A stretch of DNA of 64,000 nt, from the NCBI GenBank assembly GCA_030603365.1, contig JAUVXV010000001.1, positions 416,001-480,000 of the forward strand, written 5' to 3'. How positions within the stretch are numbered: position 1 is the first letter of the stretch; each line of letters begins with the position of its first letter. Under the pieces are notes generated by a model. It saw only the letters and a list, made by a program, of their open reading frames with translations, did no database searches and was not told the DNA's origin. Below, piece by piece: positions 1 through 64,000 of this stretch. Made by a program: the position numbers and the translations under genes. This DNA is from Candidatus Heimdallarchaeota archaeon (GTDB lineage Archaea > Asgardarchaeota > Heimdallarchaeia > Heimdallarchaeales > Heimdallarchaeaceae).

Positions 1-65
1 TTCTAACATCTAGTATCACTATATTTCAAAAACCCCAAGTACAATATAAGATTGTTGAAAGAACA

Positions 66-626
66 TCACTCTGTCTTCTTAATAGATTCAAGATCCTTTT
101 CTACCAACCAGCGGTTGAACTCTGTAGCCAATGATATTTCTTTTGTTTTAGTTACCTTCTTCTTCCTCAATCTTTCTTCAAGTTTCATTTTTTCAAGAAA
201 CAGAGGAATGATCCTACTCATATCGACTGCATATAAATCGAAGAGAAAAGCTATAGGCTGAAAATAGATCTGAAGGAACTGTTCAAATTCGTCGAAGCAT
301 ATCATGAGCTCTTTATGAGTTTCTCTTGAAACAACTAGATTGACAATTGTAACAGTTTTTCTTTTTAAACGAAAATCTTTTGCATCCAAGTTTTTTAGGT
401 TTAAAGCATATGCGAAGAGAAATAAATCATCGTTTATTTTTGTAGAAGCCAATCCTTTGATATCTTGGTTTTGCATCATACCCATTAGTGTGGGATATGT
501 TGTTAGCATAATTTCTAATTTCATATCTTCAATATCTGATGCAAAAATCTCAAAACCATTATCAGCAAAATAAACTATAGTGAAACCTTCGATTTTCTTT
601 TTTTCAGTATCCAGTAGTGTTGTCAA
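66..626 (-). CDS. Hypothetical protein, possibly longin/DENN-like alpha/beta domain
   Basis: 186-aa ORF with a TTG start; the N-terminal 'FTIVYFADNGFEI' strand-turn pattern resembles longin-like domains (by eye). Confidence 0.55.
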   Translation of the reverse strand: MTTLLDTEKKKIEGFTIVYFADNGFEIFASDIEDMKLEIMLTTYPTLMGMMQNQDIKGLASTKINDDLFLFAYALNLKNLDAKDFRLKRKTVTIVNLVVSRETHKELMICFDEFEQFLQIYFQPIAFLFDLYAVDMSRIIPLFLEKMKLEERLRKKKVTKTKEISLATEFNRWLVEKDLESIKKTE

Positions 627-724
627 CTTGCTTCATAATCTCTCCTCAAGTTTATTATAAAAACCCCAATTTGCTTAGTACAATTCAGTAAGGTAATTAT
701 AGAAGAGATTATGTTAACCAAACA

Positions 725-1444
725 ATGGAAAAGAAGCTTCTTAAACGCATGGAGAATTTCAAAAATACTCCTGATAGATTAAAATTTTACTTGTTAAAGG
801 AATTGTCGGAATTAACTGATGATAAAAGAATCAATGATTTTCTTTTAAACGTGGTTGAAAATGAAAAATACGACAAAATCCGAATTAATGCTGTTCTTCT
901 TTTAAAGAAATTTGAAAATGATTCTACTATTGAAAAACTAAAAACAATTTATGCTTTTGAGCATGATAAAAGTGTAAGGCTGGTGATTGTTGAAACGCTT
1001 GGAGATATGAACTCTGTTGATGTTGACGATTTCTTTCAAACTATTGCTATAAAAGATCTTAACGATGTTATTCGTGCCGCATCTATCAGAATTTTACACG
1101 AGAGAGGTAAGTTGGAGAAATCTATTGCGCTTGATTTATTGGTGGATGTTATTCAGAATGATTCCTCTGTTTTTCCAAAGCAAATCGCATTAAGCTCTCT
1201 TTCCCACTATGCTAATAATTCCACATATGGAATTATAAAAAAAGTGTTTATTAGAGAAGAAATGATTCAAATGAAAAAACTTTTTTATAGAACTTTAAAA
1301 GAAATTTCCTCAAAACTAAATCAAGAATTAGATGTTGATGAACCTCAAGATCCTATAGTAGAGGATACTAAGAAAGCAAGAAAAAAGAGGAGAAAAGAGC
1401 GAAAAAAGAAGAAGTTAGACAAAGATGATTATGTGTATTTTTAG
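725..1444 (+). CDS. HEAT-repeat protein with a basic C-terminal tail
   Basis: Repeated 'xRxxAxxxL' helical motifs (IRINAVLLL, VRLVIVETLG, IRAASIRIL); K/R-rich C-terminus. Confidence 0.8.
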   Translation: MEKKLLKRMENFKNTPDRLKFYLLKELSELTDDKRINDFLLNVVENEKYDKIRINAVLLLKKFENDSTIEKLKTIYAFEHDKSVRLVIVETLGDMNSVDVDDFFQTIAIKDLNDVIRAASIRILHERGKLEKSIALDLLVDVIQNDSSVFPKQIALSSLSHYANNSTYGIIKKVFIREEMIQMKKLFYRTLKEISSKLNQELDVDEPQDPIVEDTKKARKKRRKERKKKKLDKDDYVYF

Positions 1445-1507
1445 ACAATATGCATGATTTCAGTTAGAATGGAATTAAAACAATTCAAGAGAAAAATATG
1501 TTTTGGT

Positions 1508-2164
1508 CTAATTTTTCTTTTCTGGCTTCTGGGCTACTACCCAGATATAACCTCTTCTATCTTTTGGTCGAACTAACCTTACTTCTTTTGCTATTGAATA
1601 TATTTTCCACCCCTTAAGTGCTTGTTTAATTTCTGACATGGTGATGAATCTTAAGGGTGGTTCTGTCTTAAAATGAGGTTTAACATTTCCACCATACAGA
1701 AAGAATCCTCCTGGTTTTACAGCATCGAGTAGTTCATACATTTTTGGTAATGCATGATCAAACAAATATTGTAAGCACTGAATTGCAGACACAACATCAT
1801 AACTCTCTGGTTGTGTTTCATAGGTATCTATATCTGTAAGAAGAATTTTCATCTTCTCTCTTACACCTAATGCGGTTGCACGTTTTTCAGTAATGTCTAT
1901 AGCTGATGGTAGTATATCAATAGCTTCAACATTATATCCTAATTGAGCTAGAAAACATGCATATCTCCCATCTCCAGCTCCAAGCTCAATTGCAGTTTTT
2001 CCCTCATGTTCTTTACCTTGTGTGAAGAAAAAGAACTCTAGTAGTGCATAATGAACATAATGGGGTGGTAACTCATCGAGTTTCTCCTCTGATTGCTTCT
2101 TGTATAGATTATCCCAACCTTCCATATATTTATCGGGAATAGACGAGGGATATCTTTTTGTCAT
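1508..2164 (-). CDS. Class I SAM-dependent methyltransferase (TehB-like)
   Basis: Motif I 'AIELGAGDGR', 'AIDI', 'YDVV'; start moved to ATG 2164 (MTKRY) because the longer ORF overlaps the divergent gene. Confidence 0.85.
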   Translation of the reverse strand: MTKRYPSSIPDKYMEGWDNLYKKQSEEKLDELPPHYVHYALLEFFFFTQGKEHEGKTAIELGAGDGRYACFLAQLGYNVEAIDILPSAIDITEKRATALGVREKMKILLTDIDTYETQPESYDVVSAIQCLQYLFDHALPKMYELLDAVKPGGFFLYGGNVKPHFKTEPPLRFITMSEIKQALKGWKIYSIAKEVRLVRPKDRRGYIWVVAQKPEKKN

Positions 2165-2316
2165 GTTGTAAAACAATATTAGATATTTATAACCCTCTTG
2201 GATTAATATCTTCCTCCTTTTGCTTAGATTTTTAAGAAAGAAAAATTTAATTATTAGTATCTTATAAGGGCGAAAGAGTTTAGTATTCAAAAGAGAAAAA
2301 TTGTTAGGGAGATAAA

Positions 2317-3999
2317 ATGAACTTAAGGAAAATCTTGATTGCAAGTGGTATAATATTATTAGTGCTTAATTTAACACCTTCTTTTTCTGAAGCGAAAGAA
2401 AGCCCTCAAACAGATTCAAGTCTAATTGTTAACCAAGAAGTGAATTTCTATTTCAATGTTACAACCATGTACACTGAAATTTCAATTCGAAGTGATGGTT
2501 CTATAGATATTTATTATTTAATTCAATTCTTTAATCATCCAAATTCCTCATATAGTGAGCCTATATGGGTTTTTGATATTGGTTTTCCAAATGTCTATTA
2601 TGATCTTGATTCTGTAAGAGCAAAAATAAATGGTACGGAAATTACAGATATTAACAAAAGTCCTTATGTTGATATAGGCGTAGAAGTGATTCTTGGTTCG
2701 TATGCCGTTCCTTTGGGATACACTGGTGTTCTAGAAGTGTGGTGTCATAATCCAATAATGGTTTATGAAGATGAAAATGAAGGCTTTGGATCTACTGTCT
2801 TTCTACAAACATGGTTTGATTTCCAATATGTTTACCATCAAACCTTTAGAACTGTTCGATTTTATTTCCCCGATGGTTTGGAAGACATAACTGTGGTGGA
2901 ACCGCGTGTTTATGATAGAGGTGATTTTACGGTATTTGAACACCCTACAGATAACGCTCTATCTTATGTTCAATTTTATTATATAGGTTATCCTGATGAT
3001 GGCTATTGGGTTGGTGTAGCTTTTCCTAAAGATTATGCAAGAATTTTCAGTTCATTCTGGCGATTGAAGGTTTTTGGAAACATTATACAGAATCCTTTTT
3101 TTACAGTCGTTATTGCTTTAATAATCCTCGGAATCATTGCTCTTAGTATCAATAAAAGAAGAAATAAGAGAAAATATCTTCCCCCATCAATCAGTTCTTT
3201 GGGCGGGGGGGTAAGAGAAGGTCTAGAGCCTTCAGAAGTAGCGATTTTACTTGAAAGACCATTAACGCAAGTAGCTTCTTTAATGTTATTTGAAATGATG
3301 GAAAAAGGGTATTTAGCTATAAAACAGACATCACCAGCTCTAAGAATGGATGTTACAATAAGTACAGAGGCTGCAAGAGAATTACCCAAATATCAAAGAA
3401 CAATAATCGGAGGGATAAAAAATAGAAATAAAGAAGATATCAAATGGGAAAAGGGTGCTTCATCTGGAGCAATTCCGCCTGAACCTGTTCATCAAGATGC
3501 AATTAAGAGTGCTTTAGTTACTCAAATTAAATCAGTTACTAAAAAGATGAAAGGATTTTCAGCTAGAAAGTCTAGAGATTATTATGAAGCAGTTATAGAT
3601 AGAGCTTGGCAGGAAATGGATAAATCCAAACCAGAATTGAAGAATGCTTTCCTATGGATAATGGTAGATGAGAAGTATGAGCAACAACTTGAGAAATCTG
3701 GTGGAAACTATTACTACCCAAGATGGTATGTGTTTAGTTACTACCTCTATGTTGGAGGACCTCGTCCAACAACTAGAGGTCATTATACAAGAATCCCCTC
3801 CCATAGAAGTATCTCACATGCAGCTCCTGTGAATACTTTTATGTCTGGATTAATTCATAAACCTCAATCTCTCCACAATTCTATAAGGAACATTACTCGA
3901 CCTCCATCAACTAGCTCAGGAAGAAGTGGTGGTGGCGGTGGCGGAGGGTGTGCATGTGCTTGTGCATGTGCTTGTGCTTGTGCAGGAGGCGGAAGATGA
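2317..3999 (+). CDS. DUF2207-like membrane protein with signal peptide, extracellular domain, TM helix and a C-terminal Gly-rich (Cys-Ala)6-GGGR tail; putative radical SAM substrate
   Basis: N-terminal signal peptide, 'ISIRSDGSIDI' DUF2207-like start, TM at ~aa 260-280, 'LEPSEVAILL', C-terminus SGGGGGGGCACACACACACAGGGR. Confidence 0.8.
   Translation: MNLRKILIASGIILLVLNLTPSFSEAKESPQTDSSLIVNQEVNFYFNVTTMYTEISIRSDGSIDIYYLIQFFNHPNSSYSEPIWVFDIGFPNVYYDLDSVRAKINGTEITDINKSPYVDIGVEVILGSYAVPLGYTGVLEVWCHNPIMVYEDENEGFGSTVFLQTWFDFQYVYHQTFRTVRFYFPDGLEDITVVEPRVYDRGDFTVFEHPTDNALSYVQFYYIGYPDDGYWVGVAFPKDYARIFSSFWRLKVFGNIIQNPFFTVVIALIILGIIALSINKRRNKRKYLPPSISSLGGGVREGLEPSEVAILLERPLTQVASLMLFEMMEKGYLAIKQTSPALRMDVTISTEAARELPKYQRTIIGGIKNRNKEDIKWEKGASSGAIPPEPVHQDAIKSALVTQIKSVTKKMKGFSARKSRDYYEAVIDRAWQEMDKSKPELKNAFLWIMVDEKYEQQLEKSGGNYYYPRWYVFSYYLYVGGPRPTTRGHYTRIPSHRSISHAAPVNTFMSGLIHKPQSLHNSIRNITRPPSTSSGRSGGGGGGGCACACACACACAGGGR
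3949..3984 (+). repeat. (TGTGCW)6 hexamer repeat encoding CACACACACACA
   Basis: TGT GCA TGT GCT TGT GCA TGT GCT TGT GCT TGT GCA; variation only at synonymous Ala positions. Confidence 0.95.
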
Positions 4000-5339
4000 T
4001 GAATTTATCAGAATTACTGAACAGATTTAGAATAACAAGAAAATCAGAGATGTTCCACCAAAGGAATCTAGATACCACTTCAAGAATGCATCTGCGGAAA
4101 GAAAGGAAAGGAAAGAGTCTTCTCTTAGTTAATGCAACCATGATTTTTCATTTAAACAAGACAGCAACAGACTTTGCTTCTCGAATCATTGATGGTAAAG
4201 ATGATGCTGAAATAATAAGAGAAATGAAAAGGAAATATCGCGTTTCAGAGGAGCAATTGAAAACAGATTTGGATGATCTAAGGAACTCCATTAACCGTCT
4301 ATTAGATGAACCTGATATTGACCCTGTTCAACACCTGTCTCAAGATGTAAGCCCTTTGCTAGAAGCATCCTTTTCGGCACCTTTGAGAATGGATCTTGCA
4401 ATTACATATAGATGTAACAACAAATGTTCAAAGTGCTATGTTGAGAATTACAGAGATGTTAGAGAATTATCAACTATTGAATGGAAAAAAGTTCTAGACA
4501 ATCTTTGGAAAATAGGCATTCCACACGTTACTTTTACTGGTGGAGAACCTACAATAAGACAAGACCTTCCAGATCTTGTTGAATATGCTGAAGATCTTGG
4601 AATAATAACTGGTTTAATTACAAATGGAAGGAAACTCAAAAATGCTAAATTAGTAAACAAACTAGTAAATGCAGGAATTGACCATTTTCAGGTAACGATT
4701 GAAAGTCATGATGCTTCAATACATGATTCAATGTGTGGTGAAAGAGGATCATGGCAAGAAACAGTTGAAGGAATAAAGAATATTGTTCCAACTCCTGTTT
4801 ATATTATGACTAACACAACCTTGACCCCTTATAATATCAAAGATATTGAAAAAACTGTCGAATTTCTTCATTCTATAGGGATTGAGAAGTTTGCAGCAAA
4901 TAGCATTATCAAATCTGGTGGAGGAAAACAAGAGGATTTAGCAATCTCTGTCGAAGAACTAGATGAAGCTCTAACGAAAATTATGAATAAAGCTTATGAA
5001 CTAGGTATGAGTTTTATTTGGTACAGTCCAACAAGATATTGCGATTTTAATCCTATAGACAAAGGATTGGGGATGAAGCAATGTTCAGCTGCTCATATAG
5101 CCATGGCTATCGAACCGGATGGGGAAGTAATACCATGTCAGAGCTATTTTGAAACTCTAGGAAACATTCTTACAACTAGATGGGGTAAAATCTGGAACCA
5201 TAAAACCTCAAGAAAATTAAGAAATATGAAATATCTTCAAGAGGAATGCTTAGATTGTCCTGAAAGAGAAGTGTGCGGTGGAGGGTGCCCATTAAATTAT
5301 GCTGCACCCATGAATATTTGTAAAACCCCATTCTCCTAA
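3996..5339 (+). CDS. PqqD/RRE-domain radical SAM protein with SPASM domain (peptide/protein maturase family)
   Basis: N-terminal RRE-like 'LNKTA...IIDGK...KY.VSEEQLKTDLDDL'; CNNKCSKC; 'FTGGEP'; SPASM 'CSAA..IEPDGEVIPCQ...CLDC...CGGGCP'; ATG 3996 overlaps the upstream TGA (ATGA). Confidence 0.93.
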   Translation: MMNLSELLNRFRITRKSEMFHQRNLDTTSRMHLRKERKGKSLLLVNATMIFHLNKTATDFASRIIDGKDDAEIIREMKRKYRVSEEQLKTDLDDLRNSINRLLDEPDIDPVQHLSQDVSPLLEASFSAPLRMDLAITYRCNNKCSKCYVENYRDVRELSTIEWKKVLDNLWKIGIPHVTFTGGEPTIRQDLPDLVEYAEDLGIITGLITNGRKLKNAKLVNKLVNAGIDHFQVTIESHDASIHDSMCGERGSWQETVEGIKNIVPTPVYIMTNTTLTPYNIKDIEKTVEFLHSIGIEKFAANSIIKSGGGKQEDLAISVEELDEALTKIMNKAYELGMSFIWYSPTRYCDFNPIDKGLGMKQCSAAHIAMAIEPDGEVIPCQSYFETLGNILTTRWGKIWNHKTSRKLRNMKYLQEECLDCPEREVCGGGCPLNYAAPMNICKTPFS

Positions 5340-5349
5340 TTTTTTTCTG

Positions 5350-6114
5350 GTGCTCGAAATGTCAAACAGAACCAAAGATGTTAACTGGGGACCAGAAATT
5401 CATGAACAATTCAAGAGACAAGCTAAATGGACTGAAGATTTTAGATCTCAAATTTATCGCCAAATAAATCTCAGGAACGCAAAGAGAGTTTTAGAAGTGG
5501 GATGTGGAACAGGCGTAATAACCAATGAACTAAAACAGAAAACTTCTGCTAAAATTACTGCAATTGATTCTGATGAAAACATGGTAGAAATAGCAGAAAA
5601 AAATGTTGTAGATGTCAAATTCTTAGCTGAAAACGTTGAAAAATTAACTATGAAAGACAATTTTTTTGATGTAATTTTGTGTCAGTATCTTTTTCTTTGG
5701 TTATCAAATCCCAAGATAGCAATAAGCGAAATGGTTAGAGTGTGTAAAAAGGGAGGACACGTTGTAGCTTTAGCAGAACCAGATTACGGAGCATGGATCG
5801 AATATCCTGAATTGAATTTAGGGGAAAAGCACATTGAATATCTCAAAAGTGAGGGCGCTGATCCATTCATGGGAAGAAAGATACTCAGTTTATTTGAAGG
5901 AGCAGGTTTACAGACTAACCTTATTACTATAGCTCAGAGCTGGAATCAAGAGAATCTTAAAAACAATATTGAAGAAGAATGGCAAAGAGTATTAGAAGCT
6001 AACTTGATTACCGAAGAAGAATATTCACGTATTATTAAAAAAGAAATGGATCTGATTAGAGAGAATCAAAGAATGATTTTTATGCCAGTTTTTTGCGCAA
6101 TTGGAAGAAAGTAG
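5350..6114 (+). CDS. Class I SAM-dependent methyltransferase (UbiE/type 11-like)
   Basis: 'VLEVGCGTG', 'AIDSD', 'FDVI', 'EMVRVCKKGG'; starts 10 nt after the rSAM stop (GTG 5350, or ATG 5359). Confidence 0.9.
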   Translation: MLEMSNRTKDVNWGPEIHEQFKRQAKWTEDFRSQIYRQINLRNAKRVLEVGCGTGVITNELKQKTSAKITAIDSDENMVEIAEKNVVDVKFLAENVEKLTMKDNFFDVILCQYLFLWLSNPKIAISEMVRVCKKGGHVVALAEPDYGAWIEYPELNLGEKHIEYLKSEGADPFMGRKILSLFEGAGLQTNLITIAQSWNQENLKNNIEEEWQRVLEANLITEEEYSRIIKKEMDLIRENQRMIFMPVFCAIGRK

Positions 6115-6136
6115 TTCTTTTAAAATAAAAGAAAGG

Positions 6137-6291
6137 TGGTCGGGCTTCCGTGATTTGAACACGGGACCGCTCGGTCTCTACCGGCTGACGCCTTGATCAT
6201 TGCTCACAAGGGTGTCATATGACTACAGCCGAGAGCTCTAAGCCATTTCTCTGAGTTCACACACAATGAGACTCATCTGAGCTAAAGCCCG
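6137..6291 (-). tRNA. tRNA-Tyr(GTA) with a 47-nt canonical intron (6176-6222) and a ~30-nt D-loop insert (about 6246-6275); CCA encoded
   Basis: Acceptor CGGGCTT/AAGCCCG-A-CCA (C1:G72, archaeal Tyr identity), D-stem GCTC/GAGC, anticodon stem CTCGG/CCGAG, T-arm CCGTG-TTCAAAT-CACGG. Confidence 0.9.
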
Positions 6292-6456
6292 ATGTTTATC
6301 CACACATTTTTTCCTTCTACTCTATTCTTAAATTTTTCTTTTCTAATCTATAATTTATTTACTGATATCCTTCTACTTAATGCCTTGATTTCTAATATGA
6401 AATACCCCATTTAAGTAAACTTAAAAGTAAGTTCTTCTTACTTTTACTCGATAATT

Positions 6457-6939
6457 ATGAGCGAATCCAACGTGCATTATTATAAGCTTTTAGAGCGTCA
6501 ATATGATATTGAAGAAGAACTCCATAAAAAATTGAGTGATCTTCAGGACTTAAGAAAAAAGATTGCAGACCTGAATAAAGGTAAAGCTAAGGATAATAGA
6601 GAAAAAGAAGAACATCTAATAAAGAAGGCTGAGTTTGAGGGTAAAGCTTTGGCGGACAAAGCACTTAAGAGTGAAGTCAAAGCCATGAATCAGGATACTC
6701 AAATAGCTAAGAAAGATGCTAAAATCAAGGAATTAGAACGTAAGATCCTAAAAGTAGAAGAGGAAATCGATGACCTTGAATCAGAGTTTAGTGAAGCTGA
6801 AGCTGATGTTAAAGCTCATGAGACTGGTGTTCCTGATGATGAACCTGTAGTCGAATCTTATGAACCATCGGTTTTAGATGATTCTGAAGAAGAATATGAT
6901 GAAGACAAACCAGTTGATGATCTTAGTTATCAAGACTAG
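6457..6939 (+). CDS. Coiled-coil protein with an acidic C-terminal tail
   Basis: Heptad E/K/L pattern; D/E-rich tail. Confidence 0.75.
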   Translation: MSESNVHYYKLLERQYDIEEELHKKLSDLQDLRKKIADLNKGKAKDNREKEEHLIKKAEFEGKALADKALKSEVKAMNQDTQIAKKDAKIKELERKILKVEEEIDDLESEFSEAEADVKAHETGVPDDEPVVESYEPSVLDDSEEEYDEDKPVDDLSYQD

Positions 6940-7040
6940 AATTCTTATATTTTCTTCTTTTTTATATTTTCTTTTCTAAATTTTGTCTTTCCAAGAAATT
7001 TATTTATAGCTATCTTTTCTATTCCTCTAGGTGACATATT

Positions 7041-7424
7041 ATGGAATTGTACGGTACAGCTGATTGGAAAACTGAAAAACATGTGCCAGTAATTGAAGTT
7101 GCTGATGTAATTAAGACAGGCGAAAAAACTCCTGTGATTGTAAGTGTAGGAAAAGAAATTACTCATCCTAACAAAACAGAGCACCATATATCTTGGATTA
7201 AGCTTATGTTTTGGCCAGAAGAAGAGAAATATCCTTATCAAATTGGTTTAGTCAATTTTGATGCTCATGGTGCCTCACTCAAGGGACCTGATTCAAGTGG
7301 AGTTTATTCTGAACCCTATGCAGTTTTTCACATAAAAACTGACAAACCAGGAAAACTAATTGCAACCTCTTACTGTAATATACACGGCTTTTGGAAATAC
7401 GAAAAAGAAGTAAAGGTAGAGTAA
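7041..7424 (+). CDS. sor: Superoxide reductase (neelaredoxin/class II SORL domain)
   Basis: EKHVP, HPNKTEHHISWI and YCNIHG iron-ligand motifs. Confidence 0.93.
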   Translation: MELYGTADWKTEKHVPVIEVADVIKTGEKTPVIVSVGKEITHPNKTEHHISWIKLMFWPEEEKYPYQIGLVNFDAHGASLKGPDSSGVYSEPYAVFHIKTDKPGKLIATSYCNIHGFWKYEKEVKVE

Positions 7425-7525
7425 ACACTTACTCTTTTTCTTTAATTTTTCTTTAAAATTCTTGATTTTTTACTTTTTTTGGAATTGTCCAATAGAAATA
7501 AGATTATGAAAAATAATTGTTAAAT

Positions 7526-8299
7526 ATGAAAGATATTGAATCCTTAGAACAAAAAGATTTTTTTGAACTGTTCTTACAGGATGGGGAATATCCTTTTTCA
7601 GGTTGGGATTTCTCATATGTAGCAAACAGGATGGTTACAGCACCACTAACTTGGAGTTATAGTACAGAGATTTTACCTTATATCAGAAACGCACAGTCTT
7701 TATTAGATCTGGGTACAGGCGGAGGAGAATTCCTATCCAAGCTAAATCCTTTCCCTCCCCACACATGTGCTACAGAATCTTATGATCCTAATGTCCTTCT
7801 TGCGAAAAAACGTTTGTCTCCTTTAGGTATCAATGTGGTTAAGATTGATGATGATGACAATCTCCCATTCGAAGATGGAGAATTTGAGTTAATAATCAAT
7901 AGACATGAGTCTTTTTCAGTAAATGAGGTCTACAGAATTTTAACTCCCAGAGGGTATTTCATAACTCAACAAGTGGGAGGAAAGAATGATCAACTGCTAA
8001 GAGAGATGCTTGACAACAAGAAAGAAGGGGCTTATGAGCACTGGACATTAGACTATGAGATTGAAGAATTAGTGAATAATGGGTTTGAAGTTTTAAAAAA
8101 GAAAGAAGCATTTCCTATTACTCGTTTCTTTGATGTAGGTGCGATTGTTTTCTACATGTTTGCAGCACCTTGGGAGATACCTGGTTTTTCTGTTGAAAAA
8201 TATCGCGATAAGCTATGGGAGGTTCACAATGTGATTGAGGATAATGGTTATATGGATGTCATCAGTCATAGATTTTTCATTAGAGCAAGAAAGATTTGA
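7526..8299 (+). CDS. Class I SAM-dependent methyltransferase
   Basis: 'FSGWDFSY', 'LLDLGTGGGE', 'LPFEDGEFELIINRHE', 'FITQQVG'. Confidence 0.9.
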   Translation: MKDIESLEQKDFFELFLQDGEYPFSGWDFSYVANRMVTAPLTWSYSTEILPYIRNAQSLLDLGTGGGEFLSKLNPFPPHTCATESYDPNVLLAKKRLSPLGINVVKIDDDDNLPFEDGEFELIINRHESFSVNEVYRILTPRGYFITQQVGGKNDQLLREMLDNKKEGAYEHWTLDYEIEELVNNGFEVLKKKEAFPITRFFDVGAIVFYMFAAPWEIPGFSVEKYRDKLWEVHNVIEDNGYMDVISHRFFIRARKI

Positions 8300-8340
8300 A
8301 TGATTTAAATAGAATTTAATAGAAAGGTTTATTAAGTTAC

Positions 8341-8366
8341 CATCCCACTGGATGTTGAGTAACATC
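8341..8366. promoter_or_regulatory. Candidate operator upstream of the CopG-family gene
   Basis: Overlapping inverted repeats CATCC-n4-GGATG and GATGTT-n4-AACATC between a TTTATTAA box and the ATG. Confidence 0.35.
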
Positions 8367-8380
8367 TGGGTGAATGTTGT

Positions 8381-8830
8381 ATGAATAATGAACTTACTGA
8401 AAAACCTGACAAGAACTATGAAAAAATTACGGTAAATCTTCCTGTAGTGGATGTGGGGAAGATTGATTATCTTACTGAACAAGGACACTACAATTCACGT
8501 GCTGAATTTATAAGAGTAGCTGTAAAAAATGAAATTAGTACTCATAAGTATGAATTTGAGCAAATATCACGTTCATTCCAAAATGAAAGGTCGACAAAAA
8601 TGAATTTTGTATTAGGTTCTTTGAATATATCTAGAACTTATCTAGAAAAACTATCTAAGGAAGGAGATAAAGCTAAAATCTTTGTTATCGGACACTTACG
8701 CATTGCAAGAAATGTTGATGTTGAATTAGTTGAAAAAACTGTAGAATCTTTTAAAGTGTACGGAATAAAAAGAGGACCACCTGGAGTTATTAAATTTCTT
8801 GAAAGTTTGAAGTACTCTAGTGAGAATTAG
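8381..8830 (+). CDS. CopG/ribbon-helix-helix transcriptional regulator
   Basis: 'EKITVNL..VDVGKIDYL..QGHYNSRAEFIRVAV' RHH signature. Confidence 0.88.
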   Translation: MNNELTEKPDKNYEKITVNLPVVDVGKIDYLTEQGHYNSRAEFIRVAVKNEISTHKYEFEQISRSFQNERSTKMNFVLGSLNISRTYLEKLSKEGDKAKIFVIGHLRIARNVDVELVEKTVESFKVYGIKRGPPGVIKFLESLKYSSEN

Positions 8831-8952
8831 ATCTTTTCCTTTCTTTTTTTTTTTATCTAAGGGACAGACATTCATCCCCTTGTTATAGTTGGCTTCATAA
8901 ATAACACCAATTTGATGAATAAACTTTTGTTTGAAAAGGGAATTAATATCTT

Positions 8953-9501
8953 ATGAACAAAAAAAATAGTGTAAATGTTCCTTTCCCAAGACCAGGCTCA
9001 GCTGAATATGGTTTACTACTTGAAACTGATGAAAAGAAAAAAAAGAAGATACTTACAAAATGGAAGAGAATGAACAAACTTTTCATAATTCCTTTGTATA
9101 GAATAGGTTTACTACCTATATTTGGCATCAACAAAATCTTCTTGCTTCTGTATACGAAAGGGAGAAAAACTGGAAAAACTCGAATAACTCCAGTTGAGTA
9201 TCGTAGGAAGGACGGTTATGTTCATGTTGTTGCGGCAAGAGGTAAAAAAGCTCACTGGTTCAAGAATATGATTGCACATCCTGAGGAAGTCATGGTCAAG
9301 ATTGGGTTCAAAAAAAGAAAAACTTCATTTGAAATATTTGAAAGCATAGACAAAAAAAACAATTTGTTTAAGTGGTATGTTGAGAAATATCCAAAGGCTG
9401 CGAAGTACCTTTTTGGTTGGGATCCAAAAATTGATGTTTTGGAAACTGCTGATTTCACTTCTTTCTCCGAATTAATTGAAATAATAAAATTCGATTTATG
9501 A
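8953..9501 (+). CDS. Deazaflavin (F420)-dependent nitroreductase/oxidoreductase (DDN family)
   Basis: 'LLLYTKGRKTGKTRITP', 'AHWFKNM.AHPE'. Confidence 0.85.
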   Translation: MNKKNSVNVPFPRPGSAEYGLLLETDEKKKKKILTKWKRMNKLFIIPLYRIGLLPIFGINKIFLLLYTKGRKTGKTRITPVEYRRKDGYVHVVAARGKKAHWFKNMIAHPEEVMVKIGFKKRKTSFEIFESIDKKNNLFKWYVEKYPKAAKYLFGWDPKIDVLETADFTSFSELIEIIKFDL

Positions 9502-9562
9502 GACCTAATCTTTGCATTATGAAGTAAATGTTTATATTTTTAGAGCATGTATATTCATTACC

Positions 9563-11476
9563 TTGAATCTACATTCTAACAAGTATTATGGGTACAGAGG
9601 ACAAATTCTCATAGTTGATTTAGAGGGATCTACTGTCCAAAAAAAACCACTTGATTCGAATTATATTGAAGAATTTTTGGGAGGAAGAGGTTGGGCAATT
9701 AAATACCTCTATGATAATCTTAAACCGAATGTTGATCCACTTGGTCCTGATAATATTCTCATTGTCAGCTTGGGTCCATTAACTGGTACTCTAGCTCCTT
9801 CTTCCGCTCGTTATACAATTGCAGCAAAATCTCCTCTTACTGGAGGGATTGGTTATGCAAATTCTGGAGGTCATTTTGCACCTGAACTAGCATATGCTGG
9901 ATATGATGCCATCTTTATTCATGGTCGTGCAAAATCACCTGTATATCTCTACATCAAAGATGATGAAGTAGAGATTAAAGACGCTGAACATCTGTGGGGA
10001 AAAGATACTTGGGAAACTGATGAAATATTAAGAACAGAACATTCTGAAGATTTCCAAAGTCTTTGTATTGGACAAGGAGGTGAGAATCTTGTCAAATATG
10101 CAGCAATAATAAATAATCTTTCACGTGCTGCTGCAAGGACAGGAGTGGGAGCTGTAATGGGTTCAAAGAATCTCAAAGCTATCACTGTTAAAGGATCGGG
10201 AGCAGTTAGAGTCGCACAACCTAAAACATTCAATGCTTTGATAGATGAAACATTACAAAAAATCTATGATGATCCTGCATACCCAAGTCTTTCTTATTAT
10301 GGAACAGCTTTTCTTGTGGATTTAGCTTATATCAGTGGAGGATTAGCTACAAGAAATAATCAAACTGGTATTTTTGAGAAATATGAATCTATTTCTGCCG
10401 AAACATTTGATGAAGAATATAGAGTAAAATCTGAAAGTTGTTTTGCATGTCCAATTCATTGTGGTAAATACTCAAAGGTTGAATTTGGTAAATACGCAGG
10501 TACCAAAGGTGGAAGTCCTGAATTTGAGACAATCGTGTGTTTGGGATCGAAATGTGGTATTGGGGATTTATCTGTAATTATTAAAGCAAATGAACTTGCT
10601 AATAGATATGGTCTTGATACAATTTCTCTAGGTGATAGTATAGCTTTTGTTATGGAAGCATTCCAAAAAGGGATACTGAGTAAAGAGGATACTGATGGTA
10701 TGGAGGTCGTATGGGGGAATGATGATGCTTTGATATCCTTAATAACAAAAGTAGCTTTTAGAGAAGGGTTTGGGGATCTTCTAGCTGAGGGAACTAAAAG
10801 ACTATCTGAGAAAATAGGAAAAGGTTCTGAAGAATTTGCTCATCATATAAAGGGAATGGAACCTCCAGCTTATGATGTTAGAACAGCAAAAGCTTTTGGT
10901 TTAGGGTGGGCTACTGCAACAAGAGGTGCCGATCATTTAGCCGCTCTACCAAATTTTGAGCTCTTAGGATATGAACCTGAGAAAGGTCTTGAATGGTTTG
11001 GTTCAAAGGATGCAGTTGACCCTCTCTCCTGTAAAGGAAAACCCAAAATGGTTTATTGGCATGAGAATTTCGGTGCTGTTGTCGACTCAGCTGAGATGTG
11101 TAAATATACTTGTTTTTCAGCTTATGCTATTAAGCCAGAGGATATGTCAAAGTTTCTAATTTATGCGACAGGTTTAGATTTCTCTCCTGAAAAATTGATG
11201 TTAATTGGAGAGAGGATATACAATCTTGAACGACTATTTAATCTGAGGGAAGGAAAAGGGATGGAAGAAGATCGATTACCTTCTAGATTTACTGATGAAC
11301 CATTACCTGAAGGTCCATCTAAGGGGAATTATGTCGAGTTAGATAAAATGCTTCCTGAGTATTACAAACTAAGGCAATGGAGTACAGATACAGGTTTACC
11401 AAGCGTTGAATTATTACAATCGCTGAATCTGTTTGATGAGGCCAAAAAATATAACTTAATAGATAAGGAGGAATAA
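9563..11476 (+). CDS. aor: Tungsten-containing aldehyde:ferredoxin oxidoreductase family protein
   Basis: 'GGRG', 'KSPLTG', 'GAVMGSKNLKA', 'CFACPIHC', 'GLDTISLG', 'RGADH', 'EDRLPSRF'; start uncertain (TTG 9563, or 9512). Confidence 0.95.
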   Translation: MNLHSNKYYGYRGQILIVDLEGSTVQKKPLDSNYIEEFLGGRGWAIKYLYDNLKPNVDPLGPDNILIVSLGPLTGTLAPSSARYTIAAKSPLTGGIGYANSGGHFAPELAYAGYDAIFIHGRAKSPVYLYIKDDEVEIKDAEHLWGKDTWETDEILRTEHSEDFQSLCIGQGGENLVKYAAIINNLSRAAARTGVGAVMGSKNLKAITVKGSGAVRVAQPKTFNALIDETLQKIYDDPAYPSLSYYGTAFLVDLAYISGGLATRNNQTGIFEKYESISAETFDEEYRVKSESCFACPIHCGKYSKVEFGKYAGTKGGSPEFETIVCLGSKCGIGDLSVIIKANELANRYGLDTISLGDSIAFVMEAFQKGILSKEDTDGMEVVWGNDDALISLITKVAFREGFGDLLAEGTKRLSEKIGKGSEEFAHHIKGMEPPAYDVRTAKAFGLGWATATRGADHLAALPNFELLGYEPEKGLEWFGSKDAVDPLSCKGKPKMVYWHENFGAVVDSAEMCKYTCFSAYAIKPEDMSKFLIYATGLDFSPEKLMLIGERIYNLERLFNLREGKGMEEDRLPSRFTDEPLPEGPSKGNYVELDKMLPEYYKLRQWSTDTGLPSVELLQSLNLFDEAKKYNLIDKEE

Positions 11477-11479
11477 AAA

Positions 11480-11980
11480 ATGGGGAAATTACAGATGAAA
11501 CGTATTTTTGTCATGGAAGATAGATGTAATGGGTGTAGAATATGCGAACTAAGATGTTCTTTTTATCATGATCAAATGTACTCTCCAACTCTTTCTAGAA
11601 TATATGTTGTCAAAAATGAAATAGAAGGATTCACAAAGCCAAAAACCTGTGTTATTTGCGGAAAATGTATCGAATCTTGCCCAGAAAATGCTATCTCAAA
11701 ATCCGAACTGACTGGAGCTATATCTATAAACGAAGATCAATGCACAGGATGCATGGAATGTGTGAAAGCCTGTCCATTTGAAGTAATGAGATTTAACCAT
11801 GCTACAAATAAAGCATTTACTTGTGATTTGTGTGATGGGGATCCTCAATGTGTTAAATACTGTCCTGAAGAAGCTTTGTTCTATACAACTTCAAAAGAGT
11901 TTTCTGATTTTAAGAAAAAAGAGAACGAAAAGAAAGCTTCTGATAAGATAAAAAAACCTCATGTGATTCCACAAGAATAA
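11480..11980 (+). CDS. 4Fe-4S dicluster ferredoxin-like subunit (AOR-associated)
   Basis: Four Cys clusters (CNGCRICELRC; CVIC..C...CP; CTGCMECVKACP; CDLC...C...CP). Confidence 0.92.
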   Translation: MGKLQMKRIFVMEDRCNGCRICELRCSFYHDQMYSPTLSRIYVVKNEIEGFTKPKTCVICGKCIESCPENAISKSELTGAISINEDQCTGCMECVKACPFEVMRFNHATNKAFTCDLCDGDPQCVKYCPEEALFYTTSKEFSDFKKKENEKKASDKIKKPHVIPQE

Positions 11981-12006
11981 GCTAGTTTCACTTTGTGGTA
12001 AATAGA

Positions 12007-13827
12007 TTATTTTCCATTTTTCAAATCTTCTTCAACTTCCAATAAAATCTCCATATTCTTCTGAAAAATCTCATTGTTAGAACTGATGTCTTTAGCAAAC
12101 CTTACTCTAATAAAAACATAGAAATTCATCGCTACATTTTTGATAATTGATGCTATGGTTTTATACTTAATGACAGAAAAAACTAACACTCCGAAAAGAA
12201 GGAGCCATAATGGTATAAGGTAAACTCCATAAAATAGAGGCCAGTTATTGAACTTTCTTGGATTAGTGAGATTGTAATATTCATCAAGATTCGAAAAACC
12301 ATCGCCATCCGGATCTTGATATGTACTTATTTCGAGTGGATCTAATCTGTATTCCACTTCCCAGTTATCAGGCAAGAGATCATCATCTGTATCATTTTTA
12401 TTCGGGTTAGTATGATAATAATTTGTTTCAATCAAATCGTCCAGAAAATCTCCATCACTATCTGGTCTACCATGATGGAGATAACTGCCACCATAAGTCC
12501 ACCATGAACTTGTAGAATTTGTAGATTCTGATAACTCAAAACAGTAGAGGTCATTCTGAGCAGGTCTAGCAATTATAATTTCCAACTTAGAATCTAGATC
12601 AATATCAGCTACTAGAGGAGGTTCTTTACTCATGCTATCTAGTTCTCTATAGAGCATAAGTTGTCCTAAAAAGTTTAAACCAACAAAATTTTCATTTCCT
12701 TCGGTGAATAATGTTTCCAGTTTTCCATCATTATCTATATCTACTAAAGCAGGACTACCAACAGGTTTTGTTGCGTTAAAATTCCAAACATCTTGTCCTG
12801 TTGAATCAATACAAAAAACTTGACCAAATCTTGTTTCCCAATCATAACTACTTGAAATTATTTCCAGATTTCCATTGTCATTTATATCCGCTATACATGG
12901 ATCATGATACATGAAATTACTTCTGTTATCTGCATGTTTCTGCTGATACGCCCACTCAATTCCTCCTTCGTGATCAAAACAGAATAGTTTGAAGGTACTT
13001 CCAATACATATTTCCAAAGTGCCGTCATTATCAAGATCAGCTATGCTAAACAAAGCATCTCCTCGTAATGTTGGAGAAGCGATCCATTTTTGTTCTCCTT
13101 GTTGGGAAATACAATGTAGTTTGTAATCGTTTCCAATAAGAAGGATTTCAATTTCTCCATCATTATCAAGATCTGCAATAGTTGGTGCTCCCCCTAAAAT
13201 ATCTGTCCAAAATCCAGCGTAATCTAATTCAAGATTGAATTCTTTCACAAATTCTCCATTGCGATTTAAAAGAAAAGGTTGACTAATTGTTTTTGCAGTT
13301 GATATGAGAATATCCAAATGATCATCGCCATCTATGTCAAAAATACAGGGGGTAAAATCCTCTAATTCATAATTAGTAGTGTATTCCCATCTCTTTAATC
13401 CCTGAGAATTCAAACAAATTATCGAAGATTTTCCTGTTAGTATAATGTCGGGTTTTCCATCCTCATTCAAGTCAGCTATAACAATTTTACCAGTTAAAGT
13501 ACTTTTCAGATAAGCTCCCCATCTCAAGCTCCCATCGGAATTTATACAATATAAATCGTGGGGGGTCGCAATTAAAATTTCTTTGAACCCATCCCTCTCC
13601 AAATCTGCAAGTAAAGGTGATCCGATAATATCTTTATTTAAAGCAGTTATCCACGAAGTTTCTAAATACTCTGTTCCAACTAAGCCATCATCTAAACCTT
13701 TTCCAGAAATAGGCTGATAGAGTACTAAAGATGAAAGGAATAATACCTGAATTACCATAGTTATGAGTTTTAAGTGCTTAGCCTTTGCCTTGTTCACCCT
13801 AACAACCATATTAACATGTGTGTTCAA
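12007..13827 (-). CDS. Membrane-anchored FG-GAP/VCBS beta-propeller protein with thrombospondin type-3-like Ca-binding repeats
   Basis: About 8 'ADLDNDGxxEI' repeats, 'DSDGD.L.D..E', 'DTDDDLLPDNWE', 'DPDGDGFSNLDE'; signal-like N-terminus and C-terminal TM; true start probably downstream. Confidence 0.88.
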   Translation of the reverse strand: MNTHVNMVVRVNKAKAKHLKLITMVIQVLFLSSLVLYQPISGKGLDDGLVGTEYLETSWITALNKDIIGSPLLADLERDGFKEILIATPHDLYCINSDGSLRWGAYLKSTLTGKIVIADLNEDGKPDIILTGKSSIICLNSQGLKRWEYTTNYELEDFTPCIFDIDGDDHLDILISTAKTISQPFLLNRNGEFVKEFNLELDYAGFWTDILGGAPTIADLDNDGEIEILLIGNDYKLHCISQQGEQKWIASPTLRGDALFSIADLDNDGTLEICIGSTFKLFCFDHEGGIEWAYQQKHADNRSNFMYHDPCIADINDNGNLEIISSSYDWETRFGQVFCIDSTGQDVWNFNATKPVGSPALVDIDNDGKLETLFTEGNENFVGLNFLGQLMLYRELDSMSKEPPLVADIDLDSKLEIIIARPAQNDLYCFELSESTNSTSSWWTYGGSYLHHGRPDSDGDFLDDLIETNYYHTNPNKNDTDDDLLPDNWEVEYRLDPLEISTYQDPDGDGFSNLDEYYNLTNPRKFNNWPLFYGVYLIPLWLLLFGVLVFSVIKYKTIASIIKNVAMNFYVFIRVRFAKDISSNNEIFQKNMEILLEVEEDLKNGK

Positions 13828-13871
13828 GCAGTTAAAAACATAATTAAAAGAACATTATTTGACGTTAGAGT

Positions 13872-14150
13872 TTATCCACCAGCTATCGCAGGCATTAATA
13901 CTACCATATCATCCTCATGTAATTCTGTATTGAAGCCATCTAGAAGATTGATATTACGTGCATTTACCAAAATTCTGTAAATCTTACGTATCTCTCCTTT
14001 TTCGTTGAGTAACTCTTGTTCAAGTTCGGGACCAAATTCCTTGATTAGTTTCTCTATTAGGTCTTTAATCATAGTAGCTTCATAATCAAATTGTTTCTTA
14101 CCTATTATTTGTTTAAGCCTAGCAAAAGTAACAACAACTATTTTTACCAT
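13872..14150 (-). CDS. MoaD/ThiS/SAMP ubiquitin-like sulfur carrier
   Basis: 'ILVNARNI...TEL...D.VVLMPAIAGG' with C-terminal GG. Confidence 0.92.
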   Translation of the reverse strand: MVKIVVVTFARLKQIIGKKQFDYEATMIKDLIEKLIKEFGPELEQELLNEKGEIRKIYRILVNARNINLLDGFNTELHEDDMVVLMPAIAGG

Positions 14151-14218
14151 TTCAATCCCAATTATCCATATGTTTACTAAATCTATAACTTATTTATCCT
14201 ATTCAAAATTAAAAATAT

Positions 14219-16162
14219 TTATCTTTTACTTGGAAAAATCATCTTAGCAATTTCTTCAATCATGATTTTAGAATCCGAAACTAATGCTCTTGAGCTCTTA
14301 ATGGATTTAATTAGTTCTTCCCAAACTGAAGTGGATGTTCCTATTATTTTTGAAAATGCTTCCAATTTCTGAGATGCAGAATAGGTTTGACCTCTTATTA
14401 CATATCCAAAGAAGAGAGGTTTCTTAGGTTTAATCAAGACAGTATATTCTTGATGTTTAATTCTTTCAACCGAGCCTTGTGATGAGAACGTTTCTTTACA
14501 GAAATTTATTATCGCAGCTAAGAACCCCCCTATTAAAACACCATCTAATTGACTTCCTTCAAGAAAATTTTTGGTATACAAAGGTGTTCCTGAATCGGCT
14601 AGAATTAGAAGCATAACTGGTTCTTCGTTTATTAATTGAGGGAATTCAACATCTCCTTTATTACTTAAACTTACCATCAATTCTCCAAATCTAGTTAATT
14701 CTAGTCTATCTTTTAAACTTGCATTTTTACTAATCAAATCTTCCCAATCACTCAATTGTTCAAGCAAAACATCATGCTCATTAGAGATTTTCATAGCTAA
14801 ATGCTTGAGATTTTTGTCATCAGCAATTTGTTCAGCTTGTGTAAGTAAGATTCTAGCTTGTACTAAATCAAGGTCGATTAGAGCAAGCTGACTTTGTAAT
14901 AAGTAAGTTCTTGCTAATAACGTAAATGAATTTTGATGGTCAGCGATTTCTGAAAGACTGTCTACCATGGACTTAATTAAATCCAATAACTCTTGATCTC
15001 CTGACATTTTGAGTTCTTCTAAGAGTAGTTCAATAAAATTAAGAAGAGCGGTTATGGTTAAGGAGTGATCTAGAACATCTTCTTCTAAAATCTCTTGAAA
15101 CAATTCTTGAGCTCTAACTTTGTCCTTCATTCTGGTACTGAGTTTCAAAAAGTGAGCTTCTGCTATTCTGCAAATTTGATCTATGAATTCATTCGTTTCT
15201 TTATTATTAATCCTGATAATTCTATCTAAATATCTCTTAGCTCTTTCTTTCATTTGAGCATCCAAAGAAACTGTGACTAATCCATATAATGACAATACAA
15301 TATCTGCCTTATTTCCGATTCTCTCTCTCAGGTACAAACTCTCTTTATAGTATAGTGTTGCTGTTTCCCAGTCTCCTCTTTGTTGGTAAATATCTCCAAT
15401 GTTACATAAGACCAAAGCAGTATATTGTTCATTTCCTATTCCTTCCCATAACTTGAGACATTGCTTGAAGTAATCTAAAGCCTTGTCAATTTCCCCTTTA
15501 TACATGTAGAGATTGCCAATGTTGTTCAAAGATGTAGCTATGTCATCATCATTTCCAAGTTCTTTGTAAATGGGTAAACTTTGTTCATAATACTCCAATG
15601 CTTTATCTAACTCACCCTTGGTCCTGTGGAGTACACCAATGTTGTTTAAAATAGTACTAATTTCTTTTTTATCTTCAAGTTCAATCCATATTGCCTGACT
15701 TTCAGTATAGAATTCTAGTGCTTTACCATGATTGCCTTTAGATTGGAAAATAACTCCTTTTAGCTTTGCAATACTTGCTTTTCGTTTTTTAATCTCCTTG
15801 CTATTTCCATTTCTAATAGTTTCAAGAATTTCTTCATTTTGTTTAAGTGTCTCTAATGCTTGGTTTAATCTCCCAAGTCTCCAAAGCGAATATGCTTTTT
15901 CAATAATTGTGTCCATTGATAGATAAAGAAAATTCTTGTTCATGCTTTCTTGAGAAGTAAGTTCTAACAACTCAAGTGCTAGATTATATTTGCCTATTTT
16001 GTTGAATATAGTACTCTTACATATTTGACAACTAATTTGCTCTTTAGCCTTTAAACCATTAGATTTTTCGAGAGTTTCCACTATTTGAAGAGCTTCTTCA
16101 TATTTTCCTTTAACAATTAACTGATCAGCTCTAGCAAGCTGGTTTGTGTTTGAACCAACCAA
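14219..16162 (-). CDS. TPR-repeat protein with a C-terminal longin/roadblock-like domain
   Basis: 'LNNIG.L....G..DKAL.Y' TPRs; C-terminal 'LLILADSGTPLY...LIGGFLAAI..F..E.F'. Confidence 0.88.
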   Translation of the reverse strand: MVGSNTNQLARADQLIVKGKYEEALQIVETLEKSNGLKAKEQISCQICKSTIFNKIGKYNLALELLELTSQESMNKNFLYLSMDTIIEKAYSLWRLGRLNQALETLKQNEEILETIRNGNSKEIKKRKASIAKLKGVIFQSKGNHGKALEFYTESQAIWIELEDKKEISTILNNIGVLHRTKGELDKALEYYEQSLPIYKELGNDDDIATSLNNIGNLYMYKGEIDKALDYFKQCLKLWEGIGNEQYTALVLCNIGDIYQQRGDWETATLYYKESLYLRERIGNKADIVLSLYGLVTVSLDAQMKERAKRYLDRIIRINNKETNEFIDQICRIAEAHFLKLSTRMKDKVRAQELFQEILEEDVLDHSLTITALLNFIELLLEELKMSGDQELLDLIKSMVDSLSEIADHQNSFTLLARTYLLQSQLALIDLDLVQARILLTQAEQIADDKNLKHLAMKISNEHDVLLEQLSDWEDLISKNASLKDRLELTRFGELMVSLSNKGDVEFPQLINEEPVMLLILADSGTPLYTKNFLEGSQLDGVLIGGFLAAIINFCKETFSSQGSVERIKHQEYTVLIKPKKPLFFGYVIRGQTYSASQKLEAFSKIIGTSTSVWEELIKSIKSSRALVSDSKIMIEEIAKMIFPSKR

Positions 16163-16242
16163 TGAAACCCCTAATAATATACTATACCAATTACAATTAA
16201 TAAACTTACGAAGAAGGTAATGAAAAAATAACTGTTTGTTTT

Positions 16243-16491
16243 TCAGCTGTTTGGGTATTTCTCTTTTAAAATCTGCATTGCTTCAGAAATAGTTAAACTG
16301 GCTAATTCTTTAGCAGTTTCATAATGTTCTCCACAGAACCACTCCGCATAAGGTGGGTGCCCAACAGCTCCTTTTCTTTCCATCTCTTTAATCCATTTTT
16401 TATCGCTTTTGCGTTTCTTAAAATAGATTACACCACCTTCGTCTGAATGGGGGAACCTTTTATCACAAATTGTGCAAATAGGCGGTTTCAT
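16243..16491 (-). CDS. Small putative Zn-binding protein
   Basis: 82 aa; 'PPICTIC' ... 'GHPP..EWFCGEH' (C2-CH ligand set). Confidence 0.75.
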   Translation of the reverse strand: MKPPICTICDKRFPHSDEGGVIYFKKRKSDKKWIKEMERKGAVGHPPYAEWFCGEHYETAKELASLTISEAMQILKEKYPNS

Positions 16492-16514
16492 TGCTCTTTA
16501 CCACGCACGTTATG

Positions 16515-16876
16515 AAACTTGGTCAAACTTGCCAGAGGGCGTTTAACCGTCGTTTAAGTGGATCCCCTCACGTGCGTTGAGGGGAAGAATCATGAGGATC
16601 ATGATTGAGGGAGGAAAGAAGGGAGTGCGCATGAACTCCTACGTCATTCCACCCATTGCGCGAAGTGCTGAATGGTTCAAACATTACTAACTGAGGGACA
16701 GGTGGTCACGCACCTGCGAACCATAGAAAGGTGAGTATTCACCTAGCACTACCTATATATCCGTACTTTCACATATAAACTCGTAGAAAAATGGAGGATG
16801 GGGGAAGCACCATCTCTCTCGCTTGAGAACGCAATATACGCACACTAGAAAACTTATGGCAAGATTGAGTAAGTTC
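16515..16876 (-). ncRNA. Candidate ~360-nt structured RNA (free ncRNA or 5' leader); alternatively a MITE-like element
   Basis: GC-richer, ORF-free gap; ~20-bp end-to-end helix (16515-16534 with 16857-16876); 6 or more internal helices; TATA-like TTTATAA at 16910-16904 on the minus strand. Confidence 0.6.
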
Positions 16877-16928
16877 TTATGCTTCAGTCATCTACGGTGT
16901 TTCTTATAAAAAGATTTAGGGCATTTCA

Positions 16929-17813
16929 TCATTCTAATCTTATGCTTCTTCTAATAGCAGTCATAGTTTCTGTTGCCATTAATCTGTTGTTTGGGTCTTC
17001 ATCATTTCTAGCAATTTCCCCTAATATATCTATAGCATTGGGTTCCTTTAGAACACCGATATTGCTTATTGCTTCAAATCTTACTCTTGCATTATCATCA
17101 TCTAAAGCTTTTAGATTAATTTCATACATTCGGGGGTCTTCAATTTCTCCTAAGTCTATTAATTTTCTTAGTTCTTGAAGAGCAAGTAATCTGATTTCCC
17201 AATCAATGTCTTCATAGGCTTTTTCTAGATGTGGAACAGGATTTCCCTCAACTCGATAAGTTAAGAACTCTACAGCTACTTCTTTAACTAGTTTGTTTGC
17301 ATCTAATACAAAACGAGCAACTAAGGACGCTGGAACTTTTATTGGAAAATGAAGTAAGGTAGTTTTAGCTTCCTCTCTAACTGATTCAGTGCTGTCTTTT
17401 AATGATCCAAATAAAGGCTCTATCATTGTCATATCATCAAAATTCTTTAGTTCTTTTGCAGCAGAATATCGTACTTGGGGATTCTCATCATTAAGTCCAA
17501 AGGTAATGAATCGAACCGTATCAGGATTTCCATGCTTTCCAAATGATGAAATTGCAGCTTGTCTCACTTCCCAATCTGAATCTTCTAATGCTTGAGATAG
17601 AGCAACTGAAGCTTTACTATATTCAACTTCACCAAGGATTTCAGCAGCATAACTCCTAACATCAGTATCGCTGTCTTTCAAGGCTTGAATAATAGTTTGG
17701 ATAGCAAGATCAGAATCAATAAAAGGAATTAGCTGCTCCAAAGCCAATTGTCGGAGAGCTGGATTATCGTTTTCTAGTAACTTGATAATTTTCTGTATTT
17801 GTTCCTCAGTCAT
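16929..17813 (-). CDS. HEAT-repeat (PBS lyase-type) protein
   Basis: Many 'L.D....VR..AA..LG' repeats. Confidence 0.92.
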   Translation of the reverse strand: MTEEQIQKIIKLLENDNPALRQLALEQLIPFIDSDLAIQTIIQALKDSDTDVRSYAAEILGEVEYSKASVALSQALEDSDWEVRQAAISSFGKHGNPDTVRFITFGLNDENPQVRYSAAKELKNFDDMTMIEPLFGSLKDSTESVREEAKTTLLHFPIKVPASLVARFVLDANKLVKEVAVEFLTYRVEGNPVPHLEKAYEDIDWEIRLLALQELRKLIDLGEIEDPRMYEINLKALDDDNARVRFEAISNIGVLKEPNAIDILGEIARNDEDPNNRLMATETMTAIRRSIRLE

Positions 17814-17980
17814 TTTTTATCTCTCGTTTAGTTATTCTTCCTTAATCATCTGTGGGATTCTTGAAATTTAAGATTACTGGAAGTATTCGATTTAGACTAT
17901 AACTTTCATTGCAAAGTTTTATATAAAGTTGAAAATACTTTGGTTACTGTCATCGAGAAACAACTTGAGGGTCTTATAGT

Positions 17981-19429
17981 ATGCTTACAAATAGACAAAA
18001 GATTTACTATGCTATCTGTCGATTTGGTTCTACGATTTTACTAAATGTGGTTTTTATAGCTACTTTCTGGATGTATACAAACCAAGTTGAGTTGGACCCT
18101 ATTCTCAATGGTGTAGGTAACGCAGTAGGAAAACTGGTAATTGGAATTTCTTCACTACTCTTTGGTTATTTATCAGATTCTCTTTCCTCCTCTAAAGCTA
18201 GAATGGGGAGGAGAAAGTTATTTATTTGGACAGGGGCACCAGCACTAGCACTATCATTTGTTATGCTTTTTACTCCTCAACTCTTCATCCCAGCAAGTAG
18301 TCAAACAATAAAATTCGTTTGGTTATTAGTTTGGAATGCCTTATTTCATTTATTTTATGGCTATCTGCTAATACCTTTTCAAAGCTGGATGCCGGAAATA
18401 ACAAATGAAGAGGAAAGAGTACAAGTCTCAGGTTTGCAGAATTCAGTAAATCTAGTAGGTAGTGCAGTAGGTTCAGGTTTTGTTCTGATTATGTCTGGTT
18501 TCATAAAAGATGATCCACAAGGAATTTATGGTCCTGCAGGAACTTATCTTCTGGTTTTTGCTCTAATCTTTGCAGTAATAGAGATGATATTCTTCTTACC
18601 TGCTTTGCTGAAAATTAAAGAAAAGAAAGTTGTACACGAACGCAGACAACTATTTAGTGAAATTAAAGTTGCTCTAAGAAATCGTAATTACATGATTTGG
18701 GTAGGTGGTTTTACAGTATTAAATGTTGGAGTAACCTTGCTAACGGCTCTGATGATAGACTTTATAGAACAGGTTTTAGGTGTGGTTAGTGCATTACAAA
18801 AATTTCTCTTTGGAACAATTATGTTTTTAGTTGTAATTATTAGTTTCTTTTTCTGGTCACGATTTTCTAAACGATTTGGAAAGAAATGGTCTCTTATATT
18901 TTCCTTTTCATTCCTATTGTTTTGGATGCCTCTAACACCTTTAGTAGGTAAAATACCAGTTATCCCTCCAGTGGTCCAAGGCTATGTTTTTGGAGTAATA
19001 GCTTTATTTGGAATGTCATCAGCTTATCTTTTTCCATATGCAATTTTGGCTGATTTTGCTGACGAAGATGAAAGAAAAACAGCTGAAAATCGATCTGGTA
19101 TGTATACAGGATTCAAGAGTTTACCATTCAATATAGCTCAAGCAACTGGATTCATACTCGCTGGATTTATGAGGAGTTGGTCAATAGAAAAAATGTTTGG
19201 TTATGTGGGTATTGGAGTTGTGAGTAACAGGATTACTGGTATAAGTGATAGCACTACCCCCCTAGGACTTATTTGGTTAGGACCTATAGTAACTATATTC
19301 TTAGCTTTATCTATTCCTATCCTTTGGCAAGGTGATTTTGATCCTTTCCTCAAAGATGAAAGAGTAAAGAAAACTTCAATTTTCAAACAAATATTCAATA
19401 GAAATAAAGTAAATAAAAGTGAAGATTAG
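17981..19429 (+). CDS. MFS transporter (glycoside-pentoside-hexuronide/MelB-like)
   Basis: About 12 TM helices; 'GYLSD...GRRK', 'PFQSWMPEIT..ER', 'RSGMYTG'. Confidence 0.9.
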   Translation: MLTNRQKIYYAICRFGSTILLNVVFIATFWMYTNQVELDPILNGVGNAVGKLVIGISSLLFGYLSDSLSSSKARMGRRKLFIWTGAPALALSFVMLFTPQLFIPASSQTIKFVWLLVWNALFHLFYGYLLIPFQSWMPEITNEEERVQVSGLQNSVNLVGSAVGSGFVLIMSGFIKDDPQGIYGPAGTYLLVFALIFAVIEMIFFLPALLKIKEKKVVHERRQLFSEIKVALRNRNYMIWVGGFTVLNVGVTLLTALMIDFIEQVLGVVSALQKFLFGTIMFLVVIISFFFWSRFSKRFGKKWSLIFSFSFLLFWMPLTPLVGKIPVIPPVVQGYVFGVIALFGMSSAYLFPYAILADFADEDERKTAENRSGMYTGFKSLPFNIAQATGFILAGFMRSWSIEKMFGYVGIGVVSNRITGISDSTTPLGLIWLGPIVTIFLALSIPILWQGDFDPFLKDERVKKTSIFKQIFNRNKVNKSED

Positions 19430-19548
19430 TAGTTAAACACACCATATCTTGCTGCTTGAGTTAGTTGGGTTGTTCTGCTTAACTCATTTGCTAACCTTTG
19501 ATTTAGTCTGTAGTTTTTTTGTTTTTCAGTTTTGATTTTTATTGCCAT
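19426..19548 (-). CDS. Small basic protein, 40 aa (MAIKIKTEKQKNYRLNQRLANELSRTTQLTQAARYGVFNY)
   Basis: Not in the ORF track; ATG preceded by a GGTG SD-like motif and an AT-rich box; stop overlaps the convergent MFS stop. Confidence 0.45.
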   Translation of the reverse strand: MAIKIKTEKQKNYRLNQRLANELSRTTQLTQAARYGVFNY

Positions 19549-19773
19549 TTTTTTTGCACCTATGATTACATAGAAACATCGTTTATTAAGCATTTATTTA
19601 ATTAATTCGAACAACAGTTAAACTAAAGAGTCAAAACACGAAACCAGATTTTAGAATCAATAAGTAAGAGAATTAAGATAATAATATGAGAAGTTCATGT
19701 TTTAAACCGAATGGTTAAAGCTTGAAAAATGGACAGCACGCAAAGTTTAAGACAGAAATAAAGAAGTCAACTT

Positions 19774-20580
19774 ATGAAAGAATGGTCCCTGATTTCTTGG
19801 AATGTGAATGGGATTCGAGCTGTTTCAAAGAAAGAAGTTAGTGAAAATCTGAAATTCAATGAATGGATGAACAAAACTTCCCCTGATATATTATGTATTC
19901 AAGAAACTAAAGCTCACCCTGAGCAATTAACTGGCAAGTTATTGAATCCTCAAGGATATCTAAGCAATTGGTCTTCAGCTGAAAGAAAAGGGTACAGTGG
20001 TGTCGTAACCTATTCAAAGACTAAACCAATAGAAATAAACACAAAACTAGCTGATGAGAGGTTTAACAATGAGGGGAGATTGATGGAAACTGAGTTTTCT
20101 GATTTTGTTTTATTGAATGTCTACTTTCCAAATGGAAAATTGAATGCTGAAAGACTTAAGTATAAAATGGGATTTTACGATGTTTTTTTGGAGCATGTAG
20201 TCAATTTAAGAAATCAAGGAAAATCAGTTATTATCTGTGGTGATGTCAATACTGCTCATACTGAGATTGATTTAACTCATCCTAAATCCAACGAAGATGT
20301 TTCTGGTTTTCTACCTAAAGAACGTAAATGGATAGACAAATTGATTTCCATAGGTTTTGTAGACATGTTTAGACATTTCAACAAAGAGCCACAATACTAT
20401 ACCTGGTGGTCCATGAGGAATATAGTCAAAGGTGTTACGGCAAGAGAAAGAAACGTAGGCTGGAGGATAGATTACTTCTATGTCTCAGATGATCTAATTG
20501 ATAAAGTATCTGAGTCCTATATGCTTAAGGATGTAATGGGTTCAGATCATTGTCCAATCGTACTCAAATTGAAAGTCTAA
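19774..20580 (+). CDS. xth: Exodeoxyribonuclease III / AP endonuclease
   Basis: SWNVNGIRA, QETK, GYSGV, GDVNTAH, YTWW, GWRIDYF, GSDHCP. Confidence 0.97.
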   Translation: MKEWSLISWNVNGIRAVSKKEVSENLKFNEWMNKTSPDILCIQETKAHPEQLTGKLLNPQGYLSNWSSAERKGYSGVVTYSKTKPIEINTKLADERFNNEGRLMETEFSDFVLLNVYFPNGKLNAERLKYKMGFYDVFLEHVVNLRNQGKSVIICGDVNTAHTEIDLTHPKSNEDVSGFLPKERKWIDKLISIGFVDMFRHFNKEPQYYTWWSMRNIVKGVTARERNVGWRIDYFYVSDDLIDKVSESYMLKDVMGSDHCPIVLKLKV

Positions 20581-20648
20581 GAGCTGAATTGTCTGTTTAT
20601 TAGGACATGGTTCACAACACTTATTTTTGTTTATCTTTTTTTTTTGCT

Positions 20649-21434
20649 ATGTTCGAAATAGTGAAGTTAGAAGACATCGACATTCAGAAATTTTGGGACT
20701 ATGTCCTCAAAGATATCCCTGGGTATTTCTTCTTCATACTTGATCAAAAACAATATCCAGAGAGTAGTCAATTCTTGATTGCTTTAGAAGAAGAAAATAT
20801 AGTGGGAATATGTCTAATTTGGAAAAAGAGCATTGTACATGTCCGTAGTCATGATGAGGAAATTGTGAAAGCTCTATATGATGCAGTACCAAAAGATCTT
20901 ACGATTACACAAATTAATTTTCCAATTCAACATAAAGAACTATTACATAGCTTAGTTCCAAAACCAAAACACAAAATCTCAATACACAGAATGTTACTAA
21001 AAAAAGAGAACATGATTCCTAGATTTCAATTAGATAAACCTTTTACTCAAAGAGCTTTAACTAAAGAAGATGCTGAAGAGATTGCTAGACTTTGTGCGAA
21101 AGCTGAACCAGTTTTTTGGGGTAAAATGAAGGCTGAAAATTTCGTTTTTGATGAAAATCAGATATATACAGGTTTACTTGATGGTAAGAAACTTATATCT
21201 TTCACATTGGCATGGATTGACGAAGCTGCAGCCATAATATCAACAGCAGCAACACTTCCTGAGTACCAAAATCAAGGATTAGCAACATATCTAGTTAATG
21301 AAAGTATTCATAGGATGATGGAGAATACTGAAATCGCTATTATACATGTTGTTACAGATAATGCCCCTGCAATCAAGGTATATTCTAAAGTAGGGTATGA
21401 AGTTTATGCAACTTATGAAATGGTAGGAATTTGA
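20649..21434 (+). CDS. GNAT family N-acetyltransferase
   Basis: 'TLPEYQNQGLA' motif A, 'DNAPAIKVYSKVGY'. Confidence 0.9.
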   Translation: MFEIVKLEDIDIQKFWDYVLKDIPGYFFFILDQKQYPESSQFLIALEEENIVGICLIWKKSIVHVRSHDEEIVKALYDAVPKDLTITQINFPIQHKELLHSLVPKPKHKISIHRMLLKKENMIPRFQLDKPFTQRALTKEDAEEIARLCAKAEPVFWGKMKAENFVFDENQIYTGLLDGKKLISFTLAWIDEAAAIISTAATLPEYQNQGLATYLVNESIHRMMENTEIAIIHVVTDNAPAIKVYSKVGYEVYATYEMVGI

Positions 21435-21474
21435 GATAGTTGATTATCTTAAAAAATAAAGTGATTAGTAAAAA

Positions 21475-22743
21475 CTAGTTGGTTGATTTCTTTTTTGTTT
21501 TAATCATCAGGAAATCAGGAAGTGTATCATTATCCATATAAGCTTGCCTTGGGTATTTCTCCACTATCTCTTTAGATGCTTTGGGTTCACTCATCTCTAT
21601 TATTTCTAAATCATTCTTAACTAGCTCATTTACATAATTGCTTATTGGTCTAGGAAATGCAAGTGATGGTGTTTCCCATCCAAATGGAAGTAAAGTTGGT
21701 CTTTCATCGAAATAATCCAAAGCAATTTTGCGTTTATCTTCATTTCTTTGACTATCAGGAGGAACTCGCATAGACGTAGTTGCAGGCCAAGCAAATGCAG
21801 GATGTGTGATGCTAAAAACAAAGATACCCTCTTCTTTCAAAACATGAGAGATGTTTTTGATTGTAGTTTTATAATCAGCGATATCCATTAGAGCCATATT
21901 ACATATGACCTTGTCAAAAATAGCTGTTTCGAATTCATTCGATAATTCTTCAGCACTCATCTTCAAGTATTGAATTCCTAACTTATCTTCATGTTCACTT
22001 TCCATTGCTCTATCAATCATTTTTGAAATATCGATTCCTGTCACTTTTGCTCCATGCTTGGCCAGATATCTAGCAACAGTTCCCTCACCACAAGCTACAT
22101 CTAGAATGATTTCATCCTTTTGGGTATCAAGCAGGCGATATACTTCGGGTAATATTAAGTTGGTATGATGATATTCTCCCTCTGCTTCAGGAGATATCCA
22201 GAACTGTGCCATTTTATCCCAAGTAGACTTTGGAGTATAATCATCTAAAGAGTCTAGTCTAGTGTGCTTGGGTGCTTTTCCTAGAGCAAGTATTCTTTCT
22301 GATCCCCAAGATCTGTGAGGGAATTCTTGAGACTTTAATTCTTCTTTATAGATGGGCATCCAGATAACAACATCCTCCTTTGGAATAAGATCACCAATTT
22401 GAAAAGGGTGTTGACCATCATATTCTGCAAAATCTAAAGCAGGATTGGGTGAATTACATTTATGACAAGGAATATTGTAATAGTAATCGTAAATGAGAAA
22501 TTCTTTTCTTACCATTTTTTCTTCTACACAACGGAGACATGTGAACACTTTACAGTCAGAACACCATGCAATTCCATTAAAATGTGTCTCTTTACCACAT
22601 TTACTACATTCATACTGCCAATGTAGAAAACAACGAGGTGTAAAAGATTCCTTTTCATGATAAGCGAAATTTTGTGGGTAATCAGTAGCAATTTTAGCAT
22701 ATTCAGAACAATAGAAACATGTGACATACTCTGAAGATGTCAT
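21475..22743 (-). CDS. Cys-rich Zn-binding domain fused to a class I SAM methyltransferase
   Basis: N-terminal CFYC, C..H, CSKC, CSDC, CLRC, CHKC; C-terminal 'ILDVACGEG', 'GIDIS', 'FVFSITHP'. Confidence 0.87.
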   Translation of the reverse strand: MTSSEYVTCFYCSEYAKIATDYPQNFAYHEKESFTPRCFLHWQYECSKCGKETHFNGIAWCSDCKVFTCLRCVEEKMVRKEFLIYDYYYNIPCHKCNSPNPALDFAEYDGQHPFQIGDLIPKEDVVIWMPIYKEELKSQEFPHRSWGSERILALGKAPKHTRLDSLDDYTPKSTWDKMAQFWISPEAEGEYHHTNLILPEVYRLLDTQKDEIILDVACGEGTVARYLAKHGAKVTGIDISKMIDRAMESEHEDKLGIQYLKMSAEELSNEFETAIFDKVICNMALMDIADYKTTIKNISHVLKEEGIFVFSITHPAFAWPATTSMRVPPDSQRNEDKRKIALDYFDERPTLLPFGWETPSLAFPRPISNYVNELVKNDLEIIEMSEPKASKEIVEKYPRQAYMDNDTLPDFLMIKTKKKSTN

Positions 22744-22778
22744 AATAGAGATAAAGATGAAGAGTATAAAAAAATACT

Positions 22779-23125
22779 CTATCGTTTCTTCTTAGTGTCT
22801 TTGTGGTGCAAAATAGAAATTATGAACAGTAAGCTTCCAAAGCCAGATAAAGACCAGAATCCTGATGTTTCATTAGAATATCTGTCAAAATACTCTGGCA
22901 TGTATTCGATGTAAATAAAAGGCACCATCATTTCCTCAACTTCCACCCATGACCAAAGATAGCTTTGACCATTACTTATTTCTGTAACTGTGAGATTTGC
23001 ATAACCTTCTTCAGTAAAATTTGTGAAATAGGTTGGTTGTTCTCCAAGAACTCTGTAATCGAACCATTCCAAGCTCTAGCAGTTCCAACATTATATGTTA
23101 TATACAAACCACTATTATCTCTCAC
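22779..23125 (-). pseudogene. 5'-truncated, frameshifted third copy of the adjacent surface-protein family
   Basis: One frame reads YITYNVGTARAWNGSITE and another continues YRVLGEQP...YLWSW plus a TM; matches paralog motifs GTARAWDG/GTAAAWNG. Confidence 0.75.
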
Positions 23126-23140
23126 CTAATCAAGATCAGT

Positions 23141-24055
23141 TTAAAGCTTAAATCTAAATTTCCTTAAAATTAAGGAAAATACTAACATTCCTAATAAAGA
23201 AAAGAAATATTCAAAGTAAAGAGTTGTCGGAGTAGTATTAGGCGTTGTCGGAGTAGTATTAGGAGTTGTAGTGTACTCCTCTGTTCTTTGGAAATCATAA
23301 CCTACTCCTACATGATTGTACTGTTCAAATTGAGATTCAGTCCAAAATTTCCATTTATAGCTCTTACCGTTTTCAATATCTGTGATAATCGGCATATTTG
23401 GATTTGTATCATTTATTTCTGGATAATAGAAATGTGGTTCTATTTCATAGACTCTGAATTCAACAATTTCTGTAGTTACACCATCCCATGCTCTAGCAGT
23501 TCCTATATCGTAAGTGAAGTATGTATAGGTTCCTGAAAATGAGACTGAAGAATATGAATATCTTACTGTTGTGTTTGAATACCCTTCACAAGTAACATTG
23601 CACAGTGCAAAAAGTCTATATCCACTCAGTCCAGAGTCGAAATATTCTTCATACCAAGAAGCATATGGTTCATCGTTTGAATTTGGCCAGAATAATTCAA
23701 ATCCTGTTTCTAATCCATTTACTTCAACACTAAAATTCCATTGTATGTAATCATCCATAGATACGAAAGGAGCTGCTAGAATAATTTCGGTTGTATTATC
23801 TGGGTTGTATAGTGTATAGTTTCCATCAAAAACAACCAATTGTTCATGATAATAACCATATGACCAATTTATGTCCATTAACACATTTGCCTCTATCATC
23901 TGAAGATTAGTATCGTTCACCGGTAGAAATCCACCTGAAGAAACTTGAATAATTGAAATTGGATTGCCTACTAAAAATACATTTATTGGAAGAAAAAACA
24001 CAGAACCTAATAATATAAAAACAAAAAAAGCGAAATTTTTCTTTGACAGAGACAA
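23141..24055 (-). CDS. Secreted, C-terminally anchored surface protein (DUF4424-like), paralog 1
   Basis: Signal peptide; 'GGFLPVNDT.LQM.EANV', 'FDGNYT.YNP', 'YDIGTARAWDG'; many NxS/T sequons; Thr/Pro linker and C-terminal TM. Confidence 0.8.
   Translation of the reverse strand: MSLSKKNFAFFVFILLGSVFFLPINVFLVGNPISIIQVSSGGFLPVNDTNLQMIEANVLMDINWSYGYYHEQLVVFDGNYTLYNPDNTTEIILAAPFVSMDDYIQWNFSVEVNGLETGFELFWPNSNDEPYASWYEEYFDSGLSGYRLFALCNVTCEGYSNTTVRYSYSSVSFSGTYTYFTYDIGTARAWDGVTTEIVEFRVYEIEPHFYYPEINDTNPNMPIITDIENGKSYKWKFWTESQFEQYNHVGVGYDFQRTEEYTTTPNTTPTTPNTTPTTLYFEYFFSLLGMLVFSLILRKFRFKL
23223..23269. repeat. 21-bp tandem repeat (2+ copies) encoding the PNTTPTT linker
   Basis: gttgtcggagtagtattagg(c/a) x2 plus a partial copy. 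Confidence 0.85.
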
Positions 24056-24204
24056 TTTTATCGCATAACAATTGTATTCTCAATATTTATATTTTTACTT
24101 TAATGAAGAACCGGTATTTGTTAACTTCTGTTTCTTGTATGTTGAAGCCAGCTTCCTCGAGATACTCCTTGTATATATCTTCATTCTGTTTGGTTCCTCT
24201 AACT

Positions 24205-25098
24205 TCATATCTTGTGTTGAATTACTCTTTTTCTTTTGTATAATGTAGAAATTAAAACCAAAGATGATAAACCTATCATCAAACCTTCATTGGATACTAA
24301 CCACAAATCACTAGATATGTAACTTATCTCAATACATTTTTCTTTGATTCTCTCATTTTCCCAAATCCATGAATATTCAAAACCATTTTGAATCTGTTCA
24401 ATAATAGGTTCTTTGTTAATCCAATGAGTTTCATTAAAACTATAACATGAAAAATCATGAGGTTGTTTACCGTAAATTGAAAATACCACAGTTTCAGTAA
24501 TGTTTCCATTCCATGCTGCAGCGGTACCAACATCATACACGAAAGCATAGATGTTCTTGTTTCTATCCATTTTAAGTGTGATAGTATCAAAACTGTATCT
24601 AATTGTTGTATTTGAATATCCTGTGAAAGTGATATTGCATATTGCAAAAAACCTCTCATAATATATGCTTGAACCAAAGTAATCCTCCCACTGAGTAAAG
24701 TTAAGACTTTCATCAAAAATGTTAACTATTGTATAATTTAACAGAGTGTTTTCCACTTCAATTTTCAATGAATCGGCTATGTCATCAGAAAATGAGAAGA
24801 AAGGTGCCCCTATAAATGTCTCAATTGTAATATTAGGATTGTAAATTGTATAGTTCCCATCAAATAAGATTCTGAACTCTCCTTTTTCTCCGTAAGTTTC
24901 ATCAATATCAAATCTTACATTAGCTTCAACCATTTGAAGATAAGTATCGTTTATTGGTAGTAATCCTCCTGATGCATCAAAGCCTACTTCAACTGCATTA
25001 CCAGAACAGAGTGTGTCATGATTTATCATCAAAGATATGGTTAACAAAGATATAAGAACGACTTGAAGAAATAACTTCTTGGATTTCAGTACAACCAT
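24205..25098 (-). CDS. Secreted, C-terminally anchored surface protein (DUF4424-like), paralog 2
   Basis: Same motifs as 23141-24055 (GGLLPINDT.LQMVEANV, FDGNYTIYNP, YDVGTAAAWNG). Confidence 0.8.
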   Translation of the reverse strand: MVVLKSKKLFLQVVLISLLTISLMINHDTLCSGNAVEVGFDASGGLLPINDTYLQMVEANVRFDIDETYGEKGEFRILFDGNYTIYNPNITIETFIGAPFFSFSDDIADSLKIEVENTLLNYTIVNIFDESLNFTQWEDYFGSSIYYERFFAICNITFTGYSNTTIRYSFDTITLKMDRNKNIYAFVYDVGTAAAWNGNITETVVFSIYGKQPHDFSCYSFNETHWINKEPIIEQIQNGFEYSWIWENERIKEKCIEISYISSDLWLVSNEGLMIGLSSLVLISTLYKRKRVIQHKI

Positions 25099-25287
25099 TG
25101 TTGCAGATACGTTCTCTTAATATCTTATTACTTTTTCGCAGGACCGTAATATTCATACGGAAAAATATGTTTTCATTATTCTGCAAAGGAAGGGACCTTT
25201 TTGGATGGGACACTATGCAAGAACATCCTACCTTCTCGGCAGTGGAAATGACCTGCTCTTCCAATGGAGTATTTTGAACTAAAAAAA

Positions 25288-25956
25288 TTACCTATCTACT
25301 ATTCCTACTCCTCTGATTCCTCTTTTAGCAATCCAATCAATAATCATCTCCCTAAGTTCTTGGAGACCTTCTAAAGTTGCACATGAGGTATTCAAACTTT
25401 TAATGTGATTGATATCAATAGGAAGCGCATGATCGTTAACATACTCGAGTATTGTTGAGGTTACATTTGCAATATTTTTCTCATCAGGTTTATCTAAATC
25501 AACTTTATTGGAAATAAGAACAACCAATGTATCTTCATAAATCCATTCTTTTGCTATAGCAAACCTTAACCAAATCTCAAGAGATTCAAGCGTACTAAAT
25601 CGAGTAACATCATATATCAATAAGAGCACTGAAACCCTTAACAAAGCTGGAAAGCAGTCAAAAACCGATAATATCTCATCAAAAGTTGTACTTTTATCAG
25701 ATATCTTCTGTCTTTGTCCTGGAAAAACATAAAACTGAAGAGTAGTAGTTATGGGTAAGTCGTCTACTTCTACTTTTTCACTGCAGAACTCTAATTCTAT
25801 GTTATATGATTTCTTTGTTTTAAGTAGAATTTCTTTAAGCTCTTCATCTGACACGTTTGGATTGATGATTAATCTAGAAAGTACGGATTTCCCAGTAAAC
25901 CCATCACCTAGAGGGATAACTGATCCAGTAGCATAGTGCTTAATTTCATCTGCCAT
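25288..25956 (-). CDS. Ras/Rab-like small GTPase with an atypical G3 motif
   Basis: G1 GDGFTGKS, G3 position VFPGQ, 'LLIYDVT..STLESL..W', G4 NKVD, G5 TSC. Confidence 0.85.
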   Translation of the reverse strand: MADEIKHYATGSVIPLGDGFTGKSVLSRLIINPNVSDEELKEILLKTKKSYNIELEFCSEKVEVDDLPITTTLQFYVFPGQRQKISDKSTTFDEILSVFDCFPALLRVSVLLLIYDVTRFSTLESLEIWLRFAIAKEWIYEDTLVVLISNKVDLDKPDEKNIANVTSTILEYVNDHALPIDINHIKSLNTSCATLEGLQELREMIIDWIAKRGIRGVGIVDR

Positions 25957-26053
25957 AGAATTCAACAATGTTCATTGTAATGTAGACTTAATCAAAGAAC
26001 ACATTGTATCAATCAAATAAAATTCTTTGCAAAGTAGCAACCAATAGAATCTT

Positions 26054-26299
26054 TCAGAGTAATTCCTTTATTTTATCAATCCCAAGAATTCTTCCTTCGA
26101 TTACGACTTTACCATCTATTCGTAATGCTGGTGTCATAAAGACATCTAAGTCTGCGAATCTGGTTATATCAGTAAAATGTTCAACTTCATATTCTTCTGT
26201 TTTACTAGCTTCTTCAACAGCTTTATTAGCTATTTCGTACTGTTTTTCACATTTACTGCATCCTTTTCCAACTACTTGTATCAATTTCTTTTCTGTCAT
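26054..26299 (-). CDS. Small thioredoxin-like redox-active disulfide protein (MTH895 type)
   Basis: 'GKGCSKC', 'VFMTPALRIDG'. Confidence 0.9.
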   Translation of the reverse strand: MTEKKLIQVVGKGCSKCEKQYEIANKAVEEASKTEEYEVEHFTDITRFADLDVFMTPALRIDGKVVIEGRILGIDKIKELL

Positions 26300-26314
26300 A
26301 ATTTCACCTTCTGT

Positions 26315-27766
26315 TTATACAAACGTTATCGGTTCATGAGAGACTATTAACCCAAAGAGCAATCCTGCTAATACTGTAAATATTATAACTAGAAGGATAT
26401 ACACAAGATTTTTTTTATCTCCTATAAATTTACGTGTAACTAAAATACTCTGAATGGATAATTCAGGATCTGCCAATAAATAAGCAAGCAGTACTCCTCT
26501 AGCCATACCCAAATCTAGGAACATCTGTGCAATTGGTACTTCCATTAAGGTTGGAAAATATGCTATTACACCAAATGTAACACCTGCAAGATTAGCTACT
26601 ACTGTGTTTCTACCTGCTATATTTTGAATAAATTCAGGAGGAATAAGTTGCCTTAACATACCAGCTAGAAAAACTCCCAGAATTAGATATGGAAAAATTT
26701 TCTTAACAAAAATCCATGTTTCTTTCATCCACTCTTTGCTATCTTCCTTGTCAAACTTCTTAATAGCATAGATGACAATTACTCCTGCTACTATAAGTGA
26801 AAGAACTGTCTTTATACCCATGTTCGCTAAGTCTATTCTGAAAGCTTCAGATGCAAAATATTCTAAAGTACCTACCAATTCAGCTCCTCCTCCTGAACTT
26901 AAGAACTGACTGATATCTATAGAAATCCAGTAATGTATGGTACTTATAAATCTAGGTCCTCCTTTTGCGATTGAGAAGTAACTGATTTGTGATGTACCAG
27001 TAAAGAGTAGATATATTAATCCCAGAAAGATATTTGTTTTTGCATTTTGAATTATTAAACAACACACGATTAAGAGTAGTAATCCTGTTCCCCAGATAAT
27101 TGTTTGAATTAACGCTGGATTCTTAACTCCAATTGACTGTAAGTTGTTTCTATTTAGAAAAGCTATAAGCACTCCGATAATAAGAACTAAACTTGCTACA
27201 AATCCTTTCAAAATATCCATAGCTTCTATTTCTCTTCTTTCATTAATCTCGGGATTTTGATTTTCTTCTTTTACTTCTTTTCCATTCTCTTCTAAATTCT
27301 CTTCTTTGTTTTTCCTATCTCGAAAGATTAGATCCATCAATAATCCAATAACCACTGCAAATACTAAAGCAAGAATAGCTCTAGCTATTGCAACATCCAT
27401 ACCTATCAAGGTACCTGTGTAAGTTATTGCTAGAATATTAACTGCTGGTGCTGAAAATAAGAATGTCATGGCAGGCCCAAGTCCAGCACCCTTCTTCTTA
27501 ATTCCAGCGAAAAGTGGTAAAACTGTACATGAACATACTGCTAGTAAAAAGCCTGAAATTGCTGCAACTGGATATGCAATAATTTTCTTGGAATCCTTAC
27601 CCATGTATTTAATAATCAAATCTTTTGGAACAAAAACGATCATGGCCCCTGCAATAAAGAATGCGGGAATCAAACATAGTAACACATGTAGTGATAGATA
27701 GTCTGCGAGAGCTAAGACTCCCCCTAAAAGTACTTCGCCTGCTTTTATCCAAAACCAATGCACCAT
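26315..27766 (-). CDS. DUF318/ArsP-family permease
   Basis: 'HVLLCLIPAFFIAGA', 'LAVCSCTVLPLF', 'FLFSAPAVN', 'YFPTLMEVP'. Confidence 0.9.
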   Translation of the reverse strand: MVHWFWIKAGEVLLGGVLALADYLSLHVLLCLIPAFFIAGAMIVFVPKDLIIKYMGKDSKKIIAYPVAAISGFLLAVCSCTVLPLFAGIKKKGAGLGPAMTFLFSAPAVNILAITYTGTLIGMDVAIARAILALVFAVVIGLLMDLIFRDRKNKEENLEENGKEVKEENQNPEINERREIEAMDILKGFVASLVLIIGVLIAFLNRNNLQSIGVKNPALIQTIIWGTGLLLLIVCCLIIQNAKTNIFLGLIYLLFTGTSQISYFSIAKGGPRFISTIHYWISIDISQFLSSGGGAELVGTLEYFASEAFRIDLANMGIKTVLSLIVAGVIVIYAIKKFDKEDSKEWMKETWIFVKKIFPYLILGVFLAGMLRQLIPPEFIQNIAGRNTVVANLAGVTFGVIAYFPTLMEVPIAQMFLDLGMARGVLLAYLLADPELSIQSILVTRKFIGDKKNLVYILLVIIFTVLAGLLFGLIVSHEPITFV

Positions 27767-27783
27767 TATTTCACCGACAGTTC

Positions 27784-27803
27784 ATATCGAAATTATTCGA
27801 TAT
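27784..27803. promoter_or_regulatory. Palindromic operator, candidate ArsR binding site
   Basis: Perfect ATATCGAA-n4-TTCGATAT abutting a minus-strand TTTATATA box, between the divergent permease and arsR genes. Confidence 0.65.
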
Positions 27804-27893
27804 ATAAATATGATGGTTGCAATGCTTGAAATTTATAAAGAATGAGGTTTTGATAGAAACTTTTATGTTTAGTAATTAGAATTATTTTTGAAT

Positions 27894-28319
27894 ATGACTG
27901 ACAGTAAACATGAGAAATCAAAAAAAGAGTTGGAACAGAAATTATCTCAATTGCATAAGCAAGGGGTTGTAAAAGAGATTGCAGAGAAGAGAATCATTGA
28001 TCTAGAACTAATAGAGAAGAGTATTCCTAATATGAGGAAAGATGAAAGTATAAGCAAGATGTTAAAATTATTCAAAGCTCTAGCCAATAAAAATCGTCTA
28101 ATGATCCTTTGGTTGCTAATGAAAGGAGTAAGATGTGCATGTGAGATTGAACATTTGCTCAAACTGTCACAATCTACTGTATCTCATCATATCAATTCTC
28201 TTGTTGAAGTTGGAGTAATAGATGCAGTAAAATCTGGAAAATGGAATTTAGTAGAGTTAAATGAAAAAGAATTTTCAAAAGAATTTTTCCTTTCTTTATT
28301 GAGTTCCATAATTGAATAG
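27894..28319 (+). CDS. ArsR/SmtB family metalloregulator
   Basis: 'FKALA...RL.IL..L...RCACEI...L.LSQSTVSHH...L...G'. Confidence 0.92.
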   Translation: MTDSKHEKSKKELEQKLSQLHKQGVVKEIAEKRIIDLELIEKSIPNMRKDESISKMLKLFKALANKNRLMILWLLMKGVRCACEIEHLLKLSQSTVSHHINSLVEVGVIDAVKSGKWNLVELNEKEFSKEFFLSLLSSIIE

Positions 28320-28601
28320 ATTCAGTTACTAACTACTATGAATGATGTTGACTTCTATTCTATTTCAATATTAGATATTAGAAGAAAATATTGACTACAT
28401 ATAGGTTAATCATTAAACTGTGTCTGAAACAAATTCTGAAATGATTAAAACCTATAACTAGTGCAAATATTATCCTCTTGTAATAAATAATTTTCTCGAA
28501 AAAGTAGAGATATTTGTTTGATTAGAACTTCATAGTTATGGAGAAATCTTTAAAGTTGTAAGATAGACATGCTTTGTAACAATCATCTGGATGTATATAG
28601 A

Positions 28602-29846
28602 ATGTATGAACAATTTAGTGAAATTGGACCACACTTTGAGTTGAGTGAAACACATAAAATGGTTCGACAAAGTGTTAGGGAATTTGCTGAAGCTGAAATT
28701 GCCCCTTATGTTAAAGAATGGGATCAAGAACAGGTATTTCATAAACCAATTTTGAAGAAGATGGCAGAACAAGGTCTTCTTGGAATAAGTATCCCAGTTA
28801 AATATGGTGGAGGCGGTCTAGATTATATCGCACTAGCTATAGCTTGTGAAGAACTTGAAAGAATAGATACTGCATTTAGAGTAATCTTATCTGTCCATAA
28901 TGGATTGTGCTGTTCAACTATTTGGCAATGGGGTACAATGGAGCAAAAGAAGCAATACTTACCAACTTTAGCTACAGGAGAAACAATGAGCACTTACGGT
29001 TTAACTGAACCTGCTGCTGGAAGCGATCCAGCAGGACTCAAAGCTACTTGTAAACTTGAAGGTGATGAATGGATAGTTAATGGAGAAAAAATGTGGATTT
29101 CATACACAGAATCTTCTGATATCTTCCTTGTTTTCGCTTATGAAATAGATGTTCGTCATAAAGGTATGAGAGCGTTTATAGTTGAACGAGACTTTGGAGG
29201 TGTAACTTCTGGTAATCTTCATCACAAAATGGGTGTAAAAGCTGGTGAAACAGGATGGGTTAATTTTGATAACACTCCTATTCCAAAAGAAAACTTACTT
29301 GGTGAACCTATTGAAGGTTTCAAGGTAGCAATGGCAGCTCTAGATTGGGGTCGTTATACTGTCGCTGCTGGTGCTGTTGGTGGAGCTAAAGCATCTTTAG
29401 AAGCTGCAGTTAAATATGCTAATGAACGTGAAACTTTTGGTCAAAAAATAGGTCACCATCAATTCATACAAGGAATGGTAGCTGATAGTGTTGCAGATAT
29501 TGAAGCTGCAGAATTACTGACATGGAAAGCAGGATGGACAAAGAATCTTGGAAGAGTCAATACCCGTGAAACATCAATGGCAAAATGGTATGCAACTAAT
29601 GCAGCTGTCAGATGTGCAGATCGTGCAATACAGATACATGGGGCTTATGGATTCTGTGATGATTATCCAGTAGCAAGATATTATCGAAATGTTCGAGGAG
29701 CAACAATTTACGAAGGAACTAATGAAATTCAGAAGATTATCCAAGCAAGATATGCTTTGGGTTACTATGAAGATAAACCACTTCGTTGTATGCCACCTAA
29801 GTATGACCCTGAAGAATGGGCAAAAGAGAATACAGATAAATTCTAA
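28602..29846 (+). CDS. Acyl-CoA dehydrogenase
   Basis: 'GLTEPAAGSD', 'NGEKMWIS', 'R.TFGQKIG..Q', 'QIHGAYG', 'IYEGTNEIQ'; start 28602 or 28569. Confidence 0.96.
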   Translation: MYEQFSEIGPHFELSETHKMVRQSVREFAEAEIAPYVKEWDQEQVFHKPILKKMAEQGLLGISIPVKYGGGGLDYIALAIACEELERIDTAFRVILSVHNGLCCSTIWQWGTMEQKKQYLPTLATGETMSTYGLTEPAAGSDPAGLKATCKLEGDEWIVNGEKMWISYTESSDIFLVFAYEIDVRHKGMRAFIVERDFGGVTSGNLHHKMGVKAGETGWVNFDNTPIPKENLLGEPIEGFKVAMAALDWGRYTVAAGAVGGAKASLEAAVKYANERETFGQKIGHHQFIQGMVADSVADIEAAELLTWKAGWTKNLGRVNTRETSMAKWYATNAAVRCADRAIQIHGAYGFCDDYPVARYYRNVRGATIYEGTNEIQKIIQARYALGYYEDKPLRCMPPKYDPEEWAKENTDKF

Positions 29847-29894
29847 TTCTCCTTTTCTTTTTATTTCTTAATCTTAAAAAATTAAAATAGATAA

Positions 29895-30305
29895 TTAGGA
29901 AAACTTGTTTTCTATTTCTTTAATAGATGTTTTCATAATTTCATAAACTTCATCAGCGAGTTCATTTAATTTATCTACTTTAACTACGCTCATAGCTTCT
30001 TTAGGATTCATTGCAGAAACTACTATCTTTCCTTTTTCATTCTCATAGATAATGACATTGCAAGGTAAGAGCGCACCTATTTCTGGAACTAAAATTATGG
30101 CTTTGTGAGCAAATGGAGGATTACATGCGCCAAGTATCTTATAGGGTCTAATTTCTGCTCCAATTTTCTTTTTCAAAGTTTCTTTAGCATCTATCTCTGT
30201 TAAAATACCAAAACCATGTTCAGCAAGAACTTCCCTAGTAACTTTTTCAACTTCATCGAATTTATCATAACCAACATTCAGTTCTGTGGTAATTACGAGT
30301 GACAT
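29895..30305 (-). CDS. DUF302 domain protein
   Basis: 'GFGILTEID...TLKKK...YKILGACNP', 'LLPCNV'. Confidence 0.92.
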   Translation of the reverse strand: MSLVITTELNVGYDKFDEVEKVTREVLAEHGFGILTEIDAKETLKKKIGAEIRPYKILGACNPPFAHKAIILVPEIGALLPCNVIIYENEKGKIVVSAMNPKEAMSVVKVDKLNELADEVYEIMKTSIKEIENKFS

Positions 30306-30362
30306 AATTATTCATTTAATTAAACACAAATAAGTTTTTACTTTTGTTGGAAATTAAAGTAT

Positions 30363-31229
30363 CTAATCTAGTACTTCTGGAACGTTCTCCTTTAGATAGT
30401 CCATAGATTTTATTGCTTCATCGAAACTAAGTTCATAAACTAAGGGTCCTGTGAATTTCTTTTCAGAGAGTTTTAAGAGCAAATCTCTAACAGGTAAGTC
30501 ATATTCTCCAAGAGGTTTATGATCAATTCTTGGATATTTACCATCATGTAGATGGAGTTCAATAATCCTATCATAGTATTTTTCAATAAATTCTAGAACA
30601 TCCATTTTTCCTGAGAATCCTGCAAGTAAGTGACCTGTATCTAAACATATGCTCAGGTCTAGTTGTTGAATTACTGGAAACATTATTTCAAATGGATATT
30701 CGATGTTTTCAACTGCTATTTTTCGTGAAGGAATTCCAGTTATTTCCAGAGTCTTCTTTATAGCTTCAGCAGCATGGGATGTAAATTGATTCATCATTAA
30801 TCCTTTTGCAAAATCTGGCAAATTCATATTCATGAATTCAACTGTCAAAGTTCCTGTAGGATGAATAACCCAACAAAGTGGGTCAAGAGGTTTGGTTAAA
30901 TTTATACAATCAACAAAGCTCTCTACAGATCCTTTTCTTATTTGCGGTGCAAATGCAGCAGGTTCCATACCCCACAAAGGAAGATGAACTGAGAACGTGA
31001 TATTTTTCTCTTTTTTCAGTTCAACTAACTGTGCAATTATTTCTGGTGTTAAAATACCCGGAAGAACATATATCAGATCACCAGTTACTTCTATATGTTT
31101 GAAACCTGCTTCAACATGTTTTGTAACTGCTTCAACATAGTTAAGCTTAGAAAGATCAAACAACCCATCCTGGAACAATGCGAAGAAATCTGCAAATTCG
31201 AAAGGTCTTGTACCAAATAATAAAGCCAT
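30363..31229 (-). CDS. AP-endonuclease-2/xylose-isomerase TIM-barrel metalloenzyme (CbiR-like)
   Basis: 'SVHLP', 'VIHP', 'AVENI', 'CLDTGH', 'HLHDG...DH', 'LVYEL'. Confidence 0.8.
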   Translation of the reverse strand: MALLFGTRPFEFADFFALFQDGLFDLSKLNYVEAVTKHVEAGFKHIEVTGDLIYVLPGILTPEIIAQLVELKKEKNITFSVHLPLWGMEPAAFAPQIRKGSVESFVDCINLTKPLDPLCWVIHPTGTLTVEFMNMNLPDFAKGLMMNQFTSHAAEAIKKTLEITGIPSRKIAVENIEYPFEIMFPVIQQLDLSICLDTGHLLAGFSGKMDVLEFIEKYYDRIIELHLHDGKYPRIDHKPLGEYDLPVRDLLLKLSEKKFTGPLVYELSFDEAIKSMDYLKENVPEVLD

Positions 31230-31230
31230 T

Positions 31231-32685
31231 TTAGTCACCATTCACTTTTTTCTTGTTCATTTTCTCAGCTGTTTTTCTTATACTATCTAAAAATGGGTCA
31301 AAGTTTGCAAAGTAAATTGTTGGGAGTGATAGCAAGAAAAATACAGCAACAATTGGTCCTAGCCACTGTAATCCAATACCTGATCTAAATTTAAGAAAAA
31401 CTGGTAACACTTCATCTGAGAGTATTGAACGAACTCCAGAGCTATGTGGAAAGTGAATCAGAGGAACTAAAAGAAAAGCCATAGCTTGGAAAATGTTTAG
31501 AGGAATAGAATTGAATCCTGTATACATTCCAGCTCTAGATTCTTTAGTACTTCTTTCATCTTCATCAGCAAGGTCACCAATTATTGCATTTGGAAATAGA
31601 TAGGTGGTTGATAATCCAAAACCTAGGAGAATACCAAAAGCGAAAGTTTCTATATTGTCTGGAATTAAAGGGATTTTCCCCAAAACTAGTGTTAAGGGAA
31701 GAATTATTATGAGACATCCATAACTTATGAACAGGTCAATACGTTTTCCAATTTTTTTGGATGTTTTCTCCCAAAAAATAAAACTTAACATCGTAGTTCC
31801 AAACATTGCTGCAGCAAAAATGGCAAAATCTGCTATTCCCGTAAGTCCAAGAAAGCTAATTAGATTAAATGTTAAAGCTGTAAAAAGAGTCAATCCCATA
31901 GAGTAAATGCCTTGTGTGATAAACCACAATACATAATTTTTATTTGATAAGACTACTTTGAATTCTCTAAGAATATTCCTCTCTTTTCTTACCACTGGTT
32001 CTTCTTTTACTTTTAGTAAAACTGGTAAAAATGCAACTACTTCAATAACTGCGAAAACAATAACAACAACTAGTAAAATGAGACCTAGCTCACTAAAGAT
32101 TGCATCTACTGGACCAACTTCTTTGACTTTAGTATCAAGCATTCCTGAAAAAACAAATGCAAAAGCTAATCCACCTATTGTTGCTATCAAATTTGAAGTA
32201 TTTTGAATCCCTGACATCCCAACTCTATCACTTTCCGTTGTTACTTCAGGCATCCAGGCTTGGAATGGTGTTGTTAAATATCCATAAAAAAGATTAAACA
32301 AAGAATTCCAGATAAGTAGCCAAACAAAAACTAGAATGTCTTTATCTAGTGGTATGAAATAATGAGGGATAAACAACATAACAAATGAAATGGCTAGAGC
32401 TGGTGCTCCTGTCTAAATGAAGAATTTCCTTCGTCCCCATTTTGGATTTTTTAGAATATCAGAAATGTAACCAAAAATGAAGCCTGAAAAAGCTATAACT
32501 ATTTTACCAACAGCATTTCCTACTGCATTTAATGTTTGATCCAACTCAAAAGCAGTGCTGTAAATATATACAATAGCAAGTGTAACCATCTGCATGAATA
32601 TAGCAGTTCCAAACTTTCCAAAACCAAATGCAACTCTTTGTCCTCTACTTAGCTTATGACTTGTACCACTAGAAGTAAATGACAT
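31231..32685 (-). pseudogene. MFS transporter (GPH/MelB-like) interrupted by a single in-frame TAG at 32413-32415
   Basis: ORFs 32413-32685 and 31231-32379 are in the same frame: RRKFFI*TGAPALAISFVMLF versus paralog RRKLFIWTGAPALALSFVMLF. Confidence 0.85.
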
Positions 32686-32744
32686 AAATTTACAGTCAAA
32701 ACATCAATTATATAAGAATTACGTGAAAAAGAAGGAAAATGAGA

Positions 32745-33746
32745 TTACCTCATTTTATCTTTATAGTGATAATTTGGTTTGTATGTTAAAGGCCATTCAG
32801 GTTCATTATCTAAGATTTCATTAATCTGGTCTAAAACATCATTAGATAGAACAATATCTGAAGCTTTAACATTCTCGATGACATGTTCTGGTTTAGTAGC
32901 ACCTATGATTGCTGATGAAATCTCTGGTCTTCTGAGGATCCACGCTAGAGCTAATTGACCCATTGTAATATCTAAAGATTGAGCAATTTCTCCTAGTTTT
33001 CTGACCTTAGCTAAATTCTCCTCAGTAAGATTTTTCTTCAGAAACTCTGACTTGTCAGCTCTGCTTCCCTCAGGAATTCCATCATTATATTTACCGGTAA
33101 GTAATCCTTGTGCAAGAGGAGACCATACTGTGAAACCCATTCCATGAGTTTTAGCTACAGACATGATTTCCATTTCAATGTGTCTGATGAACATGTTGTA
33201 AAGTGGTTGTTCTACGATTGGTTTGTGTGCCCGAATATCTTTAGCAATAGCATTTGCTCTCTCTAGTTGAGCAGCTGTCCAGACAGAAGTTCCCCAATAT
33301 CTTACTTTGCCATCATGAATTAAATCATCTAGAATTTCAACAGTCTCACGTAAGGGAGTCATGTAATCATATCTATGCATGTAATAAATGTCAATATAGT
33401 CCAGGTTCAAGCGTTCGAGTGTTCCTTCAATTGCATTCAGGATATTTTTTCTACTTAAACCCCATCGGTTTATATCATAATCATTCATTGCCCAAAATAC
33501 TTTGCTTGAAATCACTAGATCTTTTCTATTAAAAGTCTCATCAGCAAAGAATTCTGCAATTACTTTCTCTGCTCCTCCTCTTGCATATATTTCGGCAGAA
33601 TCAATGAAATTTATTCCGTTTTCAATAGCTGTTGTCATACATTTTTTGGCTATTTCATCTTCAACTGATCCACCATACGTCAACCATGTACCCAATGAGA
33701 TTTCACTCACTTTTAGTCCTGATTTACCAACTTTCCTATATTTCAT
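32745..33746 (-). CDS. Aldo/keto reductase (Kv-beta-like subfamily)
   Basis: 'GKSGLKVSEISLGTW', 'IDSAEIY', 'SSKVFW', 'HR.D', 'WSPLAQGLLTGKY'. Confidence 0.95.
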   Translation of the reverse strand: MKYRKVGKSGLKVSEISLGTWLTYGGSVEDEIAKKCMTTAIENGINFIDSAEIYARGGAEKVIAEFFADETFNRKDLVISSKVFWAMNDYDINRWGLSRKNILNAIEGTLERLNLDYIDIYYMHRYDYMTPLRETVEILDDLIHDGKVRYWGTSVWTAAQLERANAIAKDIRAHKPIVEQPLYNMFIRHIEMEIMSVAKTHGMGFTVWSPLAQGLLTGKYNDGIPEGSRADKSEFLKKNLTEENLAKVRKLGEIAQSLDITMGQLALAWILRRPEISSAIIGATKPEHVIENVKASDIVLSNDVLDQINEILDNEPEWPLTYKPNYHYKDKMR

Positions 33747-33921
33747 GAACTCACTTCATTTAGAGTATTCTAAATAAAAGAAGAAGGTTATGTATTAAAA
33801 ATAAATTGGATTATCAACTTTTGTTGTCAGGAGTTAATGTCTCTGATTAAATTCTCTTAATTCAAAGTCTAAAGCAAAAATTCTTATTCTAATAGTTATA
33901 TCTTCAAACGGTGTCTATTAC

Positions 33922-35094
33922 ATGGTTTCAGAGAATGAAGTCATTTCATATTTTGAAGCTCCTAAAGCTCCTTTGCCTATGAATTTCATTGCAGAGAGTG
34001 TGAGAGGAGTTAATACAATTATTGCTGCAATAAATCCTAGAGCAACAGAAGAAGTTATCAGAGGTATATTACGCGCAACAAAGAAATCTCTTTCAGTTGT
34101 GATTTTTGAATTAGCGTTAAGTGAAATGTCACTTAGTGGCGGGTACACTGGTTATACTCCTCAGAATTTTGCTGCTAGATGTAAATCAGCTGCTGAGAAA
34201 GAAAAGTGGTTCGCATATTCATTACATGCAGATCATCTCACTGTAAAAAAGGGTACAGAAGAAGAAATGTCTAATGTTATGAAAGAAATCGAAGCTAGAG
34301 TTGAGAGTGGATTTACAGGTTATGCTATTGATACTTCTTTTCTATTTGATCGAGAAGCAGATAATGTTGAAGGACAGTTGAAAAATATCCTTTCAAAAGG
34401 TCTCATCTTATTTGATTTCCTGAAAGAAAAAATGGGTCAGAAGGTGTACGGGCTTGAAGGTGAAGTGGGTGAAATAGGAATAACAGAATTCACATCTGTT
34501 GAAGAAGCTACACATTATGTTAAATCGCTAGCAGAAAAGGATGTTTTTATAGATTACTTGGCTATTGCTAACGGTTCCACTCATGGGGTAAGCGTTAATG
34601 CCAAAGGCGAAGTAGTACCTCAACTTGGAATAAATGTTCAAAGAACTGTTGAAATAGTTGATACCTTCAAACAACAAGGTTTCGATACTCGTATCGCTCA
34701 ACATGGAATTACTGGAACTCCCGTTGATGTTATAGCTTCAACTTTTCCCCATGGAAGTATCACTAAGGGTAACATCGGAACTTTCTGGCAAAGATTAGTA
34801 TACAAAATTCTTGAAGAATATGAATCTGCTCTATATGCAAAAATGAGAAAGTGGGTTCTAGATAAATATGGGAAACCAGATGTTGAAGAAGCTACAACTT
34901 TTGCAAAGAATTCCAAGTATGCATGGAAGGAGTTCTTTGATGAAGTAGATGCAATAAGTAATGAAACGAAACAAGTAATAATAGAAAAAGCTGAGAAAGA
35001 CATGAAAGATTTTATTGTGGCATTGAAAATGGATAATACTGCTGTTTCATGCTTTAAATATATGTCTGAAAACAATTTAGTGAATAAATATTAG
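33922..35094 (+). CDS. Class II fructose-bisphosphate aldolase family protein
   Basis: 'HADH', 'AIDTS', 'EGEVGEIG', 'AIANGSTHG', 'AQHGITGTP', 'KGNIGT'. Confidence 0.88.
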   Translation: MVSENEVISYFEAPKAPLPMNFIAESVRGVNTIIAAINPRATEEVIRGILRATKKSLSVVIFELALSEMSLSGGYTGYTPQNFAARCKSAAEKEKWFAYSLHADHLTVKKGTEEEMSNVMKEIEARVESGFTGYAIDTSFLFDREADNVEGQLKNILSKGLILFDFLKEKMGQKVYGLEGEVGEIGITEFTSVEEATHYVKSLAEKDVFIDYLAIANGSTHGVSVNAKGEVVPQLGINVQRTVEIVDTFKQQGFDTRIAQHGITGTPVDVIASTFPHGSITKGNIGTFWQRLVYKILEEYESALYAKMRKWVLDKYGKPDVEEATTFAKNSKYAWKEFFDEVDAISNETKQVIIEKAEKDMKDFIVALKMDNTAVSCFKYMSENNLVNKY

Positions 35095-35105
35095 GAATTG
35101 AGAAA

Positions 35106-36023
35106 ATGTCTATTAAAAAATATCATACGTTGGAATCTTATCTTGATGAAATACAACCTGAATCTCTTAGAGAAATAATCAGAGAACTTATCAATATTAG
35201 CTTGGATGTTCCCAAACAGATTCTTACTTTCTTACTAGGCGAAAATGATTATTCAGGGACTCTCAATCTCTCTGGTGATGAGCAACTGAGTCTTGATGTT
35301 GCTACACAAGAATTATTTCTGCAAAGGATGCCCAATAATCTTTATCATTTGTTATTGGGAGAAGAAACTGATGAAGACAACATAATGACCGGAACTGGAG
35401 AGTTCATTATCTTGGGAGATTTCATTGATGGTTCTTCTATTGTACGAAGTAGAAGTCCTGGAGCGATAGTTAATATAATTGACCAAAAGGGATATACTGT
35501 CGCAGCTTTAACAGTTAGTTATACACTTTACTTGCGTTTTGATTTAGCAACTGAATTAGGTTTCTTACAATTTGTTTATGATGGAACTTCTTTTCGAGTT
35601 GTAAAAGATAATTTAGATATTAGTCCAAGCAAAAATCCTGTATTTGGATTAGGTGGAAAGTACAATGATCATTCAGCAAAACAGAAGCTTTTCGTAGATG
35701 CTTTAGATATTAAGGGAAAAAACAGATATGGAGGTTGTATGGTGCAAGATATGAACAATGTATTTGAAAAAACTGGTGTGTTTGGATATTTTGCTCCTAA
35801 GCTACGTTTTTGCTATGAAATAATTCCATATCTTTACATTCTATCAAAAGTGAATGGGATTGGTTTCTACATAACTGCTGATGGACACGAAATCAGATAT
35901 AAAAACTTCAAACCACTTGATGTTAACAAACTGACCTCTCTTCATTACCTTCATCAAAGAACAGGTTTCGTTGGTGGTTCTAAAGACTTAATTGAGCTTT
36001 GGTTCAAAATAGAAGAGTTATAA
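35106..36023 (+). CDS. Divergent class I fructose-1,6-bisphosphatase (FIG superfamily)
   Basis: 'NLSGDEQLSLDV', 'GEE', 'DFIDGSS', 'RYGGCMVQD', 'KLRFCYE..P'. Confidence 0.8.
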   Translation: MSIKKYHTLESYLDEIQPESLREIIRELINISLDVPKQILTFLLGENDYSGTLNLSGDEQLSLDVATQELFLQRMPNNLYHLLLGEETDEDNIMTGTGEFIILGDFIDGSSIVRSRSPGAIVNIIDQKGYTVAALTVSYTLYLRFDLATELGFLQFVYDGTSFRVVKDNLDISPSKNPVFGLGGKYNDHSAKQKLFVDALDIKGKNRYGGCMVQDMNNVFEKTGVFGYFAPKLRFCYEIIPYLYILSKVNGIGFYITADGHEIRYKNFKPLDVNKLTSLHYLHQRTGFVGGSKDLIELWFKIEEL

Positions 36024-36136
36024 TCTCTTTTACACTTCTTTTTTTCATTCTTTACGTCTTTAAAGGTAAAACTTTAAATTAACTATTCATAATATGTATT
36101 AACGACCCGTATTATTTACTTAGGTGATTATATTTG

Positions 36137-37231
36137 GTGAAAACTACTGTAAGTTTGATTAAAGCAGATATTGGTTCAAGTCCTGGACATGTAACAGTTT
36201 ATGAACCTTTAATGGAACGAGCCGAAGAACTCTTGGATAAAGCCAAGGATGAAAACATAATAATTGATTTTGTTGTGTTTAATGCTGGAGACGATACTGA
36301 GCTCCTTATGACACATGAGAGGGGTGTAGATAGTGAAGAAATCCATAAACTAGCTTGGGATACTTTTATGGATTTAACAAATGAAGCAAAAGCTATTGGG
36401 CTTTATGGAACTGGTCAAGATCTACTGAAAGACACTTTTGCAGGAAACATTAAAGGAATGGGTCCTGGAATCGCTGAAATAGAACTTGAAGAAAGACCTG
36501 CTGAACCTATTATTGTTTTTGCGATGGATAAAACTGAACCAGGAGCATTCAATTATCCTATTTTTCAGATGTTTGCAAATCCATTTAACACTGCAGGATT
36601 AGTAATTGATCCCAAACTACATTCTGGGTTCCAATTTTCAGTCATGGACATCTATAAGGCTAAATTCTTAGAACTGTCTTGTCCAGAAGATATGTATGAT
36701 TTATTAGCACTCATTGGAGCTCCAGGGAAGTATGTTATCAAATATGTCAATAGTAAAGATCCAGCTTTAGGTAGGGCTGCTGCAATTTCTACAGATAAAT
36801 TATCTCTTGTAGCTGGAAAATATGTGGGTAAAGATGATCCTGTAGCGGTTATAAGAAGTCAGAGTGGCTTCCCCGCAGTAGGAGAACTTGTTGAAGCATT
36901 TACACTTGGTCATTTGGTATCAGGTTGGATGAGAGGTTCCCATAGAGGACCGCTTATGCCGGTTCCATTAGAATATAGTCAATGTGTAAGATTTGATGGT
37001 CCTCCACGAGTGGTTGGATTAGGATTCCAGCTCAAAAATGGGCTATTGAGAGGGGGAGTAGATCTATTTGATGATCCTTCTTTTGATAGAACGAGGGAAC
37101 GCGTAAATGAAATTGCTGATTATATCCGTAGTCATGGACCATTTGAACCAAGTAGATTGCCACTTAGTGAGATGGAATATACAACTCTACCTGGTATATT
37201 AAAAAAATTTGAAGATAAATTCCATGATTAA
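36137..37231 (+). CDS. fbp: Bifunctional fructose-1,6-bisphosphate aldolase/phosphatase (class V)
   Basis: 'KADIGS.PGH', 'GDD', 'YGTGQDLL', 'DKTEPGAFN', 'GKYVGKDDP', 'GWMRGSH', 'EMEYTT'. Confidence 0.97.
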   Translation: MKTTVSLIKADIGSSPGHVTVYEPLMERAEELLDKAKDENIIIDFVVFNAGDDTELLMTHERGVDSEEIHKLAWDTFMDLTNEAKAIGLYGTGQDLLKDTFAGNIKGMGPGIAEIELEERPAEPIIVFAMDKTEPGAFNYPIFQMFANPFNTAGLVIDPKLHSGFQFSVMDIYKAKFLELSCPEDMYDLLALIGAPGKYVIKYVNSKDPALGRAAAISTDKLSLVAGKYVGKDDPVAVIRSQSGFPAVGELVEAFTLGHLVSGWMRGSHRGPLMPVPLEYSQCVRFDGPPRVVGLGFQLKNGLLRGGVDLFDDPSFDRTRERVNEIADYIRSHGPFEPSRLPLSEMEYTTLPGILKKFEDKFHD

Positions 37232-37242
37232 ACATAAATTTA

Positions 37243-37680
37243 CTAATCTTTTATTTTCTTTTTTTCTTCTTCTGTTTTTCTAAATCTAATCTCTTTTTCA
37301 CTTAGAAGCATATATATGAAATATCTAATTGGATCATGTAGTGGCTGATATATACTTGGATTAAAATCTTGATAATGCATACAAAGATTATCTATTACAA
37401 ATTCATCTTTTTCAAGGTCATAAATTAGAGGATAATATCTGCATCCTTCTGGTCTATTTTCATAGATTATGCATAATCCGTTCTTGAGGAAGAAACATTT
37501 GCTATCTATATTTCTTAAAACCATAAATCCATCCTGTTCTTCTAGAAACTCATCAATTTTAAAACCTAATTTAGAGATTCTTGTAATGTCTTTTTCAGAT
37601 AGAGGCATTTCTGTCTCTAAACAGCACTCATAGCAATTTTCTGAGTGAGGACAATAGAATTCTGGATTGGTTGTGGTCAT
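37243..37680 (-). CDS. YkgJ-family cysteine-cluster protein
   Basis: 'C..CC', 'CFFL...CIIYENRPEGCRYYP'. Confidence 0.9.
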   Translation of the reverse strand: MTTTNPEFYCPHSENCYECCLETEMPLSEKDITRISKLGFKIDEFLEEQDGFMVLRNIDSKCFFLKNGLCIIYENRPEGCRYYPLIYDLEKDEFVIDNLCMHYQDFNPSIYQPLHDPIRYFIYMLLSEKEIRFRKTEEEKKKIKD

Positions 37681-37684
37681 CTTT

Positions 37685-39070
37685 TTACCTACGGGATTGA
37701 TTCTCAATTATCACTTCTTCTAGTTTATCACCAAATTCCAAAGCTAATTTCTCTATTTTTTCCTCACTTATAGCTTCGATTGTCATTCTAATTATAGGGG
37801 AGGTATTTGATGGTCTAATTAACACCCATCCATCTTCTAAATTGATTCTTACGCCATCTAAGGTGTTGATATTATCATAATCGACCTTCAATTTATCTTT
37901 TAAGGCTTCAACAACTGTAAATTTGATATGGTCGTCACATGCAATTTCCTTTTTAGTCAAGGGATAGGTTGGAATTTTATCTACTAAAGTTGACATTCTC
38001 TGGTTTTCTCTATTAAGTATTTCTGCAATTTTCAATGGTGTAACTATCGCATCATCAAATAGAAAGTATTCTGGTATTATTATATGCCCGCTTGATTCAA
38101 TTCCTAGGGGAGATTTCTCTTGTTTTGCTTCAATTGTTAAAAATGTGTGCCCAACTGGTATCTGTTTTACAACGAATCCTAGGGGTTCAAGCTGCTCTGC
38201 TACAGCTTTCGAGCATTCAACATTAGCTATTATAGTTCCTTTGGTTTCTGCTAAACCATATTTTCCTATGATAATTCCAGTTTGATCAGCAGACAAAATT
38301 CTTCCTGTATTGTCGACAATCACTGCTCTGTCTCCATCTCCATCGAAAGCTACCCCAAAATCACAATTATTCTCCTTTATGCTTTCAACTAATTTTTCAA
38401 GATTTTTTGGTTTAGGATCAGATGGTCTTCCAGAAAAGGACGGATCTGTTTCACAAAATACTGGAACTACTTCTAGTCCCAGTGAGCTGAATAAAGCTGG
38501 AGCTGATAATGTTGTACTTCCCCCTCCACAATCTAATGCAACTTTCAATTTCCTAGTAAAATTAAACTTCTCTTTGAAAAAATTTTCATAATCTGATGTG
38601 ATATCACGATTCTCTATGTTACCAAGCTTATCCCACGAAACCAAATTATAATCTTCATTTGTAGCAATATCTCGAATCTTCTTTATCTCTTCCTCAGAAA
38701 AACCTACTCCATCTGCATGATAAAATTTGATGCCATTCCATTCAGGAGGAAGATGGCTTGCTGTAATGAACGCTGTAGCAACTTTTTCTAATTTCCATCC
38801 AGCATAAAGTGTTTGACCAAAAGCAGTCGTACCTACATAGGTAATGTTGACTCCTGTAGATAAAACCCCTGCTATAAACGAGTAAGCTAAAGGAAAACTG
38901 GATTGTCTGATTTCATTTCCTACAGCTACTTCTTTTCCATTTAGTTCATCTTGAATATAAGTCCCAAAAGCTAGTCCTATATTGTACATTATTGGAGAAG
39001 TTAAATCTTCATTATATAGCCCTCTGATATCGTAAGCTCTAAAGATGTGTGTGGGGATCTTATCATTCAT
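37685..39070 (-). CDS. Phosphomannomutase/phosphoglucomutase
   Basis: 'FRAYDIRG', 'TASHLP', 'FDGDGDR', 'ESSGH', 'RPSNT.P'. Confidence 0.95.
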   Translation of the reverse strand: MNDKIPTHIFRAYDIRGLYNEDLTSPIMYNIGLAFGTYIQDELNGKEVAVGNEIRQSSFPLAYSFIAGVLSTGVNITYVGTTAFGQTLYAGWKLEKVATAFITASHLPPEWNGIKFYHADGVGFSEEEIKKIRDIATNEDYNLVSWDKLGNIENRDITSDYENFFKEKFNFTRKLKVALDCGGGSTTLSAPALFSSLGLEVVPVFCETDPSFSGRPSDPKPKNLEKLVESIKENNCDFGVAFDGDGDRAVIVDNTGRILSADQTGIIIGKYGLAETKGTIIANVECSKAVAEQLEPLGFVVKQIPVGHTFLTIEAKQEKSPLGIESSGHIIIPEYFLFDDAIVTPLKIAEILNRENQRMSTLVDKIPTYPLTKKEIACDDHIKFTVVEALKDKLKVDYDNINTLDGVRINLEDGWVLIRPSNTSPIIRMTIEAISEEKIEKLALEFGDKLEEVIIENQSRR

Positions 39071-39164
39071 TGCTTTAGGGGAAAATTCTCGGTATAAAAA
39101 TCTACTTGCATTTTATTTTTCTATGGATAAATCTTTTATTATAGCTCAATTCTTCTTAAGAATT

Positions 39165-39902
39165 ATGCATATCTCTGTTGTTTATATTCTTGTTTTTCTA
39201 ATTTCTTATGTTGTAGGCTCTATTCCTTTTAGTTGGATCATAACTAAGCTTGTGACAGGTAAAAATCTAAGAGAGGTTGGTTCTGGAAACGTAGGTGGGC
39301 GTAATGTTTACAGAGCTACCGGTTCAGCTAAATGGGCTTGGACAGCAGGATTACTAGATGTTTTAAGAACAATAGTTGCAACAGTTTCACCTTATTTTCT
39401 TGCATATGATCTGTATTTTTCAAAAATCACTCTTACAACAGTCGCTGGACCATTTTTCTTAGATACTCAATGGAGTTTCTGTTTAGCAATTGCAGGCTTT
39501 GGAGCAATTCTGGGTCATAATTGGCCACTTTATCTTCTCTCCCATGGAGGTAGAGGGATCACTGTGGTGATAGGTACTATGGTATTCGCTAACCCTATTC
39601 TTCTAGGTTTCTGGATTCTTTTATGGCCTATTGTTATTACAATTGTAGGATACTCCTCAATAACTTATGTTGTGGTTACAGCATTAGTTGGGGTGATAGG
39701 ATTCTTCCTCCAACCACCATTACTCATGCCTTGGGCACTGAGTAATTTGAGCATAGGCTTATTATTAATTGGAATTGCTTTGATAATGCTTAGTAGGCAG
39801 GGTGACAATATCAGAAAGATTCGCGCTGGAGAGGCAAAAAAAATGAATATATGGAAAGCTCTTGGTGGCAAAAAGAAACTTTCTGAAGAAATATTAAAAT
39901 GA
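39165..39902 (+). CDS. plsY: PlsY-like glycerol-3-phosphate acyltransferase
   Basis: 'GSIPF', 'LREVGSGNVGGRNVYR', 'GHNWPLYL..GGRG', 'NIRKI..GE'; multi-TM. Confidence 0.8.
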   Translation: MHISVVYILVFLISYVVGSIPFSWIITKLVTGKNLREVGSGNVGGRNVYRATGSAKWAWTAGLLDVLRTIVATVSPYFLAYDLYFSKITLTTVAGPFFLDTQWSFCLAIAGFGAILGHNWPLYLLSHGGRGITVVIGTMVFANPILLGFWILLWPIVITIVGYSSITYVVVTALVGVIGFFLQPPLLMPWALSNLSIGLLLIGIALIMLSRQGDNIRKIRAGEAKKMNIWKALGGKKKLSEEILK

Positions 39903-39907
39903 AAAAG

Positions 39908-39930
39908 CAGGAGTAAAAAACTTACTCCTG
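39908..39930. terminator. Hairpin between convergent plsY and arsM (possible bidirectional terminator)
   Basis: CAGGAGTAA-n5-TTACTCCTG flanked by A- and T-tracts. Confidence 0.6.
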
Positions 39931-39939
39931 TGATTTTTG

Positions 39940-40782
39940 TTAATTTTTGTTAGCTATGACAGTAATGCTTTGAATTGATTTTCCTAGGTTTAAAATATCC
40001 TCTTTGTCTTCATTGATATCTTCTATATCTATCGTGACACCATCAATAACTAACTTAACCTCTGGTTCTCCATCTTCTTTCTCTCTTTCTACTTCTTGTG
40101 TGATGTTATCGCTTTTTTGCTTGACTTGGATATCTTCAAAACCCGCATTTTCAATCATTTCTAAATATTTGTTCTTTAATTCTGCTCCTGAAACACAAGC
40201 AGCAAGAAGCTTTTTATTATTTCGAATTGCTTCAGAAAGAGGTTTAAGCAGAACAATATCAGATATTATCATTCTTCCTCCTTGTTTAAGAACGCGAAAT
40301 GCTTCATTAAAAACTCGTTGTTTCTCAGGAGAGAGATTAATAACACAATTAGAAATAATTACATCTATTGAATTATCAGCAGCAGGTAAATTTTCAATTT
40401 CTCCAAGTCTGAATTCAACATTTGTAAAGCTATTTTTTTCTGCATTGTCTCGAGCTAAATCAATCATATCTGGAGTCATATCAACTCCTATTACTTTTCC
40501 TGTATCCCCTACTTTTTGGGATGCAAGGAAGCAGTCAAGACCTCCACCAGAGCCAAGATCAAGAACAACTTCACCTTCTTTGAGTGAAGCAATAGCTGTG
40601 GGATTTCCACAACCTAACCCCATATTAGCTTCGTCTGGGATAGATGATAGTTCGTCTAGAGAATACCCTAGAGCTTTGCTAACATCTACTGATTTTGACT
40701 CTTCTCCACAACAGGAAGAGCTTCTTTTAGCTACTTTTGTATAACTGTCTCTTACACTTTTTTTTACTTCTTTTGATTCCAT
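39940..40782 (-). CDS. arsM: Arsenite S-adenosylmethyltransferase
   Basis: 'SSCC', 'GLGCGNP', 'VLDLGSGGGLDC', 'GVDMT', 'ISNCVINLS', 'ACVSGA'. Confidence 0.95.
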   Translation of the reverse strand: MESKEVKKSVRDSYTKVAKRSSSCCGEESKSVDVSKALGYSLDELSSIPDEANMGLGCGNPTAIASLKEGEVVLDLGSGGGLDCFLASQKVGDTGKVIGVDMTPDMIDLARDNAEKNSFTNVEFRLGEIENLPAADNSIDVIISNCVINLSPEKQRVFNEAFRVLKQGGRMIISDIVLLKPLSEAIRNNKKLLAACVSGAELKNKYLEMIENAGFEDIQVKQKSDNITQEVEREKEDGEPEVKLVIDGVTIDIEDINEDKEDILNLGKSIQSITVIANKN

Positions 40783-40811
40783 TTTAATCGTCCTTTTTTT
40801 CTTGTTTTATA

Positions 40812-40913
40812 TTAACAGCATGGCTGTTCTTCTTTCTCTTGTTCAGAGGATTTCTCATTGTTTTCCTCACAACATTTTTCGTTGGATTTTTCTTCATATC
40901 TTTCTTCGTTCAT
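40812..40913 (-). CDS. 33-aa acidic micropeptide with two Cys-Cys pairs (MNEERYEEKSNEKCCEENNEKSSEQEKEEQPCC)
   Basis: Not in the ORF track; strong SD AAAGGAGGT 7 nt upstream; fills the gap between the AbrB-like gene and arsM. Confidence 0.7.
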   Translation of the reverse strand: MNEERYEEKSNEKCCEENNEKSSEQEKEEQPCC

Positions 40914-40938
40914 TCTCAATACCTCCTTTTGGTGAGCA

Positions 40939-41229
40939 TTAATCTTCTACTAACCCCTCCATAATAGGTCTAAGGGCTATTTTGACCATACCATCTACTC
41001 TATCAGCTTTCATGAGTGAAATACTTGATAATACTCCTTTTTCTCGCATGCTGATTACGATTAATCTGTCTCCTTCACTAATTTTCATCTTGTCTCGCAA
41101 ACCTTTAGGTAGAACTATTTGCCCTCTACTATCCACATGAACAACTCCTTCAATGTGACAGCATCCTAATTCTTCTGTACTCGCAGAGCAACAAGGTTCT
41201 GTTTTCTTTTTTGCATTCATTGTTTTCAT
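40939..41229 (-). CDS. AbrB/MazE/SpoVT-fold regulator with N-terminal CC motifs (HgcC-like)
   Basis: 'PCC...GCC...VDSRGQIVLPKGLRDKMKISEGD'. Confidence 0.85.
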   Translation of the reverse strand: MKTMNAKKKTEPCCSASTEELGCCHIEGVVHVDSRGQIVLPKGLRDKMKISEGDRLIVISMREKGVLSSISLMKADRVDGMVKIALRPIMEGLVED

Positions 41230-41240
41230 ATTGCAACTAT

Positions 41241-41294
41241 TTCGGATATTTATAAATATTCTGATTATTCAGAAATTTCAGAATAATCTGATTT
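41241..41294. promoter_or_regulatory. 9-bp periodic TCnGA array and 32-bp imperfect palindrome around a TATA box
   Basis: TTCGGATAT-TTATAAATA-TTCTGATTA-TTCAGAAAT-TTCAGAATA-ATCTGATTT. Confidence 0.6.
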
Positions 41295-41345
41295 ATTTTT
41301 ATTACAGTATAAATGCTTTTATTTCTTTTCAAATAACTGATTTTA

Positions 41346-41843
41346 ATGAGAGCAGCAATAATCGTTACAGGAACTCCTGGAACAGGCAAAACAACCCTTA
41401 CTCAATTACTCAGAAAAGAAGGATATACTGTTTTAGATGTAGGTAAAGAAGTTAAAGAGAAGGAACTTTACGAATTTTACGATGATGAAAGCAAAAGTTA
41501 TGTTGTAGATGATGATAAACTGAACGATTATCTGATCCAAATATTAGAGGAGCACACTTCTGACCTACCATTAATTCTAGACGGTCATGTAGTGCAACTC
41601 CCTCCCCTTTTTGTATCAAACTGCCTTGTTCTCAGGTGTTCGATTCTTAATTTACGACAGAGACTGGTGGAACGAGATTATGCCGAATCGAAAGTTGATG
41701 AGAACATCGAAGCAGAGATTATGGAGGTTATTTTGTCTGATATGCTTCACCTTTACGGTGAAGATAAAGTTACAGTAGTTTCAACTGATGGTACAGTTGA
41801 GGAATCTTTCGTGAGAGTTATGTCTGCATTGAATACACTGTAA
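41346..41843 (+). CDS. Adenylate kinase, AK6/Fap7 family
   Basis: 'VTGTPGTGKTT', 'ILDGH', 'RL..R.Y.ESKV.EN.EAEI'. Confidence 0.92.
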   Translation: MRAAIIVTGTPGTGKTTLTQLLRKEGYTVLDVGKEVKEKELYEFYDDESKSYVVDDDKLNDYLIQILEEHTSDLPLILDGHVVQLPPLFVSNCLVLRCSILNLRQRLVERDYAESKVDENIEAEIMEVILSDMLHLYGEDKVTVVSTDGTVEESFVRVMSALNTL

Positions 41844-41851
41844 AGGAAATA

Positions 41852-42211
41852 TTATCCTGCAATTCTTATTGATAAAATTCCTCTTTTGTCTTTTATAACA
41901 GAGACAGCTTCGTTTGGAGCAACAATTGTAAACCCTTTAGTCTTGTTTCCTCTACCAAATATCTTTGACCACTTGAAGTCCTCTCCACCTTCAATTGAGA
42001 ACAATTTGATACCTATAAATTTAGTGTAATCAATTTTGGACATAGTTTTTTCTATCAAGTCTAATTCTTCTGTGTGTGATAGACCATCCTCAAGTACTAG
42101 TATAGTATTTCTAACTACTTTTGATAGAATATAACTTACTTTTTCTTCTGAAGAGAGATCTATTGTCTCTGAAAATGGTATAAAATCTACTCTATATTTC
42201 ATTACTTTCAC
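41852..42211 (-). CDS. DUF2073 / OapB-like protein
   Basis: 'EEKV..IL..V...ILVLEDGL...EE..LIE.TM..ID...F.GI'; stop/start overlap with the GTPase gene. Confidence 0.8.
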   Translation of the reverse strand: MKVMKYRVDFIPFSETIDLSSEEKVSYILSKVVRNTILVLEDGLSHTEELDLIEKTMSKIDYTKFIGIKLFSIEGGEDFKWSKIFGRGNKTKGFTIVAPNEAVSVIKDKRGILSIRIAG

Positions 42212-42822
42212 CTTACCTTCCTCGCCATATTGGCGATTGTATTGTAGAGTGTCTCTATACCATCTCCCTGTGTAGCTGATACAGGAACAACCGTATAATC
42301 CTGAAATGCATCTTTAACCATTCTTATATCTGCATCTAGTAAATCGATTTTGTTAGGTACAAGTATGAATGGTTTCTTCTGATGTTCCAAATTTCCAATA
42401 ATGGTAAAATTAACTTGATCGTAAGGAGATTTAGTTGCATCAATCACTACTAGAGCAACATCTACATTTTCTAAGAATTTAATTGCTTCCACTATTCCTC
42501 TTGTTGCTTCTTTAGCTCTTTGCATTGCCTCTCCTGCAGATAGTCCATATCTCATGAATTCCTTCGGATTAACTGAAGAAGCAATTCCTGGCATATCAAT
42601 TAGTGTAAGATCAAGTTTTGTACCATTTGAAGAAAAATTCACTTTCTCAAGCTTTTGAATTGTTCTAGTTTCATGTGGAATCTCACTTACAATTCCAACT
42701 TCTTGGTTAGCCCAATCCTTACCCATTTTGTTAGCAAGTGTTGTCTTTCCAGCGTTAACTTCACCATAAAACCCTAAATTAATTGATTTTGGCTTTGATT
42801 TTAGCCACAATCTCCATGACAT
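42208..42822 (-). CDS. Era-like GTP-binding protein (OapA-like)
   Basis: G1 GEVNAGKT, 'VSEIPHETR', DMPG, 'RAKEATRGIVEAIK', NKID, SA. Confidence 0.88.
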   Translation of the reverse strand: MSWRLWLKSKPKSINLGFYGEVNAGKTTLANKMGKDWANQEVGIVSEIPHETRTIQKLEKVNFSSNGTKLDLTLIDMPGIASSVNPKEFMRYGLSAGEAMQRAKEATRGIVEAIKFLENVDVALVVIDATKSPYDQVNFTIIGNLEHQKKPFILVPNKIDLLDADIRMVKDAFQDYTVVPVSATQGDGIETLYNTIANMARKVR

Positions 42823-43020
42823 TCATTTCACCTTATGAAGCATTCTTTATAGTTAACTTAAAACGAAATATTATTGACATCACACGCTGGTATTACGTAA
42901 GTCATTTTCATGTTTTTCTTACCAAAAAACTGACAATTTCATTTGTTGCAATTAAAAAATTTATTAAAAACATAGTTTCTTAAAACTTGTTGATAAAAGA
43001 ACTCTGGATAGTGACCAAAG

Positions 43021-44100
43021 ATGTTCATTATGGGAACAAATCTTAAATTGTGGTTGAAATTGCTCTTAAAAAACAAATTCAATGTCAGCCTACGCTATAT
43101 ACCACGGGTTTTTATCATTTCTTTAGTCGTTAGTTTTTTCACTCCTTTAGTATTATATGAACATCTTCGATTTAGAAAACAAATAAGAAAAGTTAAAATC
43201 GATAAACACCCCATTTTCATCATTGGGCATTGGAGAACAGGAACTACACATCTACAGAATTTACTTCTAAACGATGATCAGTTTGGATATCTGAATCTTA
43301 TTGAAGCAACTTTTCCGTACTTACTATTAGGGAATTATAAGCTAATTCACTTCTTGATGAAACCCCTTATCCCAAAAACTAGAGCAATGGATTCGATGGA
43401 AATGAATCCAGAAACACCTCAAGAACATGAATTTGCTCTCACTAATCTATGCTTACATTCCCCTTTAACTTCATTGTTCTTCTTGAATAAAGAGGAAGAA
43501 TATCTGAAATATGCTTTGTTTAATGAAGTATATGAGAATGAGTTCAAAGAATGGAAAAGTGCATTCAGTTATTTAATTAACAAATTGACACTCAAGGAAG
43601 AAGGAAAACAGTTATTGTTAAAAAATCCTTTAGACACATTTAGAATTAAAATCCTTCTTGAATTATATCCTAAATCTAAATTCATCCATATTTATAGAGA
43701 TCCATACAATATTTTCTACTCTATGGTGAAACTATATCAGACTAATACTAACTTATTTTGGTTACACAAACCTAATTTTAATCTTCATGATTTCATTTTC
43801 AGAATTTATTCTAGCATGAATCAGGATTTATACAAAGAAATAAAGGAAATTCCAACTGATCAGTTTATTGAAATTAGATATGAAGATTTAATTTCTAACA
43901 CCTCACAACAATTGAAACGAATTTATAACCATCTATCTTTGGGAAAATTTGAAATAATTAAGGAAAAAGTAGATATTTACATAGATTCGCTTGAAGGATA
44001 TGAAGTTGACTCCTATTCAATGTCCAAAGCTGAGAAACAACATATTTATTCTAAATGGAAAGAATCAATAGATAAATGGAATTATGAAAAACCATCATAA
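43021..44100 (+). CDS. PAPS-dependent sulfotransferase family protein
   Basis: 5'-PSB 'IFIIGHWRTGTTHL', 'LLKNP', 3'-PB 'HIYRDP....S', 'RYEDL'. Confidence 0.9.
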   Translation: MFIMGTNLKLWLKLLLKNKFNVSLRYIPRVFIISLVVSFFTPLVLYEHLRFRKQIRKVKIDKHPIFIIGHWRTGTTHLQNLLLNDDQFGYLNLIEATFPYLLLGNYKLIHFLMKPLIPKTRAMDSMEMNPETPQEHEFALTNLCLHSPLTSLFFLNKEEEYLKYALFNEVYENEFKEWKSAFSYLINKLTLKEEGKQLLLKNPLDTFRIKILLELYPKSKFIHIYRDPYNIFYSMVKLYQTNTNLFWLHKPNFNLHDFIFRIYSSMNQDLYKEIKEIPTDQFIEIRYEDLISNTSQQLKRIYNHLSLGKFEIIKEKVDIYIDSLEGYEVDSYSMSKAEKQHIYSKWKESIDKWNYEKPS

Positions 44101-44162
44101 TAATTGGTATTCTTAAAATAATCACCAGTAATAATTAAATAGAATTAAGCTAATATTATCAA

Positions 44163-44708
44163 GTGAAAAGAAGAAACGTCTTATCTAGAATCTTGTTTGA
44201 TTTAGGCGGTTCATTAATAGGAGCAGCCTTAGCGTATTTTGCATTTATAATTGTCCAAGCTATATATTCTATTTATCAATGGAAAATAATAATTGGATTT
44301 GCTGTACTATTAGTTGCCAGTGGATTTGTCATAGGTTTTTTTGCATTCAAAAAAGATGGTATATTTCTCTCAGGTACTATTGGATTAGTTTTTCTTATAA
44401 TTATGGCAATTTACGGTTTTATGGGCATAGGTTTATATGAAATCATAAATAATTATGCTTTAACTCTTGTTCTAAGTATCGTGGAAGGCATAATTTTCTT
44501 TTGTGTTATGGTTTTGGGAGCTTTTCTAGGAAGTGTACTTACACCCGCAATTTGGCAATTTTCAAAGAAAGAGATTCATGAAATAAAAGACGCTTCAATT
44601 GTCAAAAAAGAAGAAACAGAAGTTGTGCAAAAAATATATTGTTCAGTATGTGGTTCAGAAGTTCCAAGGAACTCAAATAAATGCATAATTTGTGGAAAGA
44701 AAGTCTAA
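44163..44708 (+). CDS. Four-TM membrane protein with a C-terminal double zinc ribbon
   Basis: Hydrophobic helices; 'CSVCG...KCIICG'. Confidence 0.8.
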   Translation: MKRRNVLSRILFDLGGSLIGAALAYFAFIIVQAIYSIYQWKIIIGFAVLLVASGFVIGFFAFKKDGIFLSGTIGLVFLIIMAIYGFMGIGLYEIINNYALTLVLSIVEGIIFFCVMVLGAFLGSVLTPAIWQFSKKEIHEIKDASIVKKEETEVVQKIYCSVCGSEVPRNSNKCIICGKKV

Positions 44709-44722
44709 AAAGAAATATCAAT

Positions 44723-45868
44723 TTAGAGATATTTCATTTCTTTTGGAGTGTTTGAGAGCCTGATAGAACCTTCTTTTGTAACAACACAATCATCTTCAAG
44801 ACGTATACCAAATTCATCTGCAAAATAGAGGCCAGGTTCAACAGTTATAACTGAGTTTTCCAATAGGGCTTTACTTGGATTATCAGGAGTAGATTTTCGA
44901 ATACCTATTCCTATATCATGAGTTTCTATCCCAAGTGGGTGTCCTGTTGAGTGTATGTATAATTTTTCATGATCATATCCATACTCCTCAAATTTATCTC
45001 TGACAGCAATCTCTACTTCTTCACCCAGTACTCCAGCTCTAATTTTCATAAATGCAGCTTCTTTTGCTTGATCCACAGCTTCGTATGCATGTAGTACATT
45101 CTCTGGAGGATTTTTTCCAATCCAGTATGTGTGAGTGATATCTGAATTAGAACCCTCATATGCAACACCATAGTCAATTAGCAGCACTTGTTCCGCTTCA
45201 ATTTTCTTTTGTCCAGCTTTATGATGTGGTATAGCAGCATGAGATCCCGAAGCGACAATAGCTTCAAAAGCTACTCCTCCTCGTTTATTTGCCTCATATT
45301 CAATTAAGGCAGCAATCTCCTTCTCTGTAACTCTAGGTTTAATTTTAGGCTCAACAACATCTTCCATTAGCTCTTCAGCTAATTGTGCAGCAATTTTATG
45401 ATTCTCAATTTCTTTTTTGGTTTTTGTTGCTCTGATATCAAAAATAATATCCTTAGCAGAAATATAATTCAATTGAGAGTTGAAATTTGTTAAAGCTTTA
45501 AGAGTTCCACTTGTTAGAATATCAAAATTAAATTTAGAGAAAACTTGTTCTTCTTCTACAAAGTTTAATGCTATTTTTGCTTTCGGTGAAAAACTATTGA
45601 GTAAGGTTTTGATCGAATCTTTCAATTCTTCTCCTTTCTTGTACGGAACAACATCATAAATTTCATCATTAACCATCATTGCTTCCATACGTGATGTTAT
45701 AACAGTAGGTTTTCCAGATTGAGGTATAAGGGTCAATGTTGGACTAGAAAACCATTTTCCTAAAAGATATCGTTGGTGAATGTCATAAGAATGATGACAA
45801 AAAACAATCCATCCATCAGCCCCATGCATCTTAAGAACATTTTGAATTCTATTTATCTTCTCTTTCAA
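44723..45868 (-). CDS. Xaa-Pro aminopeptidase/prolidase (M24)
   Basis: 'IPHH', 'LIDYG', 'SDIT.T', 'HSTGHPLG...HD', 'TVEPGLY', 'GIRLEDD'. Confidence 0.95.
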   Translation of the reverse strand: MKEKINRIQNVLKMHGADGWIVFCHHSYDIHQRYLLGKWFSSPTLTLIPQSGKPTVITSRMEAMMVNDEIYDVVPYKKGEELKDSIKTLLNSFSPKAKIALNFVEEEQVFSKFNFDILTSGTLKALTNFNSQLNYISAKDIIFDIRATKTKKEIENHKIAAQLAEELMEDVVEPKIKPRVTEKEIAALIEYEANKRGGVAFEAIVASGSHAAIPHHKAGQKKIEAEQVLLIDYGVAYEGSNSDITHTYWIGKNPPENVLHAYEAVDQAKEAAFMKIRAGVLGEEVEIAVRDKFEEYGYDHEKLYIHSTGHPLGIETHDIGIGIRKSTPDNPSKALLENSVITVEPGLYFADEFGIRLEDDCVVTKEGSIRLSNTPKEMKYL

Positions 45869-46484
45869 ATTCTACACATTCCTTAAATATTGAACGAAGT
45901 TCATTTGATAATAATTCATTGTCTGCTATTTCAATTAAATCTTTAAATGTGTCTATGTCTCTGTAAGCTTTGTTATACTTGTTTACTGTAATTCCAATTG
46001 AATTCCTCTCAAAAAATTCTTTGAATCTAAGAGATGAATTTCTTCCAAATACCTTTGGAAATTTTTCTTTTCTCCTAAAACAGATAATACTTGTTCCTTT
46101 ATCTGCTGTGGGTGCTAGAATAGCTTTGAGTGTCTTCTTATATTTGTTAATTATGTCTTCTATATGGTTGGCTGTGATTAAAGGTAAATCTGCCATTACA
46201 ATTACAATTGTTTCTTCCTCTATTTCCTCAAGAGCTAAAGAAATTGAATCATTTAGCTCTTTCCCTTTATCTTTCAAAATCTCAAAATTACCCTCAAACT
46301 CTAATTCAGATTTTTGTGTTAACACATAAACTTTGTCTATTCCCCTTATTTTGAGAACTTCATGTATTACATTCTGCGTTACTTCTTTTAGTAATCGCTC
46401 TAGAATAATTTCATCTAAATTGCTTCGAAGCCTGCTCTTATCCGTAACAGTGCCTCTGTAGGGAATAATTATTGCCTTACTCAT
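45849..46484 (-). CDS. cofC: 2-phospho-L-lactate/PEP guanylyltransferase (F420 biosynthesis)
   Basis: 'IIIP...KSRL', 'VMADLPLI', 'AP..DKGT', 'FGRNS', 'DIDT..DL'; clustered with cofD. Confidence 0.85.
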   Translation of the reverse strand: MSKAIIIPYRGTVTDKSRLRSNLDEIILERLLKEVTQNVIHEVLKIRGIDKVYVLTQKSELEFEGNFEILKDKGKELNDSISLALEEIEEETIVIVMADLPLITANHIEDIINKYKKTLKAILAPTADKGTSIICFRRKEKFPKVFGRNSSLRFKEFFERNSIGITVNKYNKAYRDIDTFKDLIEIADNELLSNELRSIFKECVEFEREDK

Positions 46485-47274
46485 TAGCATCCCTGATATA
46501 TTTTTCTATTAATTCTTTTATAAAAAGAGGATTGTCAATTAATGGTCTAGCTATTGAAACTGCTTTTGCACCTACTGATAGCATTTTTTGTACATCTTCA
46601 ATTGTTCTCACTGAATTATTCCCAATTATTGGAATATTTGTACTTTCAGCAAATTCTTGTATAATTCCAATATCTGCTCTTGTTTCATCTGGTATCATTG
46701 CATCTATGTGAATGAACTTACATTCGTATCTCTCTAATATTCTGATTAAGCTATTAGCATCTTGGATTACATGCCCTCTGATTTTTATCCCAAATGAATT
46801 ATGAGGATTAAATTGTTTGATTTCTTGTAATAGTCTTTCCAAGTTGGCTAAATTATACAATAATGCTTGCCCTCCTCCAATACTAACAATTTCCTCTTGT
46901 CTACAATGAGCATTTATCTCTAAATAATCCACATAAAGGTTAAGATGGTTCAGCCAAATTTTACTCATATAATCAATTTCTACTATTCTTACATTCGTGG
47001 AAATTATCTGATCTAATCTCTTCTTTTTTAATCGAAGGTTATCAATACACCATCTTTTTATTTCATTCTCTCTTTCGGACAACAAAAACTCCTTTCTCCC
47101 TCGATTAAGTAGTAATTGTGTTGCGTTTTTGCATTTTTTATCAATAGATAACCCCCCTAAAATTGTCATACTGACATTGAGTTCTAACATTTTTTGACAA
47201 AATTGAAAATTAGCAATTCCTGCTAAAGCCGATTGTATTATTGGAGGATGAAACATATCACTCTTCATACTCAT
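46477..47274 (-). CDS. Dihydrouridine-synthase-like TIM-barrel flavoprotein (MJ0144-like)
   Basis: 'ALAGI', 'EINAHCRQEE...GGGQ.LL', 'HIDAM', 'IIGNNSV', 'VSIAR'. Confidence 0.85.
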   Translation of the reverse strand: MSMKSDMFHPPIIQSALAGIANFQFCQKMLELNVSMTILGGLSIDKKCKNATQLLLNRGRKEFLLSERENEIKRWCIDNLRLKKKRLDQIISTNVRIVEIDYMSKIWLNHLNLYVDYLEINAHCRQEEIVSIGGGQALLYNLANLERLLQEIKQFNPHNSFGIKIRGHVIQDANSLIRILERYECKFIHIDAMIPDETRADIGIIQEFAESTNIPIIGNNSVRTIEDVQKMLSVGAKAVSIARPLIDNPLFIKELIEKYIRDANE

Positions 47275-47279
47275 GATGT

Positions 47280-48206
47280 CTATCCTCTATTTATTATCAT
47301 TGAAGCTAGGTTTTTTGCTATGATATTATCTTTGAACAAAATGTTTTCAGATAATACTGTAAGATTTGTTTGCTTTTCTATAGGTTTTATCAGATCTTTG
47401 TCAGTACTATGTACAATAAAAACATCACACAAATCTTGATACATTTTTGCTATTTCTAATGTGGATATAGCATAACCTTCTGATTTCATCAATTTGGCAG
47501 TTGGACCACTAACAGGATTTTTGCCAATAATAGGGCTTATAGCAATGATTCTCTCTTTGTTCTTACGTAATCGTTTTTCTATTGGCATCAATTTAATGAT
47601 TGGACCTATGCTTGTTATGGGATTGCTTGGACCAATAATTATTTTATCACTTTGGTCAATACTTTTCAATGCAACTTCTGGAACCTCTGCTTCATTTAGG
47701 TTTTTGATATATATTTTATCTATCTCAACTTCTCCTTTTTGCTTTACCCAAAACTCTTGAAAGTGAATATCTTCTCCTTTATTTGTTATAATCCTAGTTT
47801 CAATATGCGTATCTGAACTTGGAAAAATTCTTGAATCTATTTGTAATTTTTTTCTTAATATATCTGTTATTTCGGATAATTTTTTCCCTTTTCTAATTTG
47901 ATCCGTTCTGAATATGTGAGTTGCTAGATCTCTATCCCCAATATTAAACCAAGTGTCATATCCAAGATTATTCAAATGCTTCAGTGTGTTAAATGTATCA
48001 TTCTTTATTCCCCAAAATCTCTCAGTGTCTAGAATATTACTCAATAAGTAGATTATTGTGTCAATGTCTGGTGATACATATAATCCATATATCCATATAT
48101 CGTCTGCTGAATTGGCTATTATGGATATTTGATTTTCATCTAGAATTTTTCTAAAACCTTGTATTAATTTTGGAGTTCCGGTTCCTCCTGAAAGAAAAGT
48201 AATCAT
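47280..48206 (-). CDS. cofD: 2-phospho-L-lactate transferase (F420 biosynthesis)
   Basis: 'LSGGTGTPKL', 'SPDIDT', 'WGIKNDTF', 'GDRDLATH..RT', 'HFQEFWV', 'GPSNPITSIGPI', 'SGP'. Confidence 0.96.
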   Translation of the reverse strand: MITFLSGGTGTPKLIQGFRKILDENQISIIANSADDIWIYGLYVSPDIDTIIYLLSNILDTERFWGIKNDTFNTLKHLNNLGYDTWFNIGDRDLATHIFRTDQIRKGKKLSEITDILRKKLQIDSRIFPSSDTHIETRIITNKGEDIHFQEFWVKQKGEVEIDKIYIKNLNEAEVPEVALKSIDQSDKIIIGPSNPITSIGPIIKLMPIEKRLRKNKERIIAISPIIGKNPVSGPTAKLMKSEGYAISTLEIAKMYQDLCDVFIVHSTDKDLIKPIEKQTNLTVLSENILFKDNIIAKNLASMIINRG

Positions 48207-48254
48207 GTTAAAACCTTGATTTGATTTCTGAAAAGGTTTGATGTCCTAAGAAAA

Positions 48255-49127
48255 TTATTTCTTCTTAGTTTTACTTTTTTTAGTTTTTTTAGCTGCTGGT
48301 TTCTTGGCTGCTTCCTTTGGCTTAGCTGCTGGTTTCTTGGCTGCTTCCTTTGGCTTAGCTGCTGGTTTCTTGGTTGCTTCTTTTGGCTTAGCTGCTGGTT
48401 TCTTGGTTGCTTCCTTTGGCTTAGCTGCTGGTTTCTTGGTTGCTTCTTTTGGCTTAGCTGCTGGTTTCTTGGCTGTAACCCTCTTCTTTGCAATAGGTTT
48501 TACATCTGATAATCTTAATCTTGCTGAAGATTTTATAATTACTCTATAATATGCTCCATCTTCACCCATCTCAGGATTGCGAACTATTCTAATTATGTCA
48601 CCAGGTTTTGCTTGAATAGCTTTTACAGCTGGATCAGTTTCGAGAATTTTAGGGATTTGATGCTTCTCTATTTGATATCTAGTAAGAAAACTCTTGATAT
48701 CCTTAGTTTTTAGTTTAAAGTGTTGAGGAACCAATTCATGATCGAATATGTTGAAAAGAGGGTTTGTACTACTAATAATCTCAATTCCTAACTTTACTGA
48801 TTCCTTTTTAGCATAATGAGTTAATGCCGCTTCAGCAATAAGAAGTGCTTCATCCAAACTCTTTTCTTCCTGGAGTTTACCCAATGTTCTTATTGTTTTA
48901 ACACCAATTTGTGGGTTTTTAGGAAAACGAGCGATTGCTGATACTTTGTCTCCTTCTTCTTGTTTTTTTTCAGCATAAACGTCTAAAAAATCATCATCTT
49001 CGATAGTTTTTTTAATTTCGAATTCTCTGAATTCAAGAATTTCTTTGACTCCTTTTAGGATTCTCTTTTCTTTAGCTAGCTGTTCTTTAGTTGACAAGGA
49101 GGTTGCACCGCTCTCAATAACTATCAA
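48255..49127 (-). CDS. rpoH: RNA polymerase subunit Rpo5/RpoH with a eukaryote-like N-terminal jaw domain and a K/A/P-rich repeat tail
   Basis: 'FNIFDHELVPQH...IPKILETDPAV...AKPGDIIRIVR...YYRVI' Rpb5 assembly domain preceded by an extra ~125-aa domain. Confidence 0.9.
   Translation of the reverse strand: MIVIESGATSLSTKEQLAKEKRILKGVKEILEFREFEIKKTIEDDDFLDVYAEKKQEEGDKVSAIARFPKNPQIGVKTIRTLGKLQEEKSLDEALLIAEAALTHYAKKESVKLGIEIISSTNPLFNIFDHELVPQHFKLKTKDIKSFLTRYQIEKHQIPKILETDPAVKAIQAKPGDIIRIVRNPEMGEDGAYYRVIIKSSARLRLSDVKPIAKKRVTAKKPAAKPKEATKKPAAKPKEATKKPAAKPKEATKKPAAKPKEAAKKPAAKPKEAAKKPAAKKTKKSKTKKK
48289..48475. repeat. 33-bp tandem repeat (5 full + 1 partial) encoding KKPAAKPKEA(T/A)
   Basis: Unit ttagctgctggtttcttgg(c/t)tgcttc(c/t)tttggc at 48289, 48322, 48355, 48388, 48421, 48454. 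Confidence 0.97.
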
Positions 49128-49165
49128 TTGGTTTAAAATCTTTTGAAAAGTGACTAGTTTTGAAT

Positions 49166-49525
49166 TTATGAACTCTTATCCTTTTCTTTTTGGAATTTAA
49201 TGAAATAAGAACCATCTTTATTTCGTCCAATTATTGGACTTTCTTCATCTGATTCAGCAAGAAGCTTATCTATATCAACTTCAAAAACACCGTTTGTTGT
49301 TAATCGTATTGCTTCAACTCCATCCTGAATTTCTGTACCTTCAATTTCATTTACAACTATTAATTCTAGTTCCTTTTCCTTTAAATCTGAATCTGCATTT
49401 TTTCTATATGTTTTGAACTTGAATGAACCACAAAATGGACATCCGTTAATAAGAATCTGAACATTTAATTCTAATTCCTTCTCACATAAACCACAAATCG
49501 TTGTTTTTTCTGATGGTTCTACCAT
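49166..49525 (-). CDS. DUF2072 / OapC-like zinc-ribbon protein
   Basis: 'CGLC...INGCPFCGSFKF', 'VEAIRL...GVFEVDIDKL', 'DGSYFI'. Confidence 0.78.
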   Translation of the reverse strand: MVEPSEKTTICGLCEKELELNVQILINGCPFCGSFKFKTYRKNADSDLKEKELELIVVNEIEGTEIQDGVEAIRLTTNGVFEVDIDKLLAESDEESPIIGRNKDGSYFIKFQKEKDKSS

Positions 49526-49567
49526 AGACTAACATTAGTTTCTTCTATTCTTATTTTTATTGCTTGT

Positions 49568-50422
49568 TTATTCCATCAGGACACTTGAACTATAAAGAAA
49601 AGGACCTTCATAATCACATCTGGAACATCCATTTTCTTCTAAATCCTCTAATGTTCCAAAATCACCATTCTCTCCAATATTATATAGAATTCCACATTTA
49701 CATTTGTATAGCTTTGGAGACATTTTGCTTTCTCTTAAATACATAGGACCATAATAGTGATTAAAAATTGTCTCTTTTGAGCTATTTTTTACTTTGAGAA
49801 TATACATGTTTGATGTATTCTTTTCAAAAGGTGTTGGATATTCGTATTTATTAAAATCTACGAGTACATTTTCAATTTCTAAATCCATCAAATTGAACAT
49901 TTCAGTAATCCATTCCTCTTTTTCTTTCTCAATATCAAAAGAGAGGAAGATTTTTGATGGGATTTCCTTTGTAGCACATTGAACAGCTCTAGATAAACCA
50001 ACTTCCAACCCTTCTTTAGTCATTGAAGGTTCTAGAAAAATGTAATCAAATTGATTTCTTAATATTGCTATCATCCTGATTCTAATATCCTGATTGATAT
50101 ATCTTATGGAACGGATTTTATAATCAAATTTCAGTTTAAATACTATTTCAGGTATTCTTTTATCTATATCTAAAACCGCTAGGTCTCTTGGTTTAGAAAT
50201 CATTCCGAGAGACAAAGAAGAAAGATCCATGTCACCTAAGAAAATTATTCGCTTTTTTTCATAATTCGCTGGGTTTTCCAATAGAATTCTTCGATAGCTT
50301 GTATCCAATGTTACATAATATTGATCAAATTCAGGATTAGGTTTTCCCCTAAGTTCTTGAATCTCGCCATATGCTGTTTTAATATTATTAAGAATATCTG
50401 AATCAAGAGATCCAACGTTCAT
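49568..50422 (-). CDS. BpsA/DUF43-like aminopropyltransferase/methyltransferase-fold protein with a C-terminal Cys motif
   Basis: 'R..P..EFDQ..VT', 'IIFLGDMDLSSL', 'VLDIDKR', 'FDYIF.EP'; C-terminal CKC...CSRC. Confidence 0.65.
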   Translation of the reverse strand: MNVGSLDSDILNNIKTAYGEIQELRGKPNPEFDQYYVTLDTSYRRILLENPANYEKKRIIFLGDMDLSSLSLGMISKPRDLAVLDIDKRIPEIVFKLKFDYKIRSIRYINQDIRIRMIAILRNQFDYIFLEPSMTKEGLEVGLSRAVQCATKEIPSKIFLSFDIEKEKEEWITEMFNLMDLEIENVLVDFNKYEYPTPFEKNTSNMYILKVKNSSKETIFNHYYGPMYLRESKMSPKLYKCKCGILYNIGENGDFGTLEDLEENGCSRCDYEGPFLYSSSVLME

Positions 50423-50470
50423 TGGTGACTATTTTTTTTTGCTACTTTAAAAAGATTCACTGAAGCGTCA

Positions 50471-52735
50471 TCAAGATAGGAAGGTTAGTTGCTTTAGAAT
50501 ATTAAACAGTTCATCAACGGGTAATTTATCTATCTTCTTATTATCTCTAGTTTTTCTCTCCATTTCCTTCAATAAAAGTCCATATTCGTAAGCTGATTTA
50601 GATATTTGAGCAAAGGTAGAATCGTATTGTGCAACAGATTGGAGTTTTTCACTAGCTTTATTTGCTTCTTTTGATGCTTCAATAAAATAGGAAGCAGCCT
50701 TGTAATTGTCTTTATTAGTATCCGCTCCAATTCCAAGTATTGCTGTTTTTGTGGCATCAAGGAAATTTGTTAGTGCTTCAGATAATATTTTCTTAATCTC
50801 AATTGCTTTCCAGTTAATATTTGTATCCTTTAACTCAAACATTTTCTTGTGGTTCAGCAATTCCCCACAATCCTCACTTATTCGGATATTTATAGCATTA
50901 AATAATGTGAATTGATTGAAATTATGGTTTATTACTATTTGATAATTCTCCTTTGTTGTTTCCTTTTTTGAAACAGCTATTTTGTAACTTCTTGCAATTC
51001 TATCTATAACTGTATTAAGAAAGAGAAATTGTCGTGTTAGCTCAAAGAGACGTAATTCGATATCTTGTCCTTGAATAAATGTTTGACTATATCTATGCTC
51101 AACCCATGCTTTATCGATTTTTGATTTGTCACTTAACTGAGAAATCTCAATTGCTTTTGTTGAATAATAATGAGCTTTAGCATGATAAATTATGTCGAGA
51201 ACTTCATTTGAATCTTTATCAGCAAGACTATGTTCTAGGTATATAGAATTAGCCATGAATTCCAAACATTCTATATCTTTGATAATATACACTTTTGTTT
51301 CAGATTTGGGTAAGAAATAAGCAGAAATTTTAATATTTGAGATGTTTTCAAGCAATGATTCAATACTCTCAGGCTTGATTTTTTTTCCTTTTTTCTCTAA
51401 ATCAACCAATTGATCTGAAATATCTTTTATTGCAAATTCTAAGCTTTCAATGAACCTGATTAGATTTTGTTCTGCTTTATTAATGGCTTTATCAAAAGGT
51501 AACTTTTCAAGCGTTGCTATTTTAAGTTCTTGTACGAAATTCAAATACACATATGGCAAGCTACTTACATAATTGATATTAACTTTCAAACCTGGTTTAT
51601 TAACAATAGTCTCTACTTCTTTTATCAGTTTTTGAATTTCCTTGTTAGATCCTGTAGAAATGATAGAGTTCAATTGTGAGGTTTTTGCTGCAAGTTCTGC
51701 AATTCCGTGGAAGAAAATATGAATAGATTCATTCTTTTGAATATCTTCTTTGAGTCGTAGATTTCTTTCATCTAAATCAGTATTTGACGAAAGTACTTTG
51801 AGAGCTTCAGTTTCAAATCCCAAAACTAAATAGAGAAATTGAACACTAGCGATAAAACTGTCACTTTTAGCAGCTTCAAAACTCAATCTAAGATAATGGT
51901 CTGTTAATTCGTTATTTCTTAAAGCTAGGTTGAGAAGGAGATGGCTATTTTCTATCTGCTTTCCCTTTAACTCAGGATCTTCAGAAAGATCGCTATAATA
52001 CTCCAAGGCAGTTTCAAGGTGCGAAAGGCTTCTTTCAAATGCAAAGTGAGTTGCTATTGGGTCCTTCCACCACCAATCTTGACCCAATCTTTTTAGAAAT
52101 TGAGAAGTAAATGAAACATCAAATTCAGCAAGAACCAGTTCATATGAACCTTTTTCTTCTAATAGTCTCTCCTTATTAACTTCATTAGGCGATTCTTCAA
52201 GAAGTTGTATGATTTGATTTTTTTGATTTACCAGCAGAAAAGTAAGCATAACTTCTTCAATACTTGAAGCTCGAGGATGAGTTGAATCAAAATATGTTTG
52301 TGAAATTGAATTCAGAATCCGATATCCTTCAATATAAGATGTACAATATTCTGGAGATGGTTGAGTTCCAAAAATACCTGTGTTTACTATGTCTGCATAG
52401 ATGACCATAAGGTTAGCTAATTCCATTTGAAATTCTTGTAAATCTTCTAATTTTGTTGTAAGAATTTCTTTCCTTTCAGCATTTGAGTCTATCTGAGATC
52501 TATCTCTAGTCCATTCATCGAGATAACGTCTGTACAGAAGATGTGCTAAGGAAGATACATTGGAAAGGGTTTCAGCACAGAATTTAGAAAAGCTTAACCA
52601 AACTTGACTTAACTCATCTAAATCATCTATCTGAACAAAAGAATGATAGATTCTTTCTCTTTCCAACTCCATCAATACGAATTGTTTGAATGGAGAATCA
52701 CTTAGCAACTCTATTGTCTCTTTGGAAAATACCAT
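50471..52735 (-). CDS. Large all-alpha hypothetical protein
   Basis: 754-aa ORF with amphipathic helical composition and no recognised motif. Confidence 0.7.
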   Translation of the reverse strand: MVFSKETIELLSDSPFKQFVLMELERERIYHSFVQIDDLDELSQVWLSFSKFCAETLSNVSSLAHLLYRRYLDEWTRDRSQIDSNAERKEILTTKLEDLQEFQMELANLMVIYADIVNTGIFGTQPSPEYCTSYIEGYRILNSISQTYFDSTHPRASSIEEVMLTFLLVNQKNQIIQLLEESPNEVNKERLLEEKGSYELVLAEFDVSFTSQFLKRLGQDWWWKDPIATHFAFERSLSHLETALEYYSDLSEDPELKGKQIENSHLLLNLALRNNELTDHYLRLSFEAAKSDSFIASVQFLYLVLGFETEALKVLSSNTDLDERNLRLKEDIQKNESIHIFFHGIAELAAKTSQLNSIISTGSNKEIQKLIKEVETIVNKPGLKVNINYVSSLPYVYLNFVQELKIATLEKLPFDKAINKAEQNLIRFIESLEFAIKDISDQLVDLEKKGKKIKPESIESLLENISNIKISAYFLPKSETKVYIIKDIECLEFMANSIYLEHSLADKDSNEVLDIIYHAKAHYYSTKAIEISQLSDKSKIDKAWVEHRYSQTFIQGQDIELRLFELTRQFLFLNTVIDRIARSYKIAVSKKETTKENYQIVINHNFNQFTLFNAINIRISEDCGELLNHKKMFELKDTNINWKAIEIKKILSEALTNFLDATKTAILGIGADTNKDNYKAASYFIEASKEANKASEKLQSVAQYDSTFAQISKSAYEYGLLLKEMERKTRDNKKIDKLPVDELFNILKQLTFLS

Positions 52736-52814
52736 TAAGTATCAGAAAGAATGTTAGTAAAAAAACGTTTTGACATTTCTTATGAGTTTTAGATATGTAA
52801 GTAACTTCTAATTT

Positions 52815-53066
52815 CTAATAATTTCGATCTTTATACCAACTTGGTTCTCTAAGTTCACCTAGATTTTTATTAAATTCTTGAACAAGTTTTCTAGCTTGAG
52901 AATTTGAATCCACTGCTATTTTCTGAACCTTATCTAAATTTATGATTCTCCCGCAATAGGAACACATCTTTGTTTTCTGTTTTGATTTGCAGTAAGTAAA
53001 CCTACTACATTCTTTTCTCGAGCATCTTATTACAATGTATTCAGAATTTATAATATTACTCTCCAA
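52815..53066 (-). CDS. DUF1922-like zinc-ribbon protein
   Basis: 'YIVIRC...C...Y....KTKMCSYCG..I.L', 'AR.LVQ.FN'. Confidence 0.75.
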   Translation of the reverse strand: MESNIINSEYIVIRCSRKECSRFTYCKSKQKTKMCSYCGRIINLDKVQKIAVDSNSQARKLVQEFNKNLGELREPSWYKDRNY

Positions 53067-53469
53067 TTATTGTTACAGCAACTTTACGAGAACGAGATCT
53101 GACATCCAAGCAGATAAAGACTGGTTGTTGCCAAGTACCAAGTTGCATTCTTCCATCATGAATATTTATTGTTAAACTAGGTCCAATTAAAGAAGCTCTA
53201 AGGTGAGAATGTGCATTCGAATCAATAATATCGTGCTTATATCCAGCTCCCTTGGGGACCAGTTTATGTAATAAGTTCCGAAAATCTTCTAGAACTCTTG
53301 ATTCATATTCTATTGTAGTTAAAGCACCAGTAGATCCAATAACATTTGCAGAAAGAATTCCATTTTTTATGCCAGATTTAAGGACTAGTTTTTCAAATTC
53401 ACTAGTTAAATCAATAATGCTTATCTCGCCCTCTGTTTGGAAATTTACTTTTTCTGATAGTAAATGCAT
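53056..53469 (-). CDS. YjbQ/UPF0047 family protein
   Basis: 'STGALTTIE', 'YKHD...NAHSHLRASLIGPS', 'LGTWQ'. Confidence 0.93.
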   Translation of the reverse strand: MHLLSEKVNFQTEGEISIIDLTSEFEKLVLKSGIKNGILSANVIGSTGALTTIEYESRVLEDFRNLLHKLVPKGAGYKHDIIDSNAHSHLRASLIGPSLTINIHDGRMQLGTWQQPVFICLDVRSRSRKVAVTIIGE

Positions 53470-53614
53470 GATGAAACACCTAAGAAACGCTTATTCATAT
53501 TATTAGAAATCAAATTTGTTAAAAAACTAATCGGTGAAAGAATTTATTCAAAAGAACCTAAATCCTATTCCAAAAGAGATAAGAATTAAAATCTTTCAGT
53601 ATTATAGGAGAGAT

Positions 53615-54319
53615 ATGTCAGATTCAGAAATCAAAATGAACATTCTCATTGAAGAAGCTAATGCAAATTACAATGCTCATAGATACAAAGATGCTGCAAG
53701 GACGTTTGAACATCTAATAACTTTAGCTATACAAAATGACGAGCAAGAGGAAGCTATTTATTTTGCATATAGAGCAGCAGATTGCTGGAGGAAGGAAAAA
53801 AGTCCTATGAACCGAGCTATTATTTTTAGAGATATGGGAAACTTAGCATTTAGCTTCTGCTCAAAGATAATTGATGAATATATTTCAAAGACAAAAAAAC
53901 CTGAGGAAAAAGCTAAAGCATTACTGTTGGCTGGTGAGTGCTTAAGTTTACAAGATCAGTCTAAATCTAATGAGAAGTTGCTAGAAGCAAAAGGATTATT
54001 TGAAGAACTGGCTGAAAAAACAAAAGATAGTAAATTAAAGGTTAATTATCTGATGGATGCACTTGAAGGAACCATTAAACTTGGTAATAAAAAACAGATA
54101 AAGGAGCTTAAAGTTAGAATTGCGAACCATCATGTTAGTACTGCTGAAAGGGACTTCAAAAAGAATACACCAGAAGACTTACAGTCAGCATTAAGATCTT
54201 TTGAAGACGCTTTAGAAATGTTCCAAAATCTGAAATTAAAAGAAGATATTCAGAGTATTTCAAAGAAAATTGATACTCTCAAAAAGAAAGTAGCAAAATA
54301 TGACCCATTTGCAACATAG
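53615..54319 (+). CDS. TPR/SNAP-like alpha-helical repeat protein
   Basis: Helical repeats 'AA..F', 'YRAADCW', 'LLAGECL'; start 53615 or 53534. Confidence 0.6.
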   Translation: MSDSEIKMNILIEEANANYNAHRYKDAARTFEHLITLAIQNDEQEEAIYFAYRAADCWRKEKSPMNRAIIFRDMGNLAFSFCSKIIDEYISKTKKPEEKAKALLLAGECLSLQDQSKSNEKLLEAKGLFEELAEKTKDSKLKVNYLMDALEGTIKLGNKKQIKELKVRIANHHVSTAERDFKKNTPEDLQSALRSFEDALEMFQNLKLKEDIQSISKKIDTLKKKVAKYDPFAT

Positions 54320-54425
54320 GTAGATGAACTTCCTCCTCCTCATTTGTTTAACACTTGAGATAAGAAATACTTTATAGAAACCTATTTTAAAGAAAAATTC
54401 AAAAAAAGAATAATCATGAAAACAT

Positions 54426-54502
54426 GGTCCCGTAGCTCAGCTGGATAGAGCGTCTGCCTCCTAAGCAGACGGTCGCGCGTTCGAATCGCGTCGGGATCGC
54501 CA
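54426..54502 (+). tRNA. tRNA-Arg(CCT), CCA encoded
   Basis: GGTCCCG/CGGGATC-G-CCA; anticodon arm TCTGC-CT-CCT-AA-GCAGA; GTTCGAATC T-loop. Confidence 0.97.
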
Positions 54503-54537
54503 TATTATTACCTCTCAACTAATAAGTTGTGTGAAAG

Positions 54538-55074
54538 ATGAGCAACCAAAACTCTACTACTATCAATGTTTTCATCTGTAATTTTCATACTTGTAATCCT
54601 AAAATTTGTACTGCAAAGAGAATCGTTCGCTTTAAAAAAGCAATTGAGATAAAAATAAATCAAATTAAATCTAATCATATAGTTCTTACACCTTTCTCCG
54701 AAATAGCATTATCTCCTGCAGATTTTGAGAAAGCTAATGCTTTTGGCTTGATTGGAGTAGATTGCTCATGGAATAATATCAGCAATGGTCGTACAGCATT
54801 AGATAAAGGGATAGGAAGGTCATTACCTTTTCTTGTTGCTGCAAATCCTAACAATTATGGAGCTCCTTCAAAACTTAGCACACTTGAAGCAATTGGGGCA
54901 GCACTTTACATACTAGGTGATAAGGAACAAAGTAAAGGAATTTTATCCTTGGTTAGATGGGGAGCTGAATTTCAGAAAATTAATCAAAAATACCTAGATG
55001 GTTATTCCTCAGCAAAAAACAGTAAAGAAGTTGTAAAGAAACAGTCCAAATTCATGAAAGAACTGTATGGATAG
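54538..55074 (+). CDS. tsr3: 16S/18S rRNA aminocarboxypropyltransferase Tsr3
   Basis: 'CNPKICT', 'LSPAD', 'VDCSWN', 'RSLPFLVAANP.NYG...LSTLEA', 'WG.EF..IN'. Confidence 0.93.
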   Translation: MSNQNSTTINVFICNFHTCNPKICTAKRIVRFKKAIEIKINQIKSNHIVLTPFSEIALSPADFEKANAFGLIGVDCSWNNISNGRTALDKGIGRSLPFLVAANPNNYGAPSKLSTLEAIGAALYILGDKEQSKGILSLVRWGAEFQKINQKYLDGYSSAKNSKEVVKKQSKFMKELYG

Positions 55075-55137
55075 ACATTTTTCATAAATTGTTTGATACA
55101 GAATTCTTATAATAATACACATATTAAAAGAATTAAG

Positions 55138-56253
55138 ATGAAAATAGGTATAAACTGCTTTCCAACAGTTGGTGGCTCAGGAATTGTAGCCACTCAACTA
55201 GCTATTGAAATGGCTAAAAAAGGTCATGATGTACATCTGATAAGTTATGATACACCGTTCTTACTTAGAACATTTAGACACCCTAACATAACTTTAGAAC
55301 TTGTTGATATTCTATCCTATCCTCTATTCAAAGATATAGGCTCACCTTATACAATTCTTGCAGCTTCGAAACTTGCACAAATAGCACTAAAAACTGAAGT
55401 TGAGTTAATACATATACATTATGCAATACCTGTTAGTGTTTCAGCATATCTTGCAAAAGAGATAACAAATATACCATTCTCGATTACTGCTCATGGTTCA
55501 GACATACACACTTTGGGTGTGGATCCAGCATATAACCCTGTTATCTCACATGTATTCAATAAAGCAGACGGTTTGTCGACAGTTTCAAATTATATGAAAA
55601 GACAGATTCAAAGCAAATTCAATTATGAGAGAGAACTCGAAGTTTTCTATAATCCAATTGATATCAATAAATATCAAAAAATAGATTCTCAATTCTGTGA
55701 CTTTCGAATCAAATTTGAAAATAATTTTATTCATGTCTCCAATTTCAGACCCGTTAAAAACGCTCCTTTCATCGTTGAGACATTTGCCAATGTTATAAAA
55801 GAATATCCAGATACTGGTTTAATTATGGTAGGCGAAGGACCAGAAAGAAAAAAATGTGAAGATTTAGCTTACAAATTAGGGATTTCTGAGAATGTTATTT
55901 TCCAAGGAGTAAGGGTTTCTATTGCTCCAATTTATAGTTGTGGAGCAGCTCTTCTATCAGCTAGTACGAACGAAAGTTTTGGCTTAACACTTGCCGAAGC
56001 AATGTCCTGTGAGACTCCAGTTATTGCTCCAAATGTTGGAGGAATCCCTGAGGTAATTGACCATGATATTAATGGTTTTATCTATGAACTAGGTGATGGA
56101 GACAGTCTTTCTAAGTACATGATTCGATTATTAGATGACAAAAAACTTGTAAGGAAAATGGGTGGTAAAGGAAGAGAAAAAGTCATCAGTAAATTTGAAG
56201 CAAGTATGATTGCTGATCAATATATTGGGTGGTATGAAAAAATACTAGCTTGA
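55138..56253 (+). CDS. bshA: N-acetyl-alpha-D-glucosaminyl L-malate synthase (GT4)
   Basis: 'MKIGINCFPTVGGSGIVATQL', 'HIHYAIP', 'HGSDI..LG', 'HVSNFRPVK', 'ESFGL..AEAM'. Confidence 0.9.
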   Translation: MKIGINCFPTVGGSGIVATQLAIEMAKKGHDVHLISYDTPFLLRTFRHPNITLELVDILSYPLFKDIGSPYTILAASKLAQIALKTEVELIHIHYAIPVSVSAYLAKEITNIPFSITAHGSDIHTLGVDPAYNPVISHVFNKADGLSTVSNYMKRQIQSKFNYERELEVFYNPIDINKYQKIDSQFCDFRIKFENNFIHVSNFRPVKNAPFIVETFANVIKEYPDTGLIMVGEGPERKKCEDLAYKLGISENVIFQGVRVSIAPIYSCGAALLSASTNESFGLTLAEAMSCETPVIAPNVGGIPEVIDHDINGFIYELGDGDSLSKYMIRLLDDKKLVRKMGGKGREKVISKFEASMIADQYIGWYEKILA

Positions 56254-56254
56254 T

Positions 56255-57877
56255 TTACAATCTAGTATTAATATACCCTATTCCACCAACAGGTGTTTCT
56301 TCAGAGTAATATCTTCTATATGCTGCGAGATAATCGTTTAAACCAGTAATAGAGGCCATTATGAACCAAGGCCAGCTAACTTCCTGCCATTGATGATTTG
56401 CATCATACATACCATATTGCCATGATTTGTATCTTTCAATTTGGTTTAATGATTTCTCTTGAATTCTTCTAGCTTCTTCCATTTTTGCTTTGATTATTTT
56501 TGCTATTTGATTTGATGTTTGCAACAACATCTCAGTTTCTTTCTTCCTTCTAGCCTTAGCGACACTTCCAAGAATCTTGAAGAAGTCATCTACAAAAAGA
56601 GATAGTGTATCCGGTTTAAGCTCTTGACTTATGTTTTCTATCCAAGGTGTATTATACAGTATCCTAGTATATTTAACATAAATCGGAAATTGTATCCCCA
56701 ATTTTTTAACTGCTGGAATGACTTGTGCATTGTAATCTATTTCTCCAGGTCCTGAAACTCGTACATAGATTGGCATGATAGATTGTAGAAGAGCTTGATT
56801 TGTATCTAATTTTGGTACTAAATGCTGTTCATGTTCATTTAAATCAATCTTATCCACATTGACACTGAATGCATAATCCTCTTTGTTTAAAGGGCATTTT
56901 CCAGTAAAATGAAGCATGTTCTCTTCTTCTGTACATAACAGATTAAGTCTATATCCATCATTTGGACATTCATAGAAAAAGGGAGAATAATCCTGTTTCT
57001 TCTTTGCTGTTGTGGGTTTTAGATTCAAATCTTGGATTTTTTCATAAGCTCTATTAAACTCTTGGATATAATTTTGTCTATCTCTAAGGAATGGTTCATA
57101 CCCCTTTACTGTTAATTTGCGAATCTCTGGATGAGAAGAAGGAAAGAATATTACTCCCCAATTATTTATGATATTCGCTTGAACCCCCCAGATAAGTGTG
57201 ATCCATTCACCAATATCTATGGAGGTTCGATATGTTTCTCTAAGAAATGTCAGAAGGTGTTCTATTTTTTCCATATACAACTTTTGTGAATTTTTTTCAA
57301 CTGAATTCTTGAATTCACTAAAAATATTCTTTATTACTTGAAGGTTCTCTTCTAACCAAGCAAAGTTGTTTGTCTGAATTTTATTGACTATTATTCCTTC
57401 GAGTACATCTTCTAGAACTATAGGTTTACTGTTTGATGATTGATAATTTGGTAAGTGAATTGAAGTAATTTCAGGTTGTATGCTATCATGAGTATTAACC
57501 AAAAACATAGGTACAAGGAAATTATCTTCGACCTTGCTTTGATCAGAGAGAGTAACAACTGCAGCTATTTTATTTGCTATAATCCCAGCTCCACCAAAAA
57601 TTGTTGTTTGTTGTCCTCCTAGAACAATACCATTATGCATTGAATTAATATTCTCTTCTACTTTGGGAGTCAATAATCCAAGCTTCTTATGATACTCCCT
57701 TAAAATTGATTTTAGTGTAGTTATCTGATTTTGATCAACTTCTATTTTAGGTAATAATTTGACTTGTGTTATTACTTCAGAGAATGTTTTGGATAAGAAA
57801 CCATAGAAATATTTTCCTTCTGAGAATTCTTTCCCCTCTCTTATATAATCTTCATAGAGGTCACCTATTGTTCCCAT
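56255..57877 (-). CDS. bshC: BshC-like bacillithiol cysteine-adding enzyme
   Basis: 'GGQQTTIFGG.....K', 'VPMF....HD', 'PFFY', 'GPGEIDY.AQ'; convergent with bshA. Confidence 0.72.
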   Translation of the reverse strand: MGTIGDLYEDYIREGKEFSEGKYFYGFLSKTFSEVITQVKLLPKIEVDQNQITTLKSILREYHKKLGLLTPKVEENINSMHNGIVLGGQQTTIFGGAGIIANKIAAVVTLSDQSKVEDNFLVPMFLVNTHDSIQPEITSIHLPNYQSSNSKPIVLEDVLEGIIVNKIQTNNFAWLEENLQVIKNIFSEFKNSVEKNSQKLYMEKIEHLLTFLRETYRTSIDIGEWITLIWGVQANIINNWGVIFFPSSHPEIRKLTVKGYEPFLRDRQNYIQEFNRAYEKIQDLNLKPTTAKKKQDYSPFFYECPNDGYRLNLLCTEEENMLHFTGKCPLNKEDYAFSVNVDKIDLNEHEQHLVPKLDTNQALLQSIMPIYVRVSGPGEIDYNAQVIPAVKKLGIQFPIYVKYTRILYNTPWIENISQELKPDTLSLFVDDFFKILGSVAKARRKKETEMLLQTSNQIAKIIKAKMEEARRIQEKSLNQIERYKSWQYGMYDANHQWQEVSWPWFIMASITGLNDYLAAYRRYYSEETPVGGIGYINTRL

Positions 57878-58175
57878 AGATATTATGTTGGAATAAACTA
57901 TTCTTAACAATTCTCATATAACATAAAATGAATGTGAAACTACTTTATTTACAGCTTTTAATTCGCTTTTTCACTGTCTAGAACGATTATTATATTTTGT
58001 TATAACATTCAAAAATTCTATACTTCCGACACAATTCTTATTGAAGTTTTTTACTTTATAATTTGCTTGATAAATTAAGCAGAATTCTGTTTTTTCATGT
58101 TGAATCTTACACAAATTTTTTAAATGAAGAATCTAAATAAAGCCACAAGAAATAATTTTAAGGTGAAAATAAGAA

Positions 58176-58340
58176 ATGGCTAAAGAATGCCCTAAATGTC
58201 ACAGCAAAAGTCTAAAAGAAGTTGAGGATAAGTCCAAACCAATAGCTTATTTCGGACATCAACCTATATACAAGAAGAAAAAAGTCTGTAAAGATTGCAC
58301 ATATGAATGGTTTGATGAAGGCGGCGCAGAGGCTGTATAA
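58176..58340 (+). CDS. 54-aa zinc-ribbon protein (MAKECPKC...EDKSKPIAY..HQPIYKKKKVCKDCTYEW...)
   Basis: Not in the ORF track; CPKC/CKDC; AGGTGA SD upstream. Confidence 0.8.
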   Translation: MAKECPKCHSKSLKEVEDKSKPIAYFGHQPIYKKKKVCKDCTYEWFDEGGAEAV

Positions 58341-58445
58341 AACCTTCTCTGTTGTATTTTCTTCCCTTCTTTCTCTATCTAGAAATGATTCAATGTCTTT
58401 TCACATATTTTTTCATATATTTTTTCATTCCGTAGGGGTAAGATT

Positions 58446-59540
58446 ATGAAAAAAAAGAAAATTCTGCGGAAATATGCTTTTAGATTTATAGTTTTAGTTA
58501 TAATGATTGGTTTTTTGGTTTTCTTCTTCTTTAGATTAGATTTTGAAGGGTCATATGAAGTCCTTCGAAACGCATCGGTTCTATATCTTCTTATAGCATT
58601 ATTGTTTATGGTAATTAGTGCAGCAGTTAAAGCATATCGTTTCTATATACTTCTGAAACCAAATAACCCTGAACTGAAATTTTCAAAGTTTTTACTTCCT
58701 TATCTTGTTGGCTATGGCTTTAGTGTTCTTGGTCCATTTAAAACAGGGGAAGTTGCTAGTGTGGAAATAAATAAACGCAATCTAGACGTTTCTCGTTCAT
58801 CTTCTTTTGCAGCCTTAGCATTTTTCAGAGTAGTGGATGTAATAGTTGTTCTAGTTTTCTTCATTATTGCTCTAGGAATCACTGTACCAAATATTATCGT
58901 GAATACCACAGATCCCGATTTGGCGAAGTATATTAGAAATGGAACAAATGTCGTTTTTTATCTAGCTATTGCTGGAACAGTTTTACTTACAGCTGTTTTA
59001 TTTGTTCCTCCAATAGGTAGGTATTTTCTCAAATTAACAAAGAAAATACTCGGTAAGATTTCTCAAAAAGCAAGTAATTGGTTAGAAAGAGTCGTTGAGC
59101 CAGCTTTAGATGAATATTATCAGTCATTGAAATTCCTTTATAGTAAGTGGTTAATTGCAACAGTTGTTATAACTACAACTGTACTCAGATGGATACTAGA
59201 ATTTTATTCTCTTAAATTCACATTAATTGCATTTGGTAGTGATATTGGTTTAATTGATGCTGCTTCTGTGATTTCCATAGCATTACTGATTGGGCTTCTA
59301 ACTTTCGTACCTGCAGGAGCAGGAACCGGAACAATAACTACTGAAATCCTTCTAATTGGATTATTGATTGATAAAAATATAGCAGATGCATCTATTCTTT
59401 ACCAAGCTTTGATAGGAATAGTTCTTACTTTGCTGTTAGCTGTTATAGCATCACCATTCCTAAAAAACAAAAAAAATACAAATACCAAAAAAGAAAACGA
59501 TAGTGCTCTTCAGGATACCGAATCTGGAAATATAACTTAA
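58446..59540 (+). CDS. Lysylphosphatidylglycerol synthase TM-domain / flippase-like protein (UPF0104)
   Basis: 'KAYRF..LL', 'GPFKTGEV', 'FRVVD', 'PAGAG..E'; multi-TM. Confidence 0.85.
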   Translation: MKKKKILRKYAFRFIVLVIMIGFLVFFFFRLDFEGSYEVLRNASVLYLLIALLFMVISAAVKAYRFYILLKPNNPELKFSKFLLPYLVGYGFSVLGPFKTGEVASVEINKRNLDVSRSSSFAALAFFRVVDVIVVLVFFIIALGITVPNIIVNTTDPDLAKYIRNGTNVVFYLAIAGTVLLTAVLFVPPIGRYFLKLTKKILGKISQKASNWLERVVEPALDEYYQSLKFLYSKWLIATVVITTTVLRWILEFYSLKFTLIAFGSDIGLIDAASVISIALLIGLLTFVPAGAGTGTITTEILLIGLLIDKNIADASILYQALIGIVLTLLLAVIASPFLKNKKNTNTKKENDSALQDTESGNIT

Positions 59541-60259
59541 ATGCCTCTTCTTAAACGACTAATCAGAAAATGATGAAACCCTAACTCTTCCATTTTTTTG
59601 CATGTTGTCTCAACATCATATTCTATTCTTATGTGTTCATATTCAAAATCCCTTGATTTTTCATTTATCTCGAATGTCATGAATGAAGCTTTAGGATTGT
59701 TATCTCTAGGTTGACCAACTGATCCAGGATTCAGTAGATGTTTTCCTTCATTAACAATGTGTAGAGGTTTATGAGTGTGACCTAAGAATAGGAAGTCAAT
59801 CTCAGTATATTCTCTTGTTATTTCAAAAAACATATTGTAAGACCATGAAGGTAGGTCTGGTGAAACATAATCTCTTAATGGTCTTCTTGGAGAACCATGA
59901 ACAAACATAGCATTTCCCTCAGTTATGAAAAGAGGAAATATAGAGAAGAATGGATGAGAACCTAATAACAGTTTTTCGTGTTGAGTGAGTTGAGTTTTTG
60001 TCCAAGATAAGGAAATCTTTGGTAGGGGATTAAAATATTTGAAATTATCCTTAAATATTGCATAATCATGATTACCAACGACATGGATTTGAGCAGTATT
60101 TTCAACAATATCTAAACACTCTTTCGGATTTGGTCCATATCCAACAGTATCTCCTAAATATATTATTATGTCAGGAGATAAATCATTGATCTTGTCAACT
60201 ACTACCGTTAATGCTTCCAGATTTGCGTGAACATCTGAGAAGATTGCTAAAGTAATCAT
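59537..60259 (-). CDS. Calcineurin-like metallophosphoesterase
   Basis: SDVHAN, LGDTVGYG, GNHD, HGSP, GHTH, NPGSVGQPRD. Confidence 0.95.
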   Translation of the reverse strand: MITLAIFSDVHANLEALTVVVDKINDLSPDIIIYLGDTVGYGPNPKECLDIVENTAQIHVVGNHDYAIFKDNFKYFNPLPKISLSWTKTQLTQHEKLLLGSHPFFSIFPLFITEGNAMFVHGSPRRPLRDYVSPDLPSWSYNMFFEITREYTEIDFLFLGHTHKPLHIVNEGKHLLNPGSVGQPRDNNPKASFMTFEINEKSRDFEYEHIRIEYDVETTCKKMEELGFHHFLISRLRRGI

Positions 60260-60357
60260 CGATTTCTCTCACTTATAGTTGCTAATTATTCTTCCTAATA
60301 ATAAGTATTTGTTCAAAAATATGTAAAAAGAAAAAGGAAAGAATAAACTAATTCAGC

Positions 60358-62355
60358 TTATACTTCTTCTTTATTTTTGTATTTCCTTGTAGAAATAGCA
60401 CCAATAACCACTAAGCCTAAAGAAGCAAAGAACAATATCATGGCTATCACATCAAGCTTAATTTTTCTGCCCACTTCTGGATCCATGAAAACTTCTACTA
60501 ATTGAGTTTCATTATAACCATAACCTCTTTTATGCATGCGAACAGTAACATCCACATAATTTGCCCTTATTGTGTCATTTGGTGTTATAGCACCAGTAAA
60601 ATTCACATTATCTATAGTTGGTACTAGATCTTCTTGATTTCGGTCGGCTTTAAGTTCAAGTATAACTACCCAAACACGAAGGTTTTCTACAACTGTGTCA
60701 TTATCCCCTGACACAGAAATTTGAACATTGATTATTCCACCTTCTGCAATTTCTGTTTCTTCAACCACAAAATTATCATATGATAGTTGGTGCTGTAAAT
60801 TGAATAACCATTGTATCTGTCTGATAAGTAGGTGTTTATTATCTGCTTTTAGGATATTTGTTGTATTGAACATGTCAGCTGAAGCAGAAACTATTAATTT
60901 TCCACCTCTTTGTAGTTCAACGGCTGCTTGGAAAACTGCTGAATCATTCAGTTGAAAATCTATACTGGTATTTAACATTAAGTCATCGTCTAAATCAATA
61001 TAAAATTCTCCAGTTTTGTTTAATGTTGCATATAGGTCTCCTTCTTGGAATTGTATATACATTTCTCCAAAAGTTCCATTGAAAGTAAAGTTTAACGCAG
61101 ATCCTTGATAGAAAATTGAAAATACTTCTTCATTTGTCATTACGGTTGAATCTGTAAGGTAAGGTATATCGATAATATCACTTGAATAAAGATTTATTGT
61201 AGAATTTATACCTAGATCTTCTGAAAAAACTGTAGAGTTATAGATTTGAAGACCGAAATTTTCCAATAGTTTATTTATAGGATCATCATCTGCTGAAACT
61301 TCTCCCATTACATACAAACTTCCACCTGCAGTTGTATAAAATCTGAGTGCTTCTATTTCCTCATCAGATAGCTCAGTTTGCGCCCCAACTAAGATAATTA
61401 AATCATAACTTTTGATTGTGTTATACGTCAATGTAAATGATTCATCTTCAAATTTCAGCGTATTATTAAATCCATAGCTGTCAAGAATAGTATCAACTAC
61501 TGTAAGATTGTAATCATTTGTATATTCTGAATCTGATACATATGTTAAGACACTCTTTTCAGACAAATCTTCCTCATATGAGAAAAATTCGTAAGTAGGA
61601 TCTAATCTGAAAACTTTCCAAGGAGTAACTCTGTTATTAAGTAATGTATGATTGTAGATTGCTGTTTTATTCTGGAATAGGATTAACATATATCTCATTG
61701 GTTCTCCTTCAGAAAGTTTAATATCATTACCTATTTCATCCATTGAATATAGCTCTTTAGCTATTTCAATAGAAATTACGTGCTTGTTGAAATCGTCTAT
61801 ATACTCACCTAATGCTGCAATTGAATTTTCTACACCTGTAACATTATCATCAGCTACCATAGAATATATTGTAGTACCATTGAAATAAATGTCTTGAGCA
61901 CCTAGTTGTCTGTAATTTACAACAACACCATCATCTGCTGTTTCATTTGAATAACCTATCCTTTTATCGAAGTTATTATCAAAAACTACAGCGAGCCAAG
62001 TATGATTACCACTGTTATATTCAACATAAACAGTACTTGTATAACTAATACCCATGAATAAATGAGTAGAGTTTGCCTGAACACGTATTGTTACAGTTAT
62101 AGCATTTATTCCTATTCCTATAGTTGCTGTTTGAACTGTAGCATTTTCCCATTCTCCTGTATAACTCTCTAAATCTCCATCAATTACGGGAGAGGTATTG
62201 TTCAAGTACACTATATCTCCGTTAGGAGCAATCTGGGTGTTTTTTTCTTCATCAGAAACCATTGCTTTCAATGATATACTGATAAAACTAGCAAAGATTA
62301 ATCCTAGTATAATTGTTGAAACTCCAATAATTTTTTTCACATATTGTGTTTGCAC
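60358..62355 (-). CDS. Cell-surface glycoprotein: DOMON/CBM9-like domain, DUF4350/GIFT(GATase)-like domain, Ig-like domain and C-terminal TM
   Basis: Signal peptide; 'PVIDG....EW'; 'YDLIIL...LSDEEIEALRFY...GGSLYVMGE...INKLL..FG'; 'GKLIV..SADMF...DN..L..I.WL'; many sequons. Confidence 0.7.
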   Translation of the reverse strand: MQTQYVKKIIGVSTIILGLIFASFISISLKAMVSDEEKNTQIAPNGDIVYLNNTSPVIDGDLESYTGEWENATVQTATIGIGINAITVTIRVQANSTHLFMGISYTSTVYVEYNSGNHTWLAVVFDNNFDKRIGYSNETADDGVVVNYRQLGAQDIYFNGTTIYSMVADDNVTGVENSIAALGEYIDDFNKHVISIEIAKELYSMDEIGNDIKLSEGEPMRYMLILFQNKTAIYNHTLLNNRVTPWKVFRLDPTYEFFSYEEDLSEKSVLTYVSDSEYTNDYNLTVVDTILDSYGFNNTLKFEDESFTLTYNTIKSYDLIILVGAQTELSDEEIEALRFYTTAGGSLYVMGEVSADDDPINKLLENFGLQIYNSTVFSEDLGINSTINLYSSDIIDIPYLTDSTVMTNEEVFSIFYQGSALNFTFNGTFGEMYIQFQEGDLYATLNKTGEFYIDLDDDLMLNTSIDFQLNDSAVFQAAVELQRGGKLIVSASADMFNTTNILKADNKHLLIRQIQWLFNLQHQLSYDNFVVEETEIAEGGIINVQISVSGDNDTVVENLRVWVVILELKADRNQEDLVPTIDNVNFTGAITPNDTIRANYVDVTVRMHKRGYGYNETQLVEVFMDPEVGRKIKLDVIAMILFFASLGLVVIGAISTRKYKNKEEV

Positions 62356-62533
62356 TTATGTCTACTCCACTGGGTTTAGTAAAGCGCTAGCTTTTGCCTT
62401 TTTAAACTTTATTTCCTCAAAGAACTTGAGAGGACATACAATGCAACAGTAGGAAAATACTTATTTGAATGAGGAGATACTGTATAAACGTAGTCTAATT
62501 TCAATCTGTAATATAGCAATCGGAGATAAGTAT

Positions 62534-63757
62534 ATGTCTGAGCTCAAAGATAAACTCCTAAAAAACGAATACAAAGACCAAGAGGAGATTAATAAATCGC
62601 CAATCTTAGCATTATTAGATATTTCAGAAGATGAATCTAAATTCCTTAAGGAAATTGGTTTGGAAACAATTGAAGATCTAGCAACTAAATGGAATGAATA
62701 TTATGAAAAAATTGCTAAGAAGATTCCTAAAGAAAGAATTAACAGCTGGATAGCTGCAAGTCGTCTTCTATCTCTGGAGGAAACAGAAAAAGTAACTGCT
62801 GGTGCTAAAATCATAATGGTTGGAATTGATAACGCTGGTAAAACCTCTCTGTCAATTGCATTGAAACATCGAGGAGCTTTATCTCTACTATTTCAAAAAC
62901 TCTATGCCTTAACACCAACAAGAGGTCTCCTTAGAAGTAAAATAGAAGTTTTTGGGATGGATGTTCATATGCATGAACTTGGAGGGCAAAATATTTACAG
63001 AGAAGACTATCTAAGTAATCCACAACAGTATTTTGTTGGTACAGACATAATCATCTTTGTAATAGATGTTCAAGCCAAAGAAAGATTTGAAGAAAGTTTT
63101 GAATATCTCAAACAAATAACGAATGTAACTAATTCCCTGAAATTGAAAGTACCATGGAAGATTTTTTTCCACAAGTCAGATCCAGAATATGAGATTGATG
63201 ACAAGAGTGAGGAAGTATTCAGTTCAGTAATTGATTATATGTCTAAAAATTGTCCTCATTTTAATCCTGCAAAGGATTTATTTAGAACTAGTGTGAAAAT
63301 CAGATCCTCGATCTTGGGCTCCTTTTCTCACATATTTAGAGAAATCTCTCTGATACAAGAAGGAGTACAGAATGCTTCACAAACCATTTCTGAAGAACTA
63401 AAAGCAGATTTCTTTGGGTTATATGATTTTAGAAGTAATGTGTGTTTTGCACAATTCGCTAAGGATGAAGAACTGATAGATTTATCGCATAATGCATATT
63501 ATGAAGCCATAGAAACAATAGTCAATATGAGAGAACCATTTTTGAGAATAAGACGATATACTCTTGAAAATGAGGTTAATGAAATATTCATCTTGAGGGA
63601 TTTACGTTTTGGTGGTGACCGTTACATAATGGCTATGCTAACTCAAGATGAAGAGATGGCTAGAAATCTTGATCAAGATGCTATTCAAGATGTAATTGAA
63701 GAACAACTAAAAGATTGGATTGAATTCCGAGGATATGCAGCTTTCCCCTTGGAATAA
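62534..63757 (+). CDS. Arf/Rag-like small GTPase with an N-terminal HhH-like domain and a C-terminal roadblock-like domain
   Basis: G1 GIDNAGKT, G2 TPT, G3 ELGGQ, 'IFVIDVQ', G4 HKSD, TS; N-terminal 'L..IGLETIEDLA'. Confidence 0.85.
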   Translation: MSELKDKLLKNEYKDQEEINKSPILALLDISEDESKFLKEIGLETIEDLATKWNEYYEKIAKKIPKERINSWIAASRLLSLEETEKVTAGAKIIMVGIDNAGKTSLSIALKHRGALSLLFQKLYALTPTRGLLRSKIEVFGMDVHMHELGGQNIYREDYLSNPQQYFVGTDIIIFVIDVQAKERFEESFEYLKQITNVTNSLKLKVPWKIFFHKSDPEYEIDDKSEEVFSSVIDYMSKNCPHFNPAKDLFRTSVKIRSSILGSFSHIFREISLIQEGVQNASQTISEELKADFFGLYDFRSNVCFAQFAKDEELIDLSHNAYYEAIETIVNMREPFLRIRRYTLENEVNEIFILRDLRFGGDRYIMAMLTQDEEMARNLDQDAIQDVIEEQLKDWIEFRGYAAFPLE

Positions 63758-63854
63758 AATAATCTCTTATTTCTCTATTATTTATTTGTTCATTTTGAAA
63801 ATGTGAAATGACAAATAAATCTTTAAAGAAACAGTCTATCCTTTTGCAAAAGAT

Positions 63855-63945
63855 GCTCCGATAGCTCAGATGGCCTAGAGCGGTGATCTCGTAAATCGCT
63901 CGAGAAAGTCACAGAACGGGGGTTCAAATCCCCCTCGGGGCTCCA
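63855..63945 (+). tRNA. tRNA-Thr(CGT) with a 13-nt intron at 37/38 (63894-63906); CCA encoded
   Basis: GCTCCGA/TCGGGGC-T-CCA; anticodon stem GTGAT/GTCAC; BHB with central helix CTCG/CGAG and 3-nt bulges. Confidence 0.93.
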
Positions 63946-64000
63946 ATTCTAACATTTCTGCTTAAAGTTTAAATATATCCACACTTCTTCTAGACTATGA

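Follow-up and report, generated by a model that had tools for sequence, protein, structure and literature searches.

The window, that is, the whole 64,000-nucleotide stretch of Heimdallarchaeota DNA that was analysed, encodes a membrane protein (P0001) followed by a radical SAM enzyme (P0002) and a methyltransferase (P0003), with another methyltransferase (P0004) lying divergently upstream.

1508 to 2164, minus strand: P0004, TehB-like methyltransferase, divergent; only a neighbour, judging from gene neighbourhoods.
2317 to 3999, plus strand: P0001, DUF2207-like single-pass membrane protein (560 aa open reading frame), the proposed substrate.
2443 to 3030, plus strand: P0001 ectodomain, residues 43-238, a beta-sandwich by structure match to the ribophorin I/Ost1 lumenal domain and the M1 aminopeptidase N-domain.
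3094 to 3162, plus strand: P0001 transmembrane helix, about residues 260-282, with a Lys/Arg cluster directly behind it.
3175 to 3204, plus strand: P0001 juxtamembrane YxxPxIxxxG motif, residues 287-296, a candidate RRE-binding site (inferred, no binding data).
3220 to 3846, plus strand: P0001 folded cytoplasmic domain, about residues 302-510, DUF2207_C-like by structure model and atlas matches.
3949 to 3996, plus strand: (Cys-Ala)6-GGGR tail behind a Ser/Gly linker, the proposed modified core (sequence, alignment, predicted disordered).
3996 to 5339, plus strand: P0002, RRE-radical SAM-SPASM enzyme of 446-447 aa (Pfam matches, motifs).
5350 to 6114, plus strand: P0003, class I SAM methyltransferase, cassette-associated and optional by neighbour counts.

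The initial annotation, made from sequence alone, had described a (Cys-Ala)6-tailed 560-aa membrane protein stop/start-coupled to an RRE-radical SAM-SPASM gene with a methyltransferase 10 nt further on, and this held on inspection of the sequence and with Pfam. The P0001 stop codon TGA (3997-3999) overlaps both candidate starts of P0002, ATG 3996 (ATGA) and ATG 3999. A start at GTG 3948 (463 aa) was rejected, since it codes a shifted frame of the tail and homologues begin near 3999. The P0003 frame begins at GTG 5350, 10 nt beyond the P0002 stop at 5339, and according to homologues its true start might be ATG 5359.

P0001 lies in a Heimdallarchaeia-like window and has two hydrophobic stretches, residues 1-24 (signal) and 252-282 (transmembrane). 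A Lys/Arg cluster directly follows the helix, and therefore the C-terminus is predicted to be inside. Summed over 58 homologues, Lys and Arg number 270 after the helix versus 62 before it, and the positive-inside rule thus predicts a cytoplasmic tail, as had been proposed. The protein has no Pfam or NCBIfam match above cut-off. Its ectodomain matches 6c26_1 (VIA) with Z 15.0, rmsd 3.2 and 183 aligned residues, and aminopeptidases (VIA) with Z 11-12, while the cytoplasmic domain model (pLDDT 86.9, pTM 0.83) matches DUF2207_C clusters in the structure atlas with TM 0.50-0.53. This domain is also weakly like GOLPH3/Vps74 (Z 5.9 and 5.2, rmsd 4.7-4.9); a Z of 5.9 is below the noise level of the tool for helical folds, and the likeness may serve as a lead only.

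DUF2207 proteins (PF09972, PF20990; S. mutans SMU.243, PMC10457818) share with P0001 a signal, a beta-sandwich ectodomain, a transmembrane helix, a helical cytoplasmic domain and a Gly-rich tail. P0001 itself does not match PF09972 or PF20990, and weak matches were seen in 3 of 47 homologues; a protein of the CHSA type described below reached E 2.9e-4, under the gathering score. The P0001 family HMM matches 16 true DUF2207 proteins, with E from 5e-10 to 4e-5. Unlike P0001, ordinary DUF2207 proteins lack Cys in the tail and a radical SAM gene next door: in Asgard genomes, 17 true DUF2207 proteins end in Gly tails without Cys, and none of ten such loci has an enzyme of this kind within about 5 kb. 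The initial annotation had mentioned similar CACAC tails on DUF2207-type proteins; the DUF2207 likeness held (fold, HMM cross-matches), and true Asgard DUF2207 tails proved Cys-free. Comparison shows that, in a DUF2207-type protein, a Cys-rich core arose within the Gly-rich C-terminal tail usual for this kind.

Six of the seven Cys of P0001 are located in its final 16 residues, and a (Cys-Ala)6 run, observed once in this proteome, would be expected about 2e-14 times by chance. This tail is the most conserved part of the family, near-invariant across very distant microbes, with a column conservation of 0.99 versus 0.50-0.60 elsewhere in the protein. Among database homologues 183 of 189 end in it; the other six lack the Cys tail, and several of these carry the label "partial". 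It had been argued that the varying Ala codons spoke against slippage. That argument needs a caveat within the window, where all six Cys are TGT and Ala alternates between GCA and GCT, a still microsatellite-like pattern. The real evidence comes from other species, in which the last ten tail residues are encoded by 149 different DNA sequences and Cys by TGC (76) or TGT (73), codon scrambling that rules out a microsatellite artefact as the origin of the tail. The repeat number (five or six Cys among kin, seven or eight in bacteria) could still be set by slippage.

P0002 matches the Pfam families PqqD (E 2.5e-6), Radical_SAM and SPASM, each above cut-off; its N-terminal PqqD-like RRE scores 28.1 bits with PF05402 (cut-off 23.4), and that of a CHSA-type enzyme 31.2 bits. 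The CxxxCxxC (C139/143/146), the GGE motif and the SPASM Cys (348, 362, 380, 417, 420, 426 and 430) are invariant across 60 homologues. The highest NCBIfam scores belong to the cofactor enzymes NirJ2, PqqE and AhbD, all far under cut-off (at best 142/500 and 141/381 bits, score/cut-off), and none of the cofactor-synthesis families tested (PqqE, NirJ, AhbC/AhbD, MftC equivalogs) was reached. With the fused RRE, this favours the placement of the enzyme outside cofactor-synthesis clades. None of the curated sactipeptide and ranthipeptide models (SkfB, AlbA, StsB, PapB) was passed either. The catalytic-proximity residues, assigned by motif and not by structure, are Y147, T180, I207, T233, Q381 and S382 in P0002, as against Y,T,I,S,K,L in StsB (PMC10288494) and Y,T,F,S,Q,L in SkfB. 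Three of six are identical to each, plus Thr replacing Ser; even with that exchange allowed, each known sactisynthase disagrees with P0002 at two of the six, and position 3 is not constant within the P0002 family. Clustered at 90%, the database relatives number at least 2,083 proteins.

A Thorarchaeota-type variant has a (Cys-His-Ser-Ala)n tail (CHSA) and its own enzyme clade (SH-aLRT 100) spanning three families, in which substrate-facing positions shift with tail type (T233 to S, Q381 to S); one locus, L201, has a hybrid tail. The clade represents a single evolutionary event, which limits the weight of this tracking. The CHSA tailed protein matched none of the NCBIfam His-Xaa-Ser or Cxxx-repeat target models, and against the maturase models the system stayed under cut-off (HxsC, 107/268 bits).

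The expectation that the tail would mostly lie beside the enzyme was met. Of 79 metagenome loci that extend 1.5 kb or more downstream, 73 carry the enzyme or a paralogue next to the tail; in five of the six misses the sequence breaks off early upstream, the side where that subtype carries its enzyme. Conversely, six of seven distant enzymes, chosen blind by score alone, adjoin a P0001 homologue (four with a visible Cys tail); the exception, L199, has no P0001-like neighbour. A single scan of genome contigs returned only three close loci. Across 301 Asgard genomes, of which kin are not independent, 103 hold both genes, 176 neither, seven only the protein and 15 only the enzyme; in one genus of 21 genomes, both occur in the same 11. 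The linkage persists across domains of life although gene order varies (enzyme downstream, upstream or head-to-head). In Asgard family f17, enzyme and methyltransferase are retained in 19/19 genomes but away from the gene for the membrane protein. This protein was detected in only ten and was not found in five retested genomes (78-89% complete); its genes are frequently at contig ends and may therefore have been lost from bins. It must be taken into account that gene linkage indicates a shared pathway and does not prove an enzyme-substrate relation.

Co-folding of P0002 with P0001 residues 282-560, which had been suggested for the RRE enzyme and the C-terminal part, scored 0.42 versus 0.02 for the best control, with runs agreeing in at least 29% of contacts and a partner pLDDT of at least 72. 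In calibration the mark was reached by 58 of 80 solved and two of 110 mismatched pairs, and at 0.60 or under by just seven of the 80 plus both mismatches. Thus, this model-based prediction gives the pairing no more than weak, possible support.

It is likely that P0002 modifies the tail Cys of the intact membrane protein, probably as thioethers. As had been proposed initially, the tail would be the substrate; comparison supports this, but it remains an inference, with no chemistry shown and the purpose unshown. The cassette would be dedicated to protein maturation, the co-translated P0002 serving P0001. Its RRE would dock on the cytoplasmic part, possibly at the YxxPxI behind the membrane helix, a motif found in 179 of 182 homologues, with Y287, P290 and G296 invariant. 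It resembles the leader motif of the TfuB1 RRE/leader pair (PDB 6jx3; PMC6784204), lasso RREs binding YxxP followed two positions on by a hydrophobic residue (YxxPxL; PMC6784204). Unlike in that system, the motif here is internal, beside the membrane, and neither a lasso cyclase nor a peptidase accompanies it; the P0002 RRE region has TfuB1 as its best PDB match, without significance (E 0.26). The flexible Ser/Gly linker would bring the tail to the active site, where a 5'-deoxyadenosyl radical is inferred to oxidise it. The most plausible products would be Cys-sulfur-to-carbon thioether crosslinks to tail Ala or Gly (-2 Da each), although other Cys oxidations, e.g. thiooxazoles, have nearly the same chance within this reading. 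In systems of the Cys-Ala type, it is weakly inferred that a methyltransferase introduces a further, optional modification, and the modified tail would stay in place, speculatively as a rigid or metal-binding cytoplasmic tag. Against this reading stand the classic metal-site character of Cys-x-Cys runs, the lack of Asp/Glu/Gln, which serve as acceptors in ranthipeptides, the distance of some 260 residues from the candidate leader motif to the Cys core behind it, and the f17 and L199 exceptions.

RiPP chemistry on a full-length protein, part of the initial claim, is precedented by QhpD and CrpC (PMC13692751). CrpC of Methanococcus voltae (TIGR04463; PMC13692751) is an archaeal RRE-radical SAM-SPASM enzyme adjoining a large Cys-rich protein of unknown function, the 29 kDa CrpA, which it crosslinks with demonstrated thioethers. 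However, CrpA is a soluble repeat protein with CxxQ/D-type motifs and ranthionines, whereas the core proposed for P0001 spans 16 residues of a membrane protein, and P0002 scores 37.7 bits with TIGR04463 (cut-off 525). StsB and SkfB (PMC10288494; PDB 6efn) are likewise RRE-dependent SPASM/twitch enzymes, and StsA also has Cys at alternate positions, there linked to Gly alpha-carbons; unlike P0002, they act on short free precursors, and P0002 reaches only 86/625 and 96/300 bits with their models. QhpD crosslinks QhpC of quinohemoprotein amine dehydrogenase (PMC7876137) inside a protein that remains a protein, but QhpC is a small subunit of a known enzyme complex whose partner genes are absent here. 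The QhpC crosslink acceptors are Asp/Glu.

The strongest rival, which we consider unlikely, is that the tail serves, without modification, as a metal or Fe-S ligand and that the enzyme binds the protein to load, repair or sense a cluster, or makes a small cofactor, leaving the peptide unaltered. Metals are typically bound by alternating Cys and Cys/His repeats, the CHSA variant adds His, and the bacterial tail contains a CxxxCxxC spacing. Bacterial cassettes add a two-TM double zinc-ribbon membrane protein and keep dead enzyme paralogues without a cluster, so that binding without catalysis matters there; neither gene was found with the queries used in the source genome (89% complete). The cofactor enzymes heading the NCBIfam scores also point this way. 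However, a fused RRE with a full SPASM domain is a hallmark of peptide-modifying enzymes, the near-invariant Ala and terminal GGGR exceed the needs of metal binding, and active-site residues vary with tail type. Metal binding after modification would fit the main reading too.

Two other explanations seem very unlikely. The tail could be modified and then cut off, P0001 being a giant leader and the product a small RiPP, as the flexible Ser/Gly/Arg linker and the leader-then-core layout would allow. Yet no protease or exporter recurs among the neighbours of 128 loci, the ectodomain and cytoplasmic domain are conserved folds common to ordinary DUF2207 proteins, and discarding 545 residues per 16-residue product would be costly; the initial terms "receptor-like" and "released peptide" found no supporting evidence. 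Alternatively, enzyme and methyltransferase could act on an unlinked peptide or metabolite, merely co-regulated with P0001. The f17 genomes, in which both persist at a distance from the membrane protein, which may even be lacking, the L199 enzyme and an unlinked methyltransferase paralogue would agree with this. Against it, the linkage outlasts many rearrangements in different domains of life, the enzyme turns up together with the Cys core and plain DUF2207 loci have neither, and the f17 membrane-protein genes may be missing from bins. The absence of a short precursor held as well, none of the 2,695 intergenic ORFs from the fetched loci being a conserved small ORF; the recurring ones, considered as hidden precursors, turned out to be shadows of real genes or tRNAs.

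A bolder reading, which as one joint claim we consider rather unlikely, is a widespread cross-domain system. Here the enzyme would recognise an internal leader of lasso type next to the membrane and install, on an intact DUF2207-type protein, a Cys tail that is poly-crosslinked or heterocyclic and sometimes methylated. Two interchangeable tail codes (Cys-Ala and Cys-His-Ser-Ala) would each have their own enzyme clade, dead paralogues would regulate, and the tail would be a cytoplasmic metal or redox switch. The literature search, which did not extend to subscription papers or the supplements of two key papers, found no paper on the tail motifs, DUF2207 with radical SAM, or Asgard with SPASM RiPP; no paper found and no family model covers the system. 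If the main reading is true, RiPP-type chemistry would occur on an integral membrane protein, the few radical SAM enzymes known to act on whole proteins having soluble substrates, and it would be present in thousands of anaerobes, including several Asgard lineages. It would also offer a handle on DUF2207 protein function and explain why precursor-based genome mining misses such enzymes; for a direct test, one enzyme and a soluble fragment of 280 residues would suffice.

A sigma-70 promoter scan performed no better than chance. As to the two methyltransferases noted initially, P0004 is not part of the system, being confined to loci of close Heimdallarchaeia kin (0/120 metagenome loci). P0003 held in part, as an optional member: a downstream methyltransferase occurs at 25 of 39 Cys-Ala loci and at none of seven CHSA loci. 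The methyltransferase paralogue lies elsewhere in the source genome, unlinked to the cassette.

The cassette is a real, conserved and widespread system and, within the literature searched, an undescribed one; no paper describing it was found there. The initial annotation had read it as a RiPP-like cassette of three genes, and its placing of all three held:

2317-3999 (+): P0001, the DUF2207-like membrane protein, with a signal stretch, one TM segment at ~260-282, a basic cluster after it, a Ser/Gly linker and a (Cys-Ala)6-GGGR end
3996-5339 (+): P0002, the RRE-radical SAM-SPASM enzyme, above Pfam cut-offs for PqqD, Radical_SAM and SPASM, its start overlapped by the P0001 stop
5350-6114 (+): P0003, the methyltransferase, beginning 10 nt after P0002

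The nearest named relatives are Candidatus Heimdallarchaeota. The (Cys-Ala)6 run occurs once in the genome, far above chance expectation. Tails of this type close 183 of the 189 database homologues of P0001 (overall identity ~30%); most contain seven Cys and are interrupted once by Gly. The tail columns have a conservation of 0.99 vs 0.50-0.60 in the rest of the protein, and 149 distinct DNA sequences code for the last ten residues; the tail is under selection. From the Lys/Arg counts flanking the TM segment it is predicted to be cytoplasmic, on the same side as the enzyme.

Scanning metagenomes by the DNA pattern of the tail alone gave 120 loci, 79 of which extend far enough downstream (1.5 kb or more) to be judged. 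In 73 of these the enzyme or a paralogue was present, being the immediately next gene in 59; five of the six loci without it are truncated upstream, where that subtype has its enzyme. Of the 301 Asgard genomes surveyed, both genes are found in 103 and neither in 176; seven have the protein only and 15 the enzyme only (phi 0.85, a purely descriptive value, as related genomes are not independent). Starting from the enzyme, seven distant representatives were picked by score before their neighbours were viewed, and a homologue of the membrane protein adjoins six of them. In bacterial cassettes a zinc-ribbon membrane protein usually comes first, followed by the tailed protein, the enzyme, a cluster-less paralogue and the methyltransferase; the window holds a reduced three-gene form.

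Bacterial cassettes also carry dead enzyme paralogues (L005:10101-11261 and 32 further loci; L062:5291-6613). In one kind the RRE and barrel remain but CxxxCxxC and every SPASM Cys are gone; the other retains only the second auxiliary cluster. Tandem tailed membrane proteins with one active enzyme occur at L012, L018, L021, L042, L073, L089, L102 and L174.

For this system the domain layout, conservation, linkage and absence of a small precursor are shown, while docking and chemistry are inferred. A YxxPx[ILV]xxxG motif directly follows the TM segment in 179 of 182 homologues and is present in 153 of 187 locus-derived proteins (background 0.8%). It resembles YxxPxL, the motif bound by lasso-peptide RREs (PMC6784204), and may serve for docking. 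TfuB1 is the top PDB match of the enzyme's RRE, a non-significant one. Plain DUF2207 controls have a different sequence ahead of the same box, with a matching string elsewhere in 2 of 17. When the enzyme was co-folded with residues 282-560, the score was 0.42 vs 0.02 for the best control, with shared contacts of at least 29%, partner pLDDT of at least 72 and no interface given. This support is weak: in calibration, 7 of 80 solved pairs passed at scores this low, as did the only two mismatched pairs to pass. The enzyme's six proximity residues (scheme of Precord et al., PMC10288494; positions assigned by motif) lean to sactisynthases. Since the only acceptors available are Ala and Gly, StsA-like S-to-alpha-carbon links or S-to-Ala-beta links would be plausible; alternatively, a thiooxazole may form, as in the SbtM product (PMC12538549).

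The initial annotation had suggested that the enzyme acts on the tail of the full-length protein, and we favour this reading by a modest margin. The enzyme would then resemble an RRE-dependent thioether maturase working on a protein, in the manner of CrpC on CrpA (PMC13692751) and QhpD on QhpC (PMC7876137). However, it does not qualify for any of the curated families tested, and no conserved short precursor accompanies it.

The tail could instead be a metal site, since Cys-x-Cys is a classic one, which speaks against modification. Linkage also has gaps. In one Asgard family (f17) the enzyme and methyltransferase are kept unlinked from the membrane protein. Retesting of five f17 genomes (bins 78-89% complete) did not recover the membrane protein, whose gene in this family is often at contig ends. 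A distant enzyme with other neighbours, at L199, is one exception to linkage. The methyltransferase is present in 25 of 39 Cys-Ala loci with room and in 0 of 7 loci of the CHSA type, and the genome holding the window has a further, unlinked methyltransferase paralogue. At L199:4330-11314 the enzyme relative is flanked by genes for proteins of 223 aa and 7,616 aa, and no tailed protein is encoded in the vicinity.

The CHSA type occurs in a large Asgard family, named Thorarchaeota among database matches, and in two other families; there the distant homologue carries a C-terminal (Cys-His-Ser-Ala)n followed by GG. The pattern was seen in 58 genomes and, in this sample, in none of the families having the Cys-Ala form. 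CHSA-type enzymes form one clade (SH-aLRT 100) in a quick, midpoint-rooted tree with nine paralogue rows added and near-copies (>85%) left out; two substrate-facing positions differ in them. The YxxPx[ILV]xxxG motif is kept minus its last Gly. At L201:7934-9706 the tail is a hybrid in which Cys-Ala repeats come after CHSA/CHSN repeats, and the whole protein has 17 Cys. Tail type tracking enzyme clade is the pattern expected of an enzyme-substrate pair, albeit from a single event. The gene directly adjoining the tail in Thorarchaeota-type loci is metallophosphoesterase-like, and these loci also encode a double zinc-ribbon membrane protein close to the enzyme gene. CHSA loci are L158-L162, L168, L169, L173, L178, L179, L200 and L204.

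True DUF2207 proteins of other Asgard genomes are homologous to P0001 and end in a plain Gly run without Cys; no such enzyme was found within ~5 kb of their genes (0 of 10). The simplest history would be that a Cys core was inserted into a Gly tail, the enzyme arriving with it. In AlphaFold2 models the ectodomain is a beta-sandwich, its top match being the ribophorin I/Ost1 lumenal domain (Z 15.0; window 2443-3030), and M1 aminopeptidase N-domains also match (Z 11-12). The cytoplasmic domain is helical, matches DUF2207_C clusters and weakly resembles GOLPH3/Vps74; the tail is disordered. Likenesses to two eukaryotic endomembrane folds meet within one prokaryotic family, possibly as merely shared ancient folds.

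Beside the cassette, at 6137-6292 (-), lies a tRNA gene that neither default ARAGORN nor Rfam detected. It contains two insertions, and its acceptor stem, T arm and CCA are preserved. Inspection by eye suggests tRNA-Tyr(GTA) interrupted by introns in both the D-loop and the anticodon loop; ARAGORN with relaxed settings called Thr(tgt), and the identity is unsettled. Another radical SAM gene of the same genome (G000:C1:340762-341361) scores 119.5 bits against TIGR04463, which is under the cut-off, and the matching region contains a stop. Further along the window are neighbours judged ordinary by sequence:

7041-7424: desulfoferrodoxin-like gene
9512-14150: aldehyde:ferredoxin oxidoreductase-like gene, Fe-S subunit and MoaD-like gene

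Follow-up and report, generated by a model that had tools for sequence, protein, structure and literature searches.

What is the GC-rich, hairpin-dense gap at 16492-16911 of the window (the whole 64,000-nt stretch of DNA analysed here), and why does it stand directly before a start codon? The window comes from a 3.65-Mb assembly of 17 contigs, and its DNA was also found in cold-seep and sediment metagenome runs. Within the gap the G+C content rises to 0.44–0.50 against ∼0.32 in the surroundings and the genome, and no ORF of at least 60 aa is present, the longest being 30–38 aa. The initial annotation regarded the gap as a novel large host non-coding RNA or a riboswitch-like leader, with a MITE as the alternative. 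Its description of a GC-richer, ORF-free and hairpin-dense gap was accurate, and every motif and coordinate that we checked was found in the sequence, including the hairpins TCCCCTCA/TGAGGGGA (16563-16585) and AATCATGA/TCATGATT (16588-16606) and the AGTGCT/AGCACT pairing enclosing ATGGTTC/GAACCAT, CAGGTG/CACCTG and AGGTGA/TCACCT. The folding energy of 16492-16911 is modestly better than that of shuffled sequences on both strands (z = −2.7 for minus and −2.8 for plus).

The region proved to be unannotated in Rfam as well: no family reached its gathering score on 16492-16911, a search with 601 bases alone at E ≤ 10 returned only a chance 13.5-bit match to PrrB, and seven sibling copies or loci gave no match at E ≤ 5. 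The covariance models of known large RNAs (RNase P, SRP, OLE, ROOL, GOLLD, HEARO, and group I/II introns) gave no match either. A divergent RNase P RNA on the plus strand, first suspected from GAGGAAAG- and ACUAGAAAACUUA-like motifs, was ruled out, as RNase P RNA (163.5 bits) and SRP RNA (91.2 bits, below the 96.5-bit cut-off) were both located elsewhere in the genome and the stretch itself is a repeat. At the far end of the window (63855-63945), the Rfam alignment of a tRNA-Thr(CGU) shows ∼14 nt inserted after the anticodon stem, presumably an archaeal intron.

Boundaries, copies and empty sites of the repeat

The repeat copy in the window was delimited as an ORF-less, non-autonomous IS607-type element on the minus strand at 16503-16893 (391 nt, the ends being ambiguous by a shared GT). 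Its right boundary is sharp at 16503 in all copies, and its left boundary lies just after ACCGT (16898-16894). In an alignment of 19 ORF-less copies from 13 genomes, the flanks are unrelated between copies, the reading frames are not conserved, and the right boundary falls exactly after ...CAUAACGUGCGU (window 16503). Each of the 45 distinct right ends terminates in ...AACGUGCGU or in a variant of it with compensating changes, and contigs from other metagenomes diverge from the window at 16503 and 16898. On the right side, 16492-16502 is all that lies between the element and the ATG at 16491.

Twelve BLAST matches to the stretch were found in its own genome. They include ORF-less siblings at C1:52010 and C15:200737, and three further places where only the first 84–100 nt match, which represent the end of a 2.7-kb element. 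The matches further include pieces of the repeat at four contig ends of the same assembly (C6:1-177, C7:132153-132329, C2:123705-123751, and C3:143878-143924); these pieces in G000 are near-identical copies of the C15-type mini-element, and the repeat family is one cause of the fragmented assembly. Across the genus, BLAST detected the repeat in 21 of 24 genomes searched, and in other genera of the order in 0 of 16. The 5′ domain described below was found in 15 of the 24 genomes of the genus and in both genomes of the sister genus (2/2). Furthermore, five relatives (G023, G020, G010, G013, and G012) possess the orthologous locus with both flanking genes present and the element absent, leaving a gap of 25–45 nt versus ∼400 nt in the window. 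The comparison of these loci and copies establishes, at the level of sequence, that the mini-element is mobile.

The pentamer ACCGT just outside the left end (16894-16898, minus strand) is a target or TAM-like motif, and the crossover dinucleotide common to both junctions may be its GT. Short and full-length copies alike have ACCGT, or a variant differing in one base, before their left end; it is exact in 10 of 18 and degenerate in 8 of 18. We assign the motif to the target because ACCAT stands at the corresponding position of the G023 empty site. At the right end, the last bases are GCGT, a look-alike of the ACCGT outside the left end. No target-site duplication was found at the mini-element junctions, since the TTATG repeats (16510-16514 and 16877-16881) that had been offered as such lie inside the element; the MITE alternative was thus right in kind and wrong in this argument, and the dispersed copies and empty sites that it predicted were seen, with target-site duplications absent. 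The supposed terminal helix fared similarly. Its arms (16515-16534 and 16857-16876) are indeed complementary at 16 of 20 positions, but they represent inverted transposon ends rather than an RNA helix: the right arm is nearly invariant among copies, the left arm drifts, and the changes are uncompensated.

The gene next to the right end (16243-16491, minus strand) encodes an 82-aa Cys-rich protein, a small Zn-ribbon gene recognized by its ORF and its syntenic conservation in relatives, for which no Pfam family was found. Upstream of the element lies the TATA box UUUUUAUAA (16904-16912, minus strand), which is now ∼400 nt from the ATG. The initial annotation had tied the TTTATAA box at 16910-16904 to the terminal helix. 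We attribute it instead to the promoter of the host gene, because the TTATAAAAA box is invariant at the empty sites of G023, G020, G010, and G013 and is located there 25–30 nt from the ATG. Judging from these empty sites, the element landed between the TATA box of the host gene and its start codon, and its placement before the Zn-ribbon gene is an accident of insertion. The sibling at C1:52010 represents a second case of insertion right before a host gene, with only 6 nt between its end and a downstream tRNA gene (34.6 bits) of like orientation (L005:1421-1494, minus strand; G000:C1 ∼51930-52003). Among the copies within 200 nt of genes, 10 have the opposite and 4 the same orientation, and one copy interrupts an ORF in antisense. 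With no bias toward the sense orientation upstream of genes and an ORF interrupted in antisense, the copies offer support for neither a leader nor an intron-like role.

Full-length relatives and their proteins

The three 2.7-kb elements in the same genome are full-length copies with two genes each, on the minus strand relative to the window, in the order tnpA(serine) then tnpB-like. The tnpA product of 197 aa (130 aa in the third copy, L054) combines a MerR-type HTH with a resolvase domain; its match to the IS607 family transposase model NF033518 scores 167.5 bits against a cut-off of 110. The short copies share with the full-length elements ∼90 nt of the right end and ∼45 nt of the left end. 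By BLAST, the right end matches with 87–95% identity over 84–100 nt and the left end (window 16853-16902) with 74–81% identity over 32–51 nt; the left ends of full-length copies were aligned by eye. The left end common to the autonomous elements spans 16853-16893 (minus strand) and holds the inverted-repeat arm 16857-16876. At the other side, the shared 3′ module begins in the last codons of the tnpB-like gene and ends at the right boundary, with the stop codon located 51–64 nt before this boundary and a shared hairpin lying inside the last codons, so that the overlap of the scaffold with the 3′ end of the gene is limited to the last ∼90–100 nt. Between the left end and the conserved core of the short copies, a variable spacer (16792-16852, minus strand) bears a copy-specific hairpin, GATGG/CCATC in the window copy; it is unalignable between subfamilies, and the BLAST matches of most copies begin at query positions 105–112 (approximately window 16791-16798).

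Several copies depart from this plan. L034 (G023:C18) is a decayed mini-element in which 38 nt are missing, including helix H4 and the CCCUCAG loop. L031 (G020:C11) is decayed or truncated, with most of the interior gone and a compensated pseudoknot variant kept. In the sister genus, L065 (G041:C21, ∼3522-5940) presents a mini-element-type 5′ domain upstream of a tnpA 3′ remnant, the promoter block and an intact tnpB-like gene of 652 aa; it looks like a recombinant or nested element.

The second gene of the full-length copies encodes a product of 642–676 aa (family size ∼640 aa), the 642-aa copy being located at L052:265-2193 (minus strand, G000:C14). Pfam recognized only a Cas12f1-like TNB domain in the large protein (24–27 bits), which was present in 16 of 26 relatives. 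A profile built from these 26 relatives matched ISFba1 TnpB of the PDB at E = 8.9e-9, and also Cas12f and ISDra2 TnpB. The AF2 model, built with the 26-relative alignment, reached a pLDDT of 88 and a pTM of 0.77, and Foldseek matched it to Cas12f, TnpB, other Cas12 types and Fanzor2 at a probability of 1.00. According to this predicted fold, the large protein is a divergent relative of the TnpB/Cas12-fold nucleases. The family is small, comprising 159 representative clusters among 1.84 billion proteins, and relatives of the gene are located in MAGs labelled Candidatus Heimdallarchaeota, including AB_125. Some of the relatives are 1200–1780 aa long.

Residues D433 and E532 and the zinc-finger cysteines C591, C607, and C610 are invariant in the family, and the RuvC-III aspartate is replaced by an invariant His617 within the motif VNTHxNAA, giving a D-E-H RuvC site. 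Changes of the RuvC aspartate, including Asp to His, occur in several TnpB branches, some of them nearly restricted to archaea, and these proteins are thought to be still active (PMC10691335). Given the histidine at RuvC-III, we regard cleavage by this protein as a candidate activity only.

Promoter-like block, RNA structure and the 5′ domain

The conserved core of the short copies opens with a promoter-like block (16772-16791, minus strand), which is composed of a U5 run (16791-16787), CUACGAG (16786-16780), and the TATA box UUUAUAUG (16779-16772). The block, UUUUU-CUACGAG-UUUAUAUA, is nearly invariant in short copies, and each of the three full-length copies has it at the same position, between its tnpA and tnpB-like genes (best nhmmer E = 0.0027). 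In L052 and L054, which were checked, its TATA box lies 20–37 nt before the tnpB-like start codon. Such a distance is what one expects of an archaeal mRNA with a short leader. Counted from 16750, the first base of the closing helix of the multibranch domain, the TATA box of the window copy occupies −29 to −22. From this arrangement the block is predicted to work as a promoter with a transcript start at ∼16750, and the mini-element would use the promoter of the parental tnpB gene to produce a scaffold of ∼250 nt that runs across the right boundary into the flank.

Downstream of the predicted start, the 5′ multibranch domain (16662-16752, minus strand) comprises the helices H1 AGUGCU/AGCACU, H2 GGUGA/UCACC, H3 AUGGUUC/GAACCAU, and H4 CAGGUG/CACCUG and the conserved internal loop UCCCUCAGUUAGU. 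Over these 91 nt, 94.7% of cells are paired in 15 copies and five pairs are changed on both sides; 0 of 500 shuffles reached its score, and slid controls were 31–45% paired. The central region (16607-16661, minus strand), with a GGAGU/ACUCC hairpin, a purine/pyrimidine helix and a possible GCGCA/UGCGC pseudoknot, is weakly supported (79.8% paired), with one pair being UA in 6 copies and CG in 5 copies. RNAalifold paired its GCGC (∼16658) with the 3′ end, and a local GCGCA/UGCGC helix fits the same variation about equally. The hairpin AAUCAUGA-UCC-UCAUGAUU (16588-16606, minus strand; RNAalifold pairs 203–217 to 208–212) is kept in 12–14 of 15 copies, and its 3′ arm corresponds to the codons ...PHDSF... 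of the tnpB-like gene.

The 3′ module was compared in 31 distinct copies, short and full-length. It contains the hairpin UCCCCUCA-ACGCACG-UGAGGGGA (16563-16585, minus strand), whose stem is invariant in the 31 copies, and a 3′ stem-loop AAAC..GGUUAAA / UUUGACC..GUUU (16515-16555, minus strand), which contains the inverted-repeat arm of the right end. In this stem-loop, the outer helix is invariant, while the inner helix shows three pairs changed on both sides as well as UA/UG and GU/AU alternation. The loop of the former hairpin forms the 5′ strand of a pseudoknot, and CGUGCGU (16503-16509, minus strand), the final 7 nt of both scaffold and element, forms the 3′ strand. Pairing is found in 98.6% of cells for this helix (positions 16–22 with 86–92 in alignment A4), three of its seven pairs are changed on both sides, G-U intermediates occur, and the loop variants are matched at the 3′ end (ACACACG/CGUGUGU, ACGUACG/CGUACGU, and AUGCACG/CGUGCAU). 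In total, 5 + 6 pairs are changed on both sides in the 5′ domain and the 3′ module, respectively. As the copies are related by descent, the shuffle statistics overstate the significance, and what carries our argument is the set of distinct variants that are compensated.

Where only one side of a pair has changed, the result is G-U on the minus strand and would be A-C on the plus strand, so the RNA is in the sense of the tnpB-like gene. The assignment to the minus strand proposed in the initial annotation is borne out by the G-U intermediates of the covarying helices, and the covariation that it called for is seen as compensatory changes in the interior helices and the pseudoknot. Of the two pairings postulated for the loop ACGCACG (16577-16571, minus strand), the one with 16509-16503 is backed by covariation, and for the other, the partner TGTGCGT close to the 5′ end lacks conservation across the copies. 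A switch-like pairing beside the start codon cannot be maintained in this light: the pairing is a conserved pseudoknot of the element's guide-RNA scaffold and is not tied to the ATG of the Zn-ribbon gene. By analogy with TnpB systems (10.1101/2023.11.20.567912; PMC10691335), the guide would be read from the DNA next to the right end; in the window, a putative guide segment of assumed length (16483-16502, minus strand) contains the start codon of the Zn-ribbon gene.

Model R1 finds the 5′ domain in ORF-less copies only. With nhmmer, the 5′ 200 nt of the short core gave nothing significant against the last 700 nt of nine full-length elements, and a search against whole elements detected only the promoter block (E = 0.0027) and a mid-gene motif of 15–16 nt (E = 0.03–0.25). 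The conserved loop UGUCCCUCAGUUAGU recurs in the middle of the tnpB-like gene as the codons for SVPQLV, immediately after a predicted stem of 7 bp. Among 26 tnpB-like genes, the synonymous-site identity is 0.7–0.9 over codons ∼245–340 compared with ∼0.55–0.6 otherwise, and it rises again over the last 20 codons; no overlapping ORF explaining the constraint over codons ∼245–340 was found. This mid-gene island (genes L052, L053, L054, and L069–L097) consists of two predicted hairpins followed by CCCUCAGUUAGU, a motif common to the 5′ domain of the mini-element. Local alignment of a window-type copy with whole genes scored 30 against a shuffle maximum of 25–27 in two of three comparisons, through the mid-gene motif alone, whereas the third window-type comparison (27 versus 30 for the shuffle) and all comparisons with other subtypes did not exceed the shuffles. 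One copy has a further CCCTCAGT match close to its 3′ end, which was attributed to chance. A stem and then CCCUCAGUUAGU occur in the same order in both, and the 5′ multibranch domain could conceivably represent an RNA element from the middle of the tnpB-like gene that was copied and became mobile, although we consider this rather doubtful. The mini-element may have kept two nucleotide-constrained pieces of its parent, the similarity being short and borderline.

Interpretation, alternatives and known systems

In our reading, to which we give a probability of about 0.8, 16503-16893 is an IS607 derivative that is non-autonomous and brings its own promoter together with a stand-alone omega (guide) RNA, the latter being used in trans. 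The pieces kept from the autonomous element would quite probably be the left end, the promoter of the tnpB-like gene, a remodelled 5′ RNA domain, and the last ∼90 nt, which correspond to the 3′ omega RNA scaffold. The element shares its ends with the full-length copies, the partner protein has a TnpB/Cas12 fold, and the RNA structure is conserved in a strand-specific manner. In the mechanism that we propose, the serine transposase TnpA of the three full-length copies would move the element in trans through the shared ends, with a GT crossover in an ACCGT-like target. The internal promoter would then produce the ∼250-nt scaffold, whose guide would differ from insertion to insertion. This RNA would be bound by the 640-aa TnpB-like protein supplied from elsewhere, which would recognize ACCGT plus flank, i.e., the vacated site, and such recognition could favor the retention or re-copying of the element. 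We infer the transcription, the loading in trans and the cleavage. In bacteria, retention is promoted by TnpB elements (10.1101/2023.11.20.567912; PMC10055086). Several observations speak against the omega RNA reading: the 5′ ∼200 nt have no counterpart at the 3′ end of the tnpB-like gene, the partner protein has His at the RuvC-III position, and the TAM-like motif is variable, with an exact ACCGT in only part of the copies. Furthermore, RNAalifold on 31 full-length 3′ ends detected no conserved structure upstream of the shared hairpin, and the need for, or binding of, the 5′ domain by the protein is consequently put forward as a candidate feature.

An improbable competitor is that the element is an inert MITE, mobilized in trans and without a functional RNA, whose hairpins are left over from the parent or serve the transposase as signals at the DNA level. 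Both ends are common to the autonomous element, the inverted ends show no RNA-type compensation, and decayed copies such as L034 and L031 exist, all of which an inert MITE would explain. Against this reading stand the compensated interior helices and the pseudoknot joining a loop to the 3′ end, in which the G-U pairs would be A-C on the other strand, and the conserved promoter block at the right distance. IS607 serine recombinases, moreover, act on double-stranded DNA (10.1101/2023.11.20.567912), so that strand-specific pairing would have no DNA-level role.

Two further readings appear less likely still. A mobile intron-like element (an IStron or a bulge-helix-bulge intron) would remove itself from host transcripts and make insertions harmless, and we hold this to be very unlikely, although the window copy lies in sense between promoter and ATG, its sibling lies just upstream of a tRNA gene, the ends can pair at 16 of 20 positions, and IS607 IStrons exist in Clostridia (10.1101/2023.11.20.567912). 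No group I/II intron signal was found in Rfam for eight copies (E ≤ 10 or E ≤ 5), the end pairing is uncompensated, and the idea fails on the surveys of spanning ORFs and of orientation, in which sense bias was missing and one ORF was interrupted in antisense. As for a host-encoded large non-coding RNA or a riboswitch-like leader of the Zn-ribbon gene, a GC-rich structured island lying 11 nt before an ATG and matching no Rfam family would suit it well, but we attach hardly any credence to it. The same gene in relatives has a TATA-to-ATG gap of 25–45 nt without such an RNA, the stretch is a multicopy, dispersed repeat with unrelated flanks that occurs in many contexts and both orientations, with empty orthologous sites and no preference for the sense orientation upstream of genes, the pairing partner beside the ATG is the conserved end of the element itself, and the RNase P and SRP RNAs of this genome are encoded elsewhere.

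The preferred reading, a transposon derivative with a guide RNA used in trans, has precedents. Stand-alone mobilized omega RNAs of OMEGA (TnpB/IscB) systems have already been described (Altae-Tran et al., 2021, as summarized in PMC10691335). The common points in that summary are a scaffold on a copy lacking effector and transposase, effector copies in the genome, and a guide taken from the flank; the differences here are an archaeal (Heimdall-group) IS607-type parent, a highly divergent TnpB-like protein of 640 aa, a 5′ domain absent from the 3′ end of the effector gene, and what appears to be the promoter of the effector gene. PATE-like minimal IS200/IS605 elements of Geobacillus stearothermophilus also encode omega RNAs (Meers et al., PMC10055086). 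They resemble the mini-element in being protein-less, in keeping both ends and the omega RNA, and in depending on TnpA and TnpB in trans, as would be the case here. In contrast, PATEs are transposed in single-stranded form by a Y1 transposase and have subterminal hairpins and TTAC-like targets, whereas the present element derives from a parent with a serine recombinase, its ends are inverted and its target is ACCGT-like.

In IS607 of Clostridium botulinum (CboIStron), the target/TAM TGGG resembles the end of the omega RNA scaffold, TCGG, and the two junctions have a dinucleotide in common (10.1101/2023.11.20.567912). The gene order of tnpA(serine) then tnpB and an omega RNA ending at the right boundary are the same in both, with TGGG/TCGG there and ACCGT/GCGT here, and by this analogy a shared crossover dinucleotide is likely in the Heimdall-group element. 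Unlike CboIStron, the latter has no group I intron, an archaeal host, a TAM-like motif that is not G-rich, and a histidine as its RuvC-III residue. The omega RNA scaffold of ISDra2 contains a pseudoknot. The ISDra2/ISFba1 TnpB structures (PDB 8H1J, 8EXA, 8IAZ) have the fold of the partner protein, and their RNA is composed of a 5′ scaffold and a 3′ guide, as predicted for the RNA of the mini-element with its scaffold pseudoknot; by contrast, the latter RNA has no detectable sequence or Rfam similarity, and the protein is ∼240 aa longer with a large helical N-terminal part.

These results remove a false lead, since the stretch is neither a new housekeeping RNA nor a riboswitch, and provide a clean anatomy of an abundant repeat of the Heimdall-group Asgard archaea, with its boundaries, target motif, likely promoter and covariation-supported RNA structure. 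They also matter for annotation, as the element here splits a gene from its promoter and breaks the assemblies of these genomes. The RNA and its large, divergent TnpB-like partner with a D-E-H RuvC site form a candidate RNA-guided nuclease. If the 5′ domain was indeed copied from the middle of the gene, this would be an archaeal TnpB family with a bipartite or extended guide-RNA architecture, or one with an autoregulatory RNA site, and the mini-element would have captured both constrained pieces and the promoter, as a hyperparasite competing for the nuclease. If the 5′ domain is functional, stand-alone guide RNAs can evolve parts that are absent from the 3′ end of their parent.

Follow-up and report, generated by a model that had tools for sequence, protein, structure and literature searches.

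A two-domain Rpo5 with a predicted RPB5-type jaw and a disordered, lysine-rich repeat tail in a Heimdallarchaeota archaeon

The window, i.e. the whole stretch of 64,000 nucleotides of a Candidatus Heimdallarchaeota contig that was analysed, carries on its minus strand an rpo5 (rpoH) gene whose ORF is intact, without internal stop, and whose 290-aa translation is present in identical form in the protein collection (P0002). The encoded protein comprises a predicted jaw domain, an assembly domain, a short extension and a polycationic tail (Table 1). The gene lies within a 701-kb contig, flanked by an OapC-like gene upstream and cofD downstream, and rpoB is found on a different contig of the same genome; canonical rpoH, in contrast, is usually the first gene of an rpoH-rpoB-rpoA cluster (PMC10833476). 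Two other ORFs over the repeat, at 48304-48549 (+) and 48203-48493 (-), were rejected as by-products of the repeat, as only the lysine frame is conserved and continuous with Rpb5_C.

Table 1. Features of the rpo5 locus, in window coordinates
Feature	Position	Strand	Basis or remark
rpo5/rpoH, whole ORF	48255..49127	-	290 codons from TTG at 49127, stop 48255-48257
Likelier start, TTG at codon 11 (protein of 280 aa)	49095..49097	-	orthologue starts and AlphaFold model
Possible TATA box TTTTAAA, ~38 nt upstream of TTG 49097	49132..49138	-	read from sequence
Predicted N-terminal jaw domain, residues 11-124	48756..49097	-	Pfam (weak), phmmer, AlphaFold2, Foldseek
Rpb5_C/RpoH assembly domain, residues 125-197	48537..48755	-	PF01191
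Family-specific extension KSSARLRL joining assembly domain to tail	48513..48536	-	modelled helix, residues 200-205
Disordered polycationic tail, residues 206-290 (85 aa)	48258..48512	-	composition, pLDDT
Tandem array, 33-bp unit, 5.7 copies	48289..48475	-	Tandem Repeats Finder, encodes KKPAAKPKEA[T/A]

The orthologues mostly start with M/L-[VAS]-[ST]-KEQ at the position of codon 11 of the Heimdall rpo5, and the residues before 10 are unstructured in the AlphaFold model. On these grounds, the TTG at 49097 is probably the true start of rpo5 and the 10 N-terminal residues of the listed ORF are probably not translated. The TTTTAAA element is a possible TATA box for this start and would be incompatible with a start at 49127. 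The DNA of the would-be upstream peptide, before codon 11, is conserved in close relatives.

The assembly domain matched the Rpb5_C profile PF01191 at 83.2 bits (cut-off 23.5; E 1.1e-23, profile positions 1-73 of 73), and the NCBIfam RpoH equivalog NF007129 was matched with 85.9 bits against a cut-off of 83. When compared by Foldseek with archaeal Rpo5 chains, the same domain gave TM values of 0.86-0.91 at 36-47% identity. PF01191 has a single match in the genome (3.65 Mb), which is 89% complete, so that a second rpo5 could sit in the missing 11%; one Rpb5_C match per genome was found in 40 of 41 relatives. A short Rpb5_C match in the relative G015 (L002, a 114-aa frame with 34% identity to the core; genome 78% complete and 6% contaminated) was discarded as a second gene type of the genus, being probably located on a contaminant contig. 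Sequence comparison confirmed that the gene encodes Rpo5 (RpoH/Rpb5), the sole Rpo5 gene detected in the genome. Downstream of the assembly domain, all of family f1 shares the motif [KR]S.S/ARL.L, which the outgroups lack.

The AlphaFold2 model reaches a pLDDT of 94-98 over residues 20-200 and predicts for the jaw an alpha-beta-beta-beta-alpha-beta-alpha-beta fold, which is restriction-endonuclease-like and of the PD-(D/E)XK type. The Pfam matches of this domain, to NA-iREase1, Mrr_cat and Rpb5_N, are weak; the one to Rpb5_N (PF03871, a model built solely from eukaryotic sequences) scored 13.8 bits with E 0.096, below the gathering cut-off of 27. In a phmmer search of PDB sequences with the 200-aa core, numbered from the TTG at 49097, residues 55-185 aligned to residues 73-207 of human RPB5 (E 1.9e-18) and residues 36-187 to residues 52-204 of Arabidopsis NRPB5A (E 3e-17), both of which outranked the archaeal Rpo5 chains. 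Foldseek ranks 1-34 were all occupied by RPB5 chains (33 eukaryotic, 2 ASFV), with TM values of 0.67-0.72 normalised to the target over 204-215 columns, and in the full-length alignments the predicted jaw is oriented to the C-domain as in RPB5. As judged from sequence matches and the predicted structure, the N-terminal domain is homologous to the eukaryotic RPB5 jaw.

In an alignment of 71 archaeal and eukaryotic sequences, R34 is present in 68 and H130, V133, P134 and H136 are each at least 90% conserved; T103-x-x-A-K is nearly invariant, as is R34, and beta-3 carries no (D/E)xK. By its residues, the jaw is probably catalytically dead. The helix-1 motif reads F-R-E-F in the Heimdall Rpo5 against D-R-G-Y in eukaryotes, with the R kept; in the eukaryotic module, the blocks described as functional are the helix-1 DRGY motif, through its R, and the final 12 residues (PMC1802627). 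The original prediction of a eukaryote-type, two-domain Rpb5 homologue was borne out by the Rpb5_C score, phmmer and Foldseek, and its proposed check on the fold of the N-domain, run on the AlphaFold2 model, returned the RPB5 jaw. The extra N-terminal domain that it described is present, at about 115 aa instead of about 125 since 10 residues are probably untranslated, and the single PF01191 match in the 89%-complete genome agrees with its taking this gene, and not a second canonical rpo5, for the polymerase subunit.

With a PD-(D/E)XK-type jaw ahead of the assembly domain, the domain order is that of eukaryotic Rpb5 (RPABC1/POLR2E/yeast ABC27; PF03871 and PF01191; PDB 1dzf, 5xog_E, 28jc_E), which provides both the best PDB sequence matches (E 2e-18) and the best fold matches (TM up to 0.72, ~205 columns). 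Common to the two are the R of DRGY, FP..GVK.IR, T..AK and the linker block NI..HeLVP, whereas the Heimdall jaw is ~20-30 residues shorter; moreover, eukaryotic Rpb5 stops directly after the assembly domain, where the Heimdall protein adds a helix and the 85-aa polycationic tail, and it is common to Pol I, II and III, while the Heimdall Rpo5 serves one polymerase. Canonical archaeal Rpo5/RpoH (~75-85 aa; PDB 8cro_H, 4qiw_H, 7ok0_H) has an orthologous assembly domain and is likewise single-copy but, unlike the Heimdall protein, it has neither jaw nor tail. The N-terminal jaw of Rpb5 has been described as a eukaryotic invention, absent from every archaeon (PMC3479171, PMC3906176, PMC1802627). 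In a library of full-text papers, to which the supplementary tables of Asgard genome papers do not belong, a search came upon neither an archaeal Rpo5 with two domains nor such a tail, and the earlier statement that jaw-containing forms are reported in Asgards found no supporting paper there. Among 301 sampled Asgard genomes, 119 of the best 150 Rpb5_C matches lie in stop-to-stop frames of at least 171 aa.

The tail is composed of 38.8% K, 24.7% A and 14.1% P, with a net charge of +28, and was modelled by AlphaFold2 without secondary structure at a pLDDT of 52-61; its GC content is 42%, against 33% in the rest of the gene, the window and the genome. Most of it is encoded by the tandem array, for which Tandem Repeats Finder gave a period of 33, 96% matches and a score of 339, and which is far beyond chance. 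Read as codons, the array consists of five full KKPAAKPKEA[T/A] units plus a partial sixth, which vary at two sites only, AAA/AAG (synonymous) and ACC/GCC (T/A). The exact copy number is less sure than the presence of the array because, of the 34 family-f1 loci examined, 7 lie on contigs of relatives that end within this repeat. Searched alone against Pfam at E <= 10, the tail matched only Hc2 (PF07382; 8.3 bits, E = 3, cut-off 40), and NCBIfam matches to ValRS and PspC were dismissed as low-complexity and far under the cut-offs.

All 33 basic-tailed proteins of the tree fall in one clade (SH-aLRT 97), from which the basic tail is read as old, with a single origin at the base of this clade of 33 sampled proteins. 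The 40 basic tails analysed, some of them shortened by contig ends, measure 37-160 aa, with 30-45% K and a net charge of +12 to +53. Their repeat periods are 5, 7, 8, 11, 12, 16 and 22-27 aa and differ even inside the 7-member subclade of the window's protein; no repeat motif, unit, period or Ser/Thr/Tyr position is conserved across the genus, in which charge and length of the tail are maintained while sequence and repeat unit are not. One database record, P0025, is frameshifted and reads the tail in another frame. Outside the genus, an acidic tail that follows a short basic patch is found in sister genera belonging to the same family, a sister family has an Rpo5 without tail, and other families of the order have two or three jaw-like domains in Rpo5. 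The long polycation is thus dispensable for Rpo5 function, because the sister genera have most of the tail replaced by an acidic stretch and a sister family is tail-less, which weighs against the tether proposed below. The K/A/P-rich tail of about 85 aa, the five or more near-identical 33-bp repeats and the length variation foreseen by the original prediction were all found, and the tail, whose presence in close relatives it had proposed to check, occurs in every basic-clade protein with an intact C-terminus. Its suggestion of a recent expansion fits the near-identical units, but not the tail itself, given its apparent age.

Lys/Ala/Pro-rich tails such as those of the histone H1 CTD, Hc2, AlgP and HU bind DNA. 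The tail resembles the H1 CTD, chlamydial Hc2 (PF07382), Pseudomonas AlgP and the tails of actinobacterial HU and ribosomal proteins in composition, disorder, short tandem repeats and rapid length variation, although no homology to them is demonstrable, SPKK/TPKK motifs are missing from the Heimdall tail, and they are, unlike Rpo5, no polymerase subunits but abundant components of chromatin or the ribosome. An actinobacterial-type L21 with a KPAAKP tail (P0049) was the only non-Rpo5 match in the first protein search. Within archaeal polymerases, Rpo13 of Sulfolobales (PDB 4ayb, 4b1o) has a lysine-rich C-terminal tail, with 11 K in the last 22 residues, which is disordered in crystals, adjoins Rpo5 at the downstream DNA end, where the eukaryotic jaw sits; non-specific dsDNA binding in EMSA depends on that tail (PMC3479171). 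The likeness is functional only, in the lysine tail and its location, and the role it suggests for the Rpo5 tail is by analogy: no Rpo13 family is among the Pfam matches of the whole Heimdall Rpo5, Rpo13 forms a subunit of its own, of helix-turn-helix type and with an acidic N-tail, whereas the Heimdall tail is part of Rpo5, repetitive and four times longer, and the jaw for which Rpo13 was proposed to substitute is present in the Heimdall Rpo5 itself.

We propose, with a probability of about 60%, that the sole detected Rpo5 combines a probably dead jaw and the assembly domain with a disordered tail that acts as a sequence-independent, electrostatic nucleic-acid tether; Rpo5 identity, architecture and disorder are here computed results, and the mechanism of tethering is what we infer. 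The jaw would be the homologue of the RPB5 jaw, which in Pol II borders the downstream DNA channel at its far end, and the assembly domain would dock on the largest subunit of the polymerase. As cross-links to downstream DNA have been obtained with archaeal subunit H and with Rpb5 (PMC2847245), the tail would be anchored on the polymerase module beneath this DNA, a location that would make of the tail a non-specific electrostatic tether, most likely for duplex DNA ahead of or around the polymerase. Such a tether could raise the non-specific DNA affinity of the enzyme and assist promoter search, template retention or competition with chromatin proteins. In favour of this reading, K-rich repeats of a similar kind are borne in the genome by further nucleic-acid-binding proteins, namely uS3, uS4, uS11 and a Toprim protein. 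Selection would act on charge and length of the tail and not on its sequence, while replication slippage would keep altering repeat unit and copy number.

The same turnover could be read to mean that the tail is a tolerated, functionless by-product of replication slippage: lysine-rich repeats of low complexity form readily and would do no harm at the exposed terminus of a subunit on the enzyme's periphery, where they would drift in sequence and length. Its sequence and period change extremely fast, even among close species, the near-identical DNA units imply recent slippage or conversion, several other proteins of the genome bear comparable repeats, and acidic, short or no tails suffice in sister genera. 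We consider this reading unlikely, however, since every basic-clade protein with an intact C-terminus is long-tailed, none of the 40 tails analysed, those truncated by contig ends included, has a net charge below +12, no truncating loss was seen in the single-origin clade, the tail codons are at 42% GC, above what drift in a 33% GC genome would yield, and the lysine-rich frame alone is in frame, P0025 excepted. Slightly less probable still is that the tail binds RNA, either the nascent transcript or, where transcription and translation meet, mRNA or rRNA, and belongs to a set of lysine tails carried by RNA-handling proteins across the lineage. By its composition the tail would bind RNA equally well as DNA, the ribosomal proteins among the bearers of K-rich repeats include uS11 as well as uS3 and uS4, two proteins that line the small subunit's mRNA entry site, and a disordered chain of 85 residues could, we infer, reach around the enzyme. 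Rpo5, on the other hand, lies at the downstream DNA end of the polymerase, opposite the RNA exit near the stalk. The cross-links cited above place it there as well (PMC2847245), and long uS3 frames (255-376 aa) are found across the whole order, including genera with an acidic or short Rpo5 tail, so that the uS3 extension and the basic Rpo5 tail, compared here by uS3 frame length, do not appear coupled. Polycations, furthermore, do not discriminate between the two nucleic acids, and RNA binding would be a different target of the same mechanism.

The original prediction had called the tail histone-H1-like and open to CTD-like modification, and the tail might accordingly be either a Lys/Thr-modified recruitment platform comparable to the Pol II CTD or a linker-histone-like module that compacts or opens chromatin. 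The composition is indeed H1-CTD-like, Thr makes up 6-31% of the tails, [ST]Px[KR] motifs occur in 19 of the 40 basic tails, and methylation of a lysine within Rpo13's basic tail has been reported for S. solfataricus (PMC3479171). Beyond composition, which by itself does not make a protein a member of the H1 family, the likeness did not extend: the Pfam scan of the protein at E <= 0.1 gave no match to the H1 winged-helix globular domain (PF00538), the Hc2 match is not significant, S/TPxK motifs are missing from the window's tail, and a single tail per polymerase cannot compact a genome. A platform for readers and writers needs a conserved motif, unit or period, of which the genus has none, neither S/TPxK nor a heptad being conserved, and the window's tail has 0 [ST]Px[KR] motifs and only 7% Thr; also, the CTD of Pol II is on the largest subunit and the Heimdall tail on Rpo5. 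A CTD-like modification platform is therefore unsupported, and both forms of this reading appear to us improbable. Scarcely credible is an assembly or gene-calling artefact, for instance a chimeric join or a mis-assembled repeat fused to rpo5: the short-read assemblies of relatives often break in the repeat and P0025 reads the tail in a different frame, but the gene is inside its contig, with conserved OapC-like and cofD flanks on either side, and an in-frame basic tail followed by cofD recurs across several sources in over 30 independent assemblies.

The electrostatic tether remains our preferred reading, and a bolder extension of it, doubtful in our judgement and placed between the RNA-binding and platform readings, would join the jaw as a guard rail and the polycation in one subunit for self-contained invasion of, or sliding on, histone-coated DNA, or for charge-driven clustering of polymerases, with the basic-then-acidic tails of the sister genera as an auto-inhibited version. 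Rpo6 was considered as an acidic partner of the tail and rejected as an obvious one, as it has at most 105 aa and its acidic N-end is short only.

Were the tail neutral, the finding on it would amount to a modest annotation note. The archaeal jaw is confidently modelled and lies in the only Rpo5 found; its presence in the Heimdall protein, together with the long frames around most of the best Asgard matches, would place the origin of the jaw module in archaea and offers a prokaryotic system for studying the RPB5 jaw. The tail, for its part, is a naturally occurring disordered polyelectrolyte borne by a core polymerase subunit, with charge conserved and sequence not, and the acidic, tail-less and multi-jaw relatives provide a comparative series for the effects of the tail on DNA search, processivity and chromatin passage. 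If the combined jaw and polycation device were true, the archaea most closely related to eukaryotes would have experimented with charged disordered polymerase tails independently of the Pol II CTD.

The rpo5 (rpoH) gene is an unbroken frame of 290 codons opening with TTG at 49127, from which residues are numbered here unless stated. The protein scored above the cut-off of the NCBIfam RpoH equivalog, and Pfam assigned residues 125-197 to the C-terminal (assembly) domain of RNA polymerase Rpb5, with the whole profile covered (E 1.1e-23). The assembly domain, the 33-bp repeats and the K/A/P-rich tail described in the original prediction were all found in this intact frame, and the protein belongs to the Rpo5/Rpb5 family, with the eukaryote-type two-domain architecture. 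A second TTG lies at codon 11 (49097), the position where most orthologues start (M/L-[VAS]-[ST]-KEQ); the AlphaFold2 model has no structure ahead of residue 10, and a TTTTAAA on the coding strand (49132-49138) stands about 38 nt upstream of this TTG and just 8 nt from the annotated one. Because these three features favour TTG 49097, we think that the protein starts there and has 280 aa.

Residues 27-119 gave weak Pfam matches to NACHT-associated inactive restriction endonuclease, Mrr_cat and Rpb5_N, the jaw missing the threshold of the last model, which is built on eukaryotes (13.8 vs 27 bits). When residues 11-210 were searched with phmmer against all PDB sequences, the top matches were eukaryotic RPB5 (human, E 1.9e-18), human RPB5 and Arabidopsis NRPB5A outranking the 82-aa archaeal Rpo5 chains. 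The alignment continued without a break across the boundary between assembly domain and jaw: counted from TTG 49097, core positions 55-185 aligned with human RPB5 73-207 and positions 36-187 with NRPB5A 52-204. An AlphaFold2 model built with 71 archaeal and eukaryotic homologues (pLDDT 94-98 over residues 20-200) gave the N-terminal domain the topology alpha-beta-beta-beta-alpha-beta-alpha-beta. In a Foldseek search against the PDB, ranks 1-34 were all RPB5 chains (33 eukaryotic, 2 ASFV) with probability 1.0 throughout, several of the alignments being full-length (204-215 columns, target-normalised TM 0.67-0.72). Sequence alignment and predicted fold identify the N-terminal domain as the jaw of Rpb5, and the reading of the protein as a eukaryote-type Rpb5 was correct. 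R34, which corresponds to the arginine in the 'DRGY' motif of eukaryotes (reversing its charge is lethal to yeast; PMC1802627), is kept in 68 of the 71 aligned sequences, and T103-x-x-A106-K107 and the linker block around H130-V133-P134-H136 are almost invariant in that alignment. Since beta-strand 3, judged by eye, has A-R-F-P at the place of the (D/E)xK of Mrr-type nucleases, the jaw is probably not a nuclease.

The Rpb5 jaw is said to be missing from archaea (PMC3479171, PMC3906176, PMC1802627), a PD-(D/E)XK survey gives Rpb5_N as Eukaryota only (PMC3424549), and a 2026 survey of archaeal small subunits treats Rpo5 only as the Rpo6 partner (PMC13257274). The statement that jaw-containing forms had been reported in Asgards was not confirmed, as no report of an archaeal Rpb5 jaw, nor of an Rpo5 tail, was found in the literature searched.

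In a sample of 301 genomes from the phylum, frame length was used as the criterion: 119 of the top 150 Rpb5_C matches had a stop-to-stop frame of at least 171 aa, and short frames (81-125 aa) are restricted to a few families. In Heimdall, Hodarchaeales and Thorarchaeota records, representative examples of the two-domain protein (175-196 aa) carry no annotation beyond 'subunit H'. The genome under study (3.65 Mb, 89% complete) holds a single Rpb5_C match and no second canonical rpo5 was found in it; exactly one match was likewise obtained in 40 of 41 related genomes. The gene for rpoB is on another contig than rpo5, which is flanked by OapC-like zinc-ribbon and BpsA_C-like genes upstream and cofD downstream, the order BpsA_C-like, OapC-like, rpo5, cofD being kept across the whole family. 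The presence of a polyamine-related gene beside that of a polycation-tailed subunit may be a coincidence. In a large Asgard family (f11), two neighbouring Rpb5_C matches about 650 bp apart are often seen, in frames of ~190-220 aa each, and look like tandem two-domain rpo5 genes. The sole Rpb5_C match of one genome of the same genus (locus L002, G015:C117:6351-9071) is a short rpoH of the canonical type (frame of 114 aa, 34% identical to the core) and is probably on a contaminant contig, given the 78% completeness and 6% contamination of that genome.

Coordinates of rpo5, its neighbours, other Lys-rich repeat proteins of the same genome (C, contig) and rpo5 loci of other families (G, sampled genome; L, locus)
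Feature	Position	Strand	Remark
rpo5	window 48255-49127	-	
33-bp repeat array	window 48289-48475		
OapC-like (origin-associated protein C)	window 49166-49525	-	119-aa zinc-ribbon protein; two matched stretches, best at residues 59-111
BpsA_C-like (branched-chain polyamine synthase C-domain)	window 49568-50422	-	
uS3	C1:107551-108594		(TKPKETKVKE)n C-tail
uS4	C1:124573-125655		K/P/E/V linker joins helix-hairpin-helix (HhH_5) domain; unusual fusion
uS11	C1:125643-126338		charged N-extension
Toprim protein	C14:304784-306400		Lys-rich repeat segment
protein without Pfam match	C17:147713-148450		Lys-rich repeat segment
f11 paired Rpb5_C matches (example)	G121:C32:8313-9172		
f11 paired Rpb5_C matches (example)	G221:C111:1732-2600		
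f11 paired Rpb5_C matches (example)	G270:C207:2969-3830		
multi-jaw Rpo5, f3/f4	L028:1447-2871	-	
multi-jaw Rpo5, f3/f4	L015:1474-2790	-	
multi-jaw Rpo5, f3/f4	L016		
multi-jaw Rpo5, f3/f4	L017		

Lys makes up 39% of the tail (residues 206-290), Ala 25% and Pro 14%, and the net charge is +28. Tandem Repeats Finder identified in its DNA 5.7 copies of a 33-bp unit (96% matches), in codons five KKPAAKPKEA[T/A] units and a partial sixth, which vary at two sites only (AAA/AAG, synonymous, and one Thr/Ala). The G+C content of the tail DNA is 42% vs 33% in the remainder of the gene and in the window. In the AlphaFold2 model the tail is disordered (pLDDT 52-61) and has no secondary structure; as an estimate from general polymer scaling, its 85 residues have a contour of ~300 A and an expected end-to-end distance of the order of 70 A. 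The contigs of seven related assemblies stop within the repeat (L004, L005, L008, L010, L012, L030, L039); the array breaks short-read assembly, and database records therefore often show the tail shorter than it is. The 295-aa database protein P0025, an orthologue, has its tail in another frame (QNQKQHQVRQPQ...), an alternative-frame reading of such repeats that reflects either a frameshift in the repeat or a sequencing error. Because of these breaks and of this out-of-frame reading, short-read repeat copy numbers, possibly including that of the present assembly, should not be trusted to the exact unit.

A tree inferred by maximum likelihood from the folded core of 47 proteins, with the tail columns left out, grouped all 33 basic-tailed proteins as one clade (SH-aLRT 97). 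This clade is nested in the family clade (support 99), in which the remaining proteins end in acidic or mixed tails; the outgroups were tail-less, except one with an acidic end. Forty basic tails, some shortened by contig ends, span 37-160 aa, with 30-45% Lys and net charges of +12 to +53. Their best repeat periods are 5, 7, 8, 11, 12, 16 and 22-27 residues and the unit is not conserved, the window's seven-member subclade having KKPAAKPKEAT, KKTTAKPKETA, KKIIDSKPT-type and KEAPA/KKAPA units. In these comparisons the tail retains charge and length while its sequence is being replaced, the pattern expected of a functional polyelectrolyte, not of a motif-reading platform. This polycation is specific to the lineage and evolves fast.

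Jaw, assembly domain and long basic tail occur together in this genus and one further genus. In three other genera of the family (L035, L036, L037, L038 and the database proteins P0042-P0046), the same conserved helix leads, in place of the long lysine repeat, into a short patch of basic residues and then a Glu/Asp-rich acidic tail, or else into a mixed tail that is very short; the basic-patch-then-acidic tails resemble Rpo13 in their polarised charge arrangement. One sister family of the same order is tail-less (L011, 189 aa). In two others (f3 and f4), two or three tandem jaw-like domains precede a single Rpb5_C (430-500 aa in total); these domains are Mrr_cat/Rpb5_N-like, with lysine-rich linkers such as KKKRRTKKKKKK. 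One Rpb5_C match each was obtained in 14 of the 15 f3/f4 genomes searched, and none in G038 (63% complete).

That the tail is an assembly artefact is hardly credible, as it is carried by more than 30 independent assemblies, close relatives included, between flanks conserved on both sides. A slippage product tolerated without function would fit the very fast turnover of the tail and the sister genera that manage without a long basic one, but is unlikely given that no truncating-type loss was seen in the basic-tailed clade and that the tail codons oppose the AT bias of the genome. A slightly less probable explanation is that the tail targets RNA instead of DNA, which the similar lysine repeats of uS3, uS4 and uS11 would suggest; however, long uS3 frames are present across the order whatever the Rpo5 tail type. 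The H1-like tail and CTD-like modification proposed originally held only as likenesses of composition, but a regulated module of either kind is improbable: there is no conserved unit, [ST]Px[KR] is absent from this tail, no H1 globular domain was detected and the Hc2 match had E = 3. The protein is a member of none of the H1, Hc2, Rpo13 and CTD families.

Downstream DNA, beyond the active site, cross-links to archaeal subunit H and eukaryotic Rpb5 (PMC2847245). Rpo13 occupies the space beside Rpo5 in Sulfolobus, and its disordered lysine-rich C-tail, needed for non-specific dsDNA binding (Kd ~2 uM), was likened to histone tails by the authors of that study (PMC3479171). On the basis of the Rpo5 identity, the predicted jaw, the disorder and conserved charge of the tail, and the cross-link and Rpo13 literature, we favour, with a probability of about 0.6, that the 85-residue, +28 tail would act as a tether that binds nucleic acid irrespective of sequence, duplex DNA close to the downstream end being the most likely target. 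In its mode of action the Rpo5 tail would, we propose, resemble the Rpo13 tail as well as the Lys/Ala/Pro tails found on chromatin proteins of bacteria and eukaryotes.
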